Shown: one piece after another, positions 1 through 64,000 of the stretch | Layout of the letters: every line of letters begins with the position of its first letter | Position numbering within the stretch: position 1 is the first letter of the stretch | NCBI GenBank assembly: GCA_020632075.1 | Contig: JACKGH010000002.1 | Span: 11,454-75,453, forward strand | Origin: Candidatus Nomurabacteria bacterium | GTDB taxonomy: Bacteria > Patescibacteriota > Minisyncoccia > Phycocordibacterales > UBA918 | DNA length: 64,000 nucleotides | Direction: 5' to 3' | Notes under the pieces: model-generated | Seen by the model: the letters and a program-made list of their open reading frames with translations, nothing else | What the model was told of the DNA's origin: nothing | Databases searched by the model: none | Program-made: the position numbers and the translations under genes

Positions 1-469
1 TTCAGAGAGACTCGTCAATCGAGCGACGGTTGCTTCGGCAGCTTCTGGTGCAAACTTGAACTGTGGCTCAGTGCTTGAAGCAACTTCACTGATCTCACTA
101 ACTTCTTCTGGCTGCATTTCTGACTCAGTAGTTGTTGGGGTGACAATCTCAATCTCTGGCAGGTGTTGATTTCCCCCAGCAGGTTGCAGCATTACTTCTG
201 GCGACGGGTCTACTTCAGGGGTATTGTTCATCTGCGTCAACGCACTTATGAAGCCTGTCGGATGTCCATACATGCTAAACGAAGCCACCCCCACCAAAAA
301 GACTATTCCTAAAGCTGAAGCAGCGACCATATAAGCAAACGAGGGAAACGGCGACTTCACCGGTGCATCTGCAGTCTTCACCGCACTCCAAATTACCTCA
401 CGATCTGCCTGAGTAAATGATGGCCGTGCCTGTTCTACTTGAGTAATTGTCCGTTCAATCTTTTTCATA
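1..469 (-). CDS. Putative anti-sigma factor, partial: the C-terminus lies beyond the window start. It has a single transmembrane segment and sits immediately downstream of the ECF sigma gene.
   Basis: The minus-strand frame from ATG (complement of 467-469) reads MKKIERTITQVEQARPSFTQADREVIWSAVKTADAPVKSPFPSFAYMVAASALGIVFLVGVASF..., i.e. one hydrophobic helix followed by a Pro/Glu/Thr-rich tail. Its start is 10 nt after the sigma stop, the usual sigma/anti-sigma operon layout. I see no recognisable conserved domain. Confidence 0.45.
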
Positions 470-478
470 CCTAACTAA

Positions 479-1033
479 CTATGTTTGCCCTAGCTTAGAC
501 TGCAGCATCTTCATTGCTCGATGATGTCTTGTGCGCACCGCGCTTTCGTTCATATCGAGCAGCGCAGCGATCTCTGCGAACGTACACCGAGACCAGTGCC
601 GCAAAATAATGATCTCGCTCGCAGTTTCCTCCAATTCTCGCAATGCATTTCGCACATCAATTGCATCAGCCTGCGTTATATCATTCCCGTGCTCATCTGG
701 CACCGTGTGTTCCTCAAATTCATTCACCTGCTGCTCGAACCGTTGTTTCTCGCGATGATAGTGCTTCGCCAATTTTCGCCGCACGATCGTAAATAAAAAT
801 GCATAAAAAGTAGCTTCGCTCTGATACTGAAAGGATCCACGCAGCGCAGCAAATAAATCAATACAAACATCCTGCGTAAGATCGATCGCTTGTTCTTTCA
901 CGTGTGTACGCAAGGATATATAGTTGTATACCAACTCGACTATGCGGTCATAGAGTTTGCGAGCAGCTTCTTCATCGTGTTGCGCACACAACGTTACCAG
1001 CTCTTCGAGGTTGTCTTGCATTGCCTCATTCAT
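479..1033 (-). CDS. ECF-type sigma-70 family RNA polymerase sigma factor
   Basis: 184 aa with sigma-70 region 2 (DLTQDVCIDLF...YAFLFTIVRRKLAKHYHREK) and a region 4 helix-turn-helix (RHWSRCTFAEIAALLDMNESAVRTRHHRAMKML). Confidence 0.85.
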   Translation of the reverse strand: MNEAMQDNLEELVTLCAQHDEEAARKLYDRIVELVYNYISLRTHVKEQAIDLTQDVCIDLFAALRGSFQYQSEATFYAFLFTIVRRKLAKHYHREKQRFEQQVNEFEEHTVPDEHGNDITQADAIDVRNALRELEETASEIIILRHWSRCTFAEIAALLDMNESAVRTRHHRAMKMLQSKLGQT

Positions 1034-1219
1034 GGAACTCTACTCTATACTATGATGGCAACTTTTGGCAAAATGTTACATCACCTTACTTTGCGTGTAT
1101 TTGCCACATTGATATGTTGTGGTCTGATAGGAATGTCTTGTAACAAATGCACAACCCATCTCCATTACAAAGCTACAAGAAGGAACTCTTCTTTGTTTAT
1201 ATCGTAATCAATTGTATTT

Positions 1220-2815
1220 ATGCGAGTAGCTACCACTCACAGTCCCGGCTCGATCTTTGCCTTATTGGCAAGCGCGCTGTTGTTTTTATTCACCGCCAAC
1301 TTAGCACACGCGTACACTTATGACGTTGCTACAGAAAAGCCATGGACAGATGGCGCAACCACCGTCGACACGAGCCAAACCGTCCAGGTTCGCGCGTATG
1401 TCCCTGGTTCACACGCCCTTTCATACCGCAGCATGACCGTCTACTCAAGCAACACCACCGCTGGTAGCAACTCTCTCGGCGACACCGTCGGCTACGTATA
1501 CAACATCTACGGCACCTCACCAGCATGGTTTAAGGGCTACGACGGTACTGGCGGCAGCATCAACTACCCAACCTATCAAGTTATGCGCACGCGCCTCAAT
1601 GATGTAAACGATGATCGCCTCGCGGTTGGAGAGTACGTACAGGTGGGTGCCTCAACCCACGCCTTTGTGTACGATCACGTATACAGCAAGTTCACACAAC
1701 TCGACGCTATCGAACCAACACTGATGACTGCGGTTGGCATCAACAACGCCGGACAAGTTATCGGCGCTCAGAAATGGAGCACCTACAACACCCAACAAGG
1801 CTACGTGTATGATTGTCAAAATGGCCGCGTCGACATCACTGTTCCAGGCGCAGCCTACACCATTCCACAAGCCATAGACGAAGCTGGCAACATCTACGGA
1901 ACCTTTAGCCACCCAGATCTCACCGAGACATACTTCATTGCTCACCCAGAAACTGATCCAGCTGATATCTCCTGCTCACTGGTCGGCTGGGACGACACGT
2001 TCAAGCCAGTCAAGTTCCGAACTACCCCGATCACCTTTGAGCTTGATGGCGATGTGGCACACAGCATGGTAATCGCTGATTTTAATGGTCGCGGCAAGAA
2101 CGACATTCTCGTAGACTACGGTGAGTACACTGTTGTGCTCTACAAAGCTGAGAGTAAGTTCACCAACAAGAAAAAGTACACAGGCATGACTCTCCAGCAA
2201 GTGATCGATACGTACTATCCTGACGTAGAGATTCCAACCTTCACTGACGTAAACAACGATGGCATTGATGATGAGATCAATACAGAGTACATCTATGTCG
2301 ACAGTTTCAGCCTCGGCAAGGGTGATGGCACTTTCTACTACGTACCGCAAGCACTGCCTGCTGGCACACGAGCACTCACTGACATAAACAACGACGGCTA
2401 TCTTGATATCGTGCAGATTGACGGACAGTTTGTGAACGTGTACTACCAGCGTGTACCGGTCACCACAACCACAACTGTCACTGATCCAGCGCCGACTACT
2501 GAACCGGCTCCAACTGACACAACCACAGTGACCGATCCTGCTCCGGTTGATACCACCGTCACAGACCCGGCGCCAGTCGACACCACACCGACCGACCCAG
2601 CGCCAACTGAACCTGATCCAGCAGACCTAGCGCCAACTTACACTGATCAGGAAGCACCGTACGCAGCTACACTCAACGCAGCGTACCCAGGCATGACCTT
2701 GGTCAAGATCAGTATCGAAGACGATGGCAGTGCCGACTTCAAGATCACCTTTGCAGGAGAAACTATCGAAGGTTTCATGAGTAGCGCAACTGAGATCACT
2801 GAAATTGCAAACTAA
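1220..2815 (+). CDS. Secreted FG-GAP/VCBS-like repeat protein with a Thr/Pro-rich C-terminal linker
   Basis: N-terminal signal peptide (MRVATTHSPGSIFALLASALLFLFTANLAHA). Three D-x-N-x-D-G-x-x-D repeats (DFNGRGKNDILVDYG, FTDVNNDGIDDEIN, LTDINNDGYLDIVQIDGQ). A TDPAPxxTT low-complexity tract at 2460-2640. Confidence 0.6.
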   Translation: MRVATTHSPGSIFALLASALLFLFTANLAHAYTYDVATEKPWTDGATTVDTSQTVQVRAYVPGSHALSYRSMTVYSSNTTAGSNSLGDTVGYVYNIYGTSPAWFKGYDGTGGSINYPTYQVMRTRLNDVNDDRLAVGEYVQVGASTHAFVYDHVYSKFTQLDAIEPTLMTAVGINNAGQVIGAQKWSTYNTQQGYVYDCQNGRVDITVPGAAYTIPQAIDEAGNIYGTFSHPDLTETYFIAHPETDPADISCSLVGWDDTFKPVKFRTTPITFELDGDVAHSMVIADFNGRGKNDILVDYGEYTVVLYKAESKFTNKKKYTGMTLQQVIDTYYPDVEIPTFTDVNNDGIDDEINTEYIYVDSFSLGKGDGTFYYVPQALPAGTRALTDINNDGYLDIVQIDGQFVNVYYQRVPVTTTTTVTDPAPTTEPAPTDTTTVTDPAPVDTTVTDPAPVDTTPTDPAPTEPDPADLAPTYTDQEAPYAATLNAAYPGMTLVKISIEDDGSADFKITFAGETIEGFMSSATEITEIAN

Positions 2816-2832
2816 CAAACAAAGCAACGATC

Positions 2833-2864
2833 AAAAAAAACACCCGGCGTGCCGGGTGTTTTGC
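2833..2864. terminator. Bidirectional intrinsic terminator between convergent genes
   Basis: aaaaaaaaCACCCGGCgtgcCGGGTGttttg: a GC stem flanked by an A-run on one side and a T-run on the other. Confidence 0.6.
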
Positions 2865-2869
2865 ATTTG

Positions 2870-3313
2870 TCAGCAGACTTCAGGATAGTACTCCTGACGG
2901 AGTTGCATCCACAGCTTGCCGAGCATATTCTCTCCTTTCCAATCAGGACCACGACCCCAAAAGGAATCCTTCTCGGAGTTTTCGATGAGCTCGGCTGAGC
3001 CGCTCTTCCGTAACTGCTTTTGCACATACTCGTGCTGCACCAGCTTGGCACGGATGATCGACAGCATTACATCGATCTTCTGGTCGTGCCAACCAGGACG
3101 GATGCGATTTTCGTACTTACGCGCCAGCATGAGCGCATCATACGCAGAGCGAGCCGCATGGATCTCGTCGATAATGTACGGATCGTCGAACTTTGCAGCT
3201 TGATACGCATGTTCGGAAGTCATCCACGTGCAACAAGCCCAATCAACCATGAAGGCCGAAAAATTTGAGAACACATAGCCGAATTCGCCGGCATAGAACA
3301 GTACCCGTTCCAT
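2870..3313 (-). CDS. NADAR (YbiA-like, DUF1768) domain protein
   Basis: Matches the NADAR signature: FYAGEFGYVFSNFSAF...W.TSEHAYQAAKF...ENRIRPGW. The start is refined to the internal ATG (MERVLFY), which has an AGGAGG 8 nt upstream. The longer ORF-track start has no RBS. Confidence 0.7.
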   Translation of the reverse strand: MERVLFYAGEFGYVFSNFSAFMVDWACCTWMTSEHAYQAAKFDDPYIIDEIHAARSAYDALMLARKYENRIRPGWHDQKIDVMLSIIRAKLVQHEYVQKQLRKSGSAELIENSEKDSFWGRGPDWKGENMLGKLWMQLRQEYYPEVC

Positions 3314-3426
3314 AGCTTCCTCCTGTTGTGCGGGCAGGGCAATACTATGCCACATAATGATATATACACAACCCATACGAACATGAGAGATTATCGATAG
3401 ATCAAATTCCATATTATACTAGCTTC

Positions 3427-3951
3427 ATGAAACAACAGACCGAGGATCGACTGTTTGTCATCAGTATGTGGTGGCGGATTGCGTATGGTGCACTTCGCAT
3501 CGTACTTGGTCTTGCGGTCCTAAAGGTGGTAGGGATGCCTGTGATTGACGTGATCACCACCCTACTCCATCACGAGCTCGTGACCGATCCTCAAGACGCA
3601 TTGTATTCACTCGCACACTCGTTCTTCGCACATCACCCACTGTACATTTCTTACTTCATGGCTTTTTATCTGATCTTCTGGGGAGTCACCGATGTCTTTC
3701 TGTCCTACCACCTCATGCACTACCGACGCTGGGCATTTCCTGTGAGCTTAGTCTTGATCGGAGGTTTCGTCTGCTACGAACTGTTTCGCTTTTCGCACAC
3801 CCACTCTCTCATTTTGCTTGGTGTGATGTGTATCGACACACTGATCTTGTGGCTAGTCTATGATGAATACAAGAAACTTCCCTTAAAGGAAGCTTTGGTC
3901 ACTTCCAACGAAACTGATGTAGACCACACACTCACCCCTTCGCAAGAATAG
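3427..3951 (+). CDS. Hypothetical polytopic membrane protein (DUF2127-like)
   Basis: 174 aa with 4 predicted transmembrane helices, and it fits the codirectional gene array. The family assignment is from memory of the DUF2127 pattern only. Confidence 0.5.
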   Translation: MKQQTEDRLFVISMWWRIAYGALRIVLGLAVLKVVGMPVIDVITTLLHHELVTDPQDALYSLAHSFFAHHPLYISYFMAFYLIFWGVTDVFLSYHLMHYRRWAFPVSLVLIGGFVCYELFRFSHTHSLILLGVMCIDTLILWLVYDEYKKLPLKEALVTSNETDVDHTLTPSQE

Positions 3952-3975
3952 CTTTGAGGTATACACTAGAATCAT

Positions 3976-4440
3976 ATGAAATCAGCAATAATGGTCACGC
4001 TGGTACTCTTCATTTTTTTGGTCTTATTCTTTTGTACGCTGCTTTGGCCACACAAAAGCGAAGCGCCTACCACACCGATCGCAGACACTTCAGCTGAAAC
4101 CCCAACTGACACCTCGCTTATCCATGTCTTTACTCCGCAACCACAAGCGGCAGTAAGCAGTCCAGTATCGCTCAGTGGTGAAGCTCGTGGGTATTGGTTT
4201 TTCGAAGCGTCTGCTCCAGTAGTGGTGGTCGACTGGGATGGGCGGATCATTGGTGAAGGATACGTGACTGCTGAGGGAGAATGGATGACTGAAGACTTTG
4301 TGCCGTTTTCGGGGACAATCGATTACACTCTTCCAGTCGATTCGTACAGTGCTAGTGGCACCATCATTTTCCACAAAGACAATCCATCAGGATTGCCAGA
4401 ACACGACGCTGCATTTGAAGTTCCAGTACTACTCAACTAA
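3976..4440 (+). CDS. Membrane-anchored Gmad2 immunoglobulin-like domain protein
   Basis: N-terminal transmembrane anchor, then VSSPVSLSGEARGYWFFEASAPVVVVDWDGRIIGEGYVTAEGEWMTEDFVPFSGTIDY, which matches the Gmad2 Ig-like fold pattern. A hairpin terminator follows at ~4476-4530. Confidence 0.6.
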   Translation: MKSAIMVTLVLFIFLVLFFCTLLWPHKSEAPTTPIADTSAETPTDTSLIHVFTPQPQAAVSSPVSLSGEARGYWFFEASAPVVVVDWDGRIIGEGYVTAEGEWMTEDFVPFSGTIDYTLPVDSYSASGTIIFHKDNPSGLPEHDAAFEVPVLLN

Positions 4441-4587
4441 TCGACCACAAGAACACCCTAAGTACACTTTGCGAGCCTAGAACCTTCTGATACCCTTACT
4501 GCTAGCTGAAGGCTCTTTTCTACAATCAGCTGTGGTTATGAACGCGATCAAACAACTGAAAACATGTAACTACTAGGAGACGCTGAA

Positions 4588-4902
4588 ATGCACGAGAAAC
4601 AATCGGCACTAGCCACCTTCTTCGACAACGTCCGGCTGCCGGACTGGATGCTTCTGCCGTCGATCATAACTGTCATGGGCGTAATCTTCTTCGTAACCCA
4701 CCATTACCTCAGCCTCGGTGTTGGAAGCATCATCCTCGTCGCTGCATTGATCGGCTGCGCGGTCAGCGGGCGACCTGCTGGATACAGTCCACACTGGGAC
4801 ATCGGTATGCCGCACCAAGAGAAGCCTGGCGGCACTCCGGTCCGTAAGCAACCGAATCTGCACATTCCACGTGGAAACATCATGAAACGTTGCACTGTGT
4901 AG
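4588..4902 (+). CDS. Small hypothetical membrane protein
   Basis: AGGAG 7 nt upstream of the ATG, two hydrophobic helices, and a terminator immediately downstream. The competing minus-strand ORF (4609-4863) has neither an RBS nor context. Confidence 0.45.
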   Translation: MHEKQSALATFFDNVRLPDWMLLPSIITVMGVIFFVTHHYLSLGVGSIILVAALIGCAVSGRPAGYSPHWDIGMPHQEKPGGTPVRKQPNLHIPRGNIMKRCTV

Positions 4903-4905
4903 AAT

Positions 4906-4944
4906 GCAAGCCGGCCTTTGCGTAAGCTTAGGCCGGCTTTTTGC
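4906..4944 (+). terminator. Intrinsic terminator
   Basis: gcAAGCCGGCCtttgcgtaagcttaGGCCGGCTTtttg. Confidence 0.6.
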
Positions 4945-5019
4945 TAGATTGCGTATTATTTGTTTTTTAGTGAAAATGTGTTATAATATTAAAAGAATTT
5001 CGAAGATGGAGAAGCTCTA

Positions 5020-5586
5020 TTGCACATACGCAAAACAAACCGGTTCTGGTTAAACCTCTTCTGCATATTCCTCTCCTACCGGAGAGAAGAGGGGGTCTAT
5101 GACCTGCGACGGACAGGATCCTGGAACGGATTCCTGCCAATTCTCAAACATTGGGGACTCATCACTCAGGAAGAGCTTAATGGATTCTACAAGAGAACTG
5201 CCCTCACCGACTACATGGACGGGCAAACCACCTTCAAGCGTTTTGAGGGTACACATCGCCACGAACAGATCTTCGGTGCAAAAACACCACTCTGCGCGGT
5301 GATCTCGCCTACCGACCCGTATGGCTGGATCAATGCGAGACTTGGCATCATCATTGATACTAAGCTCGTGCTGACCGACAATGGCCTCCGAATGATTCGT
5401 CGGTTGGAGGCAAAGCACGAAGACATCATCACACGCCAAAAGGTAGACGAGGCAATACTCGCAATCTACGGACCTAAGTCCGAACGAGAATTCAACGTCT
5501 ACGCCTACCTGGCAAGTCGCGAAAAAGCCAACGACCGTCGCCAAGAAATGGCCCGCGCTCGGGGCATTCGCAGAAAAAAAGGATAA
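5020..5586 (+). CDS. Hypothetical protein with a basic C-terminus
   Basis: TTG start with GGAG 5 nt upstream. It is preceded by TTGTTT-16-TGtTATAAT (extended -10) at 4960-4987 and followed by a strong terminator. No recognisable domain. Confidence 0.45.
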   Translation: MHIRKTNRFWLNLFCIFLSYRREEGVYDLRRTGSWNGFLPILKHWGLITQEELNGFYKRTALTDYMDGQTTFKRFEGTHRHEQIFGAKTPLCAVISPTDPYGWINARLGIIIDTKLVLTDNGLRMIRRLEAKHEDIITRQKVDEAILAIYGPKSEREFNVYAYLASREKANDRRQEMARARGIRRKKG

Positions 5587-5597
5587 CGTCCCTTCAG

Positions 5598-5627
5598 TTG
5601 CTGGCAGCATTGCCAGCAACTTTTTTA
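5598..5627 (+). terminator. Intrinsic terminator
   Basis: GTTGCTGGCagcattGCCAGCAACtttttt. Confidence 0.7.
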
Positions 5628-5720
5628 TTCTCCACGTTTTTGACTTGAAATTACTGGAAAAATACACCATAGTACCGACAAACGTTCTTCAATAAGCTGA
5701 TCAATCGCGGGAGTTAGGTC

Positions 5721-6230
5721 ATGTTTCCTCACAAAATATTCTTTGATGGAGTTGAAGCCGAAAAAAGTGATTCTCGTGCACTCGCGCTCAGGACATTGTT
5801 TGCTTCTTCTTTTCCGTTCCACGATGTTGAGTGCTACTCGATACGCAGTCTGCTGTATGCACTACGGTACTGTGGCAGAGATCGTCAACTCGAGATCTGC
5901 CAACTTCGCCCGAAACTGGCACGAAAAGAAATCGAAAACACGAACCAAAACTACTTGTACTGGGACAACCAACTCTTCCCGGTAGACAGTGACCGAACTG
6001 CCGACTTGATCACAGACATCTTCGATGCGCTGTTGAATACATACCCGGAGGTGAAGGAAGTGTTGTTTGAGCTCGACCAGAACGAGATAGTGATTGAGTT
6101 CAACCAGGCTGACAGCGCACAACTACCGCTTACGCTCGAAGGATTCATGAAACAATTCGATCGCCTGCGGCAGAAAGCATTTCTGGATACTGACTTGATT
6201 GTTGCACCAGGAGAGTTCAATAGGATCTGA
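5721..6230 (+). CDS. Hypothetical acidic protein
   Basis: GGGAG RBS and a terminator hairpin at 6243-6267 (GTCCCGCatagAGCGGGACttttt). No recognisable domain. Confidence 0.45.
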   Translation: MFPHKIFFDGVEAEKSDSRALALRTLFASSFPFHDVECYSIRSLLYALRYCGRDRQLEICQLRPKLARKEIENTNQNYLYWDNQLFPVDSDRTADLITDIFDALLNTYPEVKEVLFELDQNEIVIEFNQADSAQLPLTLEGFMKQFDRLRQKAFLDTDLIVAPGEFNRI

Positions 6231-6316
6231 AGATGAACACCTGTCCCGCATAGAGCGGGACTTTTTGATTTGACCGGTTCTGTGCGGCCGGGCCCTTCGG
6301 GCCCAGCCGTGCTATC

Positions 6317-7108
6317 ATGCCACCAATGAAATCATACGCCCTCTGCACCCCAACCACCCCAGAACTCATTGAAGTCTACGGTGAGAAGCATCATATCAGC
6401 GATTTTTTACTCAAGCTCTACACCAGCCCGCAAGAAGATTCTTACGCCGAATCAAAGTCTCTACCGATCTTCGCTGTTGCCGACGGTGTCACGCTCGACT
6501 TCAAAAAACTTCTTCTCACTGGTCGCCCCTACCCTGACCCATCGCCTTCGGGAGCAGTCGCCAAACTCTTCTGCAAGGAGGTCGTTGAACAAGCCGAAAA
6601 ACTATACGAAGCATTTACCAAAGAAAGCATCATCGAAATCTTTGCTGCTGCCAACGAGAAAGTACGTGAACACAACGACTTCATCGGAGAAGTGATCATC
6701 TCCGGCAATATCACCGAGAAGTACGCAGCTACCGGCAGCTGTATGGTCATCAGAGAAAACACCGTCTACTGGATGCGTATCTGCGATGCATACTTCGCAC
6801 ACTTTAATGCAGACATGCAGCTCAAGCAGATCACCAGCGGCTCTTGCGACCCGTACGCAGTTATTAATGGTGATCCCGAGATGCAGCAATACATCGAGTC
6901 TGGCTCAAGTGAGATCGAACCAGGCGACAAACTTTTCCTGTTCACTGACGGCTTTCAAGAGCATTTCAAAGAGCCTGAGTTTCTAGATCTGTTCCGAACA
7001 TTTGATGAATCACTTCGTACACGCATCAAGGATTACTCAGCCAAGATGAACCTGATTGATCCTCAACGCTTCGGTCACGAGCAAACCATCATTGCTGTTG
7101 AAGCATAA
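6317..7108 (+). CDS. PP2C-like (SpoIIE/PPM-type) phosphatase domain protein, possibly degenerate
   Basis: IFAVADGVT and LFLFTDGFQE resemble the two metal-binding Asp motifs of PPM phosphatases. Global similarity cannot be judged by eye. Confidence 0.45.
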   Translation: MPPMKSYALCTPTTPELIEVYGEKHHISDFLLKLYTSPQEDSYAESKSLPIFAVADGVTLDFKKLLLTGRPYPDPSPSGAVAKLFCKEVVEQAEKLYEAFTKESIIEIFAAANEKVREHNDFIGEVIISGNITEKYAATGSCMVIRENTVYWMRICDAYFAHFNADMQLKQITSGSCDPYAVINGDPEMQQYIESGSSEIEPGDKLFLFTDGFQEHFKEPEFLDLFRTFDESLRTRIKDYSAKMNLIDPQRFGHEQTIIAVEA

Positions 7109-7158
7109 ACACACACCATTTGTCTTCCTTGTAACTTTCCTGCTAGACTCTTCGGTAC

Positions 7159-7247
7159 GGAAGCGTGCCAGAGTGGTTGAATGGGGCGCTCTCGAAAAGC
7201 GTTGTATCCTTCATCGGGTACCGAGGGTTCGAATCCCTCCGCTTCCG
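7159..7247 (+). tRNA. tRNA-Ser(CGA)
   Basis: GGAAGCG/CGCTTCC acceptor stem. The anticodon stem GCGCT/AGCGT carries loop CTCGAAA, so the anticodon is CGA. Long variable arm. T-arm GAGGGTTCGAATCCCTC. CCA is not encoded. Confidence 0.85.
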
Positions 7248-7269
7248 CAAGACATGTCATAATGTACAC

Positions 7270-7788
7270 ATGCGTGTAAGTGCAATTTTTAAATTACTTG
7301 TTGGTATTGCACTTGCAGTCAGCGCACTAGCGCAACTATTCCAGCATGAGACCTGGTGGTTTATTCAAAATGTGAATCTCATCTTCCACGAAGCCGGTCA
7401 CTGGATCTTCGGTATATTCGGTGACTTCATTGGATTGATCGGAGGGAGCTTGCTCGAGATACTAATACCACTTATTGTCACCCTACATTTTGTATTACAA
7501 CGCCACTGGATCAGCGTAGCCTTTGGTGCTTGGTGGTCATCAACTGCGTTTCTCAGTGTCAGTATTTATGCAAGCGATGCTCAAGAGCGCCTCCTTCCCC
7601 TACTCGGGGGTGATAGTGTCCTGCACGACTGGTATCACATTCTTTCTCGGTCACATCTCTTGCCGTACGACGATCTGGTTGGATATGTCTTTTGGTTGTG
7701 CGGGCTCGGTATGGTCGCAATGCTTATTTTCTTTCTCGTGAAAGACCAGCACATACAAACATTACTCAACCGTCACACTCTTCGCTAG
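7270..7788 (+). CDS. Membrane protein with an HExxH motif (putative zinc metallopeptidase, DUF3267-like)
   Basis: Start refined to the ATG just after the tRNA (MRVSAIFKLL...). HEAGHWIFG motif with about 4 transmembrane helices. Its 3' end overlaps glmS convergently by ~27 nt. Confidence 0.5.
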   Translation: MRVSAIFKLLVGIALAVSALAQLFQHETWWFIQNVNLIFHEAGHWIFGIFGDFIGLIGGSLLEILIPLIVTLHFVLQRHWISVAFGAWWSSTAFLSVSIYASDAQERLLPLLGGDSVLHDWYHILSRSHLLPYDDLVGYVFWLCGLGMVAMLIFFLVKDQHIQTLLNRHTLR

Positions 7789-9576
7789 GTTACGTGGTCG
7801 ATCGACATTAAGACCCTTTTCAATACCGATGTAGTACGCCAAAAGTTGGAGCGGTACTGTAGTCACGATCGGCTGCAGGATCGGGTGTACTTTAGGAATA
7901 TAGAGCACATCATCAGCGACTGATCTGATCTGCTGATCTCCTTCGGTAGCGATCGCCAAGACAGGTGCTTTACGAGCTCGAACCTCTTCGATATTGGAGA
8001 TCATTTTTTCATATACGTCGTCTTTTGGTGCCAAGGCAATGATCGGGAAGTTTTCATCGAGCATTGCGATCGGACCATGCTTCAGCTCACCGCCCGCATA
8101 GGCTTCGGCGTGTATATACGTAACCTCCTTAAGCTTGAGCGAACCTTCGTGTGCGATCGCGGTGTGAAGCTTGCGACCGATGAACATTGCATCGCGATAC
8201 TGTGCATATTTCTTTGCGACAGCTTTGATGTCGTCGGTGTTTTGTAAATATGCTCTGAGTGTGTCTGGAAGCTTCTCGAGTTCTGCAGCGATCTGCTTCC
8301 CTTCTTCACGCGAGAGACCTTTCTCTCGACCAATGAGCAGCGTAAGCAGTGCGAAAACAGTCAGCTGCGAAATGAACGCTTTGGTGGAGGCTACTGCGAT
8401 CTCTGGACCAGCGTGATTGTATACACCTGCATCGGTCTCACGAGCGATGGTCGAGCCAACGGCATTCACCACCCCAAGTGTGAGCAAGCCCTGTTCTTTC
8501 GCAGATCGCAGTGACGCGAGTGTGTCGGCAGTCTCTCCTGACTGCGTCACCGCGAGAACTGCACTGTTTTTCACCGGCAAATTTCGCTTGTAGCGGTACT
8601 CGCTCCCAAGCTCTACCTCGACTGGCAAGCCAGCATACTCTTCAAGCATGTAGCGCCCGACCAAGCCAGAGTAGTACGCAGAACCACAGCCGACGATCAC
8701 GAGTCGATTGAGCGACGTAAGCTGCTCGAGCACCCCCTCAAGACCACCAAGCTTCGCCCGGCCTTTTTCGGTCTGCAAGCGACCTCGGATAGTGTTTTCG
8801 ATCACTTCTGGACCTTCAAATATCTCTTTGAGCATGAAGTGGTCGTACCCCTGCTTTTGCACTGCTTCCATATCCCACTCCACTTTTTCTGGTTGCTTGT
8901 CGCGACGCTTGCCACCGATCGTGAAGATCTCGTAGCTATCCTTAGTGACGATCGCACACTCCCCGTCTTCGAGGAAAACCACGTCCTTTGTGTGCGCGAG
9001 GAGGGCGGATGGATCGGAAGATACTAGATTGCCGTCGGCACCAAGACCGATCACGACTGGACTACCAAGCCGAGCGGTAATGATCGTGTCTGGATCGTGA
9101 TTGGAAGTAACCAAAATGCCGTATGTACCACGCACCATGCCGAGTGCTTCTTGGACCGCAGCCAGTAGATCACCGCGATTTCGTGTGCCAATAAGCTTGA
9201 TCAGCACTTCTGTATCAGTATCACTCTCAAAGGTCACGCCGCGCATGCGGAGACCTTCGCGCAGTTCTTGGTAGTTTTCGATAATGCCATTGTGGACCAC
9301 AGCAATATTGCCAGTCATATCTAGATGTGGGTGTGCGTTGCGTTCGGTCGGTACACCATGGGTTGCCCAGCGTGTGTGCGCAATACCGGTTGTACCTGGG
9401 ATACTTGCTGGCACTTTAGCAGCGAGATTGTCGATCGGACCAGCTGCTTTGATCGGCGTACTGCCGGGCACAAAGATGCCTGCAGAGTCGTAGCCACGGT
9501 ACTCGAGTGTGCGCAACCCTTCTAGTAAGATCGGTGATGCTGTTCTTGTCCCTACATACCCAAAGATTCCACACAT
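7762..9576 (-). CDS. glmS: Glutamine--fructose-6-phosphate aminotransferase
   Basis: MCGIFGYVG N-terminal nucleophile, two SIS domains, and the C-terminal ...SVTVE. Confidence 0.95.
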   Translation of the reverse strand: MCGIFGYVGTRTASPILLEGLRTLEYRGYDSAGIFVPGSTPIKAAGPIDNLAAKVPASIPGTTGIAHTRWATHGVPTERNAHPHLDMTGNIAVVHNGIIENYQELREGLRMRGVTFESDTDTEVLIKLIGTRNRGDLLAAVQEALGMVRGTYGILVTSNHDPDTIITARLGSPVVIGLGADGNLVSSDPSALLAHTKDVVFLEDGECAIVTKDSYEIFTIGGKRRDKQPEKVEWDMEAVQKQGYDHFMLKEIFEGPEVIENTIRGRLQTEKGRAKLGGLEGVLEQLTSLNRLVIVGCGSAYYSGLVGRYMLEEYAGLPVEVELGSEYRYKRNLPVKNSAVLAVTQSGETADTLASLRSAKEQGLLTLGVVNAVGSTIARETDAGVYNHAGPEIAVASTKAFISQLTVFALLTLLIGREKGLSREEGKQIAAELEKLPDTLRAYLQNTDDIKAVAKKYAQYRDAMFIGRKLHTAIAHEGSLKLKEVTYIHAEAYAGGELKHGPIAMLDENFPIIALAPKDDVYEKMISNIEEVRARKAPVLAIATEGDQQIRSVADDVLYIPKVHPILQPIVTTVPLQLLAYYIGIEKGLNVDRPRNLAKSVTVE

Positions 9577-9600
9577 AGATAATTTGTTATAGCGTATATG

Positions 9601-11439
9601 CTATATAGTACCACTGTTCCTGGAAGAAAGTTTCATGGAGAAAAAGCCGGCGGCCGAAGACCCGCTTTCTCTTCCATCCTGCATAAATCCTCCTGCCTGA
9701 TGATTCCAGAGGCGTTCGTAGACACCACCGGCATGAGACAAAGAATCATGATCACCATCTTCAATGATACGACCATTTTCCATTACGATGATCCGATCCA
9801 TTTTGCGCAAAGTCGAGAGTCGGTGCGCGATCGCGATCACCGTACGACCTTCCATCAGGTTCTCAAGCGCCTTCTGGATAGCTACCTCACTTTCACTATC
9901 AAGCGCCGAAGTCGCTTCGTCAAGCACCAAGATCGGTGCGTCCTTCAGCATCGCGCGTGCGATCGCAATGCGTTGCTTCTGTCCACCCGAGAGTTTTACT
10001 CCTCGCTCACCCACGAGCGTTTCGTAGCCGTCTGTTAACTCAGAGATAAAGTCATGCGCCTGCGCTTTCTTGGCCACTTCGATGACTTCCTCAGTAGTCG
10101 CGTTTGGATTCCCATACAAGATATTGTCTCTGATACTCCGATGGAACAGCGCTGGCTCTTGCGGCACCACCGCGATCGCTTGTCGGAGTGAATCTTGCGT
10201 CACCTGTGCAATATCCTGCTCATTGAGCTTGATCGCACCGGCCTGGACATCATGCTGCCGGAGTAACAACGACACAAAGGTCGTCTTCCCTGCACCCGAG
10301 CGTCCCACCAAGCCAAGCCGCTGCCCGGAAGGAATGTCGAGTTCAAAGTCTGTGAATACCTGATTACCATCAAACGCAAAGCCGACCTGCTGCCAAGAGA
10401 TACCTGACTGTTCAGTCTGTAGCTCCACTGCGCCAGGGACATCGACGATCTCATACGGCACAATGATCTCCTCCAAGCCTTCCTGCATTTCACCGATCGT
10501 GCGAGCAGTCGCATTAAAGGCACGGCCAATAAAGGTCAGCGTACCGGTGATCTGTGAATAGAGCGCAAGGATCAAGACCAGCTCACCGGTCGTTACCTCG
10601 CCAGCCTGCCAGCCACTCACGAGCGACCAAAACATTGCCAATGAGAAGAGAAAGAGAATGACTCCGTTGATAAAGAGCATCTTTTCAGTGTATCCCCAGC
10701 TCCGATTGCTCGTATCCTTGAGGGCGGTGGTGTACGTGCCAAGTACCGACTCTTCATTGCGGCCGCGCGCATACTGACGCACTGCCTGCACGTTGGAGAT
10801 CGTGTCGACCAGTCGCGCACGGTGCTGCGTCGAGGCATCCGCCATTGCGCGTGAGCGGCGTGCTTTCTCGTCTGCCATCTTGCGATTGATCACAATGATA
10901 ACCACGATCAACACAAAGAAAATAAAGAATGATTTCACATCAACTGCCAAGATGAATCCGAGTGTCACTATGAGTGACACTATTGAATTTAGATGAGTCC
11001 AAAGAATCTCCGGAATAAGCTGATCGACTGCTCCTTGAACGTTGTTCACCTTACTCATCAGCGAACCAGAGAAACGGTTAATGAAAAATGAGTGGCTGTG
11101 TTTGAGCAAATACTTCGTGAGCTCATCATAGCCATACTTCTTCACCCCCGTTACCCAGCGCCGTGCCACAAAGGCACTTCCTCGAAACAGCAGCTGCCCC
11201 ACAAAACTCAACGCTGGATACGCCAGTGCAAACCACATCGCCGCTTGATAATTGTTTGATTCAACCGCGTCAACAATCAACTTAAATATGTACGCCGAAC
11301 CCTGCTCAAGCGCAGATCCAAGGATCACCAATAAAAACGCCCCCGCAGCCCACCACTTAAATGGCTTGGTGACATACCAAAAGTACCGAAACGGTGTGTT
11401 CGGAAGAGTTTCTACTAGGTTGTCTTTTGGTTTTTGCAT
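9601..11439 (-). CDS. ABC transporter permease/ATP-binding fusion (type I exporter, MsbA-like)
   Basis: 6-helix transmembrane domain, Walker A GRSGAGKTT, signature LSGGQKQRIAIARAM, and Walker B ILVLDEATSALD. Its stop is 25 nt upstream of the glmS start. Confidence 0.9.
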   Translation of the reverse strand: MQKPKDNLVETLPNTPFRYFWYVTKPFKWWAAGAFLLVILGSALEQGSAYIFKLIVDAVESNNYQAAMWFALAYPALSFVGQLLFRGSAFVARRWVTGVKKYGYDELTKYLLKHSHSFFINRFSGSLMSKVNNVQGAVDQLIPEILWTHLNSIVSLIVTLGFILAVDVKSFFIFFVLIVVIIVINRKMADEKARRSRAMADASTQHRARLVDTISNVQAVRQYARGRNEESVLGTYTTALKDTSNRSWGYTEKMLFINGVILFLFSLAMFWSLVSGWQAGEVTTGELVLILALYSQITGTLTFIGRAFNATARTIGEMQEGLEEIIVPYEIVDVPGAVELQTEQSGISWQQVGFAFDGNQVFTDFELDIPSGQRLGLVGRSGAGKTTFVSLLLRQHDVQAGAIKLNEQDIAQVTQDSLRQAIAVVPQEPALFHRSIRDNILYGNPNATTEEVIEVAKKAQAHDFISELTDGYETLVGERGVKLSGGQKQRIAIARAMLKDAPILVLDEATSALDSESEVAIQKALENLMEGRTVIAIAHRLSTLRKMDRIIVMENGRIIEDGDHDSLSHAGGVYERLWNHQAGGFMQDGRESGSSAAGFFSMKLSSRNSGTI

Positions 11440-11532
11440 ATGGTAAAAGAGACGGATAAATAAGCGTTTTCTTACAAAAGTACGTTAAAATGATAGTATT
11501 AGGTCATATTACAGCCTTAGATATTCAACACC

Positions 11533-12432
11533 ATGAAAGAGTTCAGCGGAATCCCAACCCAAAATGGAATGCCTTCCATTTCAAATATATTTAAAGATCA
11601 ACACGAGCAAATGATCATGACGCCTGCTTACGAACAAGCAATAGCTGTACTGGAACAAAAAATTAACATTGAAGATTTCGCTGACACCTATTCAGAGGAA
11701 CTTATGGGTAAATGTCGTGATTATGTAGATAAGCGCGAGTCACAGTTTGCACACAAGCGAGCTACAAACGAAAGCTGGGCCAGAGCTGAGGTGTTTGGTA
11801 AAACACTAGAAGCCATCCTACATGACCAGATCAATCAAGGGATCTTTGGAGAAGATGTGCGCGGGGTGTCAACATCAACATTTGATGATTACTATGCAGG
11901 TATTGATGAAGTTATTGAGCGCTATGGCCCAGATGGATCTACGTACATCGGTTGTGCTTTAGACTTCACTTTTGGTAATCCAAATAACAAAATTGATAGT
12001 GTCTGTGCAGACATACAAGCTGGTAAACTAAGAGATGTAACGTTTTACGAGTCACCATTTGGAAATCCGCCACTTATTCACGGGAAACTGCAAGGAATAC
12101 CCAAAGTAATTGTTGGGGTTGATGCGCCACACCTGTTACAACTTGCTCAGCAGTGGACTGAAGGCGACTCTCAAGTTCTCGAGCATAACCAACTCTTTCT
12201 TTCTATTCTCAGACAAATCCAAATGCAATCTGAGGTATATAGTATTATCGCAAACCGTTACCACCAAAAAGAAGTTGCTGAGCGATACGAAAAAGTTCAC
12301 TCTGCCATTACAAAATTGTACACTGAGTTAAAGGAGCAGCGTGCAGTAGTAGCACTTGACCCACAGATCACAGGTGATGGTGTTCATCGTGCCATTACGG
12401 AGCGCATGCATCAACTCATTAGTGCAAAATGA
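11533..12432 (+). CDS. Hypothetical protein in a low-GC islet
   Basis: 299 aa with no recognisable motif. The coding region is visibly AT-richer (~40-42% GC) than its neighbours. A hairpin follows at 12431-12470. Confidence 0.5.
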   Translation: MKEFSGIPTQNGMPSISNIFKDQHEQMIMTPAYEQAIAVLEQKINIEDFADTYSEELMGKCRDYVDKRESQFAHKRATNESWARAEVFGKTLEAILHDQINQGIFGEDVRGVSTSTFDDYYAGIDEVIERYGPDGSTYIGCALDFTFGNPNNKIDSVCADIQAGKLRDVTFYESPFGNPPLIHGKLQGIPKVIVGVDAPHLLQLAQQWTEGDSQVLEHNQLFLSILRQIQMQSEVYSIIANRYHQKEVAERYEKVHSAITKLYTELKEQRAVVALDPQITGDGVHRAITERMHQLISAK

Positions 12433-12484
12433 AAAATGCCTCTGCCGAGAAAACCGACAGAGGCATTTGGTCGAAAGAAACAGA

Positions 12485-12763
12485 TCAGTTATTATGCAAG
12501 TTTTTTGTCGCACGAGAACTCGCACGGCAATCTTCGAGACAAAACTCATAGAGTTTCATAACTGCCAAGGCGGCTTCTGATGAATCGTTTTGCCCGACAT
12601 CTGCCAGACGCACTTTATCACCAGCGATAATTGCAGCTGCGTACTCTTCCACGTTCTGCTTGGCCTCGTCTGCCAACCGGATCAAATTTTCGTATAGAGT
12701 TTCTGAAACAGCCAACCATTGTTGCCCAACATGCAATATGCGAGCCGGGGTTTTCTTCGGCAC
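12485..12763 (-). CDS. Small hypothetical protein
   Basis: 92 aa with a GTG start, in the same low-GC stretch. No RBS and no motif. Confidence 0.3.
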   Translation of the reverse strand: MPKKTPARILHVGQQWLAVSETLYENLIRLADEAKQNVEEYAAAIIAGDKVRLADVGQNDSSEAALAVMKLYEFCLEDCRASSRATKNLHNN

Positions 12764-12905
12764 AGTTATTACCTCGCGGAATTGAACAAATTCACAAGAA
12801 AATACTACATTAAGCTAGTTCTGTCAAGAATTATTACCTGCTGCTAAAATTGCAGAACTTACCATTTTCGCTATACTGTCTAAGCTCGATTGAGTCTTAC
12901 AGGTT

Positions 12906-12978
12906 GTCCGGTTAGCTCAGCTGGTAGAGCGCTACATTGACATTGTAGAGGTCACAAGTTCAAGTCTTGTACCGGACA
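12906..12978 (+). tRNA. tRNA-Val(GAC)
   Basis: GTCCGGT/ACCGGAC acceptor stem. Anticodon loop TTGACAT gives anticodon GAC. T-arm ACAAGTTCAAGTCTTGT. Promoter TTGCAG-17-TATACT upstream and terminator AAAACCCGGCtctgCCGGGTTTT at 12984-13012. Confidence 0.85.
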
Positions 12979-13156
12979 CAACGGTAAAACCCGGCTCTGC
13001 CGGGTTTTAGTATACAAACTGTTTTGCATACGTGCCGTTGTGTCAGGCGGAAGCATGTATTTTGCTTACTTCCTGAAGCAAAATACAGCTGAGCCGGGGC
13101 AGCAGGTACTTATAAACGAAGTGAATTAGTAACCTGCGCCACAAAATAAACAAGAG

Positions 13157-13185
13157 CGGCGGCCCTTCGGGCCGCCGCCTTTGTT
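13157..13185 (-). terminator. Terminator downstream of the MYG1-family gene (bidirectional hairpin)
   Basis: GCGGCGGCCCttcgGGCCGCCGCctttgttt. Confidence 0.6.
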
Positions 13186-13194
13186 TAACCTTCC

Positions 13195-14079
13195 CTACAC
13201 TTCTCTACCGAGCGCAATCTTTGCCGCCTTGATCGCAGATTCTTTTGAAGCTGCAACAAAGAGAAATACGTTCTTGTGACAAAAAACCGCATCTTCAATA
13301 CCAGTTACTTCAGCGAGTGCACCATCACGCAAACCACCCCACTCTTTCGGAAAATCAACTCGTGACTCAAACACAACTTCACCAGTCGGAATCGTCGATG
13401 CTTTCCATTTCTTCTTGGTTGTGTCTGATGGATATACAACCATTCGCACGTCCGGATACTGAATAAACATATGTCGATCGATCGGATCCTCAAAGACCAG
13501 CAGCTCTTTATCTTCAGCGGCCTGATATCCAGACTCAGCTACCTGCCGCACCGCCTCTGAAGCCTGTGCGTGCGCAATGATCCTCATGAGCAGTTGCTTC
13601 GCAAATTCTACTGCCTCGGCAAAAGCGGCATCATTTTCGTGTTCACTCCCCCACACCGGACGAAAGGCGCTGAGTACACTAAAAAGTTCGTACGGCGCTA
13701 CTCCGCGGTCATTGAGTTCATAGAGCGCAATGCCATTGTCTCCTGCATCAACCGGCTGGACGATCTGCGCATCGATCTGGTCCGAGATCTCTTTTGAACC
13801 ACAGATCTGCTCTCCATACTCACGCCAGACCAAGCCAAATGCTGCGTACGGAATACCGTTCTCACGAGCTGGAATACCGTTTTGATGGTGATCAAAGCGC
13901 TGTGTCGCTGGATCAAACCGATCTCCAACATCAACTACCCAATCTGCTTTATCAATCTCATCACGCTCTCTAGTGCGAATGATCTTAATTGGCTCTTCGG
14001 CTAAAAGTATCTTGATGGTGGCTACTGCCAATACGTCATCGGGATGGAAACTACCATCGTGCGTTACAACTGTCTGCAT
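13195..14079 (-). CDS. MYG1/UPF0160 family metal-dependent hydrolase
   Basis: N-terminal THDGSFHPDDVLA and a later HH motif, matching the MYG1 signature. Confidence 0.8.
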   Translation of the reverse strand: MQTVVTHDGSFHPDDVLAVATIKILLAEEPIKIIRTRERDEIDKADWVVDVGDRFDPATQRFDHHQNGIPARENGIPYAAFGLVWREYGEQICGSKEISDQIDAQIVQPVDAGDNGIALYELNDRGVAPYELFSVLSAFRPVWGSEHENDAAFAEAVEFAKQLLMRIIAHAQASEAVRQVAESGYQAAEDKELLVFEDPIDRHMFIQYPDVRMVVYPSDTTKKKWKASTIPTGEVVFESRVDFPKEWGGLRDGALAEVTGIEDAVFCHKNVFLFVAASKESAIKAAKIALGREV

Positions 14080-14110
14080 GTCGGATACTATACACCCGAT
14101 AGACTAATTT

Positions 14111-15310
14111 GTGTCTTTTTCGTATAGTGCTTTTATGTTGATATTGTCGATCGAAACATCATGTGACGAAACCGCAGTCAGCCTCGTCGAGGCCCGCGGT
14201 GATTTTCCGCACGCAACCTACGAAGTGCTTGGTGATGCACTCTGGAGCCAGATCGATGTTCATCGTGAGTACGGCGGCGTGTTCCCCGCTCTCGCGAAGC
14301 GGGAACACGCCGCCACGATCGTACCCATGCTCGAAAAAGCGATCAAGGAATCCGGGCTGGCAGCTCATGAGTACACACCTGGACTTGATCAAGAGACCGA
14401 GGCAAAAGTGCGCGAACTGTTAAATCGTGAGCACGGTCTCGCCGATCAATTACTCACCTTCCACCGAGAACATGGTTCGTTTCCGATTCATCTGATCGCT
14501 GTCACGAGTGGACCGGGGCTCGAGCCAGCCTTATGGGTGGGTGTGAATTTTGCCAAAGCGCTCGCACTTTTGTGGGACACACCGATCATCCCAACCAACC
14601 ACATGGAAGGTCATGTGCTGGCCAGCATTTATGATGCCGATCGAGACAATCAACTTTCAGATATTTCTTTCCCCGCCATTTCGCTCCTGATCTCTGGTGG
14701 ACACACTGAGCTCATCCTTATGAAGAACTGGGGTCAGTATGAAAAGATCGGACAGACTCGAGACGATGCGGTCGGTGAGGCGTTTGATAAAGTCGCACGC
14801 TTAGTGGGAATCCCATACCCCGGCGGGCCAGAGATCTCACGGCTGGCAGCAGAGGCCCGAAAACGAAAACTCCCTGCCTTTACAGAACTCCCGACACCAA
14901 TGCTCCACTCCGGCGATCTCGACTTTTCGTTTTCGGGCCTCAAGACCGCGGTACGTTATGCAGTACAAGACCGCACCATGACTCAAGATGAAATCGCTGC
15001 ACTCGCTCGGGATTTTGAAGATGCGGTTGCTACAGTACTCGTGAAAAAGACCTGTGATGCACTGGAGGAGTATGGCGCACAAACTCTGATCGTCGGTGGT
15101 GGTGTAAGCGCCAATCAATACATCAAACGAACGATGGAAGCCAAACTACTCACTGACCTACCAGATGTCACCTGTTACTTCCCGCCGCCAGGACTCTCAA
15201 CCGACAACAGCATCATGATCGCCCTTGCGGGCCATGCCAAAGCATCAGGAGCAATCGCACCAAACGCGACAGATGTGATCAGAGCTGATGGAAATAAGAG
15301 TTTAGCATAA
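14111..15310 (+). CDS. tsaD: tRNA N6-adenosine threonylcarbamoyltransferase TsaD (Kae1/YgjD family)
   Basis: ILSIETSCDETAVSLV start, HMEGH and GG.SAN motifs. The terminator GGCGGCCGGAGC...GCTCCGGCCGCC lies at 15319-15357. Confidence 0.9.
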   Translation: MSFSYSAFMLILSIETSCDETAVSLVEARGDFPHATYEVLGDALWSQIDVHREYGGVFPALAKREHAATIVPMLEKAIKESGLAAHEYTPGLDQETEAKVRELLNREHGLADQLLTFHREHGSFPIHLIAVTSGPGLEPALWVGVNFAKALALLWDTPIIPTNHMEGHVLASIYDADRDNQLSDISFPAISLLISGGHTELILMKNWGQYEKIGQTRDDAVGEAFDKVARLVGIPYPGGPEISRLAAEARKRKLPAFTELPTPMLHSGDLDFSFSGLKTAVRYAVQDRTMTQDEIAALARDFEDAVATVLVKKTCDALEEYGAQTLIVGGGVSANQYIKRTMEAKLLTDLPDVTCYFPPPGLSTDNSIMIALAGHAKASGAIAPNATDVIRADGNKSLA

Positions 15311-15361
15311 ATACAAAAGGCGGCCGGAGCTTTCTTTGCTCCGGCCGCCTTTGTATGAAAA

Positions 15362-15913
15362 CTAAATCTTTACCATACCTTCCCGCAATACCTCCACCCC
15401 ACCCCCCACACACCGCACTACCGTAGAAGCCTGCCCTTCTCGAACTCCACCATCGATCACTTTCGTGATCATGTGTGCCCGCTCGCCAAACTGCGCAAGT
15501 ATCTCAGCGGGCGATGCTGCCGTCGGCTCACCATGGACATTCGCACTTGTGCAGGTAAGCGGCACACCATCACTTTCTTTCATGTACTCAGCGATCAATT
15601 GCTGTGCGAGCGAATCAGATGAGATGCGGAAACTCACTGTGTCATCGGCGGCGCGGCAGTACACTGGCACCACGTCACTCGCCGCAAGCACCAACGTCAG
15701 TGGCCCCGGCAAATACCGCTCTACCAGCTGCCGCGCCGCCTCCGTCACCACCCCCAGCCGCTCAATATCACCAAGATCACGCACCAACCAACTCGCGGTT
15801 TGTGCGGTTTCTCTCGCCTTAAGTACACACAAATGCTCCCACGCAGCTTGATCAAATGCGTTGACTCCAAGCCCGTAAATAGTCTCAGTTGGGTATAGAA
15901 TTATCTCTGTCAT
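15362..15913 (-). CDS. tsaC: L-threonylcarbamoyladenylate synthase (YrdC/Sua5 domain, TsaC)
   Basis: YPTETIYGLGVNAFDQAA and the ...TSAN motif. Start refined to the internal ATG (MTEIILYPTE) because the ORF-track TTG extension runs into a 16-bp palindrome. Confidence 0.8.
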   Translation of the reverse strand: MTEIILYPTETIYGLGVNAFDQAAWEHLCVLKARETAQTASWLVRDLGDIERLGVVTEAARQLVERYLPGPLTLVLAASDVVPVYCRAADDTVSFRISSDSLAQQLIAEYMKESDGVPLTCTSANVHGEPTAASPAEILAQFGERAHMITKVIDGGVREGQASTVVRCVGGGVEVLREGMVKI

Positions 15914-16216
15914 GTGTTCGCAGTATACAACCAATACACGCAAGGGGTAACCCTTGCGTGTATTGGTAAAAAAGTATATAAAAGCACCAGCTCGCGGCCA
16001 TGGCCGCCCCCTCGTTCAAACTACCCACAGTGGATCAGCGAACCTTCACCCGATCATTCGATCCGGGTGTTTTCCCCAGGTACGCTGATCCACTGTGTGC
16101 GGTTTGGTTCGGTTCTCTGACCACTGATTGTTAGTTCTACTTGCTACGTATCATACCTCATTTTTCCACAACCCTCGGTTGACAAAATTTTTTTGTGTAT
16201 CTGACTATGCTGTTTT

Positions 16217-16245
16217 TTTGACAGTTGCCAAGACAGGTATATCAT
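16217..16245 (+). promoter_or_regulatory. Sigma-70-like promoter
   Basis: TTGACA-16-TATCAT, with a second TTGACA at 16178. Confidence 0.45.
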
Positions 16246-16360
16246 TGTAAGTAACAAGTGATACTTGGAGGGGAAACCAAGTCGACTCGCTTCATGTGTG
16301 TGGCTTATGTGTGTTTCCATTCAAACTGCATATGTTTTCTCAGCCAATACCAGCTGTCTT

Positions 16361-16390
16361 CCTGCGTGCCAACGCGGGTTTTTGTTTTCT
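16361..16390 (+). terminator. Intrinsic terminator inside the long leader upstream of the surface-protein operon
   Basis: CCTGCGTgccaACGCGGGtttttgtttt: a 7-bp stem with a G-U pair, then a T-run. Confidence 0.5.
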
Positions 16391-16579
16391 CATTTTTTCT
16401 TCTCGTTTTAAAAACATGACCTGTACCGTTCACGGATCAGAACAGACCTCTATCCGTTCCCGTCTGTGAACAGTACCGAACGAGTTTGTACCGTTCACAG
16501 ATCGACCTGTTTCTTCGTGGGATGTAGAGAAGAAAATTGGCCGAGCATCATTAAAAGGAGGTAATACGCAAATATAAAT

Positions 16580-17365
16580 ATGACTAGAACAACTACTCGA
16601 GTGTTGTCTGTCGCCCTTGCTGCAGTAATGGCTTTGGCAACATTCTCACTTTATACGTTCCAGGCTGCTGCTTACGACAATCACCGTGGTGGTGACGACG
16701 GAGACAGCACCTCAGTATCAACCAACAACAACGCTACTGTTGTAAACAATGTAGACATTAGCGCAAAGACTGGTGGTAATGAAGCAGAAGGTGGAGACGG
16801 TGGTCGCGGTGGTGATGGTGGCGACGCAAGTCGTGGCACCGCAGGTGCTGGTGGCAATGGTGGTCGCGGTGGTGATGGTGGCACCATCACTACTGGCGTA
16901 GCTACTGCTCTCGGCTCGATCTACAACGATGTGAACTACACCAGCGTTACTGTTGAAGGTTGTGGCTGCGACGAGGAAGAGCCACTTCTCTCACGTTTCA
17001 TGTTCTTCGGCAATGACGAAGACGGAAACAAGATCCGCGTTTCAACTCACAACAACGCGATGGTAACCAACAGCCTCGACGTTGACGCCAAGACTGGCTA
17101 CAACGAGGTTGATGGTGGCGATGGAGGTAGCGGTGATGACGGAGGAAACGCTGGCGACCGACATGACCGTAGCAAGTACTCATGGAATCTCTGGTTCAAC
17201 TGGTTCAACAGTAGTACTGGGGGCGACGGCGGTAATGGTGGCGCTGGCGGACATGGCGGCACTATCCGCACCGGCGAGGCATACGCAGCTGGTGATGCAA
17301 CTAACCTTGTAAACACCACTGTAGTACGTGTACTTAATGGCGCTGAGGAGGCACCAGAGGTATAG
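16580..17365 (+). CDS. Secreted Gly/Asp-rich repeat protein
   Basis: Signal peptide MTRTTTRVLSVALAAVMALATFSLYTFQAAA. Two tandem modules NNNA.V.N..D..AKTG.NE..GGDGG followed by GGxGGDGG tracts. The module is shared with the repeats of the 970-aa protein downstream. Confidence 0.7.
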   Translation: MTRTTTRVLSVALAAVMALATFSLYTFQAAAYDNHRGGDDGDSTSVSTNNNATVVNNVDISAKTGGNEAEGGDGGRGGDGGDASRGTAGAGGNGGRGGDGGTITTGVATALGSIYNDVNYTSVTVEGCGCDEEEPLLSRFMFFGNDEDGNKIRVSTHNNAMVTNSLDVDAKTGYNEVDGGDGGSGDDGGNAGDRHDRSKYSWNLWFNWFNSSTGGDGGNGGAGGHGGTIRTGEAYAAGDATNLVNTTVVRVLNGAEEAPEV

Positions 17366-17462
17366 CCGACCTCTGACCGTGGCAGGAGAGGACTTTGTCC
17401 TCCCCTCCACTCAGACCTGGTCCACCGCTTCAGGACAAGGTCTGAGCGAGGGAATCAATCAT

Positions 17463-17819
17463 ATGCTCAACACAAGATCACAGACACACTTCAGACAGTC
17501 ACTGCTTCTCGCAGCGATCTTGTTGTTTCCAATGACACTACAGGCAGAGACGGTCATCTCAAACTCTATCTCTGTTAGTGCCGACAACGGTACAAGCCAG
17601 GCCACAGTACAGACAGTGGTCAATGGTGAGACAATCGTAGACTGGACGGAAACAAGTAGTTCATCGATCTCGTATAGCGAGACGACGGTAGATCCTTCGA
17701 ACTCAATTACCAACACCACCGAAACAGCTGACGCGTCGGTCGAGCGCGCTCAGCTTGAGATGCTTCTCAAGCAATTACAAAAGCTAATTTCTCTATATGT
17801 CACGCTCACTACCCTTTAA
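17463..17819 (+). CDS. Small secreted Ser/Thr-rich protein
   Basis: Start refined to the ATG preceded by GAGGGA (MLNTRSQTHFRQSLLLAAILLFPMTLQAETV, a signal peptide). The longer ORF-track start lies inside the attenuator hairpins. Confidence 0.5.
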   Translation: MLNTRSQTHFRQSLLLAAILLFPMTLQAETVISNSISVSADNGTSQATVQTVVNGETIVDWTETSSSSISYSETTVDPSNSITNTTETADASVERAQLEMLLKQLQKLISLYVTLTTL

Positions 17820-20709
17820 TGCCGTGGCACTATACACGGCCAGTCTGCTACTCATTGGATCTCTGTTCTTGCAGGCTATCTTCCCTACCATTGCGTACGC
17901 AGTTGAAGACACTGAAACGACTGAAGCTCCAGCCGCAGCAACCGAACCAGAAACTCAATCACAAACTGAGGAACCTCCTGCTGAGGAAGTCATCGTCGCA
18001 CCGGACGAACTCTCTGAAGAGACTCTTGAAGAACTTATTGCAGATGCTCCTGAGGGTGACAGTGAGGTCATAACTGGCGACGCAACCGCGGGGCTCGCAG
18101 TCACCTCAGAGGTGAACACCACCGAAGTCGAAGCTGCTTCAACAACAGCCAGTAGTACAGAAGCTACAGAACCAGAAACCCCCGCATTTTCGTTTGCAAC
18201 ACAGGATGAAAACGAAACAACCGTAAAGACAGAGAATACCGCCACGACAACCACCAACGCCACCACGTCAGCCGAAACTGGAGACAATCTGGTCTATAGC
18301 GGTTCTGCCAATATCGATACCGGAAACGCGCTCGCATATGCAGACATCCTCAATGTCGTGAACACCAATATCGTCAACTCCGACGGTCTCATCTCATTCA
18401 TCAACGACACCTTGGGCTACAACAATTTCGATCTGCGCAACGACTTTGAAATCGCCTTTGCTGACTTCGACACTGCACAAAGTACTAGCGCCTGCACCGA
18501 TTCCTGTAACACTGGATCGCAACTTTATTCAAACGCCAACACTGCTGACATAACTAATAACATCACCGTAGTCGCTGACACTGGCGGCAATGGTGCAGTT
18601 GGCAATGAAGCCACCATCACAACTGGCAATGCCTATGCTTCAGCCAATGTCATCAATGTCGCAAACACCAATATTTCAGACTCCCAGTATCTACTCCTGA
18701 TCTTCAATAATTTTGATGACTTTGCTGGTGACATTGTTCTACCTAACAGTTCGTTCTTCGACCAATACTTCACTAGCAATCCTGCACCAACGACGATCAA
18801 TGCAACCAACAACAACACCGCGTCTATCAATAACGACGTATCAGTCACCGCCAACACCGGCGACAATACTGCGATCGGTGACGAAGCAAACATCACGACT
18901 GGCGCGGGTGTAGCGAGCGGTGAAGTGACCAACCTGGTCAATCAAAACATCATTGGAGGTCGTTCGTTCAATATGCTGATCCGTGTCCATGGTGACTGGA
19001 CCGGTAGTATCGATGGACTACCTGAAGGTCTCACCTGGCGTGAGACTGAGCGAGGTATTGAGATCATTTCCACTTACGATACACCAGGTATTCCACTGAA
19101 TGCGGGTACCGTCTCAAACACTAACAACGCTTCAATCAATAACAACGTGCATGTCTTTGCACTGACAGGTGATAATGCAGCAGCAGGTAACACCGCCAGT
19201 ATCTCGACCGGTAACGCCTATGCTGACGCTTCGATTATGAACATTGCCAATACCAATATCATTGGTAGCAACTGGTCAAACTTGATCTTCAATATCTATG
19301 GAAACTGGAACGGCAATCTGAGCTTTGGCCAGACCGACCTCTGGCTTGGTGTCACCGCCACCTCTCCAGACGATCCGATCATGCCTGGTTCACTGGTGAC
19401 ATACACCTTCACTGTCTTCAACCGCGGGGATACGACCGCACCAAACGTGAACCTTGAAGGTCTTTTCGCTGGTGATAGTCTTGCTTTTAGCGAAGGAAGT
19501 CAACAAGCCTTGAGTAACGGAAACTCCAAGCAAACCTGGTCACTCGGGGACATTGGTCCAAAGGAAACAAGAGAATTCACACATGTCGCTCGAGTCTCAA
19601 GTGACATAGAACCTAACCTGGTCTCTGCCCTACCACTCACCAGTCGCGTGAGTAGCGATCGTACTGACGCCAATGATAGAGATAACGAGGAGGTAGTAAC
19701 GGTCTACGTAGGACGAAACCGCAATGAGTCTACCAATTCACGCTCAACCTTCCCGGCACACTTCGAGATCAACAAAACCGCATCGCGAGACATTGCACAG
19801 CCAGGGGATACGGTTGAATACACTGTTTCATTCTTCAACCGTGGTGGACCACTTTTTGACGCTCTCCTGGTCGATACGCTTGAAAATGAGGCTGGAGAGA
19901 TCATTTCGCAACAGTCATGGCCACTCGGTGAGATAAAGAACTGGGAGACGATCAATGTTTCCTATGAGATGGAATTTGACTCTGCTATGGCGACTGGCAC
20001 CTACACAAACTACGCGCAGCTGATCGGTTTCCAGGGCAGTCGCCGAGAAAGGAGCCAGACACCGTATGAGTCTGCAGTTGCGTCACACGAACTACACCTA
20101 GGGACCAAGCCAGCCGGAGAAGTCCTTGGGGTCAGTACTTCTCTGTGTGAACCATATCTCACCGAATATCTCCGCTATGGTGCACTGAATGACGCAGGAC
20201 AGGTCATGAAGCTGCAACAATTCCTAAACATGGAGCTCGATCGTGGCTTGCTGGTCTCTGGCTACTTCGACCTAGCAACCGAGCAAGCGGTGCGTGATTT
20301 CCAGATCATCCATCGCGATGAGGTTCTGACTCCATGGGGACTAGAACGTGACTCAGGGTATGTCTACTACACCACTCAAAAGAAGATCAACGACATGATG
20401 TGTGCTGGCATGGCTATATTCCCGCTCGCTCCAGACCAACAGCAAGAGATCGAATCATTCAAAAGCCGAGTACAAGCAGATCGTGCACGCTTCTCATTCA
20501 ATACAGGCACCGGCACACCAGCCAAACCAGAGGAGGTCACGCCGCCTGCAGCAGCTTTACCGCCATCACGTGAAGCAGACATAGTCACTGAAGAAGTGGT
20601 GACTCCAAGCAATCCACCAGCAGATCCACCGCCACCAACCAATCCTTGGAGTACTATGCAGTCATGGTGGCAGTCGCTGAACACTTCAAGACTCATGTCG
20701 ATGCGATAG
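17797..20709 (+). CDS. Large cell-surface protein: signal peptide, acidic Thr-rich region, four ~40-aa N..V.A.TG.N.A.GN.A.I.TGNAYA...N.ANTNI repeats, two DUF11-type domains, a peptidoglycan-binding domain and a Pro-rich tail
   Basis: The repeats begin at NNITVVADTGGNGAVGNEATITTGNAYASANVINVANTNI and occur four times. The DUF11-like segments are LVTYTFTVFNRGDTTAPNVNLEG... and QPGDTVEYTVSFFNRGGPLFDALLVDTLENE.... The PG_binding_1-like segment is LTEYLRYGALNDAGQVMKLQQFLN...GYFDLATEQAVRDFQ. Confidence 0.8.
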   Translation: MSRSLPFNAVALYTASLLLIGSLFLQAIFPTIAYAVEDTETTEAPAAATEPETQSQTEEPPAEEVIVAPDELSEETLEELIADAPEGDSEVITGDATAGLAVTSEVNTTEVEAASTTASSTEATEPETPAFSFATQDENETTVKTENTATTTTNATTSAETGDNLVYSGSANIDTGNALAYADILNVVNTNIVNSDGLISFINDTLGYNNFDLRNDFEIAFADFDTAQSTSACTDSCNTGSQLYSNANTADITNNITVVADTGGNGAVGNEATITTGNAYASANVINVANTNISDSQYLLLIFNNFDDFAGDIVLPNSSFFDQYFTSNPAPTTINATNNNTASINNDVSVTANTGDNTAIGDEANITTGAGVASGEVTNLVNQNIIGGRSFNMLIRVHGDWTGSIDGLPEGLTWRETERGIEIISTYDTPGIPLNAGTVSNTNNASINNNVHVFALTGDNAAAGNTASISTGNAYADASIMNIANTNIIGSNWSNLIFNIYGNWNGNLSFGQTDLWLGVTATSPDDPIMPGSLVTYTFTVFNRGDTTAPNVNLEGLFAGDSLAFSEGSQQALSNGNSKQTWSLGDIGPKETREFTHVARVSSDIEPNLVSALPLTSRVSSDRTDANDRDNEEVVTVYVGRNRNESTNSRSTFPAHFEINKTASRDIAQPGDTVEYTVSFFNRGGPLFDALLVDTLENEAGEIISQQSWPLGEIKNWETINVSYEMEFDSAMATGTYTNYAQLIGFQGSRRERSQTPYESAVASHELHLGTKPAGEVLGVSTSLCEPYLTEYLRYGALNDAGQVMKLQQFLNMELDRGLLVSGYFDLATEQAVRDFQIIHRDEVLTPWGLERDSGYVYYTTQKKINDMMCAGMAIFPLAPDQQQEIESFKSRVQADRARFSFNTGTGTPAKPEEVTPPAAALPPSREADIVTEEVVTPSNPPADPPPPTNPWSTMQSWWQSLNTSRLMSMR

Positions 20710-20776
20710 AAGAGCAGTCCACCGCAAGACCGCCGCGCGCCCAAAGGGCGCGCGGCGGTTTGCTACAATACTCATA

Positions 20777-21481
20777 ATGGAAGCGACTAATTTCGCCATA
20801 GCATTCCTGGCTGGTCTGGTGCCGGCTCTTTTTTGGGTGTGGTTTTGGTTACGCGAAGACAGTCGTAAACCCGAACCTTACTTCTTGATCGCGATCGCGT
20901 TTATCGCTGGCATGGCTGTTGTACCAGTTACGCTACCACTGCAAAAACTTGCCCTCGATCTATACAGCGGTGGGAATGTAGTCTTAGTGTGGGTCGTTGT
21001 TGAAGAGTTACTAAAATACGCCTTTGCACTCGCACTCATCTTCTGGAATCGAGAGGTCGACGAGCCGATCGACATGATCATTTACATGATCATGGTTGCC
21101 CTCGGCTTCTCAGCTCTTGAAAACGCTCTCTTTATCTTCAACCCACTCGCGGCGGGTGAATACTTCAGCTCTGCCGTTACTGGTGGATTCAGATTCCTTG
21201 GCGCTACACTGCTACATGTACTCGCATCTGGCACCGTGGGTGTGTTCTTGGCCCTCTCCTATTACCGCTCACAGACCACTCAAATACTCATGGGAACCTT
21301 TGGGTTGTTCATTGCTATTGTATTGCACTACCTTTTCAACAAATCTATAATAGAAACAAGTGGAGAGAAGGTTCTCGCGATCTTCCTCTTCGTTTGGATG
21401 GGCATCATCCTGCTGTTTCTTCTGTTTGAAAAAGTTAAGCTCCTTGAGCGCAACCATAATTTGCATCAAAAATTATCATGA
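20777..21481 (+). CDS. PrsW-family intramembrane metalloprotease
   Basis: EELLKYA, GFSALENALF and HVLASG motifs in a polytopic membrane protein. The terminator CGCGCGCCCaaagGGCGCGCG lies just upstream at 20735-20763. Confidence 0.75.
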   Translation: MEATNFAIAFLAGLVPALFWVWFWLREDSRKPEPYFLIAIAFIAGMAVVPVTLPLQKLALDLYSGGNVVLVWVVVEELLKYAFALALIFWNREVDEPIDMIIYMIMVALGFSALENALFIFNPLAAGEYFSSAVTGGFRFLGATLLHVLASGTVGVFLALSYYRSQTTQILMGTFGLFIAIVLHYLFNKSIIETSGEKVLAIFLFVWMGIILLFLLFEKVKLLERNHNLHQKLS

Positions 21482-21984
21482 AAAAACCTTCATTCTTAGA
21501 GCGCCTCACCGGCAATCAATCTGATGAATACGATATCCTCGATGAGGATCGTGAGTACGACGACACCGATGAACTTGCTGTTGAAGAGGACGACTACAAG
21601 GACGAAGAATGGGAAGAAGAAACAAGCAGCGCTCCACAACAGGACGGCGAGCTTCCGGTTGATATGTATCAAACTGATGATGCAATTATCATTCGTGCGC
21701 TCGTTGCCGGCGTGAGTCCAAACGAACTCGACATCTCTATTACGCGCGACATGGTGACTGTCCGTGGTGTCCGCGAAGAATACCAAGAAGCACACGACGA
21801 CGGCTACTTCCACCGCGAACTCTTCTGGGGTAGCTTCTCACGCACCCTACTCCTTCCTGAGGAAGTCGCGATCGATGAGGCAGAAGCACAAGAAAAACAC
21901 GGCCTCCTTGAGATCAGACTACCAAAGCTTGATAAGCACCGCAGTACTCAACTAAAGGTTCGCACCAACGCTGCTCATAAGTAA
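21478..21984 (+). CDS. Hsp20/alpha-crystallin family small heat-shock protein
   Basis: Acidic N-terminus, then the ACD core (VDMYQTDDAIIIRALVAGVSPNELDISITRDMVTVRGVRE...LEIRLPK). Overlaps the PrsW stop (ATGA). A terminator follows at 21988-22022. Confidence 0.9.
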   Translation: MKKPSFLERLTGNQSDEYDILDEDREYDDTDELAVEEDDYKDEEWEEETSSAPQQDGELPVDMYQTDDAIIIRALVAGVSPNELDISITRDMVTVRGVREEYQEAHDDGYFHRELFWGSFSRTLLLPEEVAIDEAEAQEKHGLLEIRLPKLDKHRSTQLKVRTNAAHK

Positions 21985-22034
21985 AAGATCGCCGGATTCC
22001 TATCGGAATCCGGCGATTTTGTTCTGGATCTTAA

Positions 22035-22238
22035 CTACCCACCCAACAGCGCTGCATCGACATACGCAGTAATGGTTTGCTTGCCCGACTCTTCCGGAAT
22101 GACATCAGCCAGTCGCAACATGAGACCATTCTCTGCCTGCACTGACTCAGTGTGGCAGTACGCGTCTGCAGAAAGGCGACCATTGACCGGTCTCCCGCGC
22201 TTTGAACCATTTTGATAGTACATTTGGATCTCAATCAT
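22035..22238 (-). CDS. Small hypothetical protein (67 aa)
   Basis: GAGGAG 8 nt upstream of the ATG. It shares the 21988-22022 hairpin as its terminator. An alternative frame (22031-22234) overlaps, and this frame was chosen on the RBS. Confidence 0.4.
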   Translation of the reverse strand: MIEIQMYYQNGSKRGRPVNGRLSADAYCHTESVQAENGLMLRLADVIPEESGKQTITAYVDAALLGG

Positions 22239-22378
22239 GAAGCTACTCTCCTCAGAGATGACACTGTGGCAAAGGTACTACTTTCACCAAGTATTAGAAC
22301 ATACTAAACAGAGTTTGCAAGAAAAAACCCGCTCGAAAGCGGGTGGCGGTCAGCCCTTTCGGGCACGGGGGAGGATGG

Positions 22379-22534
22379 TCAGGCAGCAGCGTTGCTGTCG
22401 GGGATGATGACCCGCTCGTCATGACGAGCATTGGAGCCATCGATCCGGTCGGTGTCGATCGGTTCGATATCGTCGTGCCGACGACCGGTTTCGGTTCTGT
22501 CATCACTGATAGGACGCTTGGTGTTTTGATCCAT
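22379..22534 (-). CDS. Small highly charged protein (51 aa)
   Basis: AAAGGAGG 6 nt upstream of the ATG (MDQNTKRPISDDRTETGRRHDDIEPIDTDRIDGSNARHDERVIIPDSNAAA). A minus-strand terminator follows at 22320-22345. The ORF-track N-terminal extension has no RBS. Confidence 0.55.
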   Translation of the reverse strand: MDQNTKRPISDDRTETGRRHDDIEPIDTDRIDGSNARHDERVIIPDSNAAA

Positions 22535-22644
22535 CTGTAGTCCTCCTTTGGACGCTGTTATGGAACTCGTCGCCACTGTTTGGCAACGCGGATGAATATA
22601 TCAATTCAACCGCAATGCCACAAGTGGATAAGTAGGAGGCACAA

Positions 22645-22959
22645 TTACTCCTTTAGGTACGCAAACCACTTCTGCTCGAGCGCTTCAGCCAGATCCACAC
22701 CCTCCTGTTCTGCGAACAGCAACAAATAGCCAAATACATCAGCAAATTCTTGCTGCAGCATCTTTTTTATCTCTTCTTTGCCCTTATCTTTCTGTCGTCC
22801 ACGGTCTGTGAGCATGAGATACGCCTGCAAGCATTCTCCCCACTCTTCAGTGATCTTAAACGGCGTGTAGTCACGATCAACGATCACTTCTGGATATTCT
22901 TCTTGGTACATATCCATGATCTGTCTGACCTTTTGTGTCAGTGTATGAAGTTGTGTCAT
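22645..22959 (-). CDS. MazG-like nucleotide pyrophosphohydrolase (small all-alpha NTP-PPase)
   Basis: EEWGECLQAYLMLTD...EFADVFGYLLLFAEQEGVDLAEALEQK matches the MazG EExxE pattern. Start refined to MTQLHT because the ORF-track extension overlaps tRNA-Phe. Confidence 0.7.
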   Translation of the reverse strand: MTQLHTLTQKVRQIMDMYQEEYPEVIVDRDYTPFKITEEWGECLQAYLMLTDRGRQKDKGKEEIKKMLQQEFADVFGYLLLFAEQEGVDLAEALEQKWFAYLKE

Positions 22960-22987
22960 AGAGAAGAGTATAAAACCTTTGCTGTAT

Positions 22988-23029
22988 ATGACAATGGCCC
23001 GAAATGCATTCGCATTTCGGGCCATTGTC
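22988..23029 (-). terminator. Hairpin terminator downstream of tRNA-Phe
   Basis: A perfect 17-bp palindrome TGACAATGGCCCGAAATGCattcgCATTTCGGGCCATTGTCA, followed on the minus strand by a T-rich run. Confidence 0.55.
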
Positions 23030-23036
23030 ATTACTG

Positions 23037-23109
23037 TGCTTGGGAGCAGGCTCGAACTGCTGACCCTTCGCTCTTCAGGCGAATGCTCTACCAACTGAGC
23101 TACCCAAGC
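23037..23109 (-). tRNA. tRNA-Phe(GAA)
   Basis: Reverse complement GCTTGGGTAGCTCAGTTGGTAGAGCATTCGCCTGAAGAGCGAAGGGTCAGCAGTTCGAGCCTGCTCCCAAGCA. Anticodon loop CTGAAGA. Confidence 0.85.
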
Positions 23110-23154
23110 AGGGAATGTACGCGCTATTGTACCGATTTTTGAGATAATTTCAAT

Positions 23155-23478
23155 CTATTCTCCCCCGCGAGTATTGCCGCCGGCAGCCTCATAAAACTGT
23201 TTCCAGCCAGGGATCTCCTGTAGTCCTTGCTGAAAGGTCTCGAATGATGAACCAAGTGACGTAAAGTATGGTTCAACAATGTAGTAATAGAGCAAGAATG
23301 GCAATCCAATAAGAACCGCAAACCAAACCACCTTGAGCCAAAATGACCAGATAGACCGTCGATTCATCTTCTTGAGCAACTGATTATTTTCAGTAATCAA
23401 ACGCTGATTCTCAAGCAGCAACTCATGTATCATCTGATGGTGATCTTTCTCTGGTTTCATGTACTGTAAGTATAGCAA
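23155..23478 (-). CDS. Small hypothetical membrane protein
   Basis: 107-aa ORF with two hydrophobic helices. No motif. Confidence 0.4.
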   Translation of the reverse strand: MLYLQYMKPEKDHHQMIHELLLENQRLITENNQLLKKMNRRSIWSFWLKVVWFAVLIGLPFLLYYYIVEPYFTSLGSSFETFQQGLQEIPGWKQFYEAAGGNTRGGE

Positions 23479-23524
23479 ACACTACAAACTAAAAAGTGAA
23501 TTTGTGCTACAGTATCAGTCACTT

Positions 23525-23596
23525 GCCCTTGTAGTTCAATGGATAGAACAACTCCGTCCTAAGGAGGAAATCTGGGTTCGATTCCTGGTGAGGGCA
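23525..23596 (+). tRNA. tRNA-Arg(CCU)
   Basis: GCCCTTG/TGAGGGC acceptor stem with two G-U pairs. D-loop AATGGATA. Anticodon loop GTCCTAA (CCT). T-arm CTGGGTTCGATTCCTGG. There is an A-G mismatch at positions 27-43. Confidence 0.7.
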
Positions 23597-23598
23597 CA

Positions 23599-24273
23599 AT
23601 GAAAAGTAATAAAGACAAACTGTACAGTGCACTGGTCTGGATCATCTCTGGCACTGCGTTGATCACCTATGGCGCTCTTGGACTTACGAAGACAAATATT
23701 CCTGGCGTGGAGCAACTGGTAGCACTCATCAGCAATGCTGAAGGTTCGTTTCTGTTTATAGCAGCGTTTCTAGCGATCTTGGTCGAAGGACTGTATGTCA
23801 TAGGCAGCTTTTTCCCAGGCTCAACTCTCGTACTCTTCATTGCCATTTTTGCGCAAGTAGGTGGCGCGTGGCAATTTGCCGGCACTATCCTGATGATCTA
23901 CCTTGGCTGGCTCTTGGCAGGGATCGTAAATATTCTTGGTGCACGATATTTCTCACGCTCATTCCTAGACAAAATCGAAGATCTCAAGCCGATTGAGGAT
24001 AATACTGGCCTCACCTGGTTCCCGGCATTTCGAGCCAATACCGAAGTCGCTCAGATCACTGAAGGACACTCTATGTCTTCTGTTTTTTGGTCTACCTGGC
24101 GCGTAAAAACCATTGCGTCACTGGGGGCTGCAGTATACGCATTTATCGTGCCGATGTTTATTGATTTTCAAGACATCAGTAACGAAGAAGGTTTTTGGTC
24201 GCTAAGTGTTATTGCTATGATTAACTTCGCCGTCGGTGGATACAAGCTACGGCAATATAAAAAGGGACAATAA
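23599..24273 (+). CDS. DedA/VTT-domain-like membrane protein
   Basis: ILVEGLYVIGSFFPGSTLVLFIAIFA resembles the DedA E..G..PG..L motif. The ATG starts 2 nt after the tRNA-Arg 3' end. A terminator follows at 24278-24306. Confidence 0.45.
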   Translation: MKSNKDKLYSALVWIISGTALITYGALGLTKTNIPGVEQLVALISNAEGSFLFIAAFLAILVEGLYVIGSFFPGSTLVLFIAIFAQVGGAWQFAGTILMIYLGWLLAGIVNILGARYFSRSFLDKIEDLKPIEDNTGLTWFPAFRANTEVAQITEGHSMSSVFWSTWRVKTIASLGAAVYAFIVPMFIDFQDISNEEGFWSLSVIAMINFAVGGYKLRQYKKGQ

Positions 24274-24312
24274 AAAGGCGGGCCCGAAGGGCCCGCCTTT
24301 TTACTTCCTCAA

Positions 24313-24594
24313 TTAGATCTTCAAGAGTTCGCGCAACTTTGGCTCATCGAAGCCGATGATGATGTCGTCACCGATCTTGATGACTGGCACACCCATCTGA
24401 CCAGTCATATCGATCATTTCCTGGCGCTTTTCAGCATCTGTAGCTACGTCATGATTGACGTACTCGACATTATTTTCAGCAAAGAATTCCTTAGCTGCCT
24501 GGCAGAAATGACATACAGGGGTGCTGTAGATCACTACTGATGCTTCGCTACTTGTCTCTTGTTCTGGAGTATCCATAGAATTAGATTTACGCAA
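24313..24594 (-). CDS. Glutaredoxin/NrdH-like redoxin
   Basis: VVIYSTPVCHFCQAAKEFF has a CxxC active site in a thioredoxin-fold pattern. Confidence 0.75.
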   Translation of the reverse strand: MRKSNSMDTPEQETSSEASVVIYSTPVCHFCQAAKEFFAENNVEYVNHDVATDAEKRQEMIDMTGQMGVPVIKIGDDIIIGFDEPKLRELLKI

Positions 24595-24639
24595 ATTTAG
24601 TCTTAACGCCTACTAGTATACCAGTCTTTCGCCAGCTGA

Positions 24640-25023
24640 CTAGCGCCAGAACTGATACCACCGCTTATGCTTCTGTGGCGTCGTGGTCGCCAGTGGCTCG
24701 ACCACCGGACCATCATCCTCATCTTCCACGATCACCACCACTTGCTCTCCAGGGAGCGACACATCAAACTGACGACGCATTTCAGCCTCAATACCACGAT
24801 CGTTTGAGAGATACTCCACTTCCGCCTGCAGGTCATTCAAGCGCTCCTGCAACACAGCTGCTTGCTGCTCAGCTTCTGCACGACGATCAACCATTTCCAT
24901 CGCAATGTCGTAGCGCACGTACGCACTCCAGCCGACCATGAGTGCCAACAGTAAAATCGCCCCCTGTGTGATTGGAGAATTGATGATAGCGCGTAATTTT
25001 CTTTTTTGATAAAAGTCGAACAT
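24640..25023 (-). CDS. Septum formation initiator (FtsB/DivIC-like) protein
   Basis: One transmembrane helix followed by a coiled coil (AEAEQQAAVLQERLNDLQAEVEYLSNDRGIEAEMRRQF). Confidence 0.65.
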   Translation of the reverse strand: MFDFYQKRKLRAIINSPITQGAILLLALMVGWSAYVRYDIAMEMVDRRAEAEQQAAVLQERLNDLQAEVEYLSNDRGIEAEMRRQFDVSLPGEQVVVIVEDEDDGPVVEPLATTTPQKHKRWYQFWR

Positions 25024-25204
25024 TGCTTGAACAAAGGAGGCGAAGCCGACTATTGTGAAAGTACACAGACGCCTCGCTGGATCTGGGCCCTGACCTAGGC
25101 CCTTGATCCAGCGGCGGCGGGCTGTGCCCCACCTCTCTTAAGCTCTAAGTATACTACCCTTTCCCGAGTTTTAAAAAACACCTCTTTCAGGTACAATACC
25201 CCGC

Positions 25205-25323
25205 ATGAGTCTTTTGTTTCACAAGAGGACCAAGACCGCTATCAAGTGGATCTGGGGCGTGATCGCTATCTTGATCATCCTCAGCATGATCTTCGCCTAC
25301 TCAGGTGGATCTGGTCTGTTTTA
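25205..25323 (+). CDS. Possible 38-aa membrane micro-protein
   Basis: Sequence MSLLFHKRTKTAIKWIWGVIAILIILSMIFAYSGGSGLF. Its stop abuts the 25325-25360 hairpin. No RBS. Confidence 0.2.
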
Positions 25324-25324
25324 A

Positions 25325-25360
25325 GAAAAAAGCCGGCGGCCCTTCGGGCCGCCGGCTTTT
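25325..25360. terminator. Bidirectional terminator
   Basis: aaaaaaGCCGGCGGCCCttcgGGCCGCCGGCtttttc. Confidence 0.7.
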
Positions 25361-25366
25361 TCTTCT

Positions 25367-27148
25367 TTAGTCACTTTTCATCATCTTCATAAACACATCC
25401 TGTGGAATATGCACTTTTCCACGCTCCAACGCTTTTGCCTTACCTTTCTTCTGTTTCTCACGCAACTTCATCTTTCGCGTGATATCGCCACCATAAAGAT
25501 GTGCTGTCACATCCTTGCGTAGCGCCGATAGCTTCTTAGTCGAGATGATCTTCCCCATCACCTTCGCCTGGATCTTCACCGCAAACTGCTGTCGTGGCAG
25601 TGTGTTATAGAGCTTCTCAGTGATCGCCTTCGCTTCGATCTCAGCGCGCGCCATACCGATCACTCGTGAGAAAGCTGGCACTTCTTCGTCAGCAATAAGC
25701 ACATCAAGGCGGGTTACAGTTGCGTCGCGGAGTTCTGCGATCTCGTACGAGAGGGACGCATAACCACTTGAAGCATTCTTCAACCGATCAAAGAATCCGC
25801 GCATGAGCTCGCGCAGTGGCATTTCAATCGCCAAAAGCGTACGTCCATCACCAAATACTTCTGTATCGATCACACTGGCTTCATGCTCATAAAGCAAGGT
25901 CATGACGTTTCCCATGTAGTCGCCAGGCAAAATGATCTGTCCAAGGATCCACGGCTCACGTACACTCACTTTCTCGCCATGGTCCGGAAAACGATTTGCG
26001 GCGTATACATTCTCTACCCTCCCATCAGCCCATGTGATTTCATATGAAATAGACGGCGAAGTGATAATGATATCAATATTGAATTCACGACGAAGTCGCT
26101 CGGTGATGATCTCCATATGGAGCATGCCGAGAAATCCGCAGCGGAACCCACGTCCAAGCACACCCGACGACTCTTCCTCGTACGAAAGCGATGAATCAGA
26201 CAAGCGCAATCGATCGAGCGCCTGACGTAGCTGCGTAAACTCATCCTGATTCTCCGGAAAGACCGATGACCACACTACCGGATGCGCTTCCTGGTAGCCA
26301 GACAGTGCGTCAGTACTGGTCTTATCCCTGATCAACGTATCACCCACATTGGCTACGCCCGGCTCTTTGATACCGGTCACAATGTAGCCGATCTCACCCG
26401 CTCCAAGACTATCTACCGGCCGCTCTTCGGGAGTCACGACCCCAACCTCAAGCGCTGGAAAACTGCGTCCACTGGCCGCAAACTTGAGCATATCGCCTTT
26501 CTTTACACTACCGTCAAACACGCGCATAAAGACAATGATCCCACGGTGGTTGTCATACTGAAAGTCGAAGATGAGTCCTCGATATGTATCGAGTTTGCTC
26601 GGTGCTGGCGGTGGGATACGCAGTCGAATTGCTTCAAGGAGCTCCGGTACACCAGCTCCCGTCTTACCTGACACCAACAGAATATCCTCCCGTGCACAAT
26701 CAAGGAGTCGCATCACTTCTTCCCCCACCTCATCTGGGCGCGAGTGCGGCACATCGGTCTTCGTGAGCACCGGTATGATCGTGAGGCCGAGATCCTTCGC
26801 CATTTGTAGCGTGGTGAGCGTCTGCGCCTGCACGCCTTGCGTACTATCTACCAAGAGCAACACCCCCTCCACCGCCTTAAGCGCGCGCGATACTTCATAT
26901 GAAAAGTCGATGTGTCCTGGTGTATCGATCAGGTTAAATTCGTACTCAGCGTCAGCCGCTTTGTACAGCATACGTACTGGCTGCATCTTGATCGTAATTC
27001 CGCGCTCACGCTCAAGTTCCATTGAGTCGAGCACTTGCTCTTTCATTTTGCGCTGCTCGACTGTCTGAGTCACCTCAAGCATACGGTCAGCCAAGGTAGA
27101 CTTCCCGTGATCGATGTGCGCAATAATACTAAAATTCCGTATTTCCAT
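25367..27148 (-). CDS. lepA: Elongation factor 4
   Basis: MEIRNFSIIAHIDHGKSTLADRML G1 motif, DTPGHIDF, and the LepA C-terminal domain. Confidence 0.95.
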   Translation of the reverse strand: MEIRNFSIIAHIDHGKSTLADRMLEVTQTVEQRKMKEQVLDSMELERERGITIKMQPVRMLYKAADAEYEFNLIDTPGHIDFSYEVSRALKAVEGVLLLVDSTQGVQAQTLTTLQMAKDLGLTIIPVLTKTDVPHSRPDEVGEEVMRLLDCAREDILLVSGKTGAGVPELLEAIRLRIPPPAPSKLDTYRGLIFDFQYDNHRGIIVFMRVFDGSVKKGDMLKFAASGRSFPALEVGVVTPEERPVDSLGAGEIGYIVTGIKEPGVANVGDTLIRDKTSTDALSGYQEAHPVVWSSVFPENQDEFTQLRQALDRLRLSDSSLSYEEESSGVLGRGFRCGFLGMLHMEIITERLRREFNIDIIITSPSISYEITWADGRVENVYAANRFPDHGEKVSVREPWILGQIILPGDYMGNVMTLLYEHEASVIDTEVFGDGRTLLAIEMPLRELMRGFFDRLKNASSGYASLSYEIAELRDATVTRLDVLIADEEVPAFSRVIGMARAEIEAKAITEKLYNTLPRQQFAVKIQAKVMGKIISTKKLSALRKDVTAHLYGGDITRKMKLREKQKKGKAKALERGKVHIPQDVFMKMMKSD

Positions 27149-27196
27149 AGTTGAAATGTCGCCCTACTCTACCCTACTTCAGCAAAAAAACTAGCC

Positions 27197-28861
27197 CTAC
27201 TGTGGCGCGATCACATCGGTCTTGAGAATCTTGCTATGGAGTGCCCGCTTGATCTCCTCAAGCTCTGGGGACTTACTCGCAGCATAGACCAAAACGACTG
27301 CTAAGAGACCCATAATGGCTGCTGTAGCACCCTGCAGTGTAATACCGATGAAGGTTTCTTGGTTGATACCATTAACCACAAAATTGAGTGTCACATACGC
27401 AGAGATCGCCCCAGCCACTGCCGCAACTAAAGAAACCATGAACAAACGCGCTAGAGAGAGATAACTGATGTTAAACGTGCGTACCGACAAAGCCATCAGG
27501 AATACAAGCTGGACATACTGACCAACCACAAACGCGAGCGCGAGCACCAACACCTCCACACCCGCTACGTCTTCAGCACGGATCAAACCATCAAGCATCG
27601 CCCTGAACGCTGGCTCTGCTGCGTATACAGACTGAAACCACACTGCAAACAAAACTGAGACCGCCCCTGAACATACCGCGACCACCAGCGGAACCATAGT
27701 CCGACCACCAGCATAAAATGCACGTACAAGCAGTAGCAATATCGATTGTGCCAAGAGTGACACCACAAAGATCGCAAGTATCGCTGCGGTGAGCTGCGTG
27801 TCACCCCAGTCAAACGCACCACTACCAAGAAGCACACGAACGATCTGTGCTCGAAGCACAATCACGAGCGCAATGATCGGGACTGACCAAAAGATGATAT
27901 GTCGCAGCGCAGTTAACAACTGGGCATTGAAACCAAGCTGGTCTTGCTTGGCGTGCAGTAGCGAAAGGGTCGGGAACGCGGCCACTGAGTAACTCATCCC
28001 AATGATTGCTAGCGGAACCGACTGCAGATTAAAGGCGAACTGAAACACAGACACTGAACCAGCCGCCATGACTGATGCGATACCAACCAGTACAAGCAAT
28101 ACGATCTGATTGATCGATAAGGTCAATGCGCGTGGGAGCGAGACCACCAAAACCTGCCCGATAAGCCGCCAATCGATCGTAGGTAAAAATCGAAAAGCAT
28201 ACTCGCTAGTCGTAACCAACGGCACCTGAATAAGCACATGACCAAAGGCACCAACCACCACACCGAGCGCAAGTCCGCTGAGTCCGAAGTAGGGGTACAA
28301 AAAGACGATACCGAGAATAATACCAATGTTGTACAACAGTGGGCTGATGGCGTAGAGAACGAAGCGATGATTCAGCTGTGTCACCACGCCGCACAGACTT
28401 GATAGACCAAGCAACAAAGGTTGTAAAAGCAAAATACGCAACAACAGCGTGAGAGTTTCGTGTTCTCCGGCAAACCCAGGGAACAGATATGGAACATACA
28501 CTGGCGCACCAATAGCTAAAGCTCCTGCCACTATGACATAGACATACAAGAATAAGGTGAAGATCTGAGACAGCACCTGTGCCCCTGCAGCAGGAGTATC
28601 TGATTCTTTGTGTCTGTTTACAAACGGAAGTAAGACATAGACCGAAAGAACCGACGCAAAGAGTACGAAAAGTAGGTCTGGAATACGAAAGGCAGCGTAA
28701 TAGAGGTCAAGCTCTACTCCCGCGCCAAAGGTGTGTGCCAACAACCGATCACGAACGATTGCCAAGATCTGCGAACCAAACGCAAATAGCGCTAATATAT
28801 ATGCGGCTTGATGTAAACCGCGCACTTCTTGGTACACAAAATCAAAGACGCGACGAACCAT
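27197..28861 (-). CDS. murJ: Lipid II flippase MurJ (MviN family)
   Basis: 14-helix membrane protein starting ILAIVRDRLLAHTFGAGVELDLYYAAFRIPDLL. Confidence 0.85.
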   Translation of the reverse strand: MVRRVFDFVYQEVRGLHQAAYILALFAFGSQILAIVRDRLLAHTFGAGVELDLYYAAFRIPDLLFVLFASVLSVYVLLPFVNRHKESDTPAAGAQVLSQIFTLFLYVYVIVAGALAIGAPVYVPYLFPGFAGEHETLTLLLRILLLQPLLLGLSSLCGVVTQLNHRFVLYAISPLLYNIGIILGIVFLYPYFGLSGLALGVVVGAFGHVLIQVPLVTTSEYAFRFLPTIDWRLIGQVLVVSLPRALTLSINQIVLLVLVGIASVMAAGSVSVFQFAFNLQSVPLAIIGMSYSVAAFPTLSLLHAKQDQLGFNAQLLTALRHIIFWSVPIIALVIVLRAQIVRVLLGSGAFDWGDTQLTAAILAIFVVSLLAQSILLLLVRAFYAGGRTMVPLVVAVCSGAVSVLFAVWFQSVYAAEPAFRAMLDGLIRAEDVAGVEVLVLALAFVVGQYVQLVFLMALSVRTFNISYLSLARLFMVSLVAAVAGAISAYVTLNFVVNGINQETFIGITLQGATAAIMGLLAVVLVYAASKSPELEEIKRALHSKILKTDVIAPQ

Positions 28862-28870
28862 ACGGCAATA

Positions 28871-31447
28871 CTACTCTGTTTCAACTGTTTCAGGTAGTGG
28901 CTCGACAGCTGATTCAGCAGCATCTACTGTTTCATCCACCACCGGCTCACCTTCAGCACCTTCGCTATTTGTAATGGTATTTACCGGTGTCACCAGATCT
29001 GTCTCGACATCACTGTTAGTGATCACCGCATCTTCAAACCCTTCAGTTGGTGCATTTTCACTAACTGGCGCTTCGATGCTTGGAACCTCAGGAATCTGAT
29101 ACTCTCCAGACTCAACTTGTTCGATCAAAAGCTGTAACTGCTGATTCTCCTGGTTGGTCTGCTGCACTAAACGCAACTGTTCAAGTGCGACCGCCTGTTC
29201 ATTTTTGTTCAAGAGTGCCAAAGCCATCAGGTACCGAGCATTCGCATACTGCGGATCACGTCGAAGGGCTTCATTGTACGCGACGATCGCCTCATCAACT
29301 TGATCATTTGCTGAAAGCAAAACACCGAGTTGGAAGTACCGCGTTGGATTGTTTGGTTCCAGCCGGATGATAGTGCGAGTAGTAGCGATCGCAGAATCAG
29401 CCTTACCTTCTGCTATATCAAGCTGCGCAGAAAGATACAGAGCTTCAGTGAAGTTACGCTTCAATTCCAGTGCTGCAGCGATTTCAGTACGCGCAGTGGC
29501 CACATCACCAGTTCGAGCAGCGATCTGTGCAGCGATCAGATGATAGCCCGGATTGAGCGGGTCAAGCCGCTCAGCTTCAGCGAGTGCTGCTTCTGATCGT
29601 GCTGCCGCACCGTCAATACCCGCCAAGGCCAAATTGCTATACACCCCAGCTAGAAGCGCATGATGATCTGGATCTGAGAGATCTGCTGACACTGCTTGCT
29701 CGGCATGCAAGAGCGCCTGCTCAGCCACCTCAAGGAACTGTTGCTGTTGCTCTTCAGAAGGCTGCTCGACAGCTAAGAGTGAACTGAGATTTGCCATCTG
29801 GACCTGTGCTCGAGCGCTCTGGAAACGAGGATCGTCATACAACGTAAAGGCAGCAAGCGCAGCCTGATCAAACACCGCCACTGATTCGGACTGCACGCGC
29901 GCCTTGGTAAAGTTTGCTTGTGCGACATACTGCTTACCTACTGAGAAAAGCGAACCGATCGATACAGTGATAATAAGGATGATCGCTGCCATCAAAAAGA
30001 ATCCTCGTCGGCGATTGGCTGCGAGCGGCACCGTCTTCACCATCATTGGAAGCAGTGCACCTGCAGCAACGTACGTGAAACCAGTAAAGAGCGCAGCGAG
30101 CAACAAGATCGCAGAACCAGGCACATAGATGTACGACATCAACCACAAGAAACATGCAGCGGTAAATGAGAAAACACCGAAGTAGTACCAGTACGGATCA
30201 TGCTGTGTGGTGCGGAGCAGCATTCGGTATCCGGTATACAGAAACACTAGATGGAACAAAACGAGCAGTGTCATTCCTACCACGCCAGTATTGATGAATA
30301 GCGTCGGAATGAAACCGCTGCCAGCATTGAAGTCCGTGTCCCAAAAGATAGTTTCGTTGATCGCTGGGTCCTTATGCTGTCGCCATGCATCAGCAAAACG
30401 ATTAGGACCAACTCCCATAAAGAGATTGTCACTATAGACTGCTCGCGCAATGCCAATAGTCGCCTCAGCTGACGGGCGAACTTCGACATAGTTGACACTG
30501 GTCATCTGTCCGATCTTGTTGCCAACGTAGTCACCAGCCACGATAAATACTGCACTCACAATACAAACGATCGCTGTCGTTGCGAGCAGAATACGAGAAC
30601 TCTGAACCGCAGTCTTTGCGCCATTGAACAGCGTGTCCCGTGATAGCAAAAAGACAAAAAGCAACAAGCTGAAGAATCCAACAATGATCCAGATGTTAAA
30701 GAAGTTGATCACTCCCAGAAGGAACAGTGCCAAAACGATCATGCCAGCTACGATAGATTGTAACCATGTCTTAAGCGGTAACTGCATGAGTGTCACTAAA
30801 CCAAGCAAGATCACTAATGAAGCAAATATTGCAAGATCATTAAAACTACCTATCGGAGAAACCGTCACGGCCCCAAAGCTGTCGAAGCCTAAGAACGCTG
30901 GACCAAAAATGATACGCAGCACATTGTACAGCAACACAACGATCGCCGTGAGCCCGAAAAAGGCAAGCGCCTTCATGCTCATGACCTTTGCGTTTTGGAG
31001 TGAGAGTGAAATTGTCATTGTGAGCGCCAAGATCGCCAGGAAACCAACCGTCTGCGGATCGAAGACACTGCCACGCATCGCATCTTGGATGTCACCTGAA
31101 TGTAAGCCGGATACCATCGCAGCCATAACTAACACCCAAAAGATGCCGAGAGAGATTGGTAAGACCGTAGCAACCTTAGCCCGTCGCAGTGCAAGTAAAC
31201 TAAGCGAGATGACCGAAACGATCGCTAAACCAAACGCTAGTATGGTCTTATCGAAACCAAGCGAAGCCCAGAGATGCGGCGTGAAAAACACCGCAATACT
31301 GCCAGCCAATAAGATCACAGCGTACTGTGCGACACGCAGCATCGTGCCACCAGCATCATTTGCTCCTGTTGATTCAACTTCTAGCACCTGTTCTTGCTTG
31401 GGTGGCGCACTCTGATTCATCTTAGGAATAAAGACATTTTCCGACAT
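28871..31447 (-). CDS. O-antigen ligase-like (Wzy_C) polytopic membrane protein with C-terminal TPR repeats
   Basis: About 12 transmembrane helices in the N-terminal 560 aa. The C-terminus carries TPR-like repeats (YHLIAAQIAARTGDVATARTEIAAALEL..., AIVAYNEALRRDPQYANARYLMALALL). Family placement is by architecture only. Confidence 0.55.
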   Translation of the reverse strand: MSENVFIPKMNQSAPPKQEQVLEVESTGANDAGGTMLRVAQYAVILLAGSIAVFFTPHLWASLGFDKTILAFGLAIVSVISLSLLALRRAKVATVLPISLGIFWVLVMAAMVSGLHSGDIQDAMRGSVFDPQTVGFLAILALTMTISLSLQNAKVMSMKALAFFGLTAIVVLLYNVLRIIFGPAFLGFDSFGAVTVSPIGSFNDLAIFASLVILLGLVTLMQLPLKTWLQSIVAGMIVLALFLLGVINFFNIWIIVGFFSLLLFVFLLSRDTLFNGAKTAVQSSRILLATTAIVCIVSAVFIVAGDYVGNKIGQMTSVNYVEVRPSAEATIGIARAVYSDNLFMGVGPNRFADAWRQHKDPAINETIFWDTDFNAGSGFIPTLFINTGVVGMTLLVLFHLVFLYTGYRMLLRTTQHDPYWYYFGVFSFTAACFLWLMSYIYVPGSAILLLAALFTGFTYVAAGALLPMMVKTVPLAANRRRGFFLMAAIILIITVSIGSLFSVGKQYVAQANFTKARVQSESVAVFDQAALAAFTLYDDPRFQSARAQVQMANLSSLLAVEQPSEEQQQQFLEVAEQALLHAEQAVSADLSDPDHHALLAGVYSNLALAGIDGAAARSEAALAEAERLDPLNPGYHLIAAQIAARTGDVATARTEIAAALELKRNFTEALYLSAQLDIAEGKADSAIATTRTIIRLEPNNPTRYFQLGVLLSANDQVDEAIVAYNEALRRDPQYANARYLMALALLNKNEQAVALEQLRLVQQTNQENQQLQLLIEQVESGEYQIPEVPSIEAPVSENAPTEGFEDAVITNSDVETDLVTPVNTITNSEGAEGEPVVDETVDAAESAVEPLPETVETE

Positions 31448-31488
31448 ATATAAAAACTATCCCACTTGGTAAGTACCCTTGATTCTAA

Positions 31489-31522
31489 CACACCAAAAAA
31501 ACCCCCGAAGGGGTGTTTTTGT
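31489..31522. terminator. Bidirectional terminator
   Basis: aaaaaaACCCCcgaaGGGGTgtttttgt. Confidence 0.65.
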
Positions 31523-31915
31523 ACACATAAGCCGGATTCTGTCGAGCGAAGCTCGGATGATCATTTACCTAGGATGCTTGTTACCAAACACCTCTTGCGA
31601 CTCTCCTAGCACCACTTTTGCAACCACTGTATTGTAGACGCAAAAGTGGTGCTAGGCACGGTCTTGCACGCGAGTAAGGATTTAGCCGTTTCACTCACCT
31701 GGTCTCCCAAGTGACTATCCCCGAGGGGATCCCGTTCCTTTCAGTCAGGGCGTCTCTGCTCGCACCTCTCGGTCGGATCGCGGGCAAAATGAAGGACTCG
31801 TCCTTCATTTTGCCCGCGATCCGCCGCGACGGGTGTTACCCGCTACTCTGCTCCACAACGAGCTGTGGGCGTGTCCGGACTTTCCTCCTCACAAAGTGAG
31901 GCGATCATCGTGCGG
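31520..31915 (-). ncRNA. rnpB: RNase P RNA, bacterial type A
   Basis: The minus strand reads GAGGAGGAAAGTCCGGAC (P4 5' strand) ... GTGAAACGGC ... ACAGAATCCGGCTTATG (P4 3' strand). A short P3 hairpin CCTCACtttgTGAGG, and P2 as GATGATCG/TGATCATC. The ends are approximate. Confidence 0.75.
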
Positions 31916-31949
31916 AAATATTATGCAATAATACTTAAAAATAAGCAAC

Positions 31950-32537
31950 CTACTGTGCTGTCGGCAACACTACCTCATCACCAACAGAAATGGTGTTACT
32001 TGCAACAAAGCCTGCATTTGCCTCAATGACATACCATGACGGGACTGGGGATCTGAAGTTCTGTGAAGCCATTGGGTTTTCGCGAGAGTAGGTGCTCGGC
32101 TGCACATCCTCTTCAATATGCACGATCTCTCCTTCTCTAGTGACCCACATAATATCCAGTGGATAGTTCATATCCTTCATCCAGATCGAATGATCACCTT
32201 CTACTCCAAATACAAACAGTTTCACCACGTGATCAGGTAAAAATGGTGTATCAGAAAGACCTTTGATGCGCGTTGAAAGCGTGTCTGCTACCGACGCTTC
32301 AACTGCCACACCGCCAATGGTGATCGGATACGTGACCGGGTAGATCGCTCGCCAATCCTCTGGCTTGATCTCCCACTCACGATCAGCCGGTAATTCATAA
32401 TCACCCCTAGCGACTGCCGCACGCATTTCTTCTTGTTCGGTCTCAACTGAATGCTGCACTGCAAAATAAAACCAGGCTCCACCGCCAGCTAGAATAAGAA
32501 AAAGTAAAACGAGAACAATCCTTTCTGCATACTTCAT
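31950..32537 (-). CDS. DUF192 (COG1430) family protein
   Basis: Signal anchor, then HSIWMKDMNYPLDIMWVTREGEIVHI...WYVIEANAGFV...VGDEVVL fits the DUF192 pattern. Confidence 0.7.
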   Translation of the reverse strand: MKYAERIVLVLLFLILAGGGAWFYFAVQHSVETEQEEMRAAVARGDYELPADREWEIKPEDWRAIYPVTYPITIGGVAVEASVADTLSTRIKGLSDTPFLPDHVVKLFVFGVEGDHSIWMKDMNYPLDIMWVTREGEIVHIEEDVQPSTYSRENPMASQNFRSPVPSWYVIEANAGFVASNTISVGDEVVLPTAQ

Positions 32538-32558
32538 AGACGTAGGCAGTATACCACC

Positions 32559-33842
32559 TTACACGAGAAAGAGTGTAGCGAACCCAAGTAGCAACAAGAG
32601 ACTGGTCACATCAGTGACTGTTGATATGAAAATAGTAGAGGTCGCTGCTGGATCTTTGCCTATATGCTTCATCACAAGCGGCACACTCGAACCAGCGATC
32701 GCCGCAACGACATGTGCACAAATGAGCGCAGCACCCGCCACGAGACCAAGTTGTGGGTCACCCTTCCACACGGTCGAGATAAGCGCCACGATCGCACCAA
32801 TAAGAATACCGTTGAGGAGACCAGCCCACAATTCTCTCCAAATGGCCGGCATGGCATTTTGCAAAGAAATCGTACCGAGTGTGATCCCACGCACCATGAT
32901 CGCAAACGACTGTGTCGAGGCATTACCAGCCATGCCGGCCACGATCGGAATATACACCGACAAAATGGTAAGGGTATCGAGTGTACTTTGAAACACCAAC
33001 ACCACTGAGCCAGCCAAAAAACAAGTTGCTAAGTTTAAGATAAGCCAACGATATCGGTTGTGCACTTTATGCCACACACCATCAAATGGTCGCTCACTGT
33101 TGTCGACACCGGCAAAGTCATAGAGTGATTCTGCCGGGAGATTTCCAAAGAGCTGACGCGCTGCGTCAGCGTAGATGATACCAAGTACGCTCGTATCACG
33201 ATCAAGCACTACCACCTTCTTGCTGTCGGTTGTCACCAGAGTTTCGATCACTTGGTTTATATCTGATTGATACGTGATCGTTTGTACAGGTAATGCTAAC
33301 TTCCTGAGTAATGTTGAGTTACGCTCACGCACGACTGAAGAGAGTGGCACCTCTCCGAGCAATGTGCCATTATCATGCACCAAGACTTCTGGATATCGCG
33401 CTGTTTCATCGTAATGGTCTCCTATGATCTCTGCTGCTTTCCCGACGGTAAGCGAGCCATCTAGAAAGAGATAGTTGAAATTAATGAGCGACAGTGTCGC
33501 CTTTGGATGGAAGCGCAGGAAGTACTCCATCTTCTCTTTAATATCACCCTTGAGACGCTCGACGATCTTCTCTCGCCGTTTTGCGTTCGGGATCCGAGTC
33601 AACATACGCTCCGCGAGCTGCATATCCATCTGATCGAGCAAGTCTACCACTTCGTAGTTGCGCAACTGCTTTAAGATTGACTGCTGTACGTATGGTGAAA
33701 GTTTTTCAAACGCGGCGGCTCGCTCTGGCACGGTCAATTGCCGCAAAGTTTTCATGCGTTCACTTGGACGATAGGTCAGCGCGTGCACATAGTCAGTCTC
33801 CTTCTTTGCCATGTGACACCAGTATAGCAAGCGCTCTTGCAA
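32559..33842 (-). CDS. mgtE: Magnesium transporter MgtE
   Basis: N-domain, CBS pair, and a 5-helix transmembrane domain with AGMAGNASTQS. Confidence 0.9.
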   Translation of the reverse strand: MQERLLYWCHMAKKETDYVHALTYRPSERMKTLRQLTVPERAAAFEKLSPYVQQSILKQLRNYEVVDLLDQMDMQLAERMLTRIPNAKRREKIVERLKGDIKEKMEYFLRFHPKATLSLINFNYLFLDGSLTVGKAAEIIGDHYDETARYPEVLVHDNGTLLGEVPLSSVVRERNSTLLRKLALPVQTITYQSDINQVIETLVTTDSKKVVVLDRDTSVLGIIYADAARQLFGNLPAESLYDFAGVDNSERPFDGVWHKVHNRYRWLILNLATCFLAGSVVLVFQSTLDTLTILSVYIPIVAGMAGNASTQSFAIMVRGITLGTISLQNAMPAIWRELWAGLLNGILIGAIVALISTVWKGDPQLGLVAGAALICAHVVAAIAGSSVPLVMKHIGKDPAATSTIFISTVTDVTSLLLLLGFATLFLV

Positions 33843-33867
33843 GAACTGCTGAGTTGTACCATGGTAA

Positions 33868-33906
33868 AAAGCGGCGGCTCCCTTCGGGAGCCGCCGCTTT
33901 TTACTT
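33868..33906. terminator. Bidirectional terminator, identical to the one at 39764
   Basis: aaaaaGCGGCGGCTCCCttcgGGGAGCCGCCGCttttt. Confidence 0.7.
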
Positions 33907-33919
33907 CTCTAGTCCAAAA

Positions 33920-34705
33920 CTACGCTTCTTCGTTGATCTCGATCTCAGCATTCTCTCGCAGTTCAGACACAAATGCCTCAATTACAGACTGCTCTTTCGT
34001 AGCTTGCAACTGCGCCTCGATCTGTGGCTGTACTTCCTCGAGTGCCGGAAGACCAGCTTCTTCTCCTCCAGCATTCACATACACCTCATTCACCTCTTCA
34101 GGAGTAACAACGATCTCTTGTTCAGACAAGATCGAGTCAAGCAATGCCTGGATGGTCAATTCGTCTTTGATATCACTCTGCAGACGATCAGGATCGATCC
34201 CAAGTTCCTCCATTCGCTCTTCGAGCACTTCAGTACCACCAAGCTCTTCAGTGATCGTATTTAGTCGCTCAGTCACTTCTTCATCAGAGATACTGATCCC
34301 CTGCTCCTCTGCCGCCTGTTTCAAGAGTTCGGTATTGACCAACACATCAAGTGCCTGACCACGGATCTCTGACTGTGCTTCTTCGCTTGAAGTGTCTACA
34401 CCCTGTGCTGTCGCAGCCTGACTGAACTGACGAACACTCAGCTCAAGATCTGAATTTATGATCTCTTCTCCGTTTACAGTCGCAACAACCGAGTTGGCTT
34501 GCTGGCTTTCAATAATACTTGCAAAGATATTGGTTGAAGAACGACCCTCTTTCTCAAGCTTGTAGAGTACACCTAAGATGATCACTGCCACGATCAAAAT
34601 CGCTGCAATGATACCGACCGGACTCTTTTTCTCAGTAGAAGCAGTAGTGGCTACGGCCTCCCCGGTAGTCTCGGCTGTAGTTTGCGTTGTTTCGTTTTCA
34701 CTCAT
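33920..34705 (-). CDS. Membrane-anchored SurA N-terminal-domain-like chaperone protein with no PPIase domain visible
   Basis: Transmembrane anchor, then an acidic all-helical region (ATVNGEEIINSDLELSVRQ...LQSDIKDELTIQALL) typical of SurA_N/PpiD-like proteins. Confidence 0.5.
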   Translation of the reverse strand: MSENETTQTTAETTGEAVATTASTEKKSPVGIIAAILIVAVIILGVLYKLEKEGRSSTNIFASIIESQQANSVVATVNGEEIINSDLELSVRQFSQAATAQGVDTSSEEAQSEIRGQALDVLVNTELLKQAAEEQGISISDEEVTERLNTITEELGGTEVLEERMEELGIDPDRLQSDIKDELTIQALLDSILSEQEIVVTPEEVNEVYVNAGGEEAGLPALEEVQPQIEAQLQATKEQSVIEAFVSELRENAEIEINEEA

Positions 34706-34884
34706 AGTTACAATTCTTTATGTTAAATGTCGCAGCCACCGCAAAAGAGTGAGCAACGTACGTAGGCACAATAGTACCGCAGGATGGTTTAGTTGCAAAG
34801 GCGAAATAGCGTGCTTTTCAGACACAGATCAAGTCTTATGCTCAGTCGTTTAGGATACAACCTTCGCAATATCTTCAAAACACG

Positions 34885-35646
34885 CTATTTCGCCTTTATA
34901 TCAAGCGCCTCTTGATGCTGTGCGCTCCAGCTGGCGAGGACGATCGCGGTGGCAGCAGCAGCGTTTAGTGATTCACACTGTGGATGAATCGGGATAGAAA
35001 TAAGGTCATCACAGGTTTCTTTGGTCTTTTCTCGTAAGCCAGAACCTTCGTTGCCAAGCACAAAGACCGATGGTTTGGTGTATTTTTCAGTCACCGTCGA
35101 GACCGTACCATCACCCTCAAGACCATACACCCAGAAGCCCATCTCTTTGAGGTCATGAAGTGTGCTGTTTACATTTGAAATGGTCACCAGTGGGATGCGA
35201 AACGCCATACCAGCTGATACTTTCACGACCGTGCCGGTGACTGGTGCTTGATTGTGCGGCGGGATGAGCACCCCTTTAATACCAAAAGCTGCTGCCGAGC
35301 GGATGACTGCGCCGACATTGTGGGGATCTTGCACCTCGCCAAGCACAAGGAGCGCCGAGTCTGGAGTAGCAGTAAGGGTCTTTTTGAATTCTTTATATGG
35401 AGTAGTGAGCTTCTCAGGGAGGATGCCAGCCACAATACCTTGATGCGCCGCTTTTGACGAGACGCCCCGCGGCGGATTTTTCAGGTTGAGAATTTTGAGA
35501 TTGATGCGCAGCGAATCCACTAGGTCCAAAATTGACCCACTTGAAAAATCCGCCGCCGCGTGCACCTCCACGACCACATCCGGCCGCTTCTTGAGCACTT
35601 CGTGGACGGCATGCTTCCCGAAAATATATTCAATCTCTGCTTTCAT
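34885..35646 (-). CDS. TrmH/SpoU family RNA 2'-O-methyltransferase (RlmB-like)
   Basis: SpoU substrate-binding N-domain plus the VLGNEGSGL and IPIHPQCESLNAAAATAI motifs. Confidence 0.85.
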   Translation of the reverse strand: MKAEIEYIFGKHAVHEVLKKRPDVVVEVHAAADFSSGSILDLVDSLRINLKILNLKNPPRGVSSKAAHQGIVAGILPEKLTTPYKEFKKTLTATPDSALLVLGEVQDPHNVGAVIRSAAAFGIKGVLIPPHNQAPVTGTVVKVSAGMAFRIPLVTISNVNSTLHDLKEMGFWVYGLEGDGTVSTVTEKYTKPSVFVLGNEGSGLREKTKETCDDLISIPIHPQCESLNAAAATAIVLASWSAQHQEALDIKAK

Positions 35647-35779
35647 AATGAGCGCATCGTAGCAGAAGGTTGGACTAAAAGAAAGCTCTCCTTATAGAAT
35701 GATGTTCGAACTTGTTGTACAAAATGCGAATAAAAGAAACCCGCCGAGAAACGCGCGTTCCTTGGCGGTTGTGCTTACC

Positions 35780-36130
35780 CTAATACATAGGGATGATAAA
35801 CCTCTCATCAGGCATGCCTGCTGCACCGACGATGAGAAAATGTGTCCAATCCTTTGCGCGTTCTTCACCATAGAACTCCAAAGGAAAAGCGTCTTTGCTG
35901 ATAATCTGATAAGGAATCAGATCCACGATCTGCCCACCACTATCACTCGCGAGCTTAAGCATTTCAGGAACTTCATATGGACCCCGGGGGCCAATCTCGC
36001 CATCGGGGGCATCCCACAGAAAATCATCCCAGCTTTTGTAGCCCTCCGGCAACCAGCCAACATAACTATCCAGCACTGGATATGATTCTGGCCGGTTACC
36101 TAAACGATAGCGCTTCACGTCTTCTGCCAT
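35780..36130 (-). CDS. Hypothetical protein
   Basis: Start refined to MAEDVKRY, which has GGAGG 7 nt upstream. A terminator hairpin lies downstream at ~35740-35775. Confidence 0.5.
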   Translation of the reverse strand: MAEDVKRYRLGNRPESYPVLDSYVGWLPEGYKSWDDFLWDAPDGEIGPRGPYEVPEMLKLASDSGGQIVDLIPYQIISKDAFPLEFYGEERAKDWTHFLIVGAAGMPDERFIIPMY

Positions 36131-36228
36131 TGTACATCCTCCATTTGTCAAATGCTTATGTACCAAACAAAACAATACGTTACAAATGGCATATTGTCAA
36201 TTTTTCCACGCGCCGGCAGGATTCAGAC

Positions 36229-37662
36229 TCACGAAACATCCTTCGCCACACTTTTCACAAACTGCACCATCTCCTTCTGCACCCTCAATGCGTCTTTCTT
36301 TTTCTTCGATTCAAACATCATCTTGATCGCAAACTCCGTCACACTCGGCTTCACCATCCCCCACACCTCACCAAAGTCGACAAGGTAGCCGTCAAACTTC
36401 TTGAGCGACTTTGGTTTGAGTGACTTCAGATACTGTTCAGTCTTCGCCAGCGCCACCTCTTTGCTTTTCACCATCACAATCGTGTCTTCGGTCTGTTCGT
36501 ACTCAAGATGCGGTGCCATCATCTCACTAAAAGTCTTTCCTCCTTTCTTCGCTTCGGCGTAGGCATCAAGCACCGCCAGCAGCGTGAGCGTCACCGAGTC
36601 AGTGTAGAAATAATCCTTAAAGTAGAAATGCCCTGAGTGCTCAGCTGCAAAGAGCACGTCTCTCTTGCGCATACTTTCCTTAATAAACGCGTGTCCCACG
36701 CGCATAAGGACCGGCTTGCCACCAGCCTGCTTAACCGCTTCTTCAAAGCTCCGGCTCGTGAGACCAGTGATACCGATCTTCGCTTTTGGCTGACGCTTTA
36801 AGAATTGTTCTGCGATCAGTCCACCAATCACCGCGCTATTGATGTAGCGACCGTTTTCATCGAGAAACGCGATGCGATCAGAGTCTCCATCAAACGCCAC
36901 GCCGAAATCATATTTCTTTTTCTGCAATCGATCGCGGAGTGGCTTCTGATGATCATACAGCGTCGGGTCAGAACCGCGATTTGGGAAGCTGCCATCGAGC
37001 TTGCCGAACATCACATCAAACTTAGCTGGGAGCTTCTCCTGAAGGAGCGGCAGCAGTACACTCGCCATACCGTTACCAGCATCGGCAGCGATCTTGATCC
37101 CATCGAGTTTCTTGGCTTGATAACCCTTCAGTACAAACTTCTGATACGCTTTGAGCACATTCTTGCTCGTTACCTTGCCGCGCTTTGCAGCGTCAATGAA
37201 TTTCCCTCGCTCAATCCGCCGACGAATGGCACCGAGACCATACTTCTCGGTGAGCGGGATCGCTTGTGCATGTACGAGCTTGAGACCGTTGTACTGCTTC
37301 GGACTGTGTGAGGCGGTGATCATAACACCCGGTAAGTTCATGGTGCCAGAAGCAAAATAGAGTGCTGGTGTATGCACTTGTCCAAGGTCGATCACATCAG
37401 CTCCAGAATCGGTCGCACCTTTCACAAAAGCAGCATGAAGTGCTGGTGTCGACAAGCGCATATCTCGGGCTACGAGGACTTTCTTGTATTTAAACTCTTC
37501 CACAAACGCACGGGCCACAAAATATACCAACTCATCATCAATTTCAGTTGGATAGATCGCACGGATATCAGCATCCTTAAAGGCTCGTTTGTAGTCTGCT
37601 TGTAGTGTCATTGTCATATGCGAGTAGTATACCGTACCCAACATACTAAAAAGCAGGTCCAT
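36229..37662 (-). CDS. Phosphomannomutase/phosphoglucomutase (alpha-D-phosphohexomutase)
   Basis: Active-site ITASHSP, metal site GVAFDGDSDR, and the four-domain length. Confidence 0.9.
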   Translation of the reverse strand: MDLLFSMLGTVYYSHMTMTLQADYKRAFKDADIRAIYPTEIDDELVYFVARAFVEEFKYKKVLVARDMRLSTPALHAAFVKGATDSGADVIDLGQVHTPALYFASGTMNLPGVMITASHSPKQYNGLKLVHAQAIPLTEKYGLGAIRRRIERGKFIDAAKRGKVTSKNVLKAYQKFVLKGYQAKKLDGIKIAADAGNGMASVLLPLLQEKLPAKFDVMFGKLDGSFPNRGSDPTLYDHQKPLRDRLQKKKYDFGVAFDGDSDRIAFLDENGRYINSAVIGGLIAEQFLKRQPKAKIGITGLTSRSFEEAVKQAGGKPVLMRVGHAFIKESMRKRDVLFAAEHSGHFYFKDYFYTDSVTLTLLAVLDAYAEAKKGGKTFSEMMAPHLEYEQTEDTIVMVKSKEVALAKTEQYLKSLKPKSLKKFDGYLVDFGEVWGMVKPSVTEFAIKMMFESKKKKDALRVQKEMVQFVKSVAKDVS

Positions 37663-37701
37663 TTCTGGACCTGCCCATTTGGTGTTGCCTTACATATCCG
37701 C

Positions 37702-38193
37702 CTACGAAAGACGGTGCACGCGGCGGTTAGTGAAGAAGAACTCAAGGAGGGCAGTCGACTTCGCCTGGTCCGGCGAAACGAACAGGTATTGCATCTTGCC
37801 CTTCGGTCCGACATGGATATTTCGGTAAGAATCTTTCTTCCCTTTCTTACCGCGACCATCGCCGCGCCCAAGGATGCTAGCAATCGTCTTGTGAGCATTC
37901 TTTCCCTCGAAGACCAACACACCGACCGGCACTTCAGCCGTGAGCATGCCGACCACCTCCTCACTCGGACTACCGATAGTCTCGAAGAGACGATTCTGTG
38001 AAGACGGAGTGGTGATGTACGCAAAACCACTCTCTACGGTCAGTCTCCGACCACCAGGCATAGTGTCGGCCAGAAACTCGACGTGACTACTCAGACTGTC
38101 GAGCTCCGGTGTCCTGGTAAGAATACCCCTGGCATTCACATTCCGCGGATCGACTTTTGCAATGACGAGAACGACCGCTTTTTGACTGTCCAT
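37702..38193 (-). CDS. Hypothetical protein
   Basis: 163 aa with a C-terminal GRGDGRGKKGKK basic stretch. I did not recognise the family. Confidence 0.35.
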   Translation of the reverse strand: MDSQKAVVLVIAKVDPRNVNARGILTRTPELDSLSSHVEFLADTMPGGRRLTVESGFAYITTPSSQNRLFETIGSPSEEVVGMLTAEVPVGVLVFEGKNAHKTIASILGRGDGRGKKGKKDSYRNIHVGPKGKMQYLFVSPDQAKSTALLEFFFTNRRVHRLS

Positions 38194-38302
38194 TTAGACC
38201 CTCCTTACATAATTGCCTATAGAAATGGCGTTAAAATACAACTTATTCAGAATGAATAATGACATTTTTTTATTAATGTGTCAATATAATCCACCAAACT
38301 AT

Positions 38303-38336
38303 TGACAACGACCATGAGTAATGTATTATGTACGCA
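38303..38336 (+). promoter_or_regulatory. Sigma-70 promoter of the helicase gene
   Basis: TTGACA-16-TATTAT, followed by a ~130-nt structured leader. Confidence 0.5.
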
Positions 38337-38469
38337 CGCTATTGTATCTCGTGTGGGCGCACTGGCGGCAGCTTGGAATGACAAGAAACCTTCCTGTGAC
38401 TGTATTTACTACCGCACGCCCTGAAATGACGCGCTATTGCGCGCCCTTTCTATAAAAGAAATTATTTAG

Positions 38470-39753
38470 ATGCCAACTCAAACTACGCGACGGTCAAGCG
38501 GCCGGCGCACACACGCTGGTTCAGGACGACCTGGATCATCATTTACTCGTAATCGTCGTGGCAACAACCGACGCCATGGTGGAGTCAGTCGCTCTTCTGC
38601 TGGACGAAACCGCAGCGGCAGCCGCTCAGGCGGTGGCCGTAAGCAACCAACGTTCGACCCATCACAATTCATCAACCACAATCCGGTCAATGTGACCGAA
38701 GAGGTGTACGTACCAAAGCACAATTTTGGTGATTTTGGGCTGCATCCACGGATCGTTGGTGCGATCAAAGACATGAAGATCGAGTCACCTTCGCCGATCC
38801 AGGACCAAGTGATCCCACTTATCCTTGATGGCAATGATGTGATCGGTCTCGCTGAAACCGGTACCGGAAAGACTGCTGCGTTTCTCTTGCCGCTCATCCA
38901 AAAGACATTGACGGCGAAGAATCAGCAGACCCTTATCCTCTGCCCTACTCGTGAACTCGCCCTTCAGGTGAAGGCTGAGTTTGTAAAGTTTGGTGGCAAC
39001 TTCAAGCTCTGGGCGACTTGTCTCGTGGGAGGAACCAATATCAACCCACAGATCCGTTCACTGAAGCGTTTCCAACACTTCATCATTGGTACACCCGGGC
39101 GTGTGCTCGACCTTATTGATCGCGGCGACCTCAAGACCGACAAGATCAACAACATCGTCCTCGATGAAGCTGACCGTATGCTCGACATGGGATTCATCCA
39201 TGACATGCGCAAGATCTTGAGTCACGTGACCAATGATCGACAAACTCTCTTTTTCTCAGCTACCATGACCAAAGAGGCTGAAGCGCTAGTGAATGATTTT
39301 ATGATCAAGCCAGTCACTGTCTCAGTGAAGAAAAAAGAAACTGCAAACAGCATCAAACAAGACGTGGTGCCGTTTGATCACGCTCATAAGTTCGATACGT
39401 TGCTTGCACTCCTTGCAAAGGACGAACTCAAGCGCGTCATCATCTTCGGTGCCATGAAGCATAGTGTAGAAAAGCTCTCTAAGGAGCTTTGCAAGCACGG
39501 CATCAAGGCTGAATCGATCCATGGCAACAAGAGTCATGGCCAGCGCCAGAATTCACTCAAGACATTCAAGAGCGGTAATGCTCGTGTGCTCGTCGCCACT
39601 GACGTGGCCGCGCGCGGTATTCATGTCGACAATGTGTCACACGTGATCAACTACGATCTCCCGAACACCTTCGAAGACTACGTACACCGTATTGGTCGTA
39701 CTGGTCGCGGAACCATGCGTGGTGAGGCACTCACTTTTGTGCCAAAGCACTAA
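38470..39753 (+). CDS. DEAD-box ATP-dependent RNA helicase with an N-terminal Arg/Gly-rich extension
   Basis: Q motif, GTGKTAAF, PTRELA, DEAD, SAT and HRIGRTGR. The first ~70 residues are an RGG/RSS-rich low-complexity tract. Confidence 0.9.
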   Translation: MPTQTTRRSSGRRTHAGSGRPGSSFTRNRRGNNRRHGGVSRSSAGRNRSGSRSGGGRKQPTFDPSQFINHNPVNVTEEVYVPKHNFGDFGLHPRIVGAIKDMKIESPSPIQDQVIPLILDGNDVIGLAETGTGKTAAFLLPLIQKTLTAKNQQTLILCPTRELALQVKAEFVKFGGNFKLWATCLVGGTNINPQIRSLKRFQHFIIGTPGRVLDLIDRGDLKTDKINNIVLDEADRMLDMGFIHDMRKILSHVTNDRQTLFFSATMTKEAEALVNDFMIKPVTVSVKKKETANSIKQDVVPFDHAHKFDTLLALLAKDELKRVIIFGAMKHSVEKLSKELCKHGIKAESIHGNKSHGQRQNSLKTFKSGNARVLVATDVAARGIHVDNVSHVINYDLPNTFEDYVHRIGRTGRGTMRGEALTFVPKH

Positions 39754-39763
39754 CTTAAAGAAA

Positions 39764-39800
39764 AAGCGGCGGCTCCCTTCGGGAGCCGCCGCTTTTCTCT
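39764..39800. terminator. Bidirectional terminator, a copy of the one at 33868
   Basis: aaaaaGCGGCGGCTCCCttcgGGGAGCCGCCGCttttc. Confidence 0.7.
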
Positions 39801-39901
39801 CCCGCAAGCAGTGACCACTGCAACTCAGTGGTGTCCTTGCTCAGGGTATTTGTGCTACGGACAACTTCGCTGCAGTGATCACTGTTTGCTCTACGGAAGA
39901 T

Positions 39902-41464
39902 CTACTGCCCCAGCTGATATAGCATTTCCACCTCCTTTGCAGATAGTGCTCGATTGTAAATACGAATATCATCAAGATCACCATCCAGTGCGCCAAATCC
40001 GTTGTACAGGCTACCAATAGATACTTCACCCGTAAAACTAGCTGGGTCTGTACTGAGAGTATCGGTTGTTACCGCATCATCAACATAGAATGTAATAGTC
40101 CAATTACCCGAACTACCGGTACGAACCGCAGCAAAAAAATGCCAGTCTGTATCAGTGACCACAGTACCAGCAGTTGCGTAACTTGAAACATTATTATTCT
40201 GTACCCAATCAAAGGTACCGTCTGTATACCCAAAGAGCAGCTGAAATCTACCCGTTGGCTGCAGTGTGGTTCCACTATGCACAATACCTTGTGTGCTTGT
40301 GAGATTGTCGGTCCTTATCCAACCAGCAATACTCATTTCTCCGGAGAGATCCAACTCCGTCGGTAAACCGAGATCAATTGTGTCGTCAGAGCCATCAAAA
40401 CCCATCGCCTGCCCTAGCTTACCCGGCGTAACAGACCGCGTACTCATCCCACCCTGCGCATCACCATCATTACCATTGCCACTCACATCCTCAATTTCAG
40501 CCGTCGAACTACTCCAGTCAACATCCGGTCCATCGAAGGTCCAGTGGCCGACGAGACCGGTTTGGAGAGAGTCAGGACCAGTTAGGGTGGAAGCCACTTT
40601 CACCCCTTCATTCATACTGTAAAGCTGTTTGACCTCGGTGAAGGAAAGTGTGTGATTGTAAAAATGAAAATCATCTACTGACCCTTTGAAATAATTACCT
40701 GGTGTCCAACGTGAACCGATAGAAAAATAATTAGTTGAGAAGGTGCCACCAAAAGTCTTGTCTTGATACCCAATGTAACTACCATCCACGTATATACGAG
40801 CACGGACTTGGGTTCCATTTATCTGTTCTGAAGTAAAGATAACGTGGTGCCAAGCACCATCCGCCGGAACAACTCCGCTTCCTGTTGTGTACGGAGAGCC
40901 TGAAAATGGATAAAAGTGCAACCTCTCGGTTGACTGTTCAAAGTATACCAACCACAGACCACACCCCTGCCCTTCAAACAATGCCCCGGTTGAAAAATCA
41001 CTATCAGCTTTTATCCACAGAGCAGTCGATCGGTCTCTACTACAACTTTCACTGATCGATCCACTCTTTACCTGATTACTACCCTCAAAGTACATAGCCT
41101 GGCCTATCACTCCCACGACTGGAGAGGTGGTTGCGCTCATTCCTAAAAGCGCGTTCGCATTATTGCTGTTGCCACTTGCATCTTTGACCTCAGAACCTGT
41201 ATCGTTCCAATTAACATCTGGTCCGTCGAAGGTGTAGTGAAGTACGAGACTGTCATTGAGAGAGTTGTTGAAAGGTGTGGTGGAGGTTCTTAGTGTTGCA
41301 GAGACAAAGTTTTGCAGTGGACCAAGCAGCAGATACACCCCTCCTGCCAACAGCATTAAAATAAGCAAATACTTGCCATAGGAAACGGAGCGCGGATCGA
41401 AATCTGCTTGAGTAGACATGGTGGAATTATAGCAGATGGCCGGCGCCCGAAGGGCGCCGGTCAT
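39902..41464 (-). CDS. Secreted/membrane-anchored protein with two LamG-like (concanavalin A-like lectin) domains
   Basis: Two homologous halves (LVLHYTFDGPDVNWNDTGSEVKDASGNSNNA... and LVGHWTFDGPDVDWSSSTAEIEDVSGNGNDG...) of Laminin_G_3 type. N-terminal signal anchor. Confidence 0.65.
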   Translation of the reverse strand: MTGALRAPAICYNSTMSTQADFDPRSVSYGKYLLILMLLAGGVYLLLGPLQNFVSATLRTSTTPFNNSLNDSLVLHYTFDGPDVNWNDTGSEVKDASGNSNNANALLGMSATTSPVVGVIGQAMYFEGSNQVKSGSISESCSRDRSTALWIKADSDFSTGALFEGQGCGLWLVYFEQSTERLHFYPFSGSPYTTGSGVVPADGAWHHVIFTSEQINGTQVRARIYVDGSYIGYQDKTFGGTFSTNYFSIGSRWTPGNYFKGSVDDFHFYNHTLSFTEVKQLYSMNEGVKVASTLTGPDSLQTGLVGHWTFDGPDVDWSSSTAEIEDVSGNGNDGDAQGGMSTRSVTPGKLGQAMGFDGSDDTIDLGLPTELDLSGEMSIAGWIRTDNLTSTQGIVHSGTTLQPTGRFQLLFGYTDGTFDWVQNNNVSSYATAGTVVTDTDWHFFAAVRTGSSGNWTITFYVDDAVTTDTLSTDPASFTGEVSIGSLYNGFGALDGDLDDIRIYNRALSAKEVEMLYQLGQ

Positions 41465-41467
41465 CTG

Positions 41468-41956
41468 CTACTTCAGGTAACTATCAAAATAGATCGCATG
41501 GCAGGTATAACCGCCTGGGTTCTTCTCCAGATAATCCTGATGATACTCTTCAGCCGGCCAGAAGCGCCGCAGCGGCTCGAGGGTGGTCACCACCGGATCA
41601 GGCCAGCGCTCTGACTCATTTACAACATTGATCATTTCTTCAGCGATCCTCTTCTCTTCATCATTCGCATAGAAGATCGCCGACCGATATGAAGTGCCAC
41701 GGTCATTGCCCTGCTGATTGAATGTGGTTGGATTGTGGATCTGGAAGAAGAAATCCAGGAGGTGTTTGTAGTCAATCTTTTCAGGATCGTACTCGATCTC
41801 TACCGCCTCGGCATGGCCGGGGTGATGCTCATACGTCGGATTATCATTTTCTCCCCCACAGTACCCCACTTCTGTATTCACCACCCCCGATTGGGTGCGG
41901 ATTAAGTCTTCGAGTCCCCAAAAGCAGCCTCCGGCCAAAACACTTTTCTTTGTCAT
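41468..41956 (-). CDS. msrA: Peptide methionine (S)-S-oxide reductase
   Basis: [12 protein letters not shown] active site, GYCGG, and [11 protein letters not shown]. Confidence 0.9.
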
Positions 41957-42103
41957 ACGATCTTCGACTCCTTACAGGAGCTGTACACCTTGTCGCCCGT
42001 TTGTTTCCTTACGTCACAAACGTGCTGGCAAGGTCTTGCGAAAGCCTCCCAGGCTTTCTCACCCCCAAAGCGCCCGCCAGCTAACACAGCTTTCCTAGTC
42101 ATG
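41953..42103 (-). pseudogene. Duplicated 5' fragment of msrA (remnant, or leader ORF)
   Basis: MTRKAVLAGGRFGG echoes [14 protein letters not shown]. About 40 nt upstream of each start codon are also similar at the DNA level. The fragment runs into the msrA start. Confidence 0.35.
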
Positions 42104-42112
42104 TTTTTTAAT

Positions 42113-42388
42113 TTAGTCTTGTAAATGCTCTTTGAAGTATTGCTTGATGAGTTCAATATCATCAGTTTCTAGTACGTGCTTATCTGGATTTTGCTGCAGC
42201 CAATCCATCGCCGCATCAAATTCAGCTTGGCTGATGCCACTTTCTTCGCCCGGTTCGTAGAGGTCAGCTCGAAACAGTTTTTCGACTTCGTTCCGTTCAT
42301 CTTCATCGAGTTTGCCGTAGAGACGCTGCATGATCTCGCGCATCTCCTCTGGTCGCACCCGTTTTGGTAGCTTCGTAAAAAATCCCAT
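42113..42388 (-). CDS. Small hypothetical acidic protein
   Basis: 91 aa with no motif. Confidence 0.4.
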   Translation of the reverse strand: MGFFTKLPKRVRPEEMREIMQRLYGKLDEDERNEVEKLFRADLYEPGEESGISQAEFDAAMDWLQQNPDKHVLETDDIELIKQYFKEHLQD

Positions 42389-42412
42389 ATGAAGATATTG
42401 TACTACAACGAA

Positions 42413-42445
42413 AACAGCCGGCGCCCCGAAGGGGCGCCGGCTGTT
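42413..42445. terminator. Bidirectional terminator
   Basis: GCCGGCGCCCCgaagGGGCGCCGGCtgttttc. Confidence 0.65.
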
Positions 42446-42455
42446 TTCTTATTCA

Positions 42456-42851
42456 CTACTCGGTCGTAGTGCCATCAAAATGTTCTTCGACCGCTTCAAC
42501 TTTGGTTGCGTGTAGTGTTCCTTCTTTGTGCTCCGGCGGTGTGTAGATCGTGTACAACTTGAGCAACTCACTGTCTGAAGTGTTGATCACGTTATGATTC
42601 GCTCCTGACGGCACGATCACCGAGTCGCCATCACCCACTTCATACTCAGATTCATTTACGATCACTTTTCCGACCCCTTCCTCAAAGCGGAAGAACTGGT
42701 CATGGCCATCGTGCACTTCAGCACCGATCTCTTCACCTGGCTGCAGGGTCATGAGTACGAGCTGCATCTTCTCGCCGGTATACAACACCTTTCGGAAGTT
42801 GGTGTTTTCAGTTGTTAAATCTTCAATATTTCCAAAATATCCTTTTTTCAT
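42456..42851 (-). CDS. Cupin-domain protein
   Basis: Two-motif cupin pattern (G..E.H.H......F.G.G and P.G..H...N). Confidence 0.75.
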   Translation of the reverse strand: MKKGYFGNIEDLTTENTNFRKVLYTGEKMQLVLMTLQPGEEIGAEVHDGHDQFFRFEEGVGKVIVNESEYEVGDGDSVIVPSGANHNVINTSDSELLKLYTIYTPPEHKEGTLHATKVEAVEEHFDGTTTE

Positions 42852-43037
42852 AGTTTCGATATTACCTGAATTGTTGAGCTAGTTATTCTGAGCGTCCGCG
42901 GGGACTCAGTGCTACACCGAGTTTGTGAACATCGGAGCGTGTGAAGAATGACTAGCTCAACAATTAGCTACACTGATAAACAGTCAAGACAACTGTCTCA
43001 CACCTCTAGTACTCGTGCAAGCAAACGATTCTTTCAG

Positions 43038-44012
43038 TTACTTTGGCAACACTGGGTTTGGCACATCGTGACCAAGGAAGAATTCATTGATGTTGTATGC
43101 CACCAGCTCAGACATCTTACCGCGCGTCTCTTCACTGGCTGATGCGATATGTGGCGTCAGTACGACATTATCGAGCTTCGCAAGACCCGGTGCGAGCTTT
43201 GGTTCATCCTCAAATACATCAAGTCCAGCACCGCGGATCACCTTAGCCTTGAGTGCCTTCACGAGCGCTTTTTCGTCCACCACCGGACCGCGCGAGGTGT
43301 TGATCAGGTATGCAGACGACTTCATCATCGCGAGTCGTTCAGCATTGATCAGGTGCTTGGTTGCTGGCAAGAGTGGCACATGGACTGATACCACATCAGC
43401 CACCTGCAGTAGTTCATCGAGGGATTCATAATACTCACACGCCACATCGGCTTCGAGTGCTTCTGAGCGTGCAATGTCGTAGTACTTCACCTTCATACCA
43501 AAACCATTCGCGAGGCGCTTCGCCACTCCCGAACCGATCCGACCAGCACCCACGATTCCAAGCGTCTTACCCATCAAGTCGCTACCAAGGAGCAGCTCCG
43601 GCGCCCAACCTTTGTACTTCCCAGCGCGTGTAAATTTGTCTGCTTCAGGAATGCGCTTGGCGAGCGATAAGATCAATGAAACTGCGTATTCAGCCACCGT
43701 GTCAGTGAGTACCCCTGGTGTGTTGGTGATCGTGATACCAGCTTCAGTGAGACCTTTTACATCAATATTATTGAAACCAACGGCGTAGTTAGCCACGATC
43801 TTCGCCTGCGGCGCGGCCGACAGTATATCCATATTGATGGTATCAGTGAGCAACGAGACCACACCATCGTACGGCCGCGCCGCAAGTGCCTTTTTGAGTT
43901 CTGTTTCGGTAAGAACTCCATCCTTTTCACTGACCACCACTTCGTGACCACCGTCACGCATCCAATCCAAACCGATGTCAGGAATTTTTCGAGTAACAAA
44001 GATCAACGCCAT
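43038..44012 (-). CDS. D-isomer-specific 2-hydroxyacid dehydrogenase (glycerate/hydroxypyruvate reductase-like)
   Basis: NAD-binding GIVGAGRIGSGVAKRL and catalytic R/E/H residues. Confidence 0.9.
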   Translation of the reverse strand: MALIFVTRKIPDIGLDWMRDGGHEVVVSEKDGVLTETELKKALAARPYDGVVSLLTDTINMDILSAAPQAKIVANYAVGFNNIDVKGLTEAGITITNTPGVLTDTVAEYAVSLILSLAKRIPEADKFTRAGKYKGWAPELLLGSDLMGKTLGIVGAGRIGSGVAKRLANGFGMKVKYYDIARSEALEADVACEYYESLDELLQVADVVSVHVPLLPATKHLINAERLAMMKSSAYLINTSRGPVVDEKALVKALKAKVIRGAGLDVFEDEPKLAPGLAKLDNVVLTPHIASASEETRGKMSELVAYNINEFFLGHDVPNPVLPK

Positions 44013-44050
44013 ATGCTAATAGAACATTACCAATATGCACATATAGTAGC

Positions 44051-44857
44051 ATGTCAGGAAGTCATAAGAACCCAACTGCGCACAATCCACATTCCTCTGC
44101 CCAAAGTATCGACACAAGCGCGTATGATACATATATAAGCAACACCAACATGACATACAAATCACTCACTATTACACATTGGATCGCACTCGGCCTCGCA
44201 GTTGTCGGTATCGTTTTCGTCAGTCTGTATTTCACCAAAGCTGAAGCAGTCTACAACCGCAGCGTCGGAACCTTATCAATAAATAAATTCTTCCCAGCAG
44301 CTGAAGAAGAATCAGTAACACTTTCATTTAGTGGTGTTATTGGTCTTGAAAGCATCGCTGATTTTTCAGGCTGGACACTACAAAACGCAGACGGGGGTTT
44401 CGTATACGACCTATCACAAGTGTATCTATCAAATACAGAACCAATTAAGCTTTGCGCAGAAACCTCAGCTGATCCAAACTGTAACTATCACTGGACCGGC
44501 GACGATGTCTTTAACAATGACGGTGATTCACTACGCGTTCTCGCTCATGACGGCACCACCATTGCTACCCTTAGCTACGACAGTACGAGCGCATTTCCTC
44601 TTAACGGTAGCGGCGACTATATCGCGACTGTCTACTCAACTGGCGACAAGATCACTGTTTGTGACACCCATAAAAACGGCACCATCCGAAAACGAAACCT
44701 AAATATCAAACAACTCATTCACGATCAAGAAGACGATGTTGCAGCAGGTGCAGATATCATTCCGCCATTTGTTTACGAGAACAATAAAAAACTCGGATAT
44801 CATCCCGGAGTGAATTGGCCCGCTGGTGCCGAAATCCTCGCAAATGACTGCCAATAA
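44051..44857 (+). CDS. Membrane-anchored lamin-tail-domain (LTD)-like protein
   Basis: His/Ser-rich N-terminus, transmembrane helix, then SINKFFP...ESVTLSF...GWTLQNADGGFVYDLS...NNDGDSLRVLAHDGTTIATLSY, matching the LTD beta-sandwich pattern. Confidence 0.5.
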   Translation: MSGSHKNPTAHNPHSSAQSIDTSAYDTYISNTNMTYKSLTITHWIALGLAVVGIVFVSLYFTKAEAVYNRSVGTLSINKFFPAAEEESVTLSFSGVIGLESIADFSGWTLQNADGGFVYDLSQVYLSNTEPIKLCAETSADPNCNYHWTGDDVFNNDGDSLRVLAHDGTTIATLSYDSTSAFPLNGSGDYIATVYSTGDKITVCDTHKNGTIRKRNLNIKQLIHDQEDDVAAGADIIPPFVYENNKKLGYHPGVNWPAGAEILANDCQ

Positions 44858-45598
44858 TTAACCGATCGGTCTGATCTCAATATAGCGCTGCTTCCAGGCC
44901 CGTTTGAATTTATCGACGGTGAGCGAACCGCCCCCCGTGGGCTCAGCCGGATCGTTGTAGTACACGAGTCCGTCTTGCACTGCTGTCACCACTACTAGAT
45001 GTGGGATCGGATTTGTTGGTTCAAAAGTGTAGTGGACAGACGCCAAGACTGGACCTTCACGAACCACGTCAGCAAATGACGCAAACGCTTCTGCTACACT
45101 GAGCCCTGCCAGACTAACACTTGAACCAGCGAGTCCGTACGGTCGAGCTAAGTCAATGAGTCCCGCGTGGGTCCAACCCGCATCAGAAAGAAATGATCCG
45201 GCTGCGATCCCTTTTGCTAAAAGTACATCAGGCACCGGCGTCAATTCAGAATAGTAATCAATAACCATCGCGACACTTGCTATCCCGCATGAGACCTTTT
45301 TCCATTCTGGAGCAGTGATGTCTGTAAATTGTGAATAAAATGGCACCTCAGGAACTGGTGTGACTGGTTCTGTAATTGAAACTTCTGCAATTGTCTCAAC
45401 CGGCGGCACCTCAGCTACTTGAAGCGGCTGCACACCAACTGTCATGTATGAGCCGATCAGCTCCGCCGGTGGAACTTCAGGCACAGACACAAAAACAGCT
45501 GCGCCATACAATGCGCCAGCTAATGCTACCAAAAGAACGGATATTCTTTCTGATCTCAAAACAGCGCCAGTGTAGCGCGACCTAAAATATAGACACAA
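44858..45598 (-). CDS. Peptidase C39-like (papain-fold) domain protein, membrane-anchored
   Basis: SCGIASVAMVIDYY resembles the C39_2 catalytic Cys region, with a downstream His (HLVVVTA). Confidence 0.55.
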   Translation of the reverse strand: MCLYFRSRYTGAVLRSERISVLLVALAGALYGAAVFVSVPEVPPAELIGSYMTVGVQPLQVAEVPPVETIAEVSITEPVTPVPEVPFYSQFTDITAPEWKKVSCGIASVAMVIDYYSELTPVPDVLLAKGIAAGSFLSDAGWTHAGLIDLARPYGLAGSSVSLAGLSVAEAFASFADVVREGPVLASVHYTFEPTNPIPHLVVVTAVQDGLVYYNDPAEPTGGGSLTVDKFKRAWKQRYIEIRPIG

Positions 45599-45613
45599 GC
45601 AACTTACTATTGC

Positions 45614-46552
45614 TTAATCTTTTACGATCACCGTTGTACCCAATTCAGCCCAGTTATACAGCGTATGTGCAGTGTCTGGCGGAAGATTGACACAGCCATG
45701 AGAATATTGTGAACCAAAACTATTGTGCCAATACGCTCCATGGATCACTGCCCCACCCTCAGTAAAATACAAATTCCAAGGTACTCCGGGCAGATCATAT
45801 ACTTGTTGATCGATCAGATTTGGAAGCGGACCCTGCATGTAGCGACTTGGCGTTTTTTTGTAGATCGTAAAAGTCCCTCGCGGTGTCGGAGTAAGTTCCA
45901 ATCCGGTTGAAATATTAGCTTCCATGAACAATTCACTCCCCTCAAACGCATAGAGTTTTTGCTCTGATCGATCGACTGTGATCACTTTCTGCGTACTCGT
46001 TGAGTAGTCATGTTCCCAGATGGTCTTATCACCCTCATCAAGCAAGACCTTTACGTAGTCAGCTGAAATGTACCAATCTCCCTGCAACCGTTCTGGATAG
46101 CGCAACCATTCGTCGAAGACGATCTTGTACCAGGTCGAACTCGCATGTTCGACCATACCACCCACCTTGAGCACTACCCCATTACGGACACTTGCCACAA
46201 CTGGATACTCCGGACCAGGACCAGAACGTACCCGCAAGCACTCACCTTCAAAATGAGGACCACAACTGTCGAGCACTTCGACATATTCAAAGAGCACCCG
46301 TTCGATCGGTAATAATACTGGTGCCGCATCTGTCGAGGTAGCTTCGATGACCACCACTTCTTCTGATCCTAAAAATGGCGAATCAGGAGCAGCAAAGTCA
46401 TCTAAATAGACGATCGGTGATGTAGAACTGTTCGTATCAGTCTGTGACGACCCCCAAAAACCACCTACCTTGAATAACACAGCAAGCAGAAAGAGTACCA
46501 ATACTGAAAGTATGAAAATAGTTCGATTCGCCTGTCGTTCAGAAAGCGGCAT
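45614..46552 (-). CDS. L,D-transpeptidase (YkuD domain) with an N-terminal SH3-like region
   Basis: Catalytic HGAYWHNSFGSQYSHGCVNL motif and an N-terminal transmembrane anchor. Confidence 0.8.
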   Translation of the reverse strand: MPLSERQANRTIFILSVLVLFLLAVLFKVGGFWGSSQTDTNSSTSPIVYLDDFAAPDSPFLGSEEVVVIEATSTDAAPVLLPIERVLFEYVEVLDSCGPHFEGECLRVRSGPGPEYPVVASVRNGVVLKVGGMVEHASSTWYKIVFDEWLRYPERLQGDWYISADYVKVLLDEGDKTIWEHDYSTSTQKVITVDRSEQKLYAFEGSELFMEANISTGLELTPTPRGTFTIYKKTPSRYMQGPLPNLIDQQVYDLPGVPWNLYFTEGGAVIHGAYWHNSFGSQYSHGCVNLPPDTAHTLYNWAELGTTVIVKD

Positions 46553-46645
46553 ACTTGTAAGTATACGGCACTGTCTAAGCTACTCGCAATTCAGGTGGGT
46601 GCAAAAAGGCCGCGCGAAGCGCGGCCGATACAAACTGACGATCTC

Positions 46646-47257
46646 TCAAGTGATCACTTCACGGACGCGTAGCCCGATCGAAGCATAATCAGGAGCAAAC
46701 CAATCGATCCGAACCCGACAATGATCCGCATCCCAACCAAACCCTGGCGTGAACGACCCAGTAGTCTGGGTGCCGGTACACAACGTTATACAGTCTGCAT
46801 CGAGATGTTTTCCATTGTATCGATAATAGAACAATTCCAGCAATAGTCGCTCCAACAAGGTTATCCCTGGTATGAGACTTTGTCGAACGTGCACAGCCGA
46901 CTTCTTCTGGTGCTCAAAGTCTGCTTCGAACCGTTTCCGAACCCAGATCGCATACGGACCCTCAGCTCGTCGCCAATCATCGATCAGCGGAACTTCTGAC
47001 AGATCGCGATCTGGTGAATCGATAGGAAACTCTTGATCCATAAGATCGATACACTCAAGCAGTGTGATCGATGGAACCACGATCAGCTGGGCGAATCGTG
47101 GATTGAAAATCGGCAGTCGAACATCTGAGACGCTGCATTCTACCTGCAGGTCATCGAAGATCTGCTGCCAGAGCAACTGTTGCATGGCAATGTCGTTTTC
47201 ATGACCACCATCGATCAGGGTCATGGTTCTCCCCGTAAACGCAAATTGTTGTGCCAA
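46646..47257 (-). CDS. Hypothetical protein
   Basis: 203-aa ORF. A minus-strand terminator GGCCGCGCgaagCGCGGCC lies at 46603-46627. No motif. Confidence 0.45.
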   Translation of the reverse strand: MAQQFAFTGRTMTLIDGGHENDIAMQQLLWQQIFDDLQVECSVSDVRLPIFNPRFAQLIVVPSITLLECIDLMDQEFPIDSPDRDLSEVPLIDDWRRAEGPYAIWVRKRFEADFEHQKKSAVHVRQSLIPGITLLERLLLELFYYRYNGKHLDADCITLCTGTQTTGSFTPGFGWDADHCRVRIDWFAPDYASIGLRVREVIT

Positions 47258-47528
47258 GTTTAATTCCCTTCTTGAGTCAAATTGTAGTACAAAGAACGAT
47301 CACCAGCGTAGTGCTGATGAGCCACTACTTTGCGCTTTTTCCCCGACCTTGTAAAGAATACTAAAACCGTACCTGTGTATAAGGTTGTGGAAAAGTTGTT
47401 GAATAAAGCTTTATAAACTAGCTAAAATCTGTGGAAACTCATGGAAATACACACCAAAACTGTTGACAAACCTGTGTATAAGTCATTGAATAGGAATACG
47501 TAGGCAAAACGACTTGAGGAGACCTGCG

Positions 47529-47753
47529 ATGACAACGGAGATCTTTAAAATAAGGGTTACACAGCCACACTACAACTTGTGGCAAATCTGGCTTTGTTCA
47601 TCGCGACTGTTTGTACTCATGTACACATGGGTAACGCGTGACGAACGCCCGACATTCGAAAAGCAGTTCGCCTTCTGGCGCAAATGGCCAAAAGAACGCT
47701 GCAGCTTCGCCGTCCTGTTTGGTGTGATCTTCACCCCCAAAAGTGGCTCATGA
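47529..47753 (+). CDS. Small hypothetical protein (74 aa)
   Basis: GAGGAG 7 nt upstream of the ATG (MTTEIFKIRV...). A plus-strand terminator at 47757-47786 (ACAGACCCCttcgGGGCCTGTttttttt) follows the stop. Confidence 0.5.
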   Translation: MTTEIFKIRVTQPHYNLWQIWLCSSRLFVLMYTWVTRDERPTFEKQFAFWRKWPKERCSFAVLFGVIFTPKSGS

Positions 47754-47786
47754 TGCCGCGAGACAGACCCCTTCGGGCCTGTTTTT

Positions 47787-48251
47787 TTATCCTTCATCAA
47801 GTGGCTGATCAGCCAGCTTCCGACCAGTTATAGCCCAATGCTCAGCTTGCTCTCTGGTAGCAAACGCCTTCATGTTGGTGCGACCCGCAACCTTCAGGGC
47901 AATGTCCATGAAGTTGCGCATGATCAAGTTTGCGCCAAACACTCCCGTGCGTGTTGCGTAGCCTTTGTTATGTCGAACAAGAGAGATCAAGAAGGACAAC
48001 GAATCTTGATCTGCCTCAACCCCTCCAACCAAGTCAATGATGCAGTAGACATGCTCCTCATCCCTTTCCTTAGCGGTACGCATCGCTTCTCGAACAGACT
48101 CTCCCCAGGCTTCAAGGTGCTCTATGTGATCACTACTTAGATTACCGCTCATGCGGAGTTGTATGACACCATGCTCGTCAATATAGCAGCCGAGCTCCAT
48201 ATCATGTTCAGTTCGGTGAAAAGCTTCCATGGTGACAGTATACCGAACCAA
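47787..48251 (-). CDS. Hypothetical protein, possibly STAS-like
   Basis: VYCIIDLVGGVEADQDSLSFLISLV loosely resembles the STAS fold core. Confidence 0.35.
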   Translation of the reverse strand: MVRYTVTMEAFHRTEHDMELGCYIDEHGVIQLRMSGNLSSDHIEHLEAWGESVREAMRTAKERDEEHVYCIIDLVGGVEADQDSLSFLISLVRHNKGYATRTGVFGANLIMRNFMDIALKVAGRTNMKAFATREQAEHWAITGRKLADQPLDEG

Positions 48252-48266
48252 AAAAATGCTTCAATA

Positions 48267-48971
48267 TCAAAAGAATCCTTCGGTATATATCTGATGCGCC
48301 GCAACACCCACCTCTTGCAGACTTTGCCACATCCCCTGCACAAACGATACTGAGCCGCAAACAAAGAATGACGCTACAGATAGATCAGCAACTTTCTCTG
48401 CTATCTGCTCACCATCCATGCGACCGGCATGTAGATCTGCATCGTCCACTGGTTCTTGAGTCACAAAATAGTACAGTGTGAAATCATCATGCTGTTTCGC
48501 GAGAGTTGCAAACCGCTCACGAAAGCTGATCTCACTAGCGGTGCGATTAGAGTAAAACAACTTGATCGGCCGTTGATCTTGCTGCTGTGTGAGCGAATCG
48601 ATAATACTTGCAGATGGCGTAATTCCGACTCCACCAGAAATAAATACCAGTTCTCCCTCATCTTCTGGCTCTGGATAGAAAAACCCATACGGAGCACTGG
48701 TGGTCACTGTCGCTCCAACCGGAAGATCTATGATCGCACTTGAGAAGGTGCCAATTTTCTTGATTGTGATCGTCACTTCGTCTGACTCTGGTGCACTTGA
48801 AAGACTATACGACTTCCCTTCTACCGGCGGATGCCCTGGCAACAGAATAGTCACATACTGCCCTGCTCGAAATGTTGGTTTTTCTACTACCGGCTCCAGG
48901 ACCATAGTTTTTACCGTCGGTGTCTCTGTGCGCCATTCAATTATTTTCCATTCGTACGTAGTCTCATTCAT
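48267..48971 (-). CDS. Ferredoxin-NADP+ reductase-like FAD/NAD(P)-binding oxidoreductase
   Basis: FAD motif RSYSLSS (FRAGQYVTILLPGH...), NAD motif ISGGVGITP, and a C-terminal CGS motif. Start refined to MNETTYEW, 8 nt overlapped with the iscU stop. Confidence 0.75.
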   Translation of the reverse strand: MNETTYEWKIIEWRTETPTVKTMVLEPVVEKPTFRAGQYVTILLPGHPPVEGKSYSLSSAPESDEVTITIKKIGTFSSAIIDLPVGATVTTSAPYGFFYPEPEDEGELVFISGGVGITPSASIIDSLTQQQDQRPIKLFYSNRTASEISFRERFATLAKQHDDFTLYYFVTQEPVDDADLHAGRMDGEQIAEKVADLSVASFFVCGSVSFVQGMWQSLQEVGVAAHQIYTEGFF

Positions 48972-49416
48972 GTTGTTGCTGTTCAAAATCTTCGATCGCT
49001 TCTCGAAGCGCCTGGTGACCAAGGACCGAACAATGATATTTCCGGTCCGGCAGACCACCGAGTCGATCTATGATCGCCTCTGGCGTGAGTCGTTTGGCGT
49101 GCCGGAGGAGCATACCACCGTTTTCAGTCGCCATAACTGACATCATGGAGGTTGAAGCGATCGCTGACGCACAACCAAACGTGCGCCACTTACACTCTGC
49201 TATCTTTGTCTTGGTCTGGTCCACCCTGATCCACACCACCATCATGTCGCCGCAGGCTGGACTACCCACGACCCCGACTCCATCTGATTCGTAGTCTTTT
49301 TCATCAAGCAATATGTTGCGCGGGTTAAAAAAGTGATCTTTGACCGTATCAGAATAGAGCCAGCTCGATCCAGCATCGCAAGTGGTGACATCGGGAGTTT
49401 TTGATTCTTTTTTCAT
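48964..49416 (-). CDS. iscU: Fe-S cluster assembly scaffold (IscU/NifU type)
   Basis: GSPACGD, FGCASAIAS and KYHCSVLG motifs. Confidence 0.9.
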   Translation of the reverse strand: MKKESKTPDVTTCDAGSSWLYSDTVKDHFFNPRNILLDEKDYESDGVGVVGSPACGDMMVVWIRVDQTKTKIAECKWRTFGCASAIASTSMMSVMATENGGMLLRHAKRLTPEAIIDRLGGLPDRKYHCSVLGHQALREAIEDFEQQQHE

Positions 49417-50618
49417 ACAGCAAATTCTATATGACTGGTCGTTGCCGCAGTGAGCTGACGTAAGCGATCAACACTTTTCTTAAGACACTGCACAGTGTAC
49501 TCAAGATCATCCTTTGTTGTCTCTCGGCCAAGCGTAAAGCGCAGACTACCATGAATGAGTCCATCTGGGATGCCAATCGCCTGAAGCACATGCGATGGCG
49601 TGAGATCGTGTGCCGAGCAAGCTGAGCCGGTCGCTGCCGCAATGCCGTAATGATCAAGTTCAAGGACGAGCGATTCTCCTTCAAGGGTCGGGACTGTAAT
49701 GTGGAGATTATTCGGAAGACGTACGTCTGGGTCTCCATTCATCACAATATCTGGCAGCACGGTATGAAGCTGATGCCAGAAGTGATTGCGGAGGTCGGTG
49801 AGGCGGGCGGCTTCAGCCGCCCGCCTCACGACCGCGAGCTCGAGTGCTTTCGCAAACCCAGCGATCAACGCCGCGTTCTCGGTACCAGCACGCAATCCCC
49901 CTTCCTGACCACCACCAACTATGAGCGGCTCGAGTCTCACTCCGCGCCGCACATACAGCATACCCAACCCTTTTGGACCATATATCTTCGCTCCGTTTAA
50001 AGTAAGCAAGTCGACACCTAGCTCGCGAGGTAACACTTCGAGCTGCCCGGCTGTCTGACAGGCATCAGTGTGAAAGAGCGGACGTTTCGCTTCATTGATC
50101 TGCCGCAATGCTTGAGCGATCTCAGCAATTGGTTGGATCGTACCGATCTCGTTGTTGGCGTACATGACCGATACCAGTGTCGTGTCTGGTCGCACAGCCG
50201 CCAGCACATCCCCAACCGACGCAATTCCGCTTGACTCCACCGGCACATACGTCACTGCAAACCCATCTCGCTCAAGCACCTTCGCTGCGGCTAAAACAGC
50301 TTTATGTTCGATCGCGGTGACCACAATGTGTTTCCCACGATCTTTCCGTGCTCGTGCTGCACCAAGAATCGCTAGATTGTCAGACTCAGTACCTGAACCA
50401 GTGAAAATGATCTCACTCGGCTCCACTGCCAAACTCGCTGCCACAGACTGCCGCGCTGCTGCCAGTGTGTCGTGTGCCTTACGTCCGATCTCGTACATCG
50501 AGGACGCATTGCCGTACGTCTCGCTCGTATGCTGCAGCAGCAGCGCGGCCACCTCTGGGTCAACCGGCGTCGCCGCAGCATGATCAAGGTATACTTTTCT
50601 CGTTTCGATCTGATTCAT
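49413..50618 (-). CDS. iscS: Cysteine desulfurase (class V aminotransferase, IscS/NifS)
   Basis: PLP-Lys region and the SGSACS active-site Cys loop. Its start overlaps the iscU stop. Confidence 0.9.
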   Translation of the reverse strand: MNQIETRKVYLDHAAATPVDPEVAALLLQHTSETYGNASSMYEIGRKAHDTLAAARQSVAASLAVEPSEIIFTGSGTESDNLAILGAARARKDRGKHIVVTAIEHKAVLAAAKVLERDGFAVTYVPVESSGIASVGDVLAAVRPDTTLVSVMYANNEIGTIQPIAEIAQALRQINEAKRPLFHTDACQTAGQLEVLPRELGVDLLTLNGAKIYGPKGLGMLYVRRGVRLEPLIVGGGQEGGLRAGTENAALIAGFAKALELAVVRRAAEAARLTDLRNHFWHQLHTVLPDIVMNGDPDVRLPNNLHITVPTLEGESLVLELDHYGIAAATGSACSAHDLTPSHVLQAIGIPDGLIHGSLRFTLGRETTKDDLEYTVQCLKKSVDRLRQLTAATTSHIEFAV

Positions 50619-50620
50619 AC

Positions 50621-51304
50621 TTATCTAATACCACAGTGCTGCACGTACTTGCTGGCGATTTTTTGCAGCTCCAAGAACTCTTCATTACTGTAGGTAGTCT
50701 TCCGCATAAAGGCAGGATTTAAGAGCTTTGTTGGTACAAACCGCTGCAAGTAGTAGTGCTCAGCGCCCTCGATCTCTTTTGCGATCTCTTCGATCTCTTC
50801 TGGCGACAGCAATGACTTAACCACCGTAGTACGAAACTCATATGGCACTCGACCCTCAAGCAGCAAAGCTCTGGTTTCCCGTATCGCGTCCACATCAACT
50901 GGCCTGGTCACAGTTGCGGAGTACTTAGAGAGCGGAGCCTTAGCATCAACCGCCACATAATCGACCATACCCTCGGCCACTGCAACAGTGACCACATCAG
51001 GCCGGGTGCCGTTCGTATCAAGCTTTACCTTGAACCCCATTGATTTGATCTGGAAGATAAAATCCAAGAGATCGTCATGCATGGTCGGTTCGCCACCAGT
51101 GATCGTTACTGCATCGAGCTTACCACGACGCTTCACCAAGAAATCGAAGAATGACTCAGTCGAGAGCTCGGTTGCAGTCTCCTCTACCAGCTCTGGATTG
51201 TGGCAGTACGGACAACGGAAATTACACCCGATCGTAAAGACGATAGCAGAGATGTGGTCTGGATAATCAATGATAGAACATTGTTGTAAGCCACCTAAGC
51301 GCAT
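50621..51304 (-). CDS. nrdG: Anaerobic ribonucleoside-triphosphate reductase activating protein (radical SAM)
   Basis: GCNFRCPYCHN radical-SAM CxxxCxxC motif. Confidence 0.9.
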   Translation of the reverse strand: MRLGGLQQCSIIDYPDHISAIVFTIGCNFRCPYCHNPELVEETATELSTESFFDFLVKRRGKLDAVTITGGEPTMHDDLLDFIFQIKSMGFKVKLDTNGTRPDVVTVAVAEGMVDYVAVDAKAPLSKYSATVTRPVDVDAIRETRALLLEGRVPYEFRTTVVKSLLSPEEIEEIAKEIEGAEHYYLQRFVPTKLLNPAFMRKTTYSNEEFLELQKIASKYVQHCGIR

Positions 51305-53451
51305 GATACATGCTCGGTCTTGGTTATAGCATCATGGTCTTTGGCGATGGTCTCTCGAAGCTCAAACTCTGCCTTTTTACCGTCATTCCACTGCTCAACT
51401 GGTCGCAAGTACCCGACGATCCGCGAGTACACCTCACACTGCTCATGACAATCTGGACACACCAGCACCTCGCCCGGCAAGTAGCCATGGTTCTTACATA
51501 CACTAAAGGTCGGCGATATGGTGAAGTACGGCAAGCGATACTGTTCGCAGATGCGCTTCACCAGACTCTTGATGGTGTTTGGATTATCAACCCGCTCTCC
51601 GAGGAAGAAGTGAATGACGGTACCACCCGTGTACTTAGTCTGTAGTTCATCTTGTAGTTCAAGGATCTCAAACGGATCGTCGCTATGCATGACCGGCAAG
51701 TGCGTGGAATTGGTGTAGAACGGAGCAACCACACTCTTACCGACCCCATTTGCAAACACCATGTCGTCACCAAGCTGCTTCTGATCGATCTTAGCCAAAC
51801 GGTACGAGGTTCCCTCTGCTGGAGTCGCTTCGAGGTTGTAGTTGTTGCCAGTTTCTTCCTGATAGTCAGCTAGACGATCACGCATGAAGTCGAGCACTTC
51901 CTCAGCAAAAGCCTGCCCTGCTTCAGTAGCAATTCCTTCTCCAAGCAGATTCTGCGCTGCCTCATTCATACCCACCAACCCAATGGTCGAGAAATGATTC
52001 TGCCAGTAGCAACCATTCATTTCGCGTAACGTAGCTAGATAGTGCTTAGTGTATGGATACAGATTCTTCTCAGTAAGCCCTTCAAGCACTTCACGTTTGA
52101 TCTCCAAACTAGTCTTCGCAATATCCATGAGTTCACCCAGTCGAGCAAGAAACTGCTTCTTGGTCTTTGCGTTGTAGGCAATGCGCGGCAGGTTCATGGT
52201 CACCACGCCGATCGAACCAGTGAGCGGATTGGCACCAAAGAGTCCACCACCGCGCTTCTGTAATTCGCGATTATCGATACGAAGCCTGCAACACATCGAA
52301 CGAGCGTCGTCAGGACTCATGTCAGAATTGATGAAGTTGGAGAAATACGGAATACCATACTTCGCCGCTGCCTCCCAGAGGTGAGTAATATGTTTGTTGT
52401 CCCAATCAAAGTCAGCGGTGATGTTATAGGTTGGAATTGGAAACGTAAAGACCCGTCCGGTTGCATCCCCCTCACACATCACCTCAAGAAAGGCTTGATT
52501 GAGCATGTCCATTTCGCGCTGGAAGGTGGCATAAGTTTCGTCAGTTGCTTGGCCGCCACGGATTACCTTCATGTTCTTGTAGTGTTCTGGCACCGTGAGG
52601 TCCATTGTGATGTTAGTGAATGGTGTCTGGAACCCGACACGGGTCGGCACATTTACATTGAAGACAAACTCCTGTAATGATTGCTTCACCTCTTCATACG
52701 AAAGGTGGTCGTACCAGATAAATGGCGCCAAGAGTGTATCGAAGTTTGAGAACGCCTGCGCTCCAGCTGCTTCACCCTGCATGGTGTAAAAGAAATTCAC
52801 GATCTGACCAAGCGCAGCGCGGAAGTGTTTTGGTGGCGCACTATGGAGCTTGCCCGGTACACCACCAAAGCCACGCTTCAGAAGATCATACAGATCCCAG
52901 CCGACACAGTAGACAGAGAGTAAGTTGAGGTCATGAAGATGAAAATCTCCGGCTCCGTGCGCGTCACGCACTTCAGCCGGGTAGATCTTATCAAGCCAGT
53001 AGGTGCGACTGATCTCAGACGCGACATGATTGTTGAGTCCTTGGAGCGAAAACTCCATATTGCTATTTTCCTTCACCGTCCAGTCTGACTTACCAAGATA
53101 ACTATCGACAAGATCGATCGTTTCAGTACTGACCATTCGGCGAATGTGCGCATGCTGCTCACGATACAAGATATATGCCTTGGCGGTCTTGAAGTACTCT
53201 AGTTCCATGAGCACACGCTCAACAATGTCCTGTACTCCTTCGACAGTTGGTATCGGATCAGTTGGGGTTGCGCTCGCGGTGATCTCTTTTACCGCTTGCT
53301 TCGTGGCCTTACTCAGGTCGCGCTTGTTAAATTCTCCGGTCGCCCGCATTGCTTTTTCAATGGCCCGCGAAATCTTGCGCTGGTCAAAGGCTTTTATTGA
53401 TCCATCTCGCTTAACAATGTGGGTGACGGCTGCAGTCACCTCTTTGCTCAT
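51295..53451 (-). CDS. nrdD: Anaerobic ribonucleoside-triphosphate reductase (class III)
   Basis: ATP-cone N-terminus, C-terminal CPDCH Zn ribbon and the glycyl-radical motif RIVGYLRPV. Confidence 0.95.
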   Translation of the reverse strand: MSKEVTAAVTHIVKRDGSIKAFDQRKISRAIEKAMRATGEFNKRDLSKATKQAVKEITASATPTDPIPTVEGVQDIVERVLMELEYFKTAKAYILYREQHAHIRRMVSTETIDLVDSYLGKSDWTVKENSNMEFSLQGLNNHVASEISRTYWLDKIYPAEVRDAHGAGDFHLHDLNLLSVYCVGWDLYDLLKRGFGGVPGKLHSAPPKHFRAALGQIVNFFYTMQGEAAGAQAFSNFDTLLAPFIWYDHLSYEEVKQSLQEFVFNVNVPTRVGFQTPFTNITMDLTVPEHYKNMKVIRGGQATDETYATFQREMDMLNQAFLEVMCEGDATGRVFTFPIPTYNITADFDWDNKHITHLWEAAAKYGIPYFSNFINSDMSPDDARSMCCRLRIDNRELQKRGGGLFGANPLTGSIGVVTMNLPRIAYNAKTKKQFLARLGELMDIAKTSLEIKREVLEGLTEKNLYPYTKHYLATLREMNGCYWQNHFSTIGLVGMNEAAQNLLGEGIATEAGQAFAEEVLDFMRDRLADYQEETGNNYNLEATPAEGTSYRLAKIDQKQLGDDMVFANGVGKSVVAPFYTNSTHLPVMHSDDPFEILELQDELQTKYTGGTVIHFFLGERVDNPNTIKSLVKRICEQYRLPYFTISPTFSVCKNHGYLPGEVLVCPDCHEQCEVYSRIVGYLRPVEQWNDGKKAEFELRETIAKDHDAITKTEHVSCA

Positions 53452-53619
53452 AGGCTTGTATATAAGGATTTATTGGATAAAAAATAGACTCAACAGAGCC
53501 CACAACGCATAGATACATATCTATGTTTATGTTAATAGTAATATAGACAACCATCTATATACAGGATACCCTGTGCAAAAGTGAAATTGAGGGCTTTATT
53601 TAGGAATAATTGATTTTGT

Positions 53620-53946
53620 ATGGCTGAAGATGCAGAACGAACGTACCAGCGACCACCTTGGGTGACCGCAAAAGTAATGAACGAGGAGGAACTCTGCCCC
53701 ACCTGCTTCAAGGCAGTCGGAGTAGAAAGCCGCTACAAACTCATCTGTGCACTCGGAAAGATCGAAGACGGCGCAACAGTCACTCACCTCACCGATAGAC
53801 TTGGCCTGCGCCAACCAACAGTCACACATCATCTGCAAGTACTACAGTCAGTTGATGCAGTAAAGGTGGAGCAAAAGGGCCGCGAGCGGATCTATACCCT
53901 GAACAGAAACGCACACTGCTTTGAGGACTGTAAGATACCGTATTAG
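53620..53946 (+). CDS. ArsR/SmtB family metalloregulatory transcription factor
   Basis: Winged helix-turn-helix with LRQPTVTHHLQVL and a CPTC motif at the N-terminus. Confidence 0.8.
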   Translation: MAEDAERTYQRPPWVTAKVMNEEELCPTCFKAVGVESRYKLICALGKIEDGATVTHLTDRLGLRQPTVTHHLQVLQSVDAVKVEQKGRERIYTLNRNAHCFEDCKIPY

Positions 53947-54024
53947 TTGTGTGGAAAAGCTGGCGGGGCCCACGAAGTGGGCCCCGCCAGCTTTTCCTCT
54001 TCCACCTTATGCTATGCTACCAGT

Positions 54025-54399
54025 ATGGAACCAAGACAAGTTCTCATCATTGAAGATGATGAAGCGTTGCAAGCACTATACGCAAAGATCATTGGTGACG
54101 CAGATATCACCGTACGCACTGCAAGCACCGGCACCGAAGGCGTCTCCCTTGCACTCGAACACCACCCAGATGTGATCCTGGTCGATGTCATGCTGCCTGA
54201 TATTTCTGGACACGATGCAGTCAAAAAGATCCGACTTGATAGCTGGGGCAAGAACGCCACCATTATCTTTCTCACCAACCGCACTGACGCCGAAAGTGTC
54301 GTGAACGCGGTCGAAGAAGGTAGTGATGAATACATTGTGAAGGCGCACATCTCCAACAAAGAGCTTCTCAACCGCGTACGGGCTGCCATGATGGCCTAA
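54025..54399 (+). CDS. Single-domain response regulator (CheY-like receiver)
   Basis: DD pair, phospho-acceptor D in ILVDVMLPD, T and K sites. Start refined to MEPRQVLIIEDD because the ORF-track extension covers the terminator hairpin at 53955-53997. Confidence 0.8.
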   Translation: MEPRQVLIIEDDEALQALYAKIIGDADITVRTASTGTEGVSLALEHHPDVILVDVMLPDISGHDAVKKIRLDSWGKNATIIFLTNRTDAESVVNAVEEGSDEYIVKAHISNKELLNRVRAAMMA

Positions 54400-54403
54400 T
54401 AGA

Positions 54404-54440
54404 AAAACGGGGCGCCCACGAAGTGGGCGCACCGTTTTTC
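54404..54440. terminator. Bidirectional terminator
   Basis: aaaaaCGGGGCGCCCAcgaaGTGGGCGCACCGttttt. Confidence 0.65.
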
Positions 54441-54442
54441 TT

Positions 54443-55387
54443 TTACCGCTCTACCCCGCAATCATCCCCCGAACACTGCCCTGCCACTTCGATCTCGATC
54501 GTTGCGTGTCCAACATGATACTCTCGCAAAATATTCGCCACCGCTTCACGCACACTACTTTGCTGCTCCATTCCCGCTGGTGTCACCACCACATGCCCCG
54601 TGAAGATATTATGCTCGCCATCAAGCGACCACACATGCACATCATGAACCGACTGCACTTCAGGCACAGCTGTAACACGCTCCAGCACTTGCTCAAGCGG
54701 CACATTGCTCGGTACTCCTTGCATCAGTAAATTCACCACTTCTCGCAGATTACGCAAAACATTCCACAAAATAAACACCGTGTATCCAATTGTCAGAAGT
54801 GGATCAACCAAATAAAAATCAGTAAAGTAAATAACGATTCCGGCAACTAGTACCGCCACCCAACCCAACACATCTTCGAGCATGTGCCACGAGAGCATCT
54901 TCTCATTTGCACTGTGTCCATGACTCAGCCTAAAATACGCCAGTGAGTTAACCAGTACTCCAAAAATCGCCACCCCGATCATTCCTGTCGCCATCACTTC
55001 TTCCGGCGCAAACAACCGCTGTACTGCTTCAATCAGAATAAAGACTGAACCAACGAGAAGTACCACCGCGGTAAACACAGCTGAAAAGAGTGATAGTCGA
55101 GCATATCCAAACGTACGCTTCTTGTCTGCCGGACGCTCAGCCTGCTTCTCTGCAAAGTACGCCGTGAACAGCGAAATGCTGTCACCCAGATCATGGAGCG
55201 CATCAGAGAGGATCGCGACACTGTTAGTCAACAAACCACCGATCAACTCAATGATCGTAAAGCCAATATTCAAAATACCCGCAAAGAGGACATTACCACT
55301 ACGCGATCCGTGATGGTGGTGATGACCATGCAATCCATGATGATGCACATGATCGTGATCATGGTCATGATGATGTTCGTGAGACAT
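54443..55387 (-). CDS. Cation diffusion facilitator (CzcD/ZitB-type) transporter with a His-rich N-terminus
   Basis: HEHHHDHDHDHVHHHGLHGHHHHHG tail, 6 transmembrane helices, and a C-terminal cytoplasmic domain. Confidence 0.9.
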   Translation of the reverse strand: MSHEHHHDHDHDHVHHHGLHGHHHHHGSRSGNVLFAGILNIGFTIIELIGGLLTNSVAILSDALHDLGDSISLFTAYFAEKQAERPADKKRTFGYARLSLFSAVFTAVVLLVGSVFILIEAVQRLFAPEEVMATGMIGVAIFGVLVNSLAYFRLSHGHSANEKMLSWHMLEDVLGWVAVLVAGIVIYFTDFYLVDPLLTIGYTVFILWNVLRNLREVVNLLMQGVPSNVPLEQVLERVTAVPEVQSVHDVHVWSLDGEHNIFTGHVVVTPAGMEQQSSVREAVANILREYHVGHATIEIEVAGQCSGDDCGVER

Positions 55388-55589
55388 AACAAGAAGACAC
55401 TTATAGTTATTAATTACTTCTGGAGATGCGCACCAGGCGCCTTAATCACTTTTGATAGTAACATCCACCTGTAAAACAGTCCACTTATTTACTCATCAAG
55501 ATGCACTCCAACTATACATTACGTCTCTTTTGACTTTACCCTCTGATTGATCTACGATGCGAAGAGAGGCAAAACTCACGGAGGGTCAC

Positions 55590-56135
55590 ATGACCGCAAC
55601 GATCGACCTTGTTCTACTAGGTCTTGAGCATACAATCCAGCCGTATGTACCGCGACTTGAAGTGAAGACACTGCTGCTTGATTTCAGCGACACGCACGGC
55701 ATGTGCTCAGAGACCATGATCCATAAGCGCATGTTGATCGACAGTCTGTTTGGTGACGGACCAAAAAGATACAACCTACAGACCTATACCAAGATACGTC
55801 TGGTCAAACGTCGACCAATGAGTCCAACCAACGCGCACTTACGATTGCGTGAAGACATGATCGCGACAAAGGTGCGCCAATATCGAGGGAATGATCTCTA
55901 TGCTCTCTCACTCAAGGAATTCCTAGAGCGTGTACGCGCCGTGCCAAGATCAGACTACAACTTCTGGACGATCAACAGCACACTGCCGGCGATTGCGTAT
56001 CTCGAAGCCCTCACAGGTCAAAACCTTTGGGCCATACCCCTGATCGGTGGAGGACTTCACAGACACCTTGAGTACGGCGACCCATTCAGCAAGACCATGA
56101 TCATTCCGATCGAGTTCATCCAAGAACATCAATAG
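55590..56135 (+). CDS. Hypothetical protein
   Basis: Start refined to MTATIDL, which has GGAGGG upstream. A terminator follows at 56137-56165. Confidence 0.45.
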   Translation: MTATIDLVLLGLEHTIQPYVPRLEVKTLLLDFSDTHGMCSETMIHKRMLIDSLFGDGPKRYNLQTYTKIRLVKRRPMSPTNAHLRLREDMIATKVRQYRGNDLYALSLKEFLERVRAVPRSDYNFWTINSTLPAIAYLEALTGQNLWAIPLIGGGLHRHLEYGDPFSKTMIIPIEFIQEHQ

Positions 56136-56186
56136 AAACGGCGGGCCTACGGCCCGCCTTTTTGATCTCGATCTTTTTCATTCAAA

Positions 56187-56720
56187 CTACGGATACAACT
56201 CTGGCTTCACGAATGGGATGAGCGCAAAGATAAGCGGCTGGAAGTAGTAGTCAGCTCGGTTGACAACATCATTGGTCAACACCCCAACTGCCCCACCCTT
56301 GTGCTTACTATTGGTTTCATTAAACGCAATATCAGTCGCCACACCAAGCTCTTCGCCCTGGTCGATGAGTTCACTGACTCGCGGCGGAAGCAAGAAGGCG
56401 CCAGTGCGACCAAAACTAATCTTGCCAGCAGTATCCTGTACGCACATCCACGCTGAGGTCCAATACTCATCGTCGAGAAGAATAAGACCGCCCTCGAGAC
56501 CAACAAAATAATCAGCATCAGGGTACGCTTCCCGACAAGCCGCAGCGCGATTCTCTGCTCCAAGCTTGGTCTCATCATCACCCATCGGCTGATCTGAGAC
56601 ACCCGATGGTGCGCTATGGGTAAAAAATGAAAACTGCTCGCCCGGAAAAGCGGCGGTAAATGCCCGCTCGGTTGCTTCGAGCTTCACAGGATTGTTTGAA
56701 CCTACAATGACTTTTTTCAT
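56187..56720 (-). CDS. Non-canonical purine NTP phosphatase (YjjX/inosine-xanthosine triphosphatase family)
   Basis: VGSNNPVKLEA...SGVSDQPMGDDETKLGAENRA matches the YjjX signature. Confidence 0.7.
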   Translation of the reverse strand: MKKVIVGSNNPVKLEATERAFTAAFPGEQFSFFTHSAPSGVSDQPMGDDETKLGAENRAAACREAYPDADYFVGLEGGLILLDDEYWTSAWMCVQDTAGKISFGRTGAFLLPPRVSELIDQGEELGVATDIAFNETNSKHKGGAVGVLTNDVVNRADYYFQPLIFALIPFVKPELYP

Positions 56721-56785
56721 GGTGTATTCCTTAGTACTGGCTGAAACTATTGTAGCTAAGTTACACGACCAAGAAAACTAGACGA

Positions 56786-58372
56786 CTATCGATTCAAACT
56801 TTCAAGAATTAAGATGATCTCTTCCTCTCGAAGTGGAACCCACGGTGAGTTGTCAGGGTTTGAGGCAGCTGCTGCTGGACTCTGTCCCTGATTCCACCAC
56901 TTAGCGTAGTAGGCAGCACCTTCAAAGAGCACTCGGTCACCCGCATCATAAATGCGCATACCAGACCAGGTCGGATACGTTCCAGCTGGAAGGGTCGGTC
57001 GCTCTACCGGACGATCAGTCGCTAGAACTGGACCGATCAGCATCCATGGTGTCTCCCAGGCCTGTAGCACTGGGTTATCTGGTAGATCATTCTTGGTCCA
57101 CCACTTTGCTTCATACACATTGCCGTGCCACACCACCTTTGTCCCCTTGAGATAGGTTCCGGTCTCTTTCCAGATCTGATACGGACTCGTTTCTGGATCA
57201 TCTTCCACATGCACATTGGTGCGCGGATCTTCGACCGTCAGCATCTTTGCATTCTGCATCAGGTCACCGTCGAAGCCAGCGCCAAGAGCAAGTGAAAACG
57301 CATACGGTGACGCCGTCACGCCACTACAACGATCAGACACCACTTTCACATCAACATAGTTCTCTCCACACGGAATGTCACGATTGGCAGACCATATCGA
57401 CATGCGGCCAACCCCCTGCTCAAGCGCAAACGTATTAAAAGAAACAGCATCTTCGAGAGTGAAGACCTCACCGAGCACATCATTCTGACCGATCATCGGA
57501 GTCGCTCCGAGCTTCTGCCAGACCGTTGCACCATCTTGATACGTCCCGGATTGTTCATACAAAATACCGAGCTGGCGGTGAGTTTCAATGAGTGCCTTGC
57601 GAGACGCTTCATACATTGAATCATTCTCGTCTCGACTACCACCATAGTCCATCGTCATTACGTTCACTCCAGCAATATCTACTCCACCTGCGAGCATGAG
57701 TGCCACCGCGTCAGTACCAGCAGTGGTCAAACCTTGTGGCGCAACCGGCAGGGTCAGCCAGATCGCCAAGTCCTTTTCAGCAGCCCGATACTCTTGCTGC
57801 AGCTGAGCGATCGCTGCAGCACGTCGTTTTGCCGCCTCGAGATCGGTCAACCCCTCGTTTTCAAGATCAAGATCGATCGTATTCACACTGTACCGCTCGA
57901 TCACAGCACGGTATGCATCAGCTAGTGCAGCTTCATCGAGACATTTGAGGGCTAGTTCGGAATTAAGCGCCCCTCCAAACGAGACAGCGATCCGACCACC
58001 GCGCTGCTGAAAACGAGCAATACGTCGATCAAGATCAAGCGAAACCGCTGCTTCATCTAAGGTGTAGTACCCTCCCCAAGTCGGCACACACGGATCATCA
58101 TGGGAAGACACGATGAATGACAAGACCGCATCTGAAGACTCCATACCACCGCGCTGTTCAAAGTCATAGGTTGGCAGTGAGGTGACATCAACATAACCCG
58201 CAAACCACGGAAGATGATCTTCATTTAGCACTTCTTCCTGCCACTTAGCAAAACTCTGGGTTGTACCATATCCAACACCACCAATGATCGCCAAGACAAT
58301 AGCGAGTCGCACGATCGACAATCGCTTTCGGGTCTGTGTCTGTACTACTGAAGCTCCTCCTTCCATATGCAA
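56786..58372 (-). CDS. GH18-like (chitinase-fold) protein with two C-terminal CBM5/12 chitin-binding modules
   Basis: Signal anchor. TIM-barrel cues (FAGYVDV, VSFGGA, NTIDLDLENEG as a DxDxE-like catalytic motif, MTMDYG). Two W...G..Y.A.WW.....P modules (WHGNVYEAKWWTKNDLPDNP and LFEGAAYYAKWWNQGQSP). Confidence 0.65.
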   Translation of the reverse strand: MHMEGGASVVQTQTRKRLSIVRLAIVLAIIGGVGYGTTQSFAKWQEEVLNEDHLPWFAGYVDVTSLPTYDFEQRGGMESSDAVLSFIVSSHDDPCVPTWGGYYTLDEAAVSLDLDRRIARFQQRGGRIAVSFGGALNSELALKCLDEAALADAYRAVIERYSVNTIDLDLENEGLTDLEAAKRRAAAIAQLQQEYRAAEKDLAIWLTLPVAPQGLTTAGTDAVALMLAGGVDIAGVNVMTMDYGGSRDENDSMYEASRKALIETHRQLGILYEQSGTYQDGATVWQKLGATPMIGQNDVLGEVFTLEDAVSFNTFALEQGVGRMSIWSANRDIPCGENYVDVKVVSDRCSGVTASPYAFSLALGAGFDGDLMQNAKMLTVEDPRTNVHVEDDPETSPYQIWKETGTYLKGTKVVWHGNVYEAKWWTKNDLPDNPVLQAWETPWMLIGPVLATDRPVERPTLPAGTYPTWSGMRIYDAGDRVLFEGAAYYAKWWNQGQSPAAAASNPDNSPWVPLREEEIILILESLNR

Positions 58373-58373
58373 A

Positions 58374-60644
58374 TTAATTACCCTCGCTTACTAACCCTCG
58401 CTTCATGCCAAATCGAGGCCAATTCCAAGAACGCTTCTTGGTCGGTGTTACCGGCACTTCGACATATAGTACATCAACTAGTGCCAACCAAAGATCGACG
58501 ATCATATTCTTGACCCCAATATACGCAACGATCGCCCACATAGCCGCAAACGCATTGAAACCAGCGAACGCAGCATTGCCCCAGTTCTGCCCCTCAATGT
58601 TACGCCACAAGGTAAAGAGTGAAAAGATGACGATCGCCAATGGTGCAATGAGATAGAGCCAATTGGTCGCAGTGCGATTCTTCACTTTTGGTGTACGGGC
58701 AAATGGGATCTTTTTGGTAGTGATCGCTTGCTGCAACGACTTCAGTGTACCTGCGATGTTGACCGGAAGCAGAATGAGATTGAAACCGTAGATACGGAAG
58801 ATGTCAGTGTAATTATAGCGACAGTACTTGAGATCCATCGACATTGCAATGAAGTACGGTGCAGCAGCCAACAACACTAACGGACTCAACAGTCGTCCAT
58901 CGTATGGGTACGCCAAAAGAAAAACGAGACCAGCGCTCGACCAAGCGATCGATACCATGTAGTTGGTGCGGATCAAGAACTCAAGCTTCGACATCGGCCG
59001 ACCTTCGTGCTTACGCTTATGACGCAGCTTTAAAAGTTTCGGAAAGATAAGTAACCCACCATTTGCCCACCGCAATCGCTGTACCACCAAAGAGCCGAAG
59101 TCGGGCGGCGTCGCGCTATAACTCAGACGCTCCGGATAATTAACCAGCCGCCAGTCATGGAGTGCCATGTCAATACTCGACTCAGTATCTTCGATCACGG
59201 TGTGGTCTTGGACATAGCGCTTCACTTCAAACCCACCGACAAATTCTGTCTCAACAATATCCTCAAGCGCTCGCTTGCGGATCACTGCATTAGCGCCCAC
59301 CCAAAAGGTTGCCCCGTAGTGACTCATCCCCTGATGAATGATGTGTTGGATATCAGTGGTCGCGCCCGACAGTCGCTCAAGGCGAGATGGTGCACCTCGG
59401 AACGATGAGTATGGAGTCTGTACCACTGCTACATCGGCATTGTTTGGCTGTTCAAGGAAATGTACCAACCGAGCACAGTATCCACGAAGCAATACCGAGT
59501 CAGCATCCAATGTCAAAATGAAATCAGTATCCCTGATCACGAGATCGGCTTCGTCTGCTTTATTGGTCTTCATCAGGATCGTTCCTTCTGCGGTCTGTTC
59601 TTTGTGGTACATACCGCCCATGAGACCAATATACGCATTGAGGTTCATCGCCTTGTTTCGCTCGTGTGAGAGTGAGATGTATCGCTTACGCTCAAAGAGA
59701 CTCACCTTGGCCTGGAAGATCCAGACGAGTCGGTTACACAATTGCTCTACACGACTCTTCGTAAACTGCACACCACCATCACGCAACGCCAGCTGTTCTC
59801 GCCCGGCAGCGCGAAGCTCCCCAGCAAGTTCACACAAGACCTGGTCCGCAAAGAACATGTCTACATGATCTTCGATCACTTCGATCTTAGCTGTATGCTC
59901 TAACCAATCTGCGGTCCATTCATACTGCGCCACAATGCGCTCGATGGCTTTCTTGTCTCCTTTGAAATTCGTCTTCTCTAACTCAGTTCGAAGTGCCATT
60001 GCAGCAGCGAGCGGTTCAGACAAGAGCGCTTCGATCTCAGCACCAAGCTGCAATGTCTGCTCGATGCGCTCTTTGTGCTCTGGTCGTACACGAAACGGCT
60101 CATCGTCAAGCAGTAGTACGACATTGAGATCTGGATGTTCCTGGAGTGCCGCTGAAAGCAAGGTCTTTCTGATCACCTGCACCTCTTCACTATACGAAGG
60201 CACAAGCACAGTGATCGATGAACGATGCGTCGCAAAGTGTTCGTCCAGTACGCGCTGTGGTGCACGCATATGTTTTTTAAAACTCTGGAGCGCACCTTGT
60301 CGGGTGATGAGATAGATAAGTGCGGACAATGTAAGAAAGGTCACGATCGTCGAATAACCCACCACTTCGGCCGTGAACTGGTAATCCTGCGGGCCATCAA
60401 TGAGCTGACGGATGATCACATCGGTAATGTACATAAGCCAAAACACGATCGTCAGCACAATGGCAATGCGGCTGTACGCAATCACAAAATTCGTCGGCTT
60501 GTCGTGCATATATGAAAGTGGCACCACGTTCTTCTCCGAACCCCACTGACGCTTAAACGAACACCGTTCAAGGCTCTTTCCTTTACTCTTTTTCTTACTG
60601 CGAAACATGTTCATAATTTGTATTTCCACCACCACATTAAGCAA
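58374..60644 (-). CDS. Family-2 processive beta-glycosyltransferase (cellulose/chitin/hyaluronan-synthase-like)
   Basis: Transmembrane helices on both sides of a cytoplasmic GT-A domain containing LLLDDEP, LTLDADS, TEDTESS and QRLRWANGG (the D, DxD, TED, QxxRW set). Confidence 0.8.
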   Translation of the reverse strand: MLNVVVEIQIMNMFRSKKKSKGKSLERCSFKRQWGSEKNVVPLSYMHDKPTNFVIAYSRIAIVLTIVFWLMYITDVIIRQLIDGPQDYQFTAEVVGYSTIVTFLTLSALIYLITRQGALQSFKKHMRAPQRVLDEHFATHRSSITVLVPSYSEEVQVIRKTLLSAALQEHPDLNVVLLLDDEPFRVRPEHKERIEQTLQLGAEIEALLSEPLAAAMALRTELEKTNFKGDKKAIERIVAQYEWTADWLEHTAKIEVIEDHVDMFFADQVLCELAGELRAAGREQLALRDGGVQFTKSRVEQLCNRLVWIFQAKVSLFERKRYISLSHERNKAMNLNAYIGLMGGMYHKEQTAEGTILMKTNKADEADLVIRDTDFILTLDADSVLLRGYCARLVHFLEQPNNADVAVVQTPYSSFRGAPSRLERLSGATTDIQHIIHQGMSHYGATFWVGANAVIRKRALEDIVETEFVGGFEVKRYVQDHTVIEDTESSIDMALHDWRLVNYPERLSYSATPPDFGSLVVQRLRWANGGLLIFPKLLKLRHKRKHEGRPMSKLEFLIRTNYMVSIAWSSAGLVFLLAYPYDGRLLSPLVLLAAAPYFIAMSMDLKYCRYNYTDIFRIYGFNLILLPVNIAGTLKSLQQAITTKKIPFARTPKVKNRTATNWLYLIAPLAIVIFSLFTLWRNIEGQNWGNAAFAGFNAFAAMWAIVAYIGVKNMIVDLWLALVDVLYVEVPVTPTKKRSWNWPRFGMKRGLVSEGN

Positions 60645-60745
60645 AACCGCACCGTATCAAAGTGATACAAAAGTGCGGTGTTCTTGGTGTTAATTTATAA
60701 CATTATGTGCAGTTTTGTCAAACTCTTTAGGGTATAGGCTTGATC

Positions 60746-62464
60746 CTATCCAAAGGTGAATGTATACGCTCTAAATCCAGGCTCTACCTTCAATCTCAAC
60801 TCATGCGTGCCATACTCATCACTAGTGTAAATGTGATACATGCGTTCCTCTGACACCATCAACTTCTCCTCTGCCACATCAGCTCCAGCTTGATCGAGTG
60901 AGATCGGTTGGCCATCAAGGTACACTTCAGCAACATTCTCCAAACCAGACCCAAGGACCATGTAGACATTTTTCGCGGTAAAGGTGTATACCAATTCCCC
61001 AGCACTTCGTGTCTCGGCATACTCCGAAGTAATGTTCCAGGTACCATCAAGATACAACTGGTCAGCGGAAAAGGTGGTAGGTAACGAAAGTGTCTGCACA
61101 CCGCCCTCGTGTTTCGTACCATTTCCGAGATACTCATTGCGCTTAGAACCAAAGTACACCTCAGGACTGCCAACCGACGCAAAATCGACAGCTGTGACAC
61201 CGACCACGCCACCCACTGTCTGTGCTGAAGTTTTACCGAGCTGGGCCAGAGCAGCTTGAATTTCTGCTTCAGTCTCGTCGTAAGCACCCTCACCAATGTG
61301 GTCGTAGATGATCTGTCCCTTCTCGTTGATCAAGTATTTTCGCGGCCAAAACTTATTCCCAAACGCCCGCCAGGTCGAGTAGTCATTATCAAGCACCACG
61401 GGGTACTTGATCCCAAAATCAGCGATTGCTTGCTCTACGTTGCTGGTCTGTTGTTCAAATGCAAACTCCGGTGTATGCACCCCAACGATCTCCAAACCCT
61501 GATCGTGATACCGTTCATACCAAGTATTCAAGTATGGCAGCGTGCGACGACAGTTGATACAGCTGTACGTCCAAAAATCTACCAGTACGATCTTTTCGCC
61601 TTGAAATTGCTCTAGAGTAATTGGTTCATTACTGGTATTTAGATACGCACTGATGCCAGCAAGCTCTGGGGCCTGTGGCCCGGTCGGTGCATCCGCGCTA
61701 TCTTTCAGCGCACCGACCGGGCCCATATCGTCAGGCATGTCGGTTTTCTCGAGCAATCGTTGCTCGATCTTGGTCACATCAAAGAAACCTGAATCCAAGA
61801 TCGCTGTCTCCAGCTGTTTATCGAGACCAGAGATGATCGCAAAGCCAACCAACGCGATCAGTACACCCATCCCGCGCTTTACCCAACCGCGCGGATCAGC
61901 TGCGCCAGAGAGACGACCAACCAACTTCTGCCCAAGGAGCGCGATCAAGACCAGCACCAGCGCCAAGCCTAGTGTGTACGAGAACAAGTACACCATCCCG
62001 AGTGCAAACGACGACGGCAGTACAGTCGCCAAGATCACAAAGTATGTAGGAGAGCAGGTTGAGAACACCGGTCCAAGCGCCGCTCCCATAATGACATCAC
62101 CCCACACACTATTTTGCTTACTACCTTTGTTCAACAGCACTTGTGATCGACTGTTGAGAATGGCGTTGAATTTAAGACCTTCCCACAGCGAGGGAAAGAT
62201 CAACACAATTCCAAGCACCAACAAAATACCGCCAGAAAACCATTTCCAGAATGCAGGTGGAATGTCGATCACGAGCGTCGTCGCCTTAAGTAGCAAAGTA
62301 AAGACGATCACCGACAACGCCAGTGAAGCGGTGATAATGTACGGCTTCCACCGATTACCGTGATCGGTCGCTGAGCCACCGATCACAACCGGCAAAAGCG
62401 GTAAAATGCAAGGCGCCAAGACAGTGAGTGCGCCAGCGATAAATGAGATAAGTAGTAACGTCAT
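60746..62464 (-). CDS. CcdA/DsbD-family disulfide-reductant membrane transporter fused to a thioredoxin-like (TlpA/ResA-type) domain and a C-terminal extracytoplasmic domain
   Basis: N-terminal 6-transmembrane domain with CILPLLP and Cys-containing helices. Redoxin domain with the WTYSCINC CxxC motif. Confidence 0.8.
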   Translation of the reverse strand: MTLLLISFIAGALTVLAPCILPLLPVVIGGSATDHGNRWKPYIITASLALSVIVFTLLLKATTLVIDIPPAFWKWFSGGILLVLGIVLIFPSLWEGLKFNAILNSRSQVLLNKGSKQNSVWGDVIMGAALGPVFSTCSPTYFVILATVLPSSFALGMVYLFSYTLGLALVLVLIALLGQKLVGRLSGAADPRGWVKRGMGVLIALVGFAIISGLDKQLETAILDSGFFDVTKIEQRLLEKTDMPDDMGPVGALKDSADAPTGPQAPELAGISAYLNTSNEPITLEQFQGEKIVLVDFWTYSCINCRRTLPYLNTWYERYHDQGLEIVGVHTPEFAFEQQTSNVEQAIADFGIKYPVVLDNDYSTWRAFGNKFWPRKYLINEKGQIIYDHIGEGAYDETEAEIQAALAQLGKTSAQTVGGVVGVTAVDFASVGSPEVYFGSKRNEYLGNGTKHEGGVQTLSLPTTFSADQLYLDGTWNITSEYAETRSAGELVYTFTAKNVYMVLGSGLENVAEVYLDGQPISLDQAGADVAEEKLMVSEERMYHIYTSDEYGTHELRLKVEPGFRAYTFTFG

Positions 62465-62467
62465 AAG

Positions 62468-63061
62468 CTAAATGGTCTGACTCGCCACTGCTGCAGCGCT
62501 GGCGCTACCGGTCCACTTCTTCAGCAGATTGCCATTAGCATCAACTTGAACAAACGTATGCTGCACCGTCACACCGTATTTCTTCTTGAGTTCAGTCTGT
62601 GTATCAAAATCAAGCTTGAGGATCGCCAACCCATCAGGAACACCCGTTGACCTGATACTCGCATCTGCTGCACGACAGGTCGGGCACCACGAAGCATGGA
62701 AGAATAGCACTACATCACCGCTGTTTGCGAGCGCGAGTTTATCTGCCGTGTACGCCTCATACGTACCATGCAAAACGTTGCTGTCCGCTTCCATCATCGC
62801 ATCAGCACCCTCCATCATTACTCCTGCCTCTTCCATCATCGCACCAGATTCCTCCATCATGACACCGTCTGGTACACCGGGTTCTTCTTGCATCATCATT
62901 GCTCCTTCCGCCTCTTCACTCTCTTCCATCATCGCGCTCTCGCTCATAGTAGCTTCCATACTTTCATCAGTGTCCTGAAGCAACCACCAACCGCCAATAC
63001 CCGCCACGACCAGCACCGCCACGATGATCAACATTGTTTTATTGTTTTGATTGTTTTCCAT
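62468..63061 (-). CDS. Membrane-anchored thioredoxin-like protein with a Met/Glu-rich (MMEE)n linker
   Basis: Transmembrane anchor. Tract MSESAMMEESEEAEGAMMMQEE...MMEESGAMMEEAGVMMEGADAMMEAD. C-terminal thioredoxin fold with WCPTC. Confidence 0.7.
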   Translation of the reverse strand: MENNQNNKTMLIIVAVLVVAGIGGWWLLQDTDESMEATMSESAMMEESEEAEGAMMMQEEPGVPDGVMMEESGAMMEEAGVMMEGADAMMEADSNVLHGTYEAYTADKLALANSGDVVLFFHASWCPTCRAADASIRSTGVPDGLAILKLDFDTQTELKKKYGVTVQHTFVQVDANGNLLKKWTGSASAAAVASQTI

Positions 63062-63086
63062 ATATTTATTTTTACTCTTGACTCAC

Positions 63087-64000
63087 CTACTCAGTAAATA
63101 AGTAGAGATAGTCTTGATAACCCTCCCTCGTCATTTCAGTCTGCGACACAAAACGTAGCGCGCCGGAATTGATGCAATAACGCTTCCCACCATGTTCTGT
63201 CGGACCATCGTTGAAAATATGTCCGAGGTGACCTCCCCCACTCCGAACCTCGGTCCGTACTAATCCATAAGTTGTATCCGGCAATTCTGAGACCGGCGCA
63301 CCCGTGATGGTCTGATAGAAGCTCGGCCAGCCAGTTCCGGAATCATATTTGTTGGTTGAGGAAAACAGCGGATCACCCGTCACCACATCGACATAAATGC
63401 CCGCCTCATGATTGTCCCAGTACGCATTCTTAAATGCCGGTTCAGTGCCATTTTCAGCAACAATATGATAGGCGCTAGCATCGAGGGCTTTTTGCAAAAC
63501 AACGATCTCTTCCGCAGTGTAGGTCTGAGGCGTCCACACAGTTGTATCTGTACTACTTGTTTCTAGGGAGTCAGTCACATCCATCCCCTCCTCACTCAAA
63601 AAGTACAGCGCCGCATCCTTAGCCCATGTCTCTTCCACAAAGCCAGCACGACCCGAAGCTCTCTTATATCGTTGATAATGATCAGCGGCCTTTTTGTAAT
63701 AATCCTGATGATACTCTTCTGCTTTAAAGAAAGTCGTAAAAGGAAGGATCTCAGTGACGATCGGTTTATCAAATAGACCACTAGTACCAAGACGCTGCTT
63801 AGAATCCTCAGCGATCTGCCGCTCAGTGTCATTACTGTAAAAGATGGCAGTACGATACTGTGAACCGCGATCTGCGAACTGACCACCATCGTCGGTCGGG
63901 TCGATGTGGCCCCAATACACATCCAAGATCTCTTTGAACGAAATACGAACCGGATCAAATGTCACTTGCACCGCTTCTCGGTGACCAGTCTTACCCCGCG
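63087..64000 (-). CDS. msrAB: Bifunctional methionine sulfoxide reductase MsrA-MsrB fusion, 5' partial: the N-terminus lies beyond the window end
   Basis: The MsrA part continues past 64000 (...TGHREAVQVTFDPVRISFKEILDVYWGHIDPT). The MsrB part has GIYVDVVTGDPLFSS, GWPSF, and HLGHIFNDGP...RYCINS. Confidence 0.85.
   Translation of the reverse strand, partial: RGKTGHREAVQVTFDPVRISFKEILDVYWGHIDPTDDGGQFADRGSQYRTAIFYSNDTERQIAEDSKQRLGTSGLFDKPIVTEILPFTTFFKAEEYHQDYYKKAADHYQRYKRASGRAGFVEETWAKDAALYFLSEEGMDVTDSLETSSTDTTVWTPQTYTAEEIVVLQKALDASAYHIVAENGTEPAFKNAYWDNHEAGIYVDVVTGDPLFSSTNKYDSGTGWPSFYQTITGAPVSELPDTTYGLVRTEVRSGGGHLGHIFNDGPTEHGGKRYCINSGALRFVSQTEMTREGYQDYLYLFTE

Follow-up and report, generated by a model that had tools for sequence, protein, structure and literature searches.

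In the window, i.e. the whole 64,000-nucleotide stretch of DNA that was analysed, open reading frames place msrAB, trx and a dipZ-like gene next to each other on the minus strand (Table 1). The intergenic gaps are only 25 nt (msrAB/trx) and 3 nt (trx/dipZ-like), which makes a single operon probable; a separate promoter-like site is seen only after dipZ. Hydrophobic anchors are found in all three encoded proteins. The initial annotation had described a codirectional array of a CcdA-TlpA fusion, an anchored thioredoxin and an MsrA-MsrB fusion, and this arrangement is borne out by the domains, the strand and the gaps. The host belongs to the ultra-small Patescibacteria (candidate phyla radiation, CPR), and its cell is predicted to have no outer membrane. 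The anaerobic ribonucleotide reductase NrdD/NrdG is also encoded in the window, so that the organism has oxygen-sensitive machinery.

Table 1. Positions in the window of the three genes, their domains and their motifs
Feature	Position	Strand	Evidence
msrAB, 3' 303 codons	63087..>64000	-	Pfam PMSR + SelR; open frame reaches window edge
trx, 197 aa: TM anchor + Met-rich tether + Trx domain	62468..63061	-	ORF, Pfam Thioredoxin
trx signal-anchor helix, N-terminal, residues about 6-30	62972..63046	-	Kyte-Doolittle, AF2
Met-rich acidic tether, residues 30-98	62768..62974	-	Composition, pLDDT
21-nt tandem repeat, 3.4 copies, 70% matches	62790..62860	.	Tandem Repeats Finder
CPTC of WCPTC redox motif (Cys126, Cys129)	62675..62686	-	Sequence, Cys list
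dipZ-like gene, 572 aa: CcdA + TlpA-like + Thioredoxin_10	60746..62464	-	Pfam, PDB match
CcdA/DsbD-type transmembrane domain, residues 1-225	61790..62464	-	Pfam DsbD_TM, hydropathy, Cys positions
TlpA/ResA-like thioredoxin domain, residues about 263-410	61235..61678	-	Pfam Redoxin, AhpC-TSA
Thioredoxin_10 domain, residues 433-572	60749..61168	-	Pfam PF17991

The proteins encoded by the probable operon

The msrAB fragment matches Pfam PMSR (7e-39) and SelR (3e-41) and the NCBIfam model of bifunctional MsrA/MsrB (2.7e-72). As its N-terminus lies beyond the window, the full MsrAB was taken from another contig (L002:1147-2538), whose product is identical to the window fragment over the C-terminal 303 aa. 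In the full protein of 463 aa, a membrane anchor at the N-terminus is accompanied by an acidic linker; the anchor, its single hydrophobic segment (residues 3-31), predicts that MsrAB is exported. A cytoplasmic location, against which the initial annotation had wanted the N-terminus checked, is thus not borne out. The cysteines of the full protein are confined to GCFWC and RYCIN, so that the catalytic cysteines are present.

In the DipZ-like protein, a DsbD_TM/CcdA domain is followed by a Redoxin/TlpA-like domain with a CINC motif and then by Thioredoxin_10. The CcdA domain matches Pfam DsbD_TM at 7e-06 (25.9 bits, slightly below the 27.1-bit cut-off); hydropathy gives it some six hydrophobic segments, and two of its transmembrane helices each carry a conserved Cys, namely Cys19 (APCILP) and Cys137 (STCSPT). 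The TlpA-like domain (Pfam Redoxin, 1.1e-16; AhpC-TSA, 2e-13; C302-I-N-C305) matches the thioredoxin part of NCBIfam PRK14018 at 1e-07, and its PDB matches include DipZ, ResA and pneumococcal Etrx2 (2yp6, 4hqz; E = 1.5e-07), the last two entries being structures of Etrx2 (PMC3914529). Thioredoxin_10 is covered over the whole model (PF17991, 1.1e-29) and contains no cysteine. Residues 263-531 match Mycobacterium tuberculosis DipZ (PDB 2hyx/5cyy) with E = 1.5e-54. The fusion of CcdA to TlpA that was read originally is therefore real, but the C-terminal Thioredoxin_10 had been overlooked, and the protein has the full DipZ architecture.

The trx product has a Trx domain (Pfam Thioredoxin, 1.1e-07) with the active site WCPTC, of which Cys126 and Cys129 are the sole cysteines of the protein. 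W125, C126, P127 and C129 are invariant in an alignment of 35 sequences. A hydrophobic segment spans residues 6-30 (Kyte-Doolittle score 2.53). The AlphaFold2 model has a helix at residues 7-30, pLDDT below 50 for residues 31-96 and a Trx fold at residues 100-197 with pLDDT above 90; in Foldseek, classical thioredoxins match this model best (TM-score about 0.7 on the target). It is the TlpA-like domain, and not the classical Trx of this operon, that the pneumococcal Etrx proteins resemble. Lys8 precedes the anchor helix and acidic residues come after it, from which we infer, by the positive-inside rule, an N-in/C-out topology. In two-domain relatives, the N-terminus is a lipoprotein signal peptide (LLASC), and this puts the Trx domain and the Met-rich linker outside the cell. 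The trx product thus combines a thioredoxin fold and a CxxC motif with predicted export.

The methionine-rich tether and its occurrence in relatives

Between the anchor and the Trx domain, residues 30-98 contain 15 Met among 69 residues (21.7%), 21 Asp/Glu, one His and no Lys, Arg or Cys, while the Trx domain (99 residues) has no Met at all. Relative to the Met background of 2.0% in the 22 long ORFs of the window, this enrichment has a binomial P of 7e-12, or about 9e-07 once corrected for all six-frame windows. The six-frame scan found no comparable Met tract in other real genes of the window; the single other Met-dense match arises where a His-rich part of a CDF transporter gene is read in antisense. 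The linker of MsrAB, from the same operon, has just 5 Met in 89 residues, and neither this linker nor that of DipZ is Met-rich.

The tether is predicted by AlphaFold2 to be disordered and without secondary structure. It contains seven MM doublets, spaced 5-7 residues apart, and five MME, and part of it is covered by the 21-nt repeat, whose 7-aa unit encodes [AV]MMEExG heptads. The tract of about 70 residues written as (MMEE)n in the initial annotation is therefore real and the shorthand fair. Among 120 relatives, Met residues are seldom spaced 2-4 residues apart (a depletion), as fits exposed doublets and not a hydrophobic helix face. Charged residues make up 30% of the window tether; in these relatives the tethers are 38% charged and 16.9% Met (n=120).

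We collected 80 related Patescibacteria loci by Trx-domain patterns alone, so that the collection is unbiased for the Met tract. Of these loci, 76 have the tract, as do about 60% of more distant representatives (50%-identity), which answers the call for a search among orthologous thioredoxins. In the remaining 40% or so, the linkers are built of Ser, Thr, Pro and Glu with few or no Met, which indicates that the methionines are dispensable for the core function. Sequence and length of the tether vary among relatives and its composition is kept; in the 35-sequence alignment, no conserved tether motif is found beyond composition. When Met-dense ORFs were counted in about 1 Mb of related DNA (threshold, 8 or more Met per 40 residues), this thioredoxin accounted for 54 of the 58. 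The Met tract, introduced as a new element, is accordingly not peculiar to this genome but widespread in Patescibacteria; as for novelty, we found no description of a Met-rich tether of Patescibacteria thioredoxins in the literature searched, nor of one in the Trx partner in the papers searched on CcdA-Trx-MsrAB systems.

A CcdA domain lies directly downstream of trx in 78 of the 80 loci, fused either to TlpA-Thioredoxin_10 or straight to MsrAB. In the 23 loci with the latter fusion, the Met-rich Trx is the sole Trx module of the locus. Any Msr gene is found in 36/80 loci (45%), and 44/80 have none within about 8 kb; we put the random expectation for an Msr gene at a few percent (16-kb window, roughly 1-Mb genome). 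The constant genomic partner of the Met-rich Trx is CcdA, not Msr. Met makes up 17.1% of the tether in loci with Msr vs 17.7% in loci without. Separate Msr genes lack an anchor in 30 of 36 cases, and these 30 are probably cytoplasmic; an exported Msr is predicted in about 29 of the 80 loci (about 36%). Met-poor tethers also occur beside CcdA-MsrAB fusions (loci L080 and L084). CcdA, a TlpA-like protein and MsrAB also adjoin two of the relatives that are two-domain lipoproteins, one of which comes from a lineage using genetic code 25. Upstream, an XRE regulator and a small Met-motif membrane protein are conserved in most loci.

Possible roles of the tether

We propose that the operon repairs and scavenges methionine oxidation at the outer face of the cytoplasmic membrane. 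By homology, cytoplasmic thioredoxin would reduce the CcdA domain at its pair of cysteines within the membrane, and CcdA would send electrons outward to the fused TlpA-like domain and to the separate anchored thioredoxin with its WCPTC site. One or both of these thioredoxin-fold modules would in turn regenerate the anchored MsrA-MsrB, which is expected to reduce both epimers of methionine sulfoxide. CcdA-Trx-MsrAB relays have been shown experimentally in Streptococcus pneumoniae (PMC3914529) and Fusobacterium nucleatum (PMC9239216). As a reading by homology, the relay from CcdA through Trx to MsrAB is well supported here, with the direction of electron flow and the topology deduced from sequence; for the electron transfer itself, the support is indirect and comes from the 23 CcdA-MsrAB fusion loci, where this Trx is the sole Trx module.

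The tether is most plausibly a rechargeable oxidant sponge. As a disordered, solvent-exposed and highly charged chain presenting about 15 Met as isolated MM doublets, it would be a built-in counterpart of MrpX, a sacrificial peptide of the periplasm. The tether methionines would react with H2O2, HOCl or chloramines ahead of the CxxC thiols or other surface proteins, and the adjoining MsrAB would then reduce the sulfoxides formed, using electrons from the same Trx polypeptide. In effect, reducing power from the cytoplasm would drive a catalytic removal of oxidants at the cell surface. Since the Met content does not differ between loci that have an Msr gene and loci that lack one, and CcdA is the constant partner, that MsrAB recycles the sponge is something we infer. 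Against a sink, about 15 tethered Met amount to a low capacity, unless the protein is abundant and recycled fast. We prefer the relay with a tethered, Msr-recyclable methionine sink to other readings, and judge that it may equally prove right or wrong.

Alternatively, the tether could be a mere flexible spacer that lets Trx reach CcdA and wall clients, its Met-richness being lineage-specific low complexity from repeat expansion without a redox role. Predicted disorder, the 21-nt repeat and the high variability in length and sequence are what a spacer would have, as are the Met-poor Ser/Thr/Pro/Glu linkers at the same position in about 40% of the 50%-identity representatives and a Met content that is independent of the Msr neighbourhood. 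Yet Met, a single-codon residue with a background of 2%, is kept at about 17% across hundreds of divergent, unalignable tethers. Moreover, the enrichment is specific to this protein, as seen from the survey of Met-dense ORFs and from the linkers of MsrAB and DipZ, and the regular charge-flanked MM doublets suggest selection on pattern and not drift. We consider a spacer unlikely.

The tether could also be a docking or regulatory element, in which methionine sulfoxides act as pseudo-substrates that recruit MsrAB to Trx or form a conformational switch that redirects electrons; or else the tether could locally shield the CxxC motif from over-oxidation. Its fusion in cis to the reductant of Msr and its low capacity per molecule would suit such a role, and a Met-oxidation switch has a precedent in the SOQ1/LCNP system (bioRxiv 10.1101/2024.11.01.621559). 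On the other hand, recruitment seems needless in the 23 loci where MsrAB is already fused to CcdA beside Trx, and the tether has no conserved motif apart from its composition. Sequence data do not by themselves separate docking from the sink; overall we regard docking as improbable.

Met-rich segments of CueO, CopA/PcoA, CusF and Ctr1 bind Cu(I) by thioether ligands, and the initial annotation had proposed Cu(I) binding through MxxM-type motifs. That the tether binds Cu(I) or Ag(I) through thioethers, buffering copper beside the CxxC motif or passing it to a partner, is in our view still more doubtful: Met-only Cu(I) sites do exist (Ctr1, CusF), Scs-type thioredoxin-fold systems are tied to copper tolerance, multicopper oxidases with Met-rich inserts including MM doublets occur in two related CPR loci (L007:463-2139, L011:693-2249) and the window encodes a CDF metal exporter at a distance of about 7 kb, but the window tether has no MxxM, one MxM and one His, the 120 relatives, in whose linkers His and Cys make up 0.3% and 0.2% of residues, show only three MxM and one MxxM in about 1,270 spacings from one Met to the next, a copper enzyme (multicopper oxidase) is near in only 2/80 loci with no copper family among the conserved neighbour clusters, and the recurring neighbours and fusion partners are Msr enzymes.

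Extracytoplasmic methionine repair has so far been known from a handful of pathogens, and the locus presents a streamlined version that occurs widely among bacteria of the candidate phyla radiation, with their tiny genomes and few accessory functions. The recurrent CcdA-MsrAB fusions provide independent evidence on which thioredoxin serves exported Msr enzymes. If the tether is indeed a recyclable sink within the same protein as its reductant, the principle of 'methionines as catalytic antioxidants' would here be seen for the first time as part of an electron-transfer protein, and this would help to explain how oxygen-sensitive epibionts survive in oxic or host-associated settings. As a sequence-readable trait, the Met content of the tether could also serve comparative ecology. 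We further speculate, with clear reservations, that these proteins form an undescribed class of Patescibacteria surface thioredoxins, in which the disordered tether with its MM doublets works as a catalytic antioxidant brush: oxidants from the environment or from a host would oxidise it, and MsrAB fed by CcdA would keep reducing it again. Such a brush would be a self-recharging extracellular shield for ultra-small, largely anaerobic epibionts, with Met content as a genomic marker of oxygen exposure and with the upstream XRE regulator and small Met-motif membrane protein as an oxidant sensor.

Comparison with known systems

The pneumococcal surface system consists of CcdA1/2, Etrx1/2 and MsrAB2 (PMC3914529), and related trx-ccdA-msrAB loci occur in Streptococcus gordonii (PMC7034828) and F. 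nucleatum (PMC9239216). The likeness to the pneumococcal architecture that had been pointed out earlier holds against ccdA-etrx-msrAB2 (PMC3914529): in both, CcdA, an exported thioredoxin-fold protein and an anchored fused MsrAB are encoded together, with two thioredoxin modules per MsrAB, in a cell that here is predicted to be without an outer membrane. Unlike in these systems, CcdA is fused here to a TlpA-like module and Thioredoxin_10, and the separate Trx is classical (PF00085) and TM-anchored, not a TlpA/ResA-like lipoprotein, and bears the tether of about 70 residues with about 22% Met.

MrpX belongs to the hypochlorite-scavenging system MrpX-YedY(MsrP)Z of Azospira suillum and is 20% Met and 44% charged (PMC4436054). 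As with MrpX, a predicted exported, highly charged chain with roughly 20% Met is encoded, in the window, beside a predicted extracytoplasmic methionine sulfoxide reductase; across the 80 loci, any Msr gene is near in 45% and a predicted exported Msr in about 36%, and the Met content does not change with the presence of Msr. A dedicated regulator lies alongside in most family members; the logic, by analogy, would be sacrificial oxidation of Met followed by enzymatic recycling. MrpX is a free soluble peptide in the periplasm of a diderm, where the molybdoenzyme MsrP recycles it and MsrQ supplies the electrons, whereas the Met-rich chain here is part of a thioredoxin, paired with a thiol-based MsrAB that would receive its electrons via CcdA. 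No sequence homology has been shown between tether and MrpX; the tether may work like MrpX and is not a member of the MrpX family.

M. tuberculosis DipZ (Rv2874; PDB 2hyx, 5cyy) has the same three-part order of CcdA-like, TlpA-like and Thioredoxin_10 domains. It comes from another phylum, and the gene described here differs in always being preceded by that of the Met-rich thioredoxin and in being often msr-linked.

In Neisseria PilB/MsrAB, a Trx-MsrA-MsrB fusion is served by DsbD, and a dedicated TlpA/DsbE-like module reduces MsrA-MsrB. A dedicated module of this kind would likewise serve an extracytoplasmic MsrA-MsrB in the Patescibacteria operon. In contrast to the fused Trx-MsrAB of PilB, the fusions in these loci are CcdA-TlpA or CcdA-MsrAB, and Trx is kept separate with its Met-rich tether.

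The probable msrAB-trx-dipZ operon and its predicted topology

As the initial annotation had claimed, a Met-rich thioredoxin lies in an array with CcdA and Msr genes: msrAB, trx and dipZ follow one another closely on the same strand. The MsrAB fragment in the window matches Pfam PMSR (7e-39) and SelR (3e-41) and the NCBIfam model for bifunctional MsrA/MsrB (2.7e-72). The third gene product had been read as a CcdA-TlpA fusion. It does contain a DsbD_TM/CcdA membrane domain and a Redoxin/TlpA-like domain with C-I-N-C, but a full-length Thioredoxin_10 domain (Pfam, 1.1e-29) is also present, so that the protein is more than that fusion. It has all the DipZ membership features that were tested, and M. 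tuberculosis DipZ, over the part that was crystallised, matches it with E = 1.5e-54. Apart from the CINC pair, its only cysteines are Cys19 (APCILP) and Cys137 (STCSPT), located in hydrophobic segments. For SOQ1, which has a TlpA-like domain in common with this protein, a preprint reports an Msr activity requiring a pair of cysteines of the C-terminal domain (bioRxiv 10.1101/2024.11.01.621559). Since the Thioredoxin_10 domain of the window protein contains no cysteine, we rejected the reading of the DipZ-like protein as a methionine sulfoxide reductase itself.

A promoter-like site separates dipZ from the downstream GT2 glycosyltransferase and GH18/CBM5_12 genes, and the module is therefore limited to msrAB, trx and dipZ. 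The order of the two downstream genes is kept on the related contigs L001-L005, while the shorter L006 ends within the GH18 gene. Elsewhere in the window, genes for an IscS-like class-V aminotransferase, a NifU_N scaffold and an FAD/NAD-binding oxidoreductase come after those for the anaerobic ribonucleotide reductase NrdD and its activase, in a cluster consistent with an anaerobic lifestyle.

Nine public contigs encode exactly the thioredoxin protein of the window. The full-length MsrAB (463 aa) is encoded upstream of trx on L002, a contig extending past the window end, and over its 303 C-terminal residues this protein does not differ from the window fragment. Its N-terminus, MKIGNKGSVTIIVLAVLALATLGAGAYMV, carries a hydrophobic segment at residues 3-31, followed by an acidic linker of ~90 residues with only 5 Met and then by GCFWC. 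The proposed inspection of this N-terminus thus revealed a membrane-anchoring segment, and export is predicted. The positive-inside rule predicts a position outside the membrane for MsrAB, for the thioredoxin and for the C-terminal domains of DipZ. This placement is reinforced by those two-domain thioredoxin relatives that have an N-terminal lipoprotein signal peptide (LLASC) and whose interdomain linker is the Met-rich stretch.

Features of the window and of related contigs (L-numbers; P-numbers are database relatives of the window thioredoxin)
Feature	Location	Strand	Remarks
msrAB, 3' part	frame open to window edge	minus	last 303 residues of fused MsrA-MsrB
trx	62468-63061	minus	197 codons; 25 nt downstream of msrAB
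DipZ-like gene	60746-62464	minus	572 codons; 3 nt after trx
Promoter-like site	60721..60692		precedes GT2/GH18 genes
GT2 and GH18 genes	56786-60644	minus	directly downstream of dipZ; 756-aa glycosyltransferase (Glyco_trans_2_3), 528-aa GH18 protein with CBM5/12 domains
Spurious Met-rich ORF	55097-55471	plus	antisense frame of CDF gene
CDF-family cation efflux gene	54443-55387	minus	His-rich stretch near N-terminus
NrdD cluster	48267-53451	minus	nrdD 51295-53451; radical-SAM activase 50621-51304
RNase P RNA, bacterial class A	31512-31920	minus	101.5 bits, barely above Rfam gathering threshold (100)
tRNA-Gln(ttg)	L002:781-854	plus	~290 nt upstream of msrAB, beyond window end
Multicopper oxidase	L007:463-2139	plus	few kb from thioredoxin
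Multicopper oxidase	L011:693-2249	minus	few kb from thioredoxin
CcdA-MsrA-MsrB fusion	L019:8548-10356
~120-aa membrane protein	L034:7150-7524		HTH gene just upstream
DM13 ('electron transfer') domain protein	L040:5196-5741		TM-anchored; Met-rich linker
MsrA-TM-DM13 fusion	L026:11056-12063		downstream of CcdA-MsrAB gene
P0003, two-domain lipoprotein	L087:6001-6816		interdomain linker acidic, Met-free; OmpR-type response regulator before; CcdA, TlpA-like protein, MsrAB after
P0011, lipoprotein with two Trx domains	L088 and L089, 6001-6972		three in-frame TGA where relatives have Gly
P0165 (Met-free linker) preceded by ArsR-type (HTH_5) regulator	L090:693-980		not XRE pair

Composition and disorder of the methionine-rich tether

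Residues 30-98 of the thioredoxin comprise 15 Met out of 69 residues (21.7%), 21 Asp/Glu, one His and no Lys, Arg or Cys, and its 99-residue Trx domain has no Met at all. Met makes up 2.0% of the residues in 22 long window ORFs; against this background, the binomial probability of the enrichment is 7e-12, or ~9e-07 once corrected for all six-frame windows. In a six-frame scan of the window, no other real gene had a comparable Met tract, and the sole other match was the spurious ORF antisense to the CDF gene. Part of the tract is made up of a 21-nt repeat.

AlphaFold2 with a 35-sequence alignment gave a helix at residues 7-30, an unstructured region at 31-96 (pLDDT <50) and a confident Trx fold at 100-197, whose best PDB matches are classical thioredoxins. 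In 120 relatives, the tether is composed of M 16.9, E 16.5, D 10.7, K 10.3, H 0.3 and C 0.2 percent. MM doublets (516 cases) stand 5-7 residues apart, while MxM (3), MxxM (1) and i+4 (49) spacings are strongly depleted. This pattern fits exposed, soluble doublets, and it counts against canonical Cu(I) Met motifs and an amphipathic helix. An amphipathic helix or coiled coil, which the 7-residue periodicity of MM had brought to mind, was rejected, as AlphaFold2 places no secondary structure in the tether and i+3/i+4 Met spacings are depleted. Searching with the tract alone returned five candidates and no significant match in a 5.8-billion-protein database, and nothing meaningful in NCBIfam, so that these searches neither link the tract to MrpX or another Met-rich family nor speak against such a link.

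Distribution and gene neighbourhood

A whole-protein search matched 2,218 clusters, and among the best 120 nearly all single-domain matches have 9-19% Met before CxxC. As such a search is open to bias from Met-rich words, species-representative genomes were scanned with Trx-domain-only patterns, which gave at least 562 matching stretches, and 80 loci were kept. By name or obvious context, all 80 are from Patescibacteria MAGs, including Kaiserbacteria, Paceibacteria, Parcubacteria, Saccharibacteria, Moranbacteria and others; the closest relatives (57-62% identity) are Kaiserbacteria and Paceibacterota. The tether averages 17-18% Met in these loci and has at least 5 Met in 76 of them; a search for such tracts in orthologues had been proposed in the initial annotation.

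When 1.84 billion 50%-identity representatives were searched by HMMER with the Trx domain only, 2,475 relatives were found at E <= 1e-10. The Met density of 94 single-domain representatives reaches 6 or more per 40 residues in 55 and 8 or more in 37; the remaining ones carry Ser/Thr/Pro/Glu linkers that are poor in Met or lack it. The tether is therefore common, not universal, and the thioredoxin can perform its core function without these methionines. In ~1 Mb of related DNA, 58 ORFs reach 8 or more Met per 40 residues, and 54 of these encode this thioredoxin; two multicopper oxidases and a DM13-domain protein are among the others. No curated Pfam or NCBIfam model that distinguishes a Met-rich thioredoxin family was found, and the tether is undescribed in the literature searched, which did not cover most subscription journals. 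The TGA codons at Gly positions in the P0011 loci indicate a genetic-code-25 lineage of the Gracilibacteria/Absconditabacteria type; its database entry was translated with TGA as Trp.

A CcdA gene lies directly downstream of the thioredoxin in 78 of the 80 loci, fused to or followed by TlpA-like and Thioredoxin_10 domains in ~52. The place of CcdA-TlpA-Thioredoxin_10 is occupied in 23 loci (e.g. L014, L019, L023, L026, L028, L030) by a direct CcdA-MsrA-MsrB fusion of ~600 aa. There the Met-rich thioredoxin is the sole Trx module of the locus, which argues that it links CcdA to Msr as a relay. In nine of the 23, the fusion is followed by separate genes for MsrB and/or MsrA, none of them with a membrane anchor. 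An Msr gene of some kind is present in 36 of the 80 loci; by our estimate, 16 kb taken at random from a ~1-Mb genome that has a few msr genes would include one in only a few percent of cases. An anchor is absent from 30 of 36 separate Msr ORFs, and a predicted exported Msr is found in only ~29 of the 80 loci. Two two-domain lipoprotein relatives, one from the code-25 lineage, are adjoined by CcdA, a TlpA-like protein and MsrAB.

In 62 of the 80 loci, the thioredoxin is directly preceded by two genes, one of XRE-type HTH and one for a ~120-aa membrane protein. The membrane protein has four hydrophobic segments and the motif NPFHFWMPDMM, with no match in Pfam or NCBIfam, and the pair could be a regulator or sensor of the module. 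It was not found in the window by tblastn; in the window and its closest relatives, L007 and L008, msrAB replaces it upstream of trx. For the Met-free relatives P0165, P0234 and P0192 the contigs are too short for gene context, and downstream of P0207 lies a DipZ-like gene, with no Msr found within 5 kb.

Function of the tether and comparison with known systems

We consider it very likely that electrons are relayed from CcdA through the thioredoxin to MsrAB. For the tether, the best-supported reading of the sequence data would be a methionine sink on a tether, recyclable by Msr and fused to the protein that reduces Msr, and we propose this role only tentatively. Against it, the Met content of the tether does not differ with the Msr neighbourhood (17.1% with Msr and 17.7% without, 80 loci), Met-poor tethers also adjoin CcdA-MsrAB fusions, and many relatives have Met-free linkers. 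Binding of Cu(I) through MxxM-type motifs, the other role put forward in the initial annotation, finds little in its favour: MxM and MxxM are depleted in the 120 relatives, and apart from multicopper oxidases in 2 of the 80 loci, copper genes are not among the conserved neighbours. These two oxidases have Met-rich inserts in which MM doublets occur with Gly, His and Asn.

The interpretation given in the initial annotation is supported in part. We describe a CPR-wide thioredoxin/CcdA/Msr module, predicted to be extracytoplasmic, the thioredoxin of which has an MrpX-like Met-rich tether with predicted disorder. Such a module was to be expected, but its tether is a widespread feature that had not been described in the literature searched and is easy to test. 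By analogy, the window operon would work like pneumococcal CcdA-Etrx-MsrAB2 (PMC3914529) and F. nucleatum trx-ccdA-msrAB (PMC9239216). In sequence, pneumococcal Etrx2 (2yp6, 4hqz) and the Trx domain of Neisseria PilB resemble the CcdA-fused TlpA-like domain, not the Met-rich classical Trx. MrpX is a hypochlorite-scavenging periplasmic peptide with 20% Met and 44% charged residues that is recycled by MsrP (PMC4436054), and the tether composition in the 120 relatives is close to this description. We would liken the tether to MrpX in function but set it outside the MrpX family, because MrpX is free and served by MsrP, whereas the tether belongs to a larger protein and has MsrAB as its presumed reductase.
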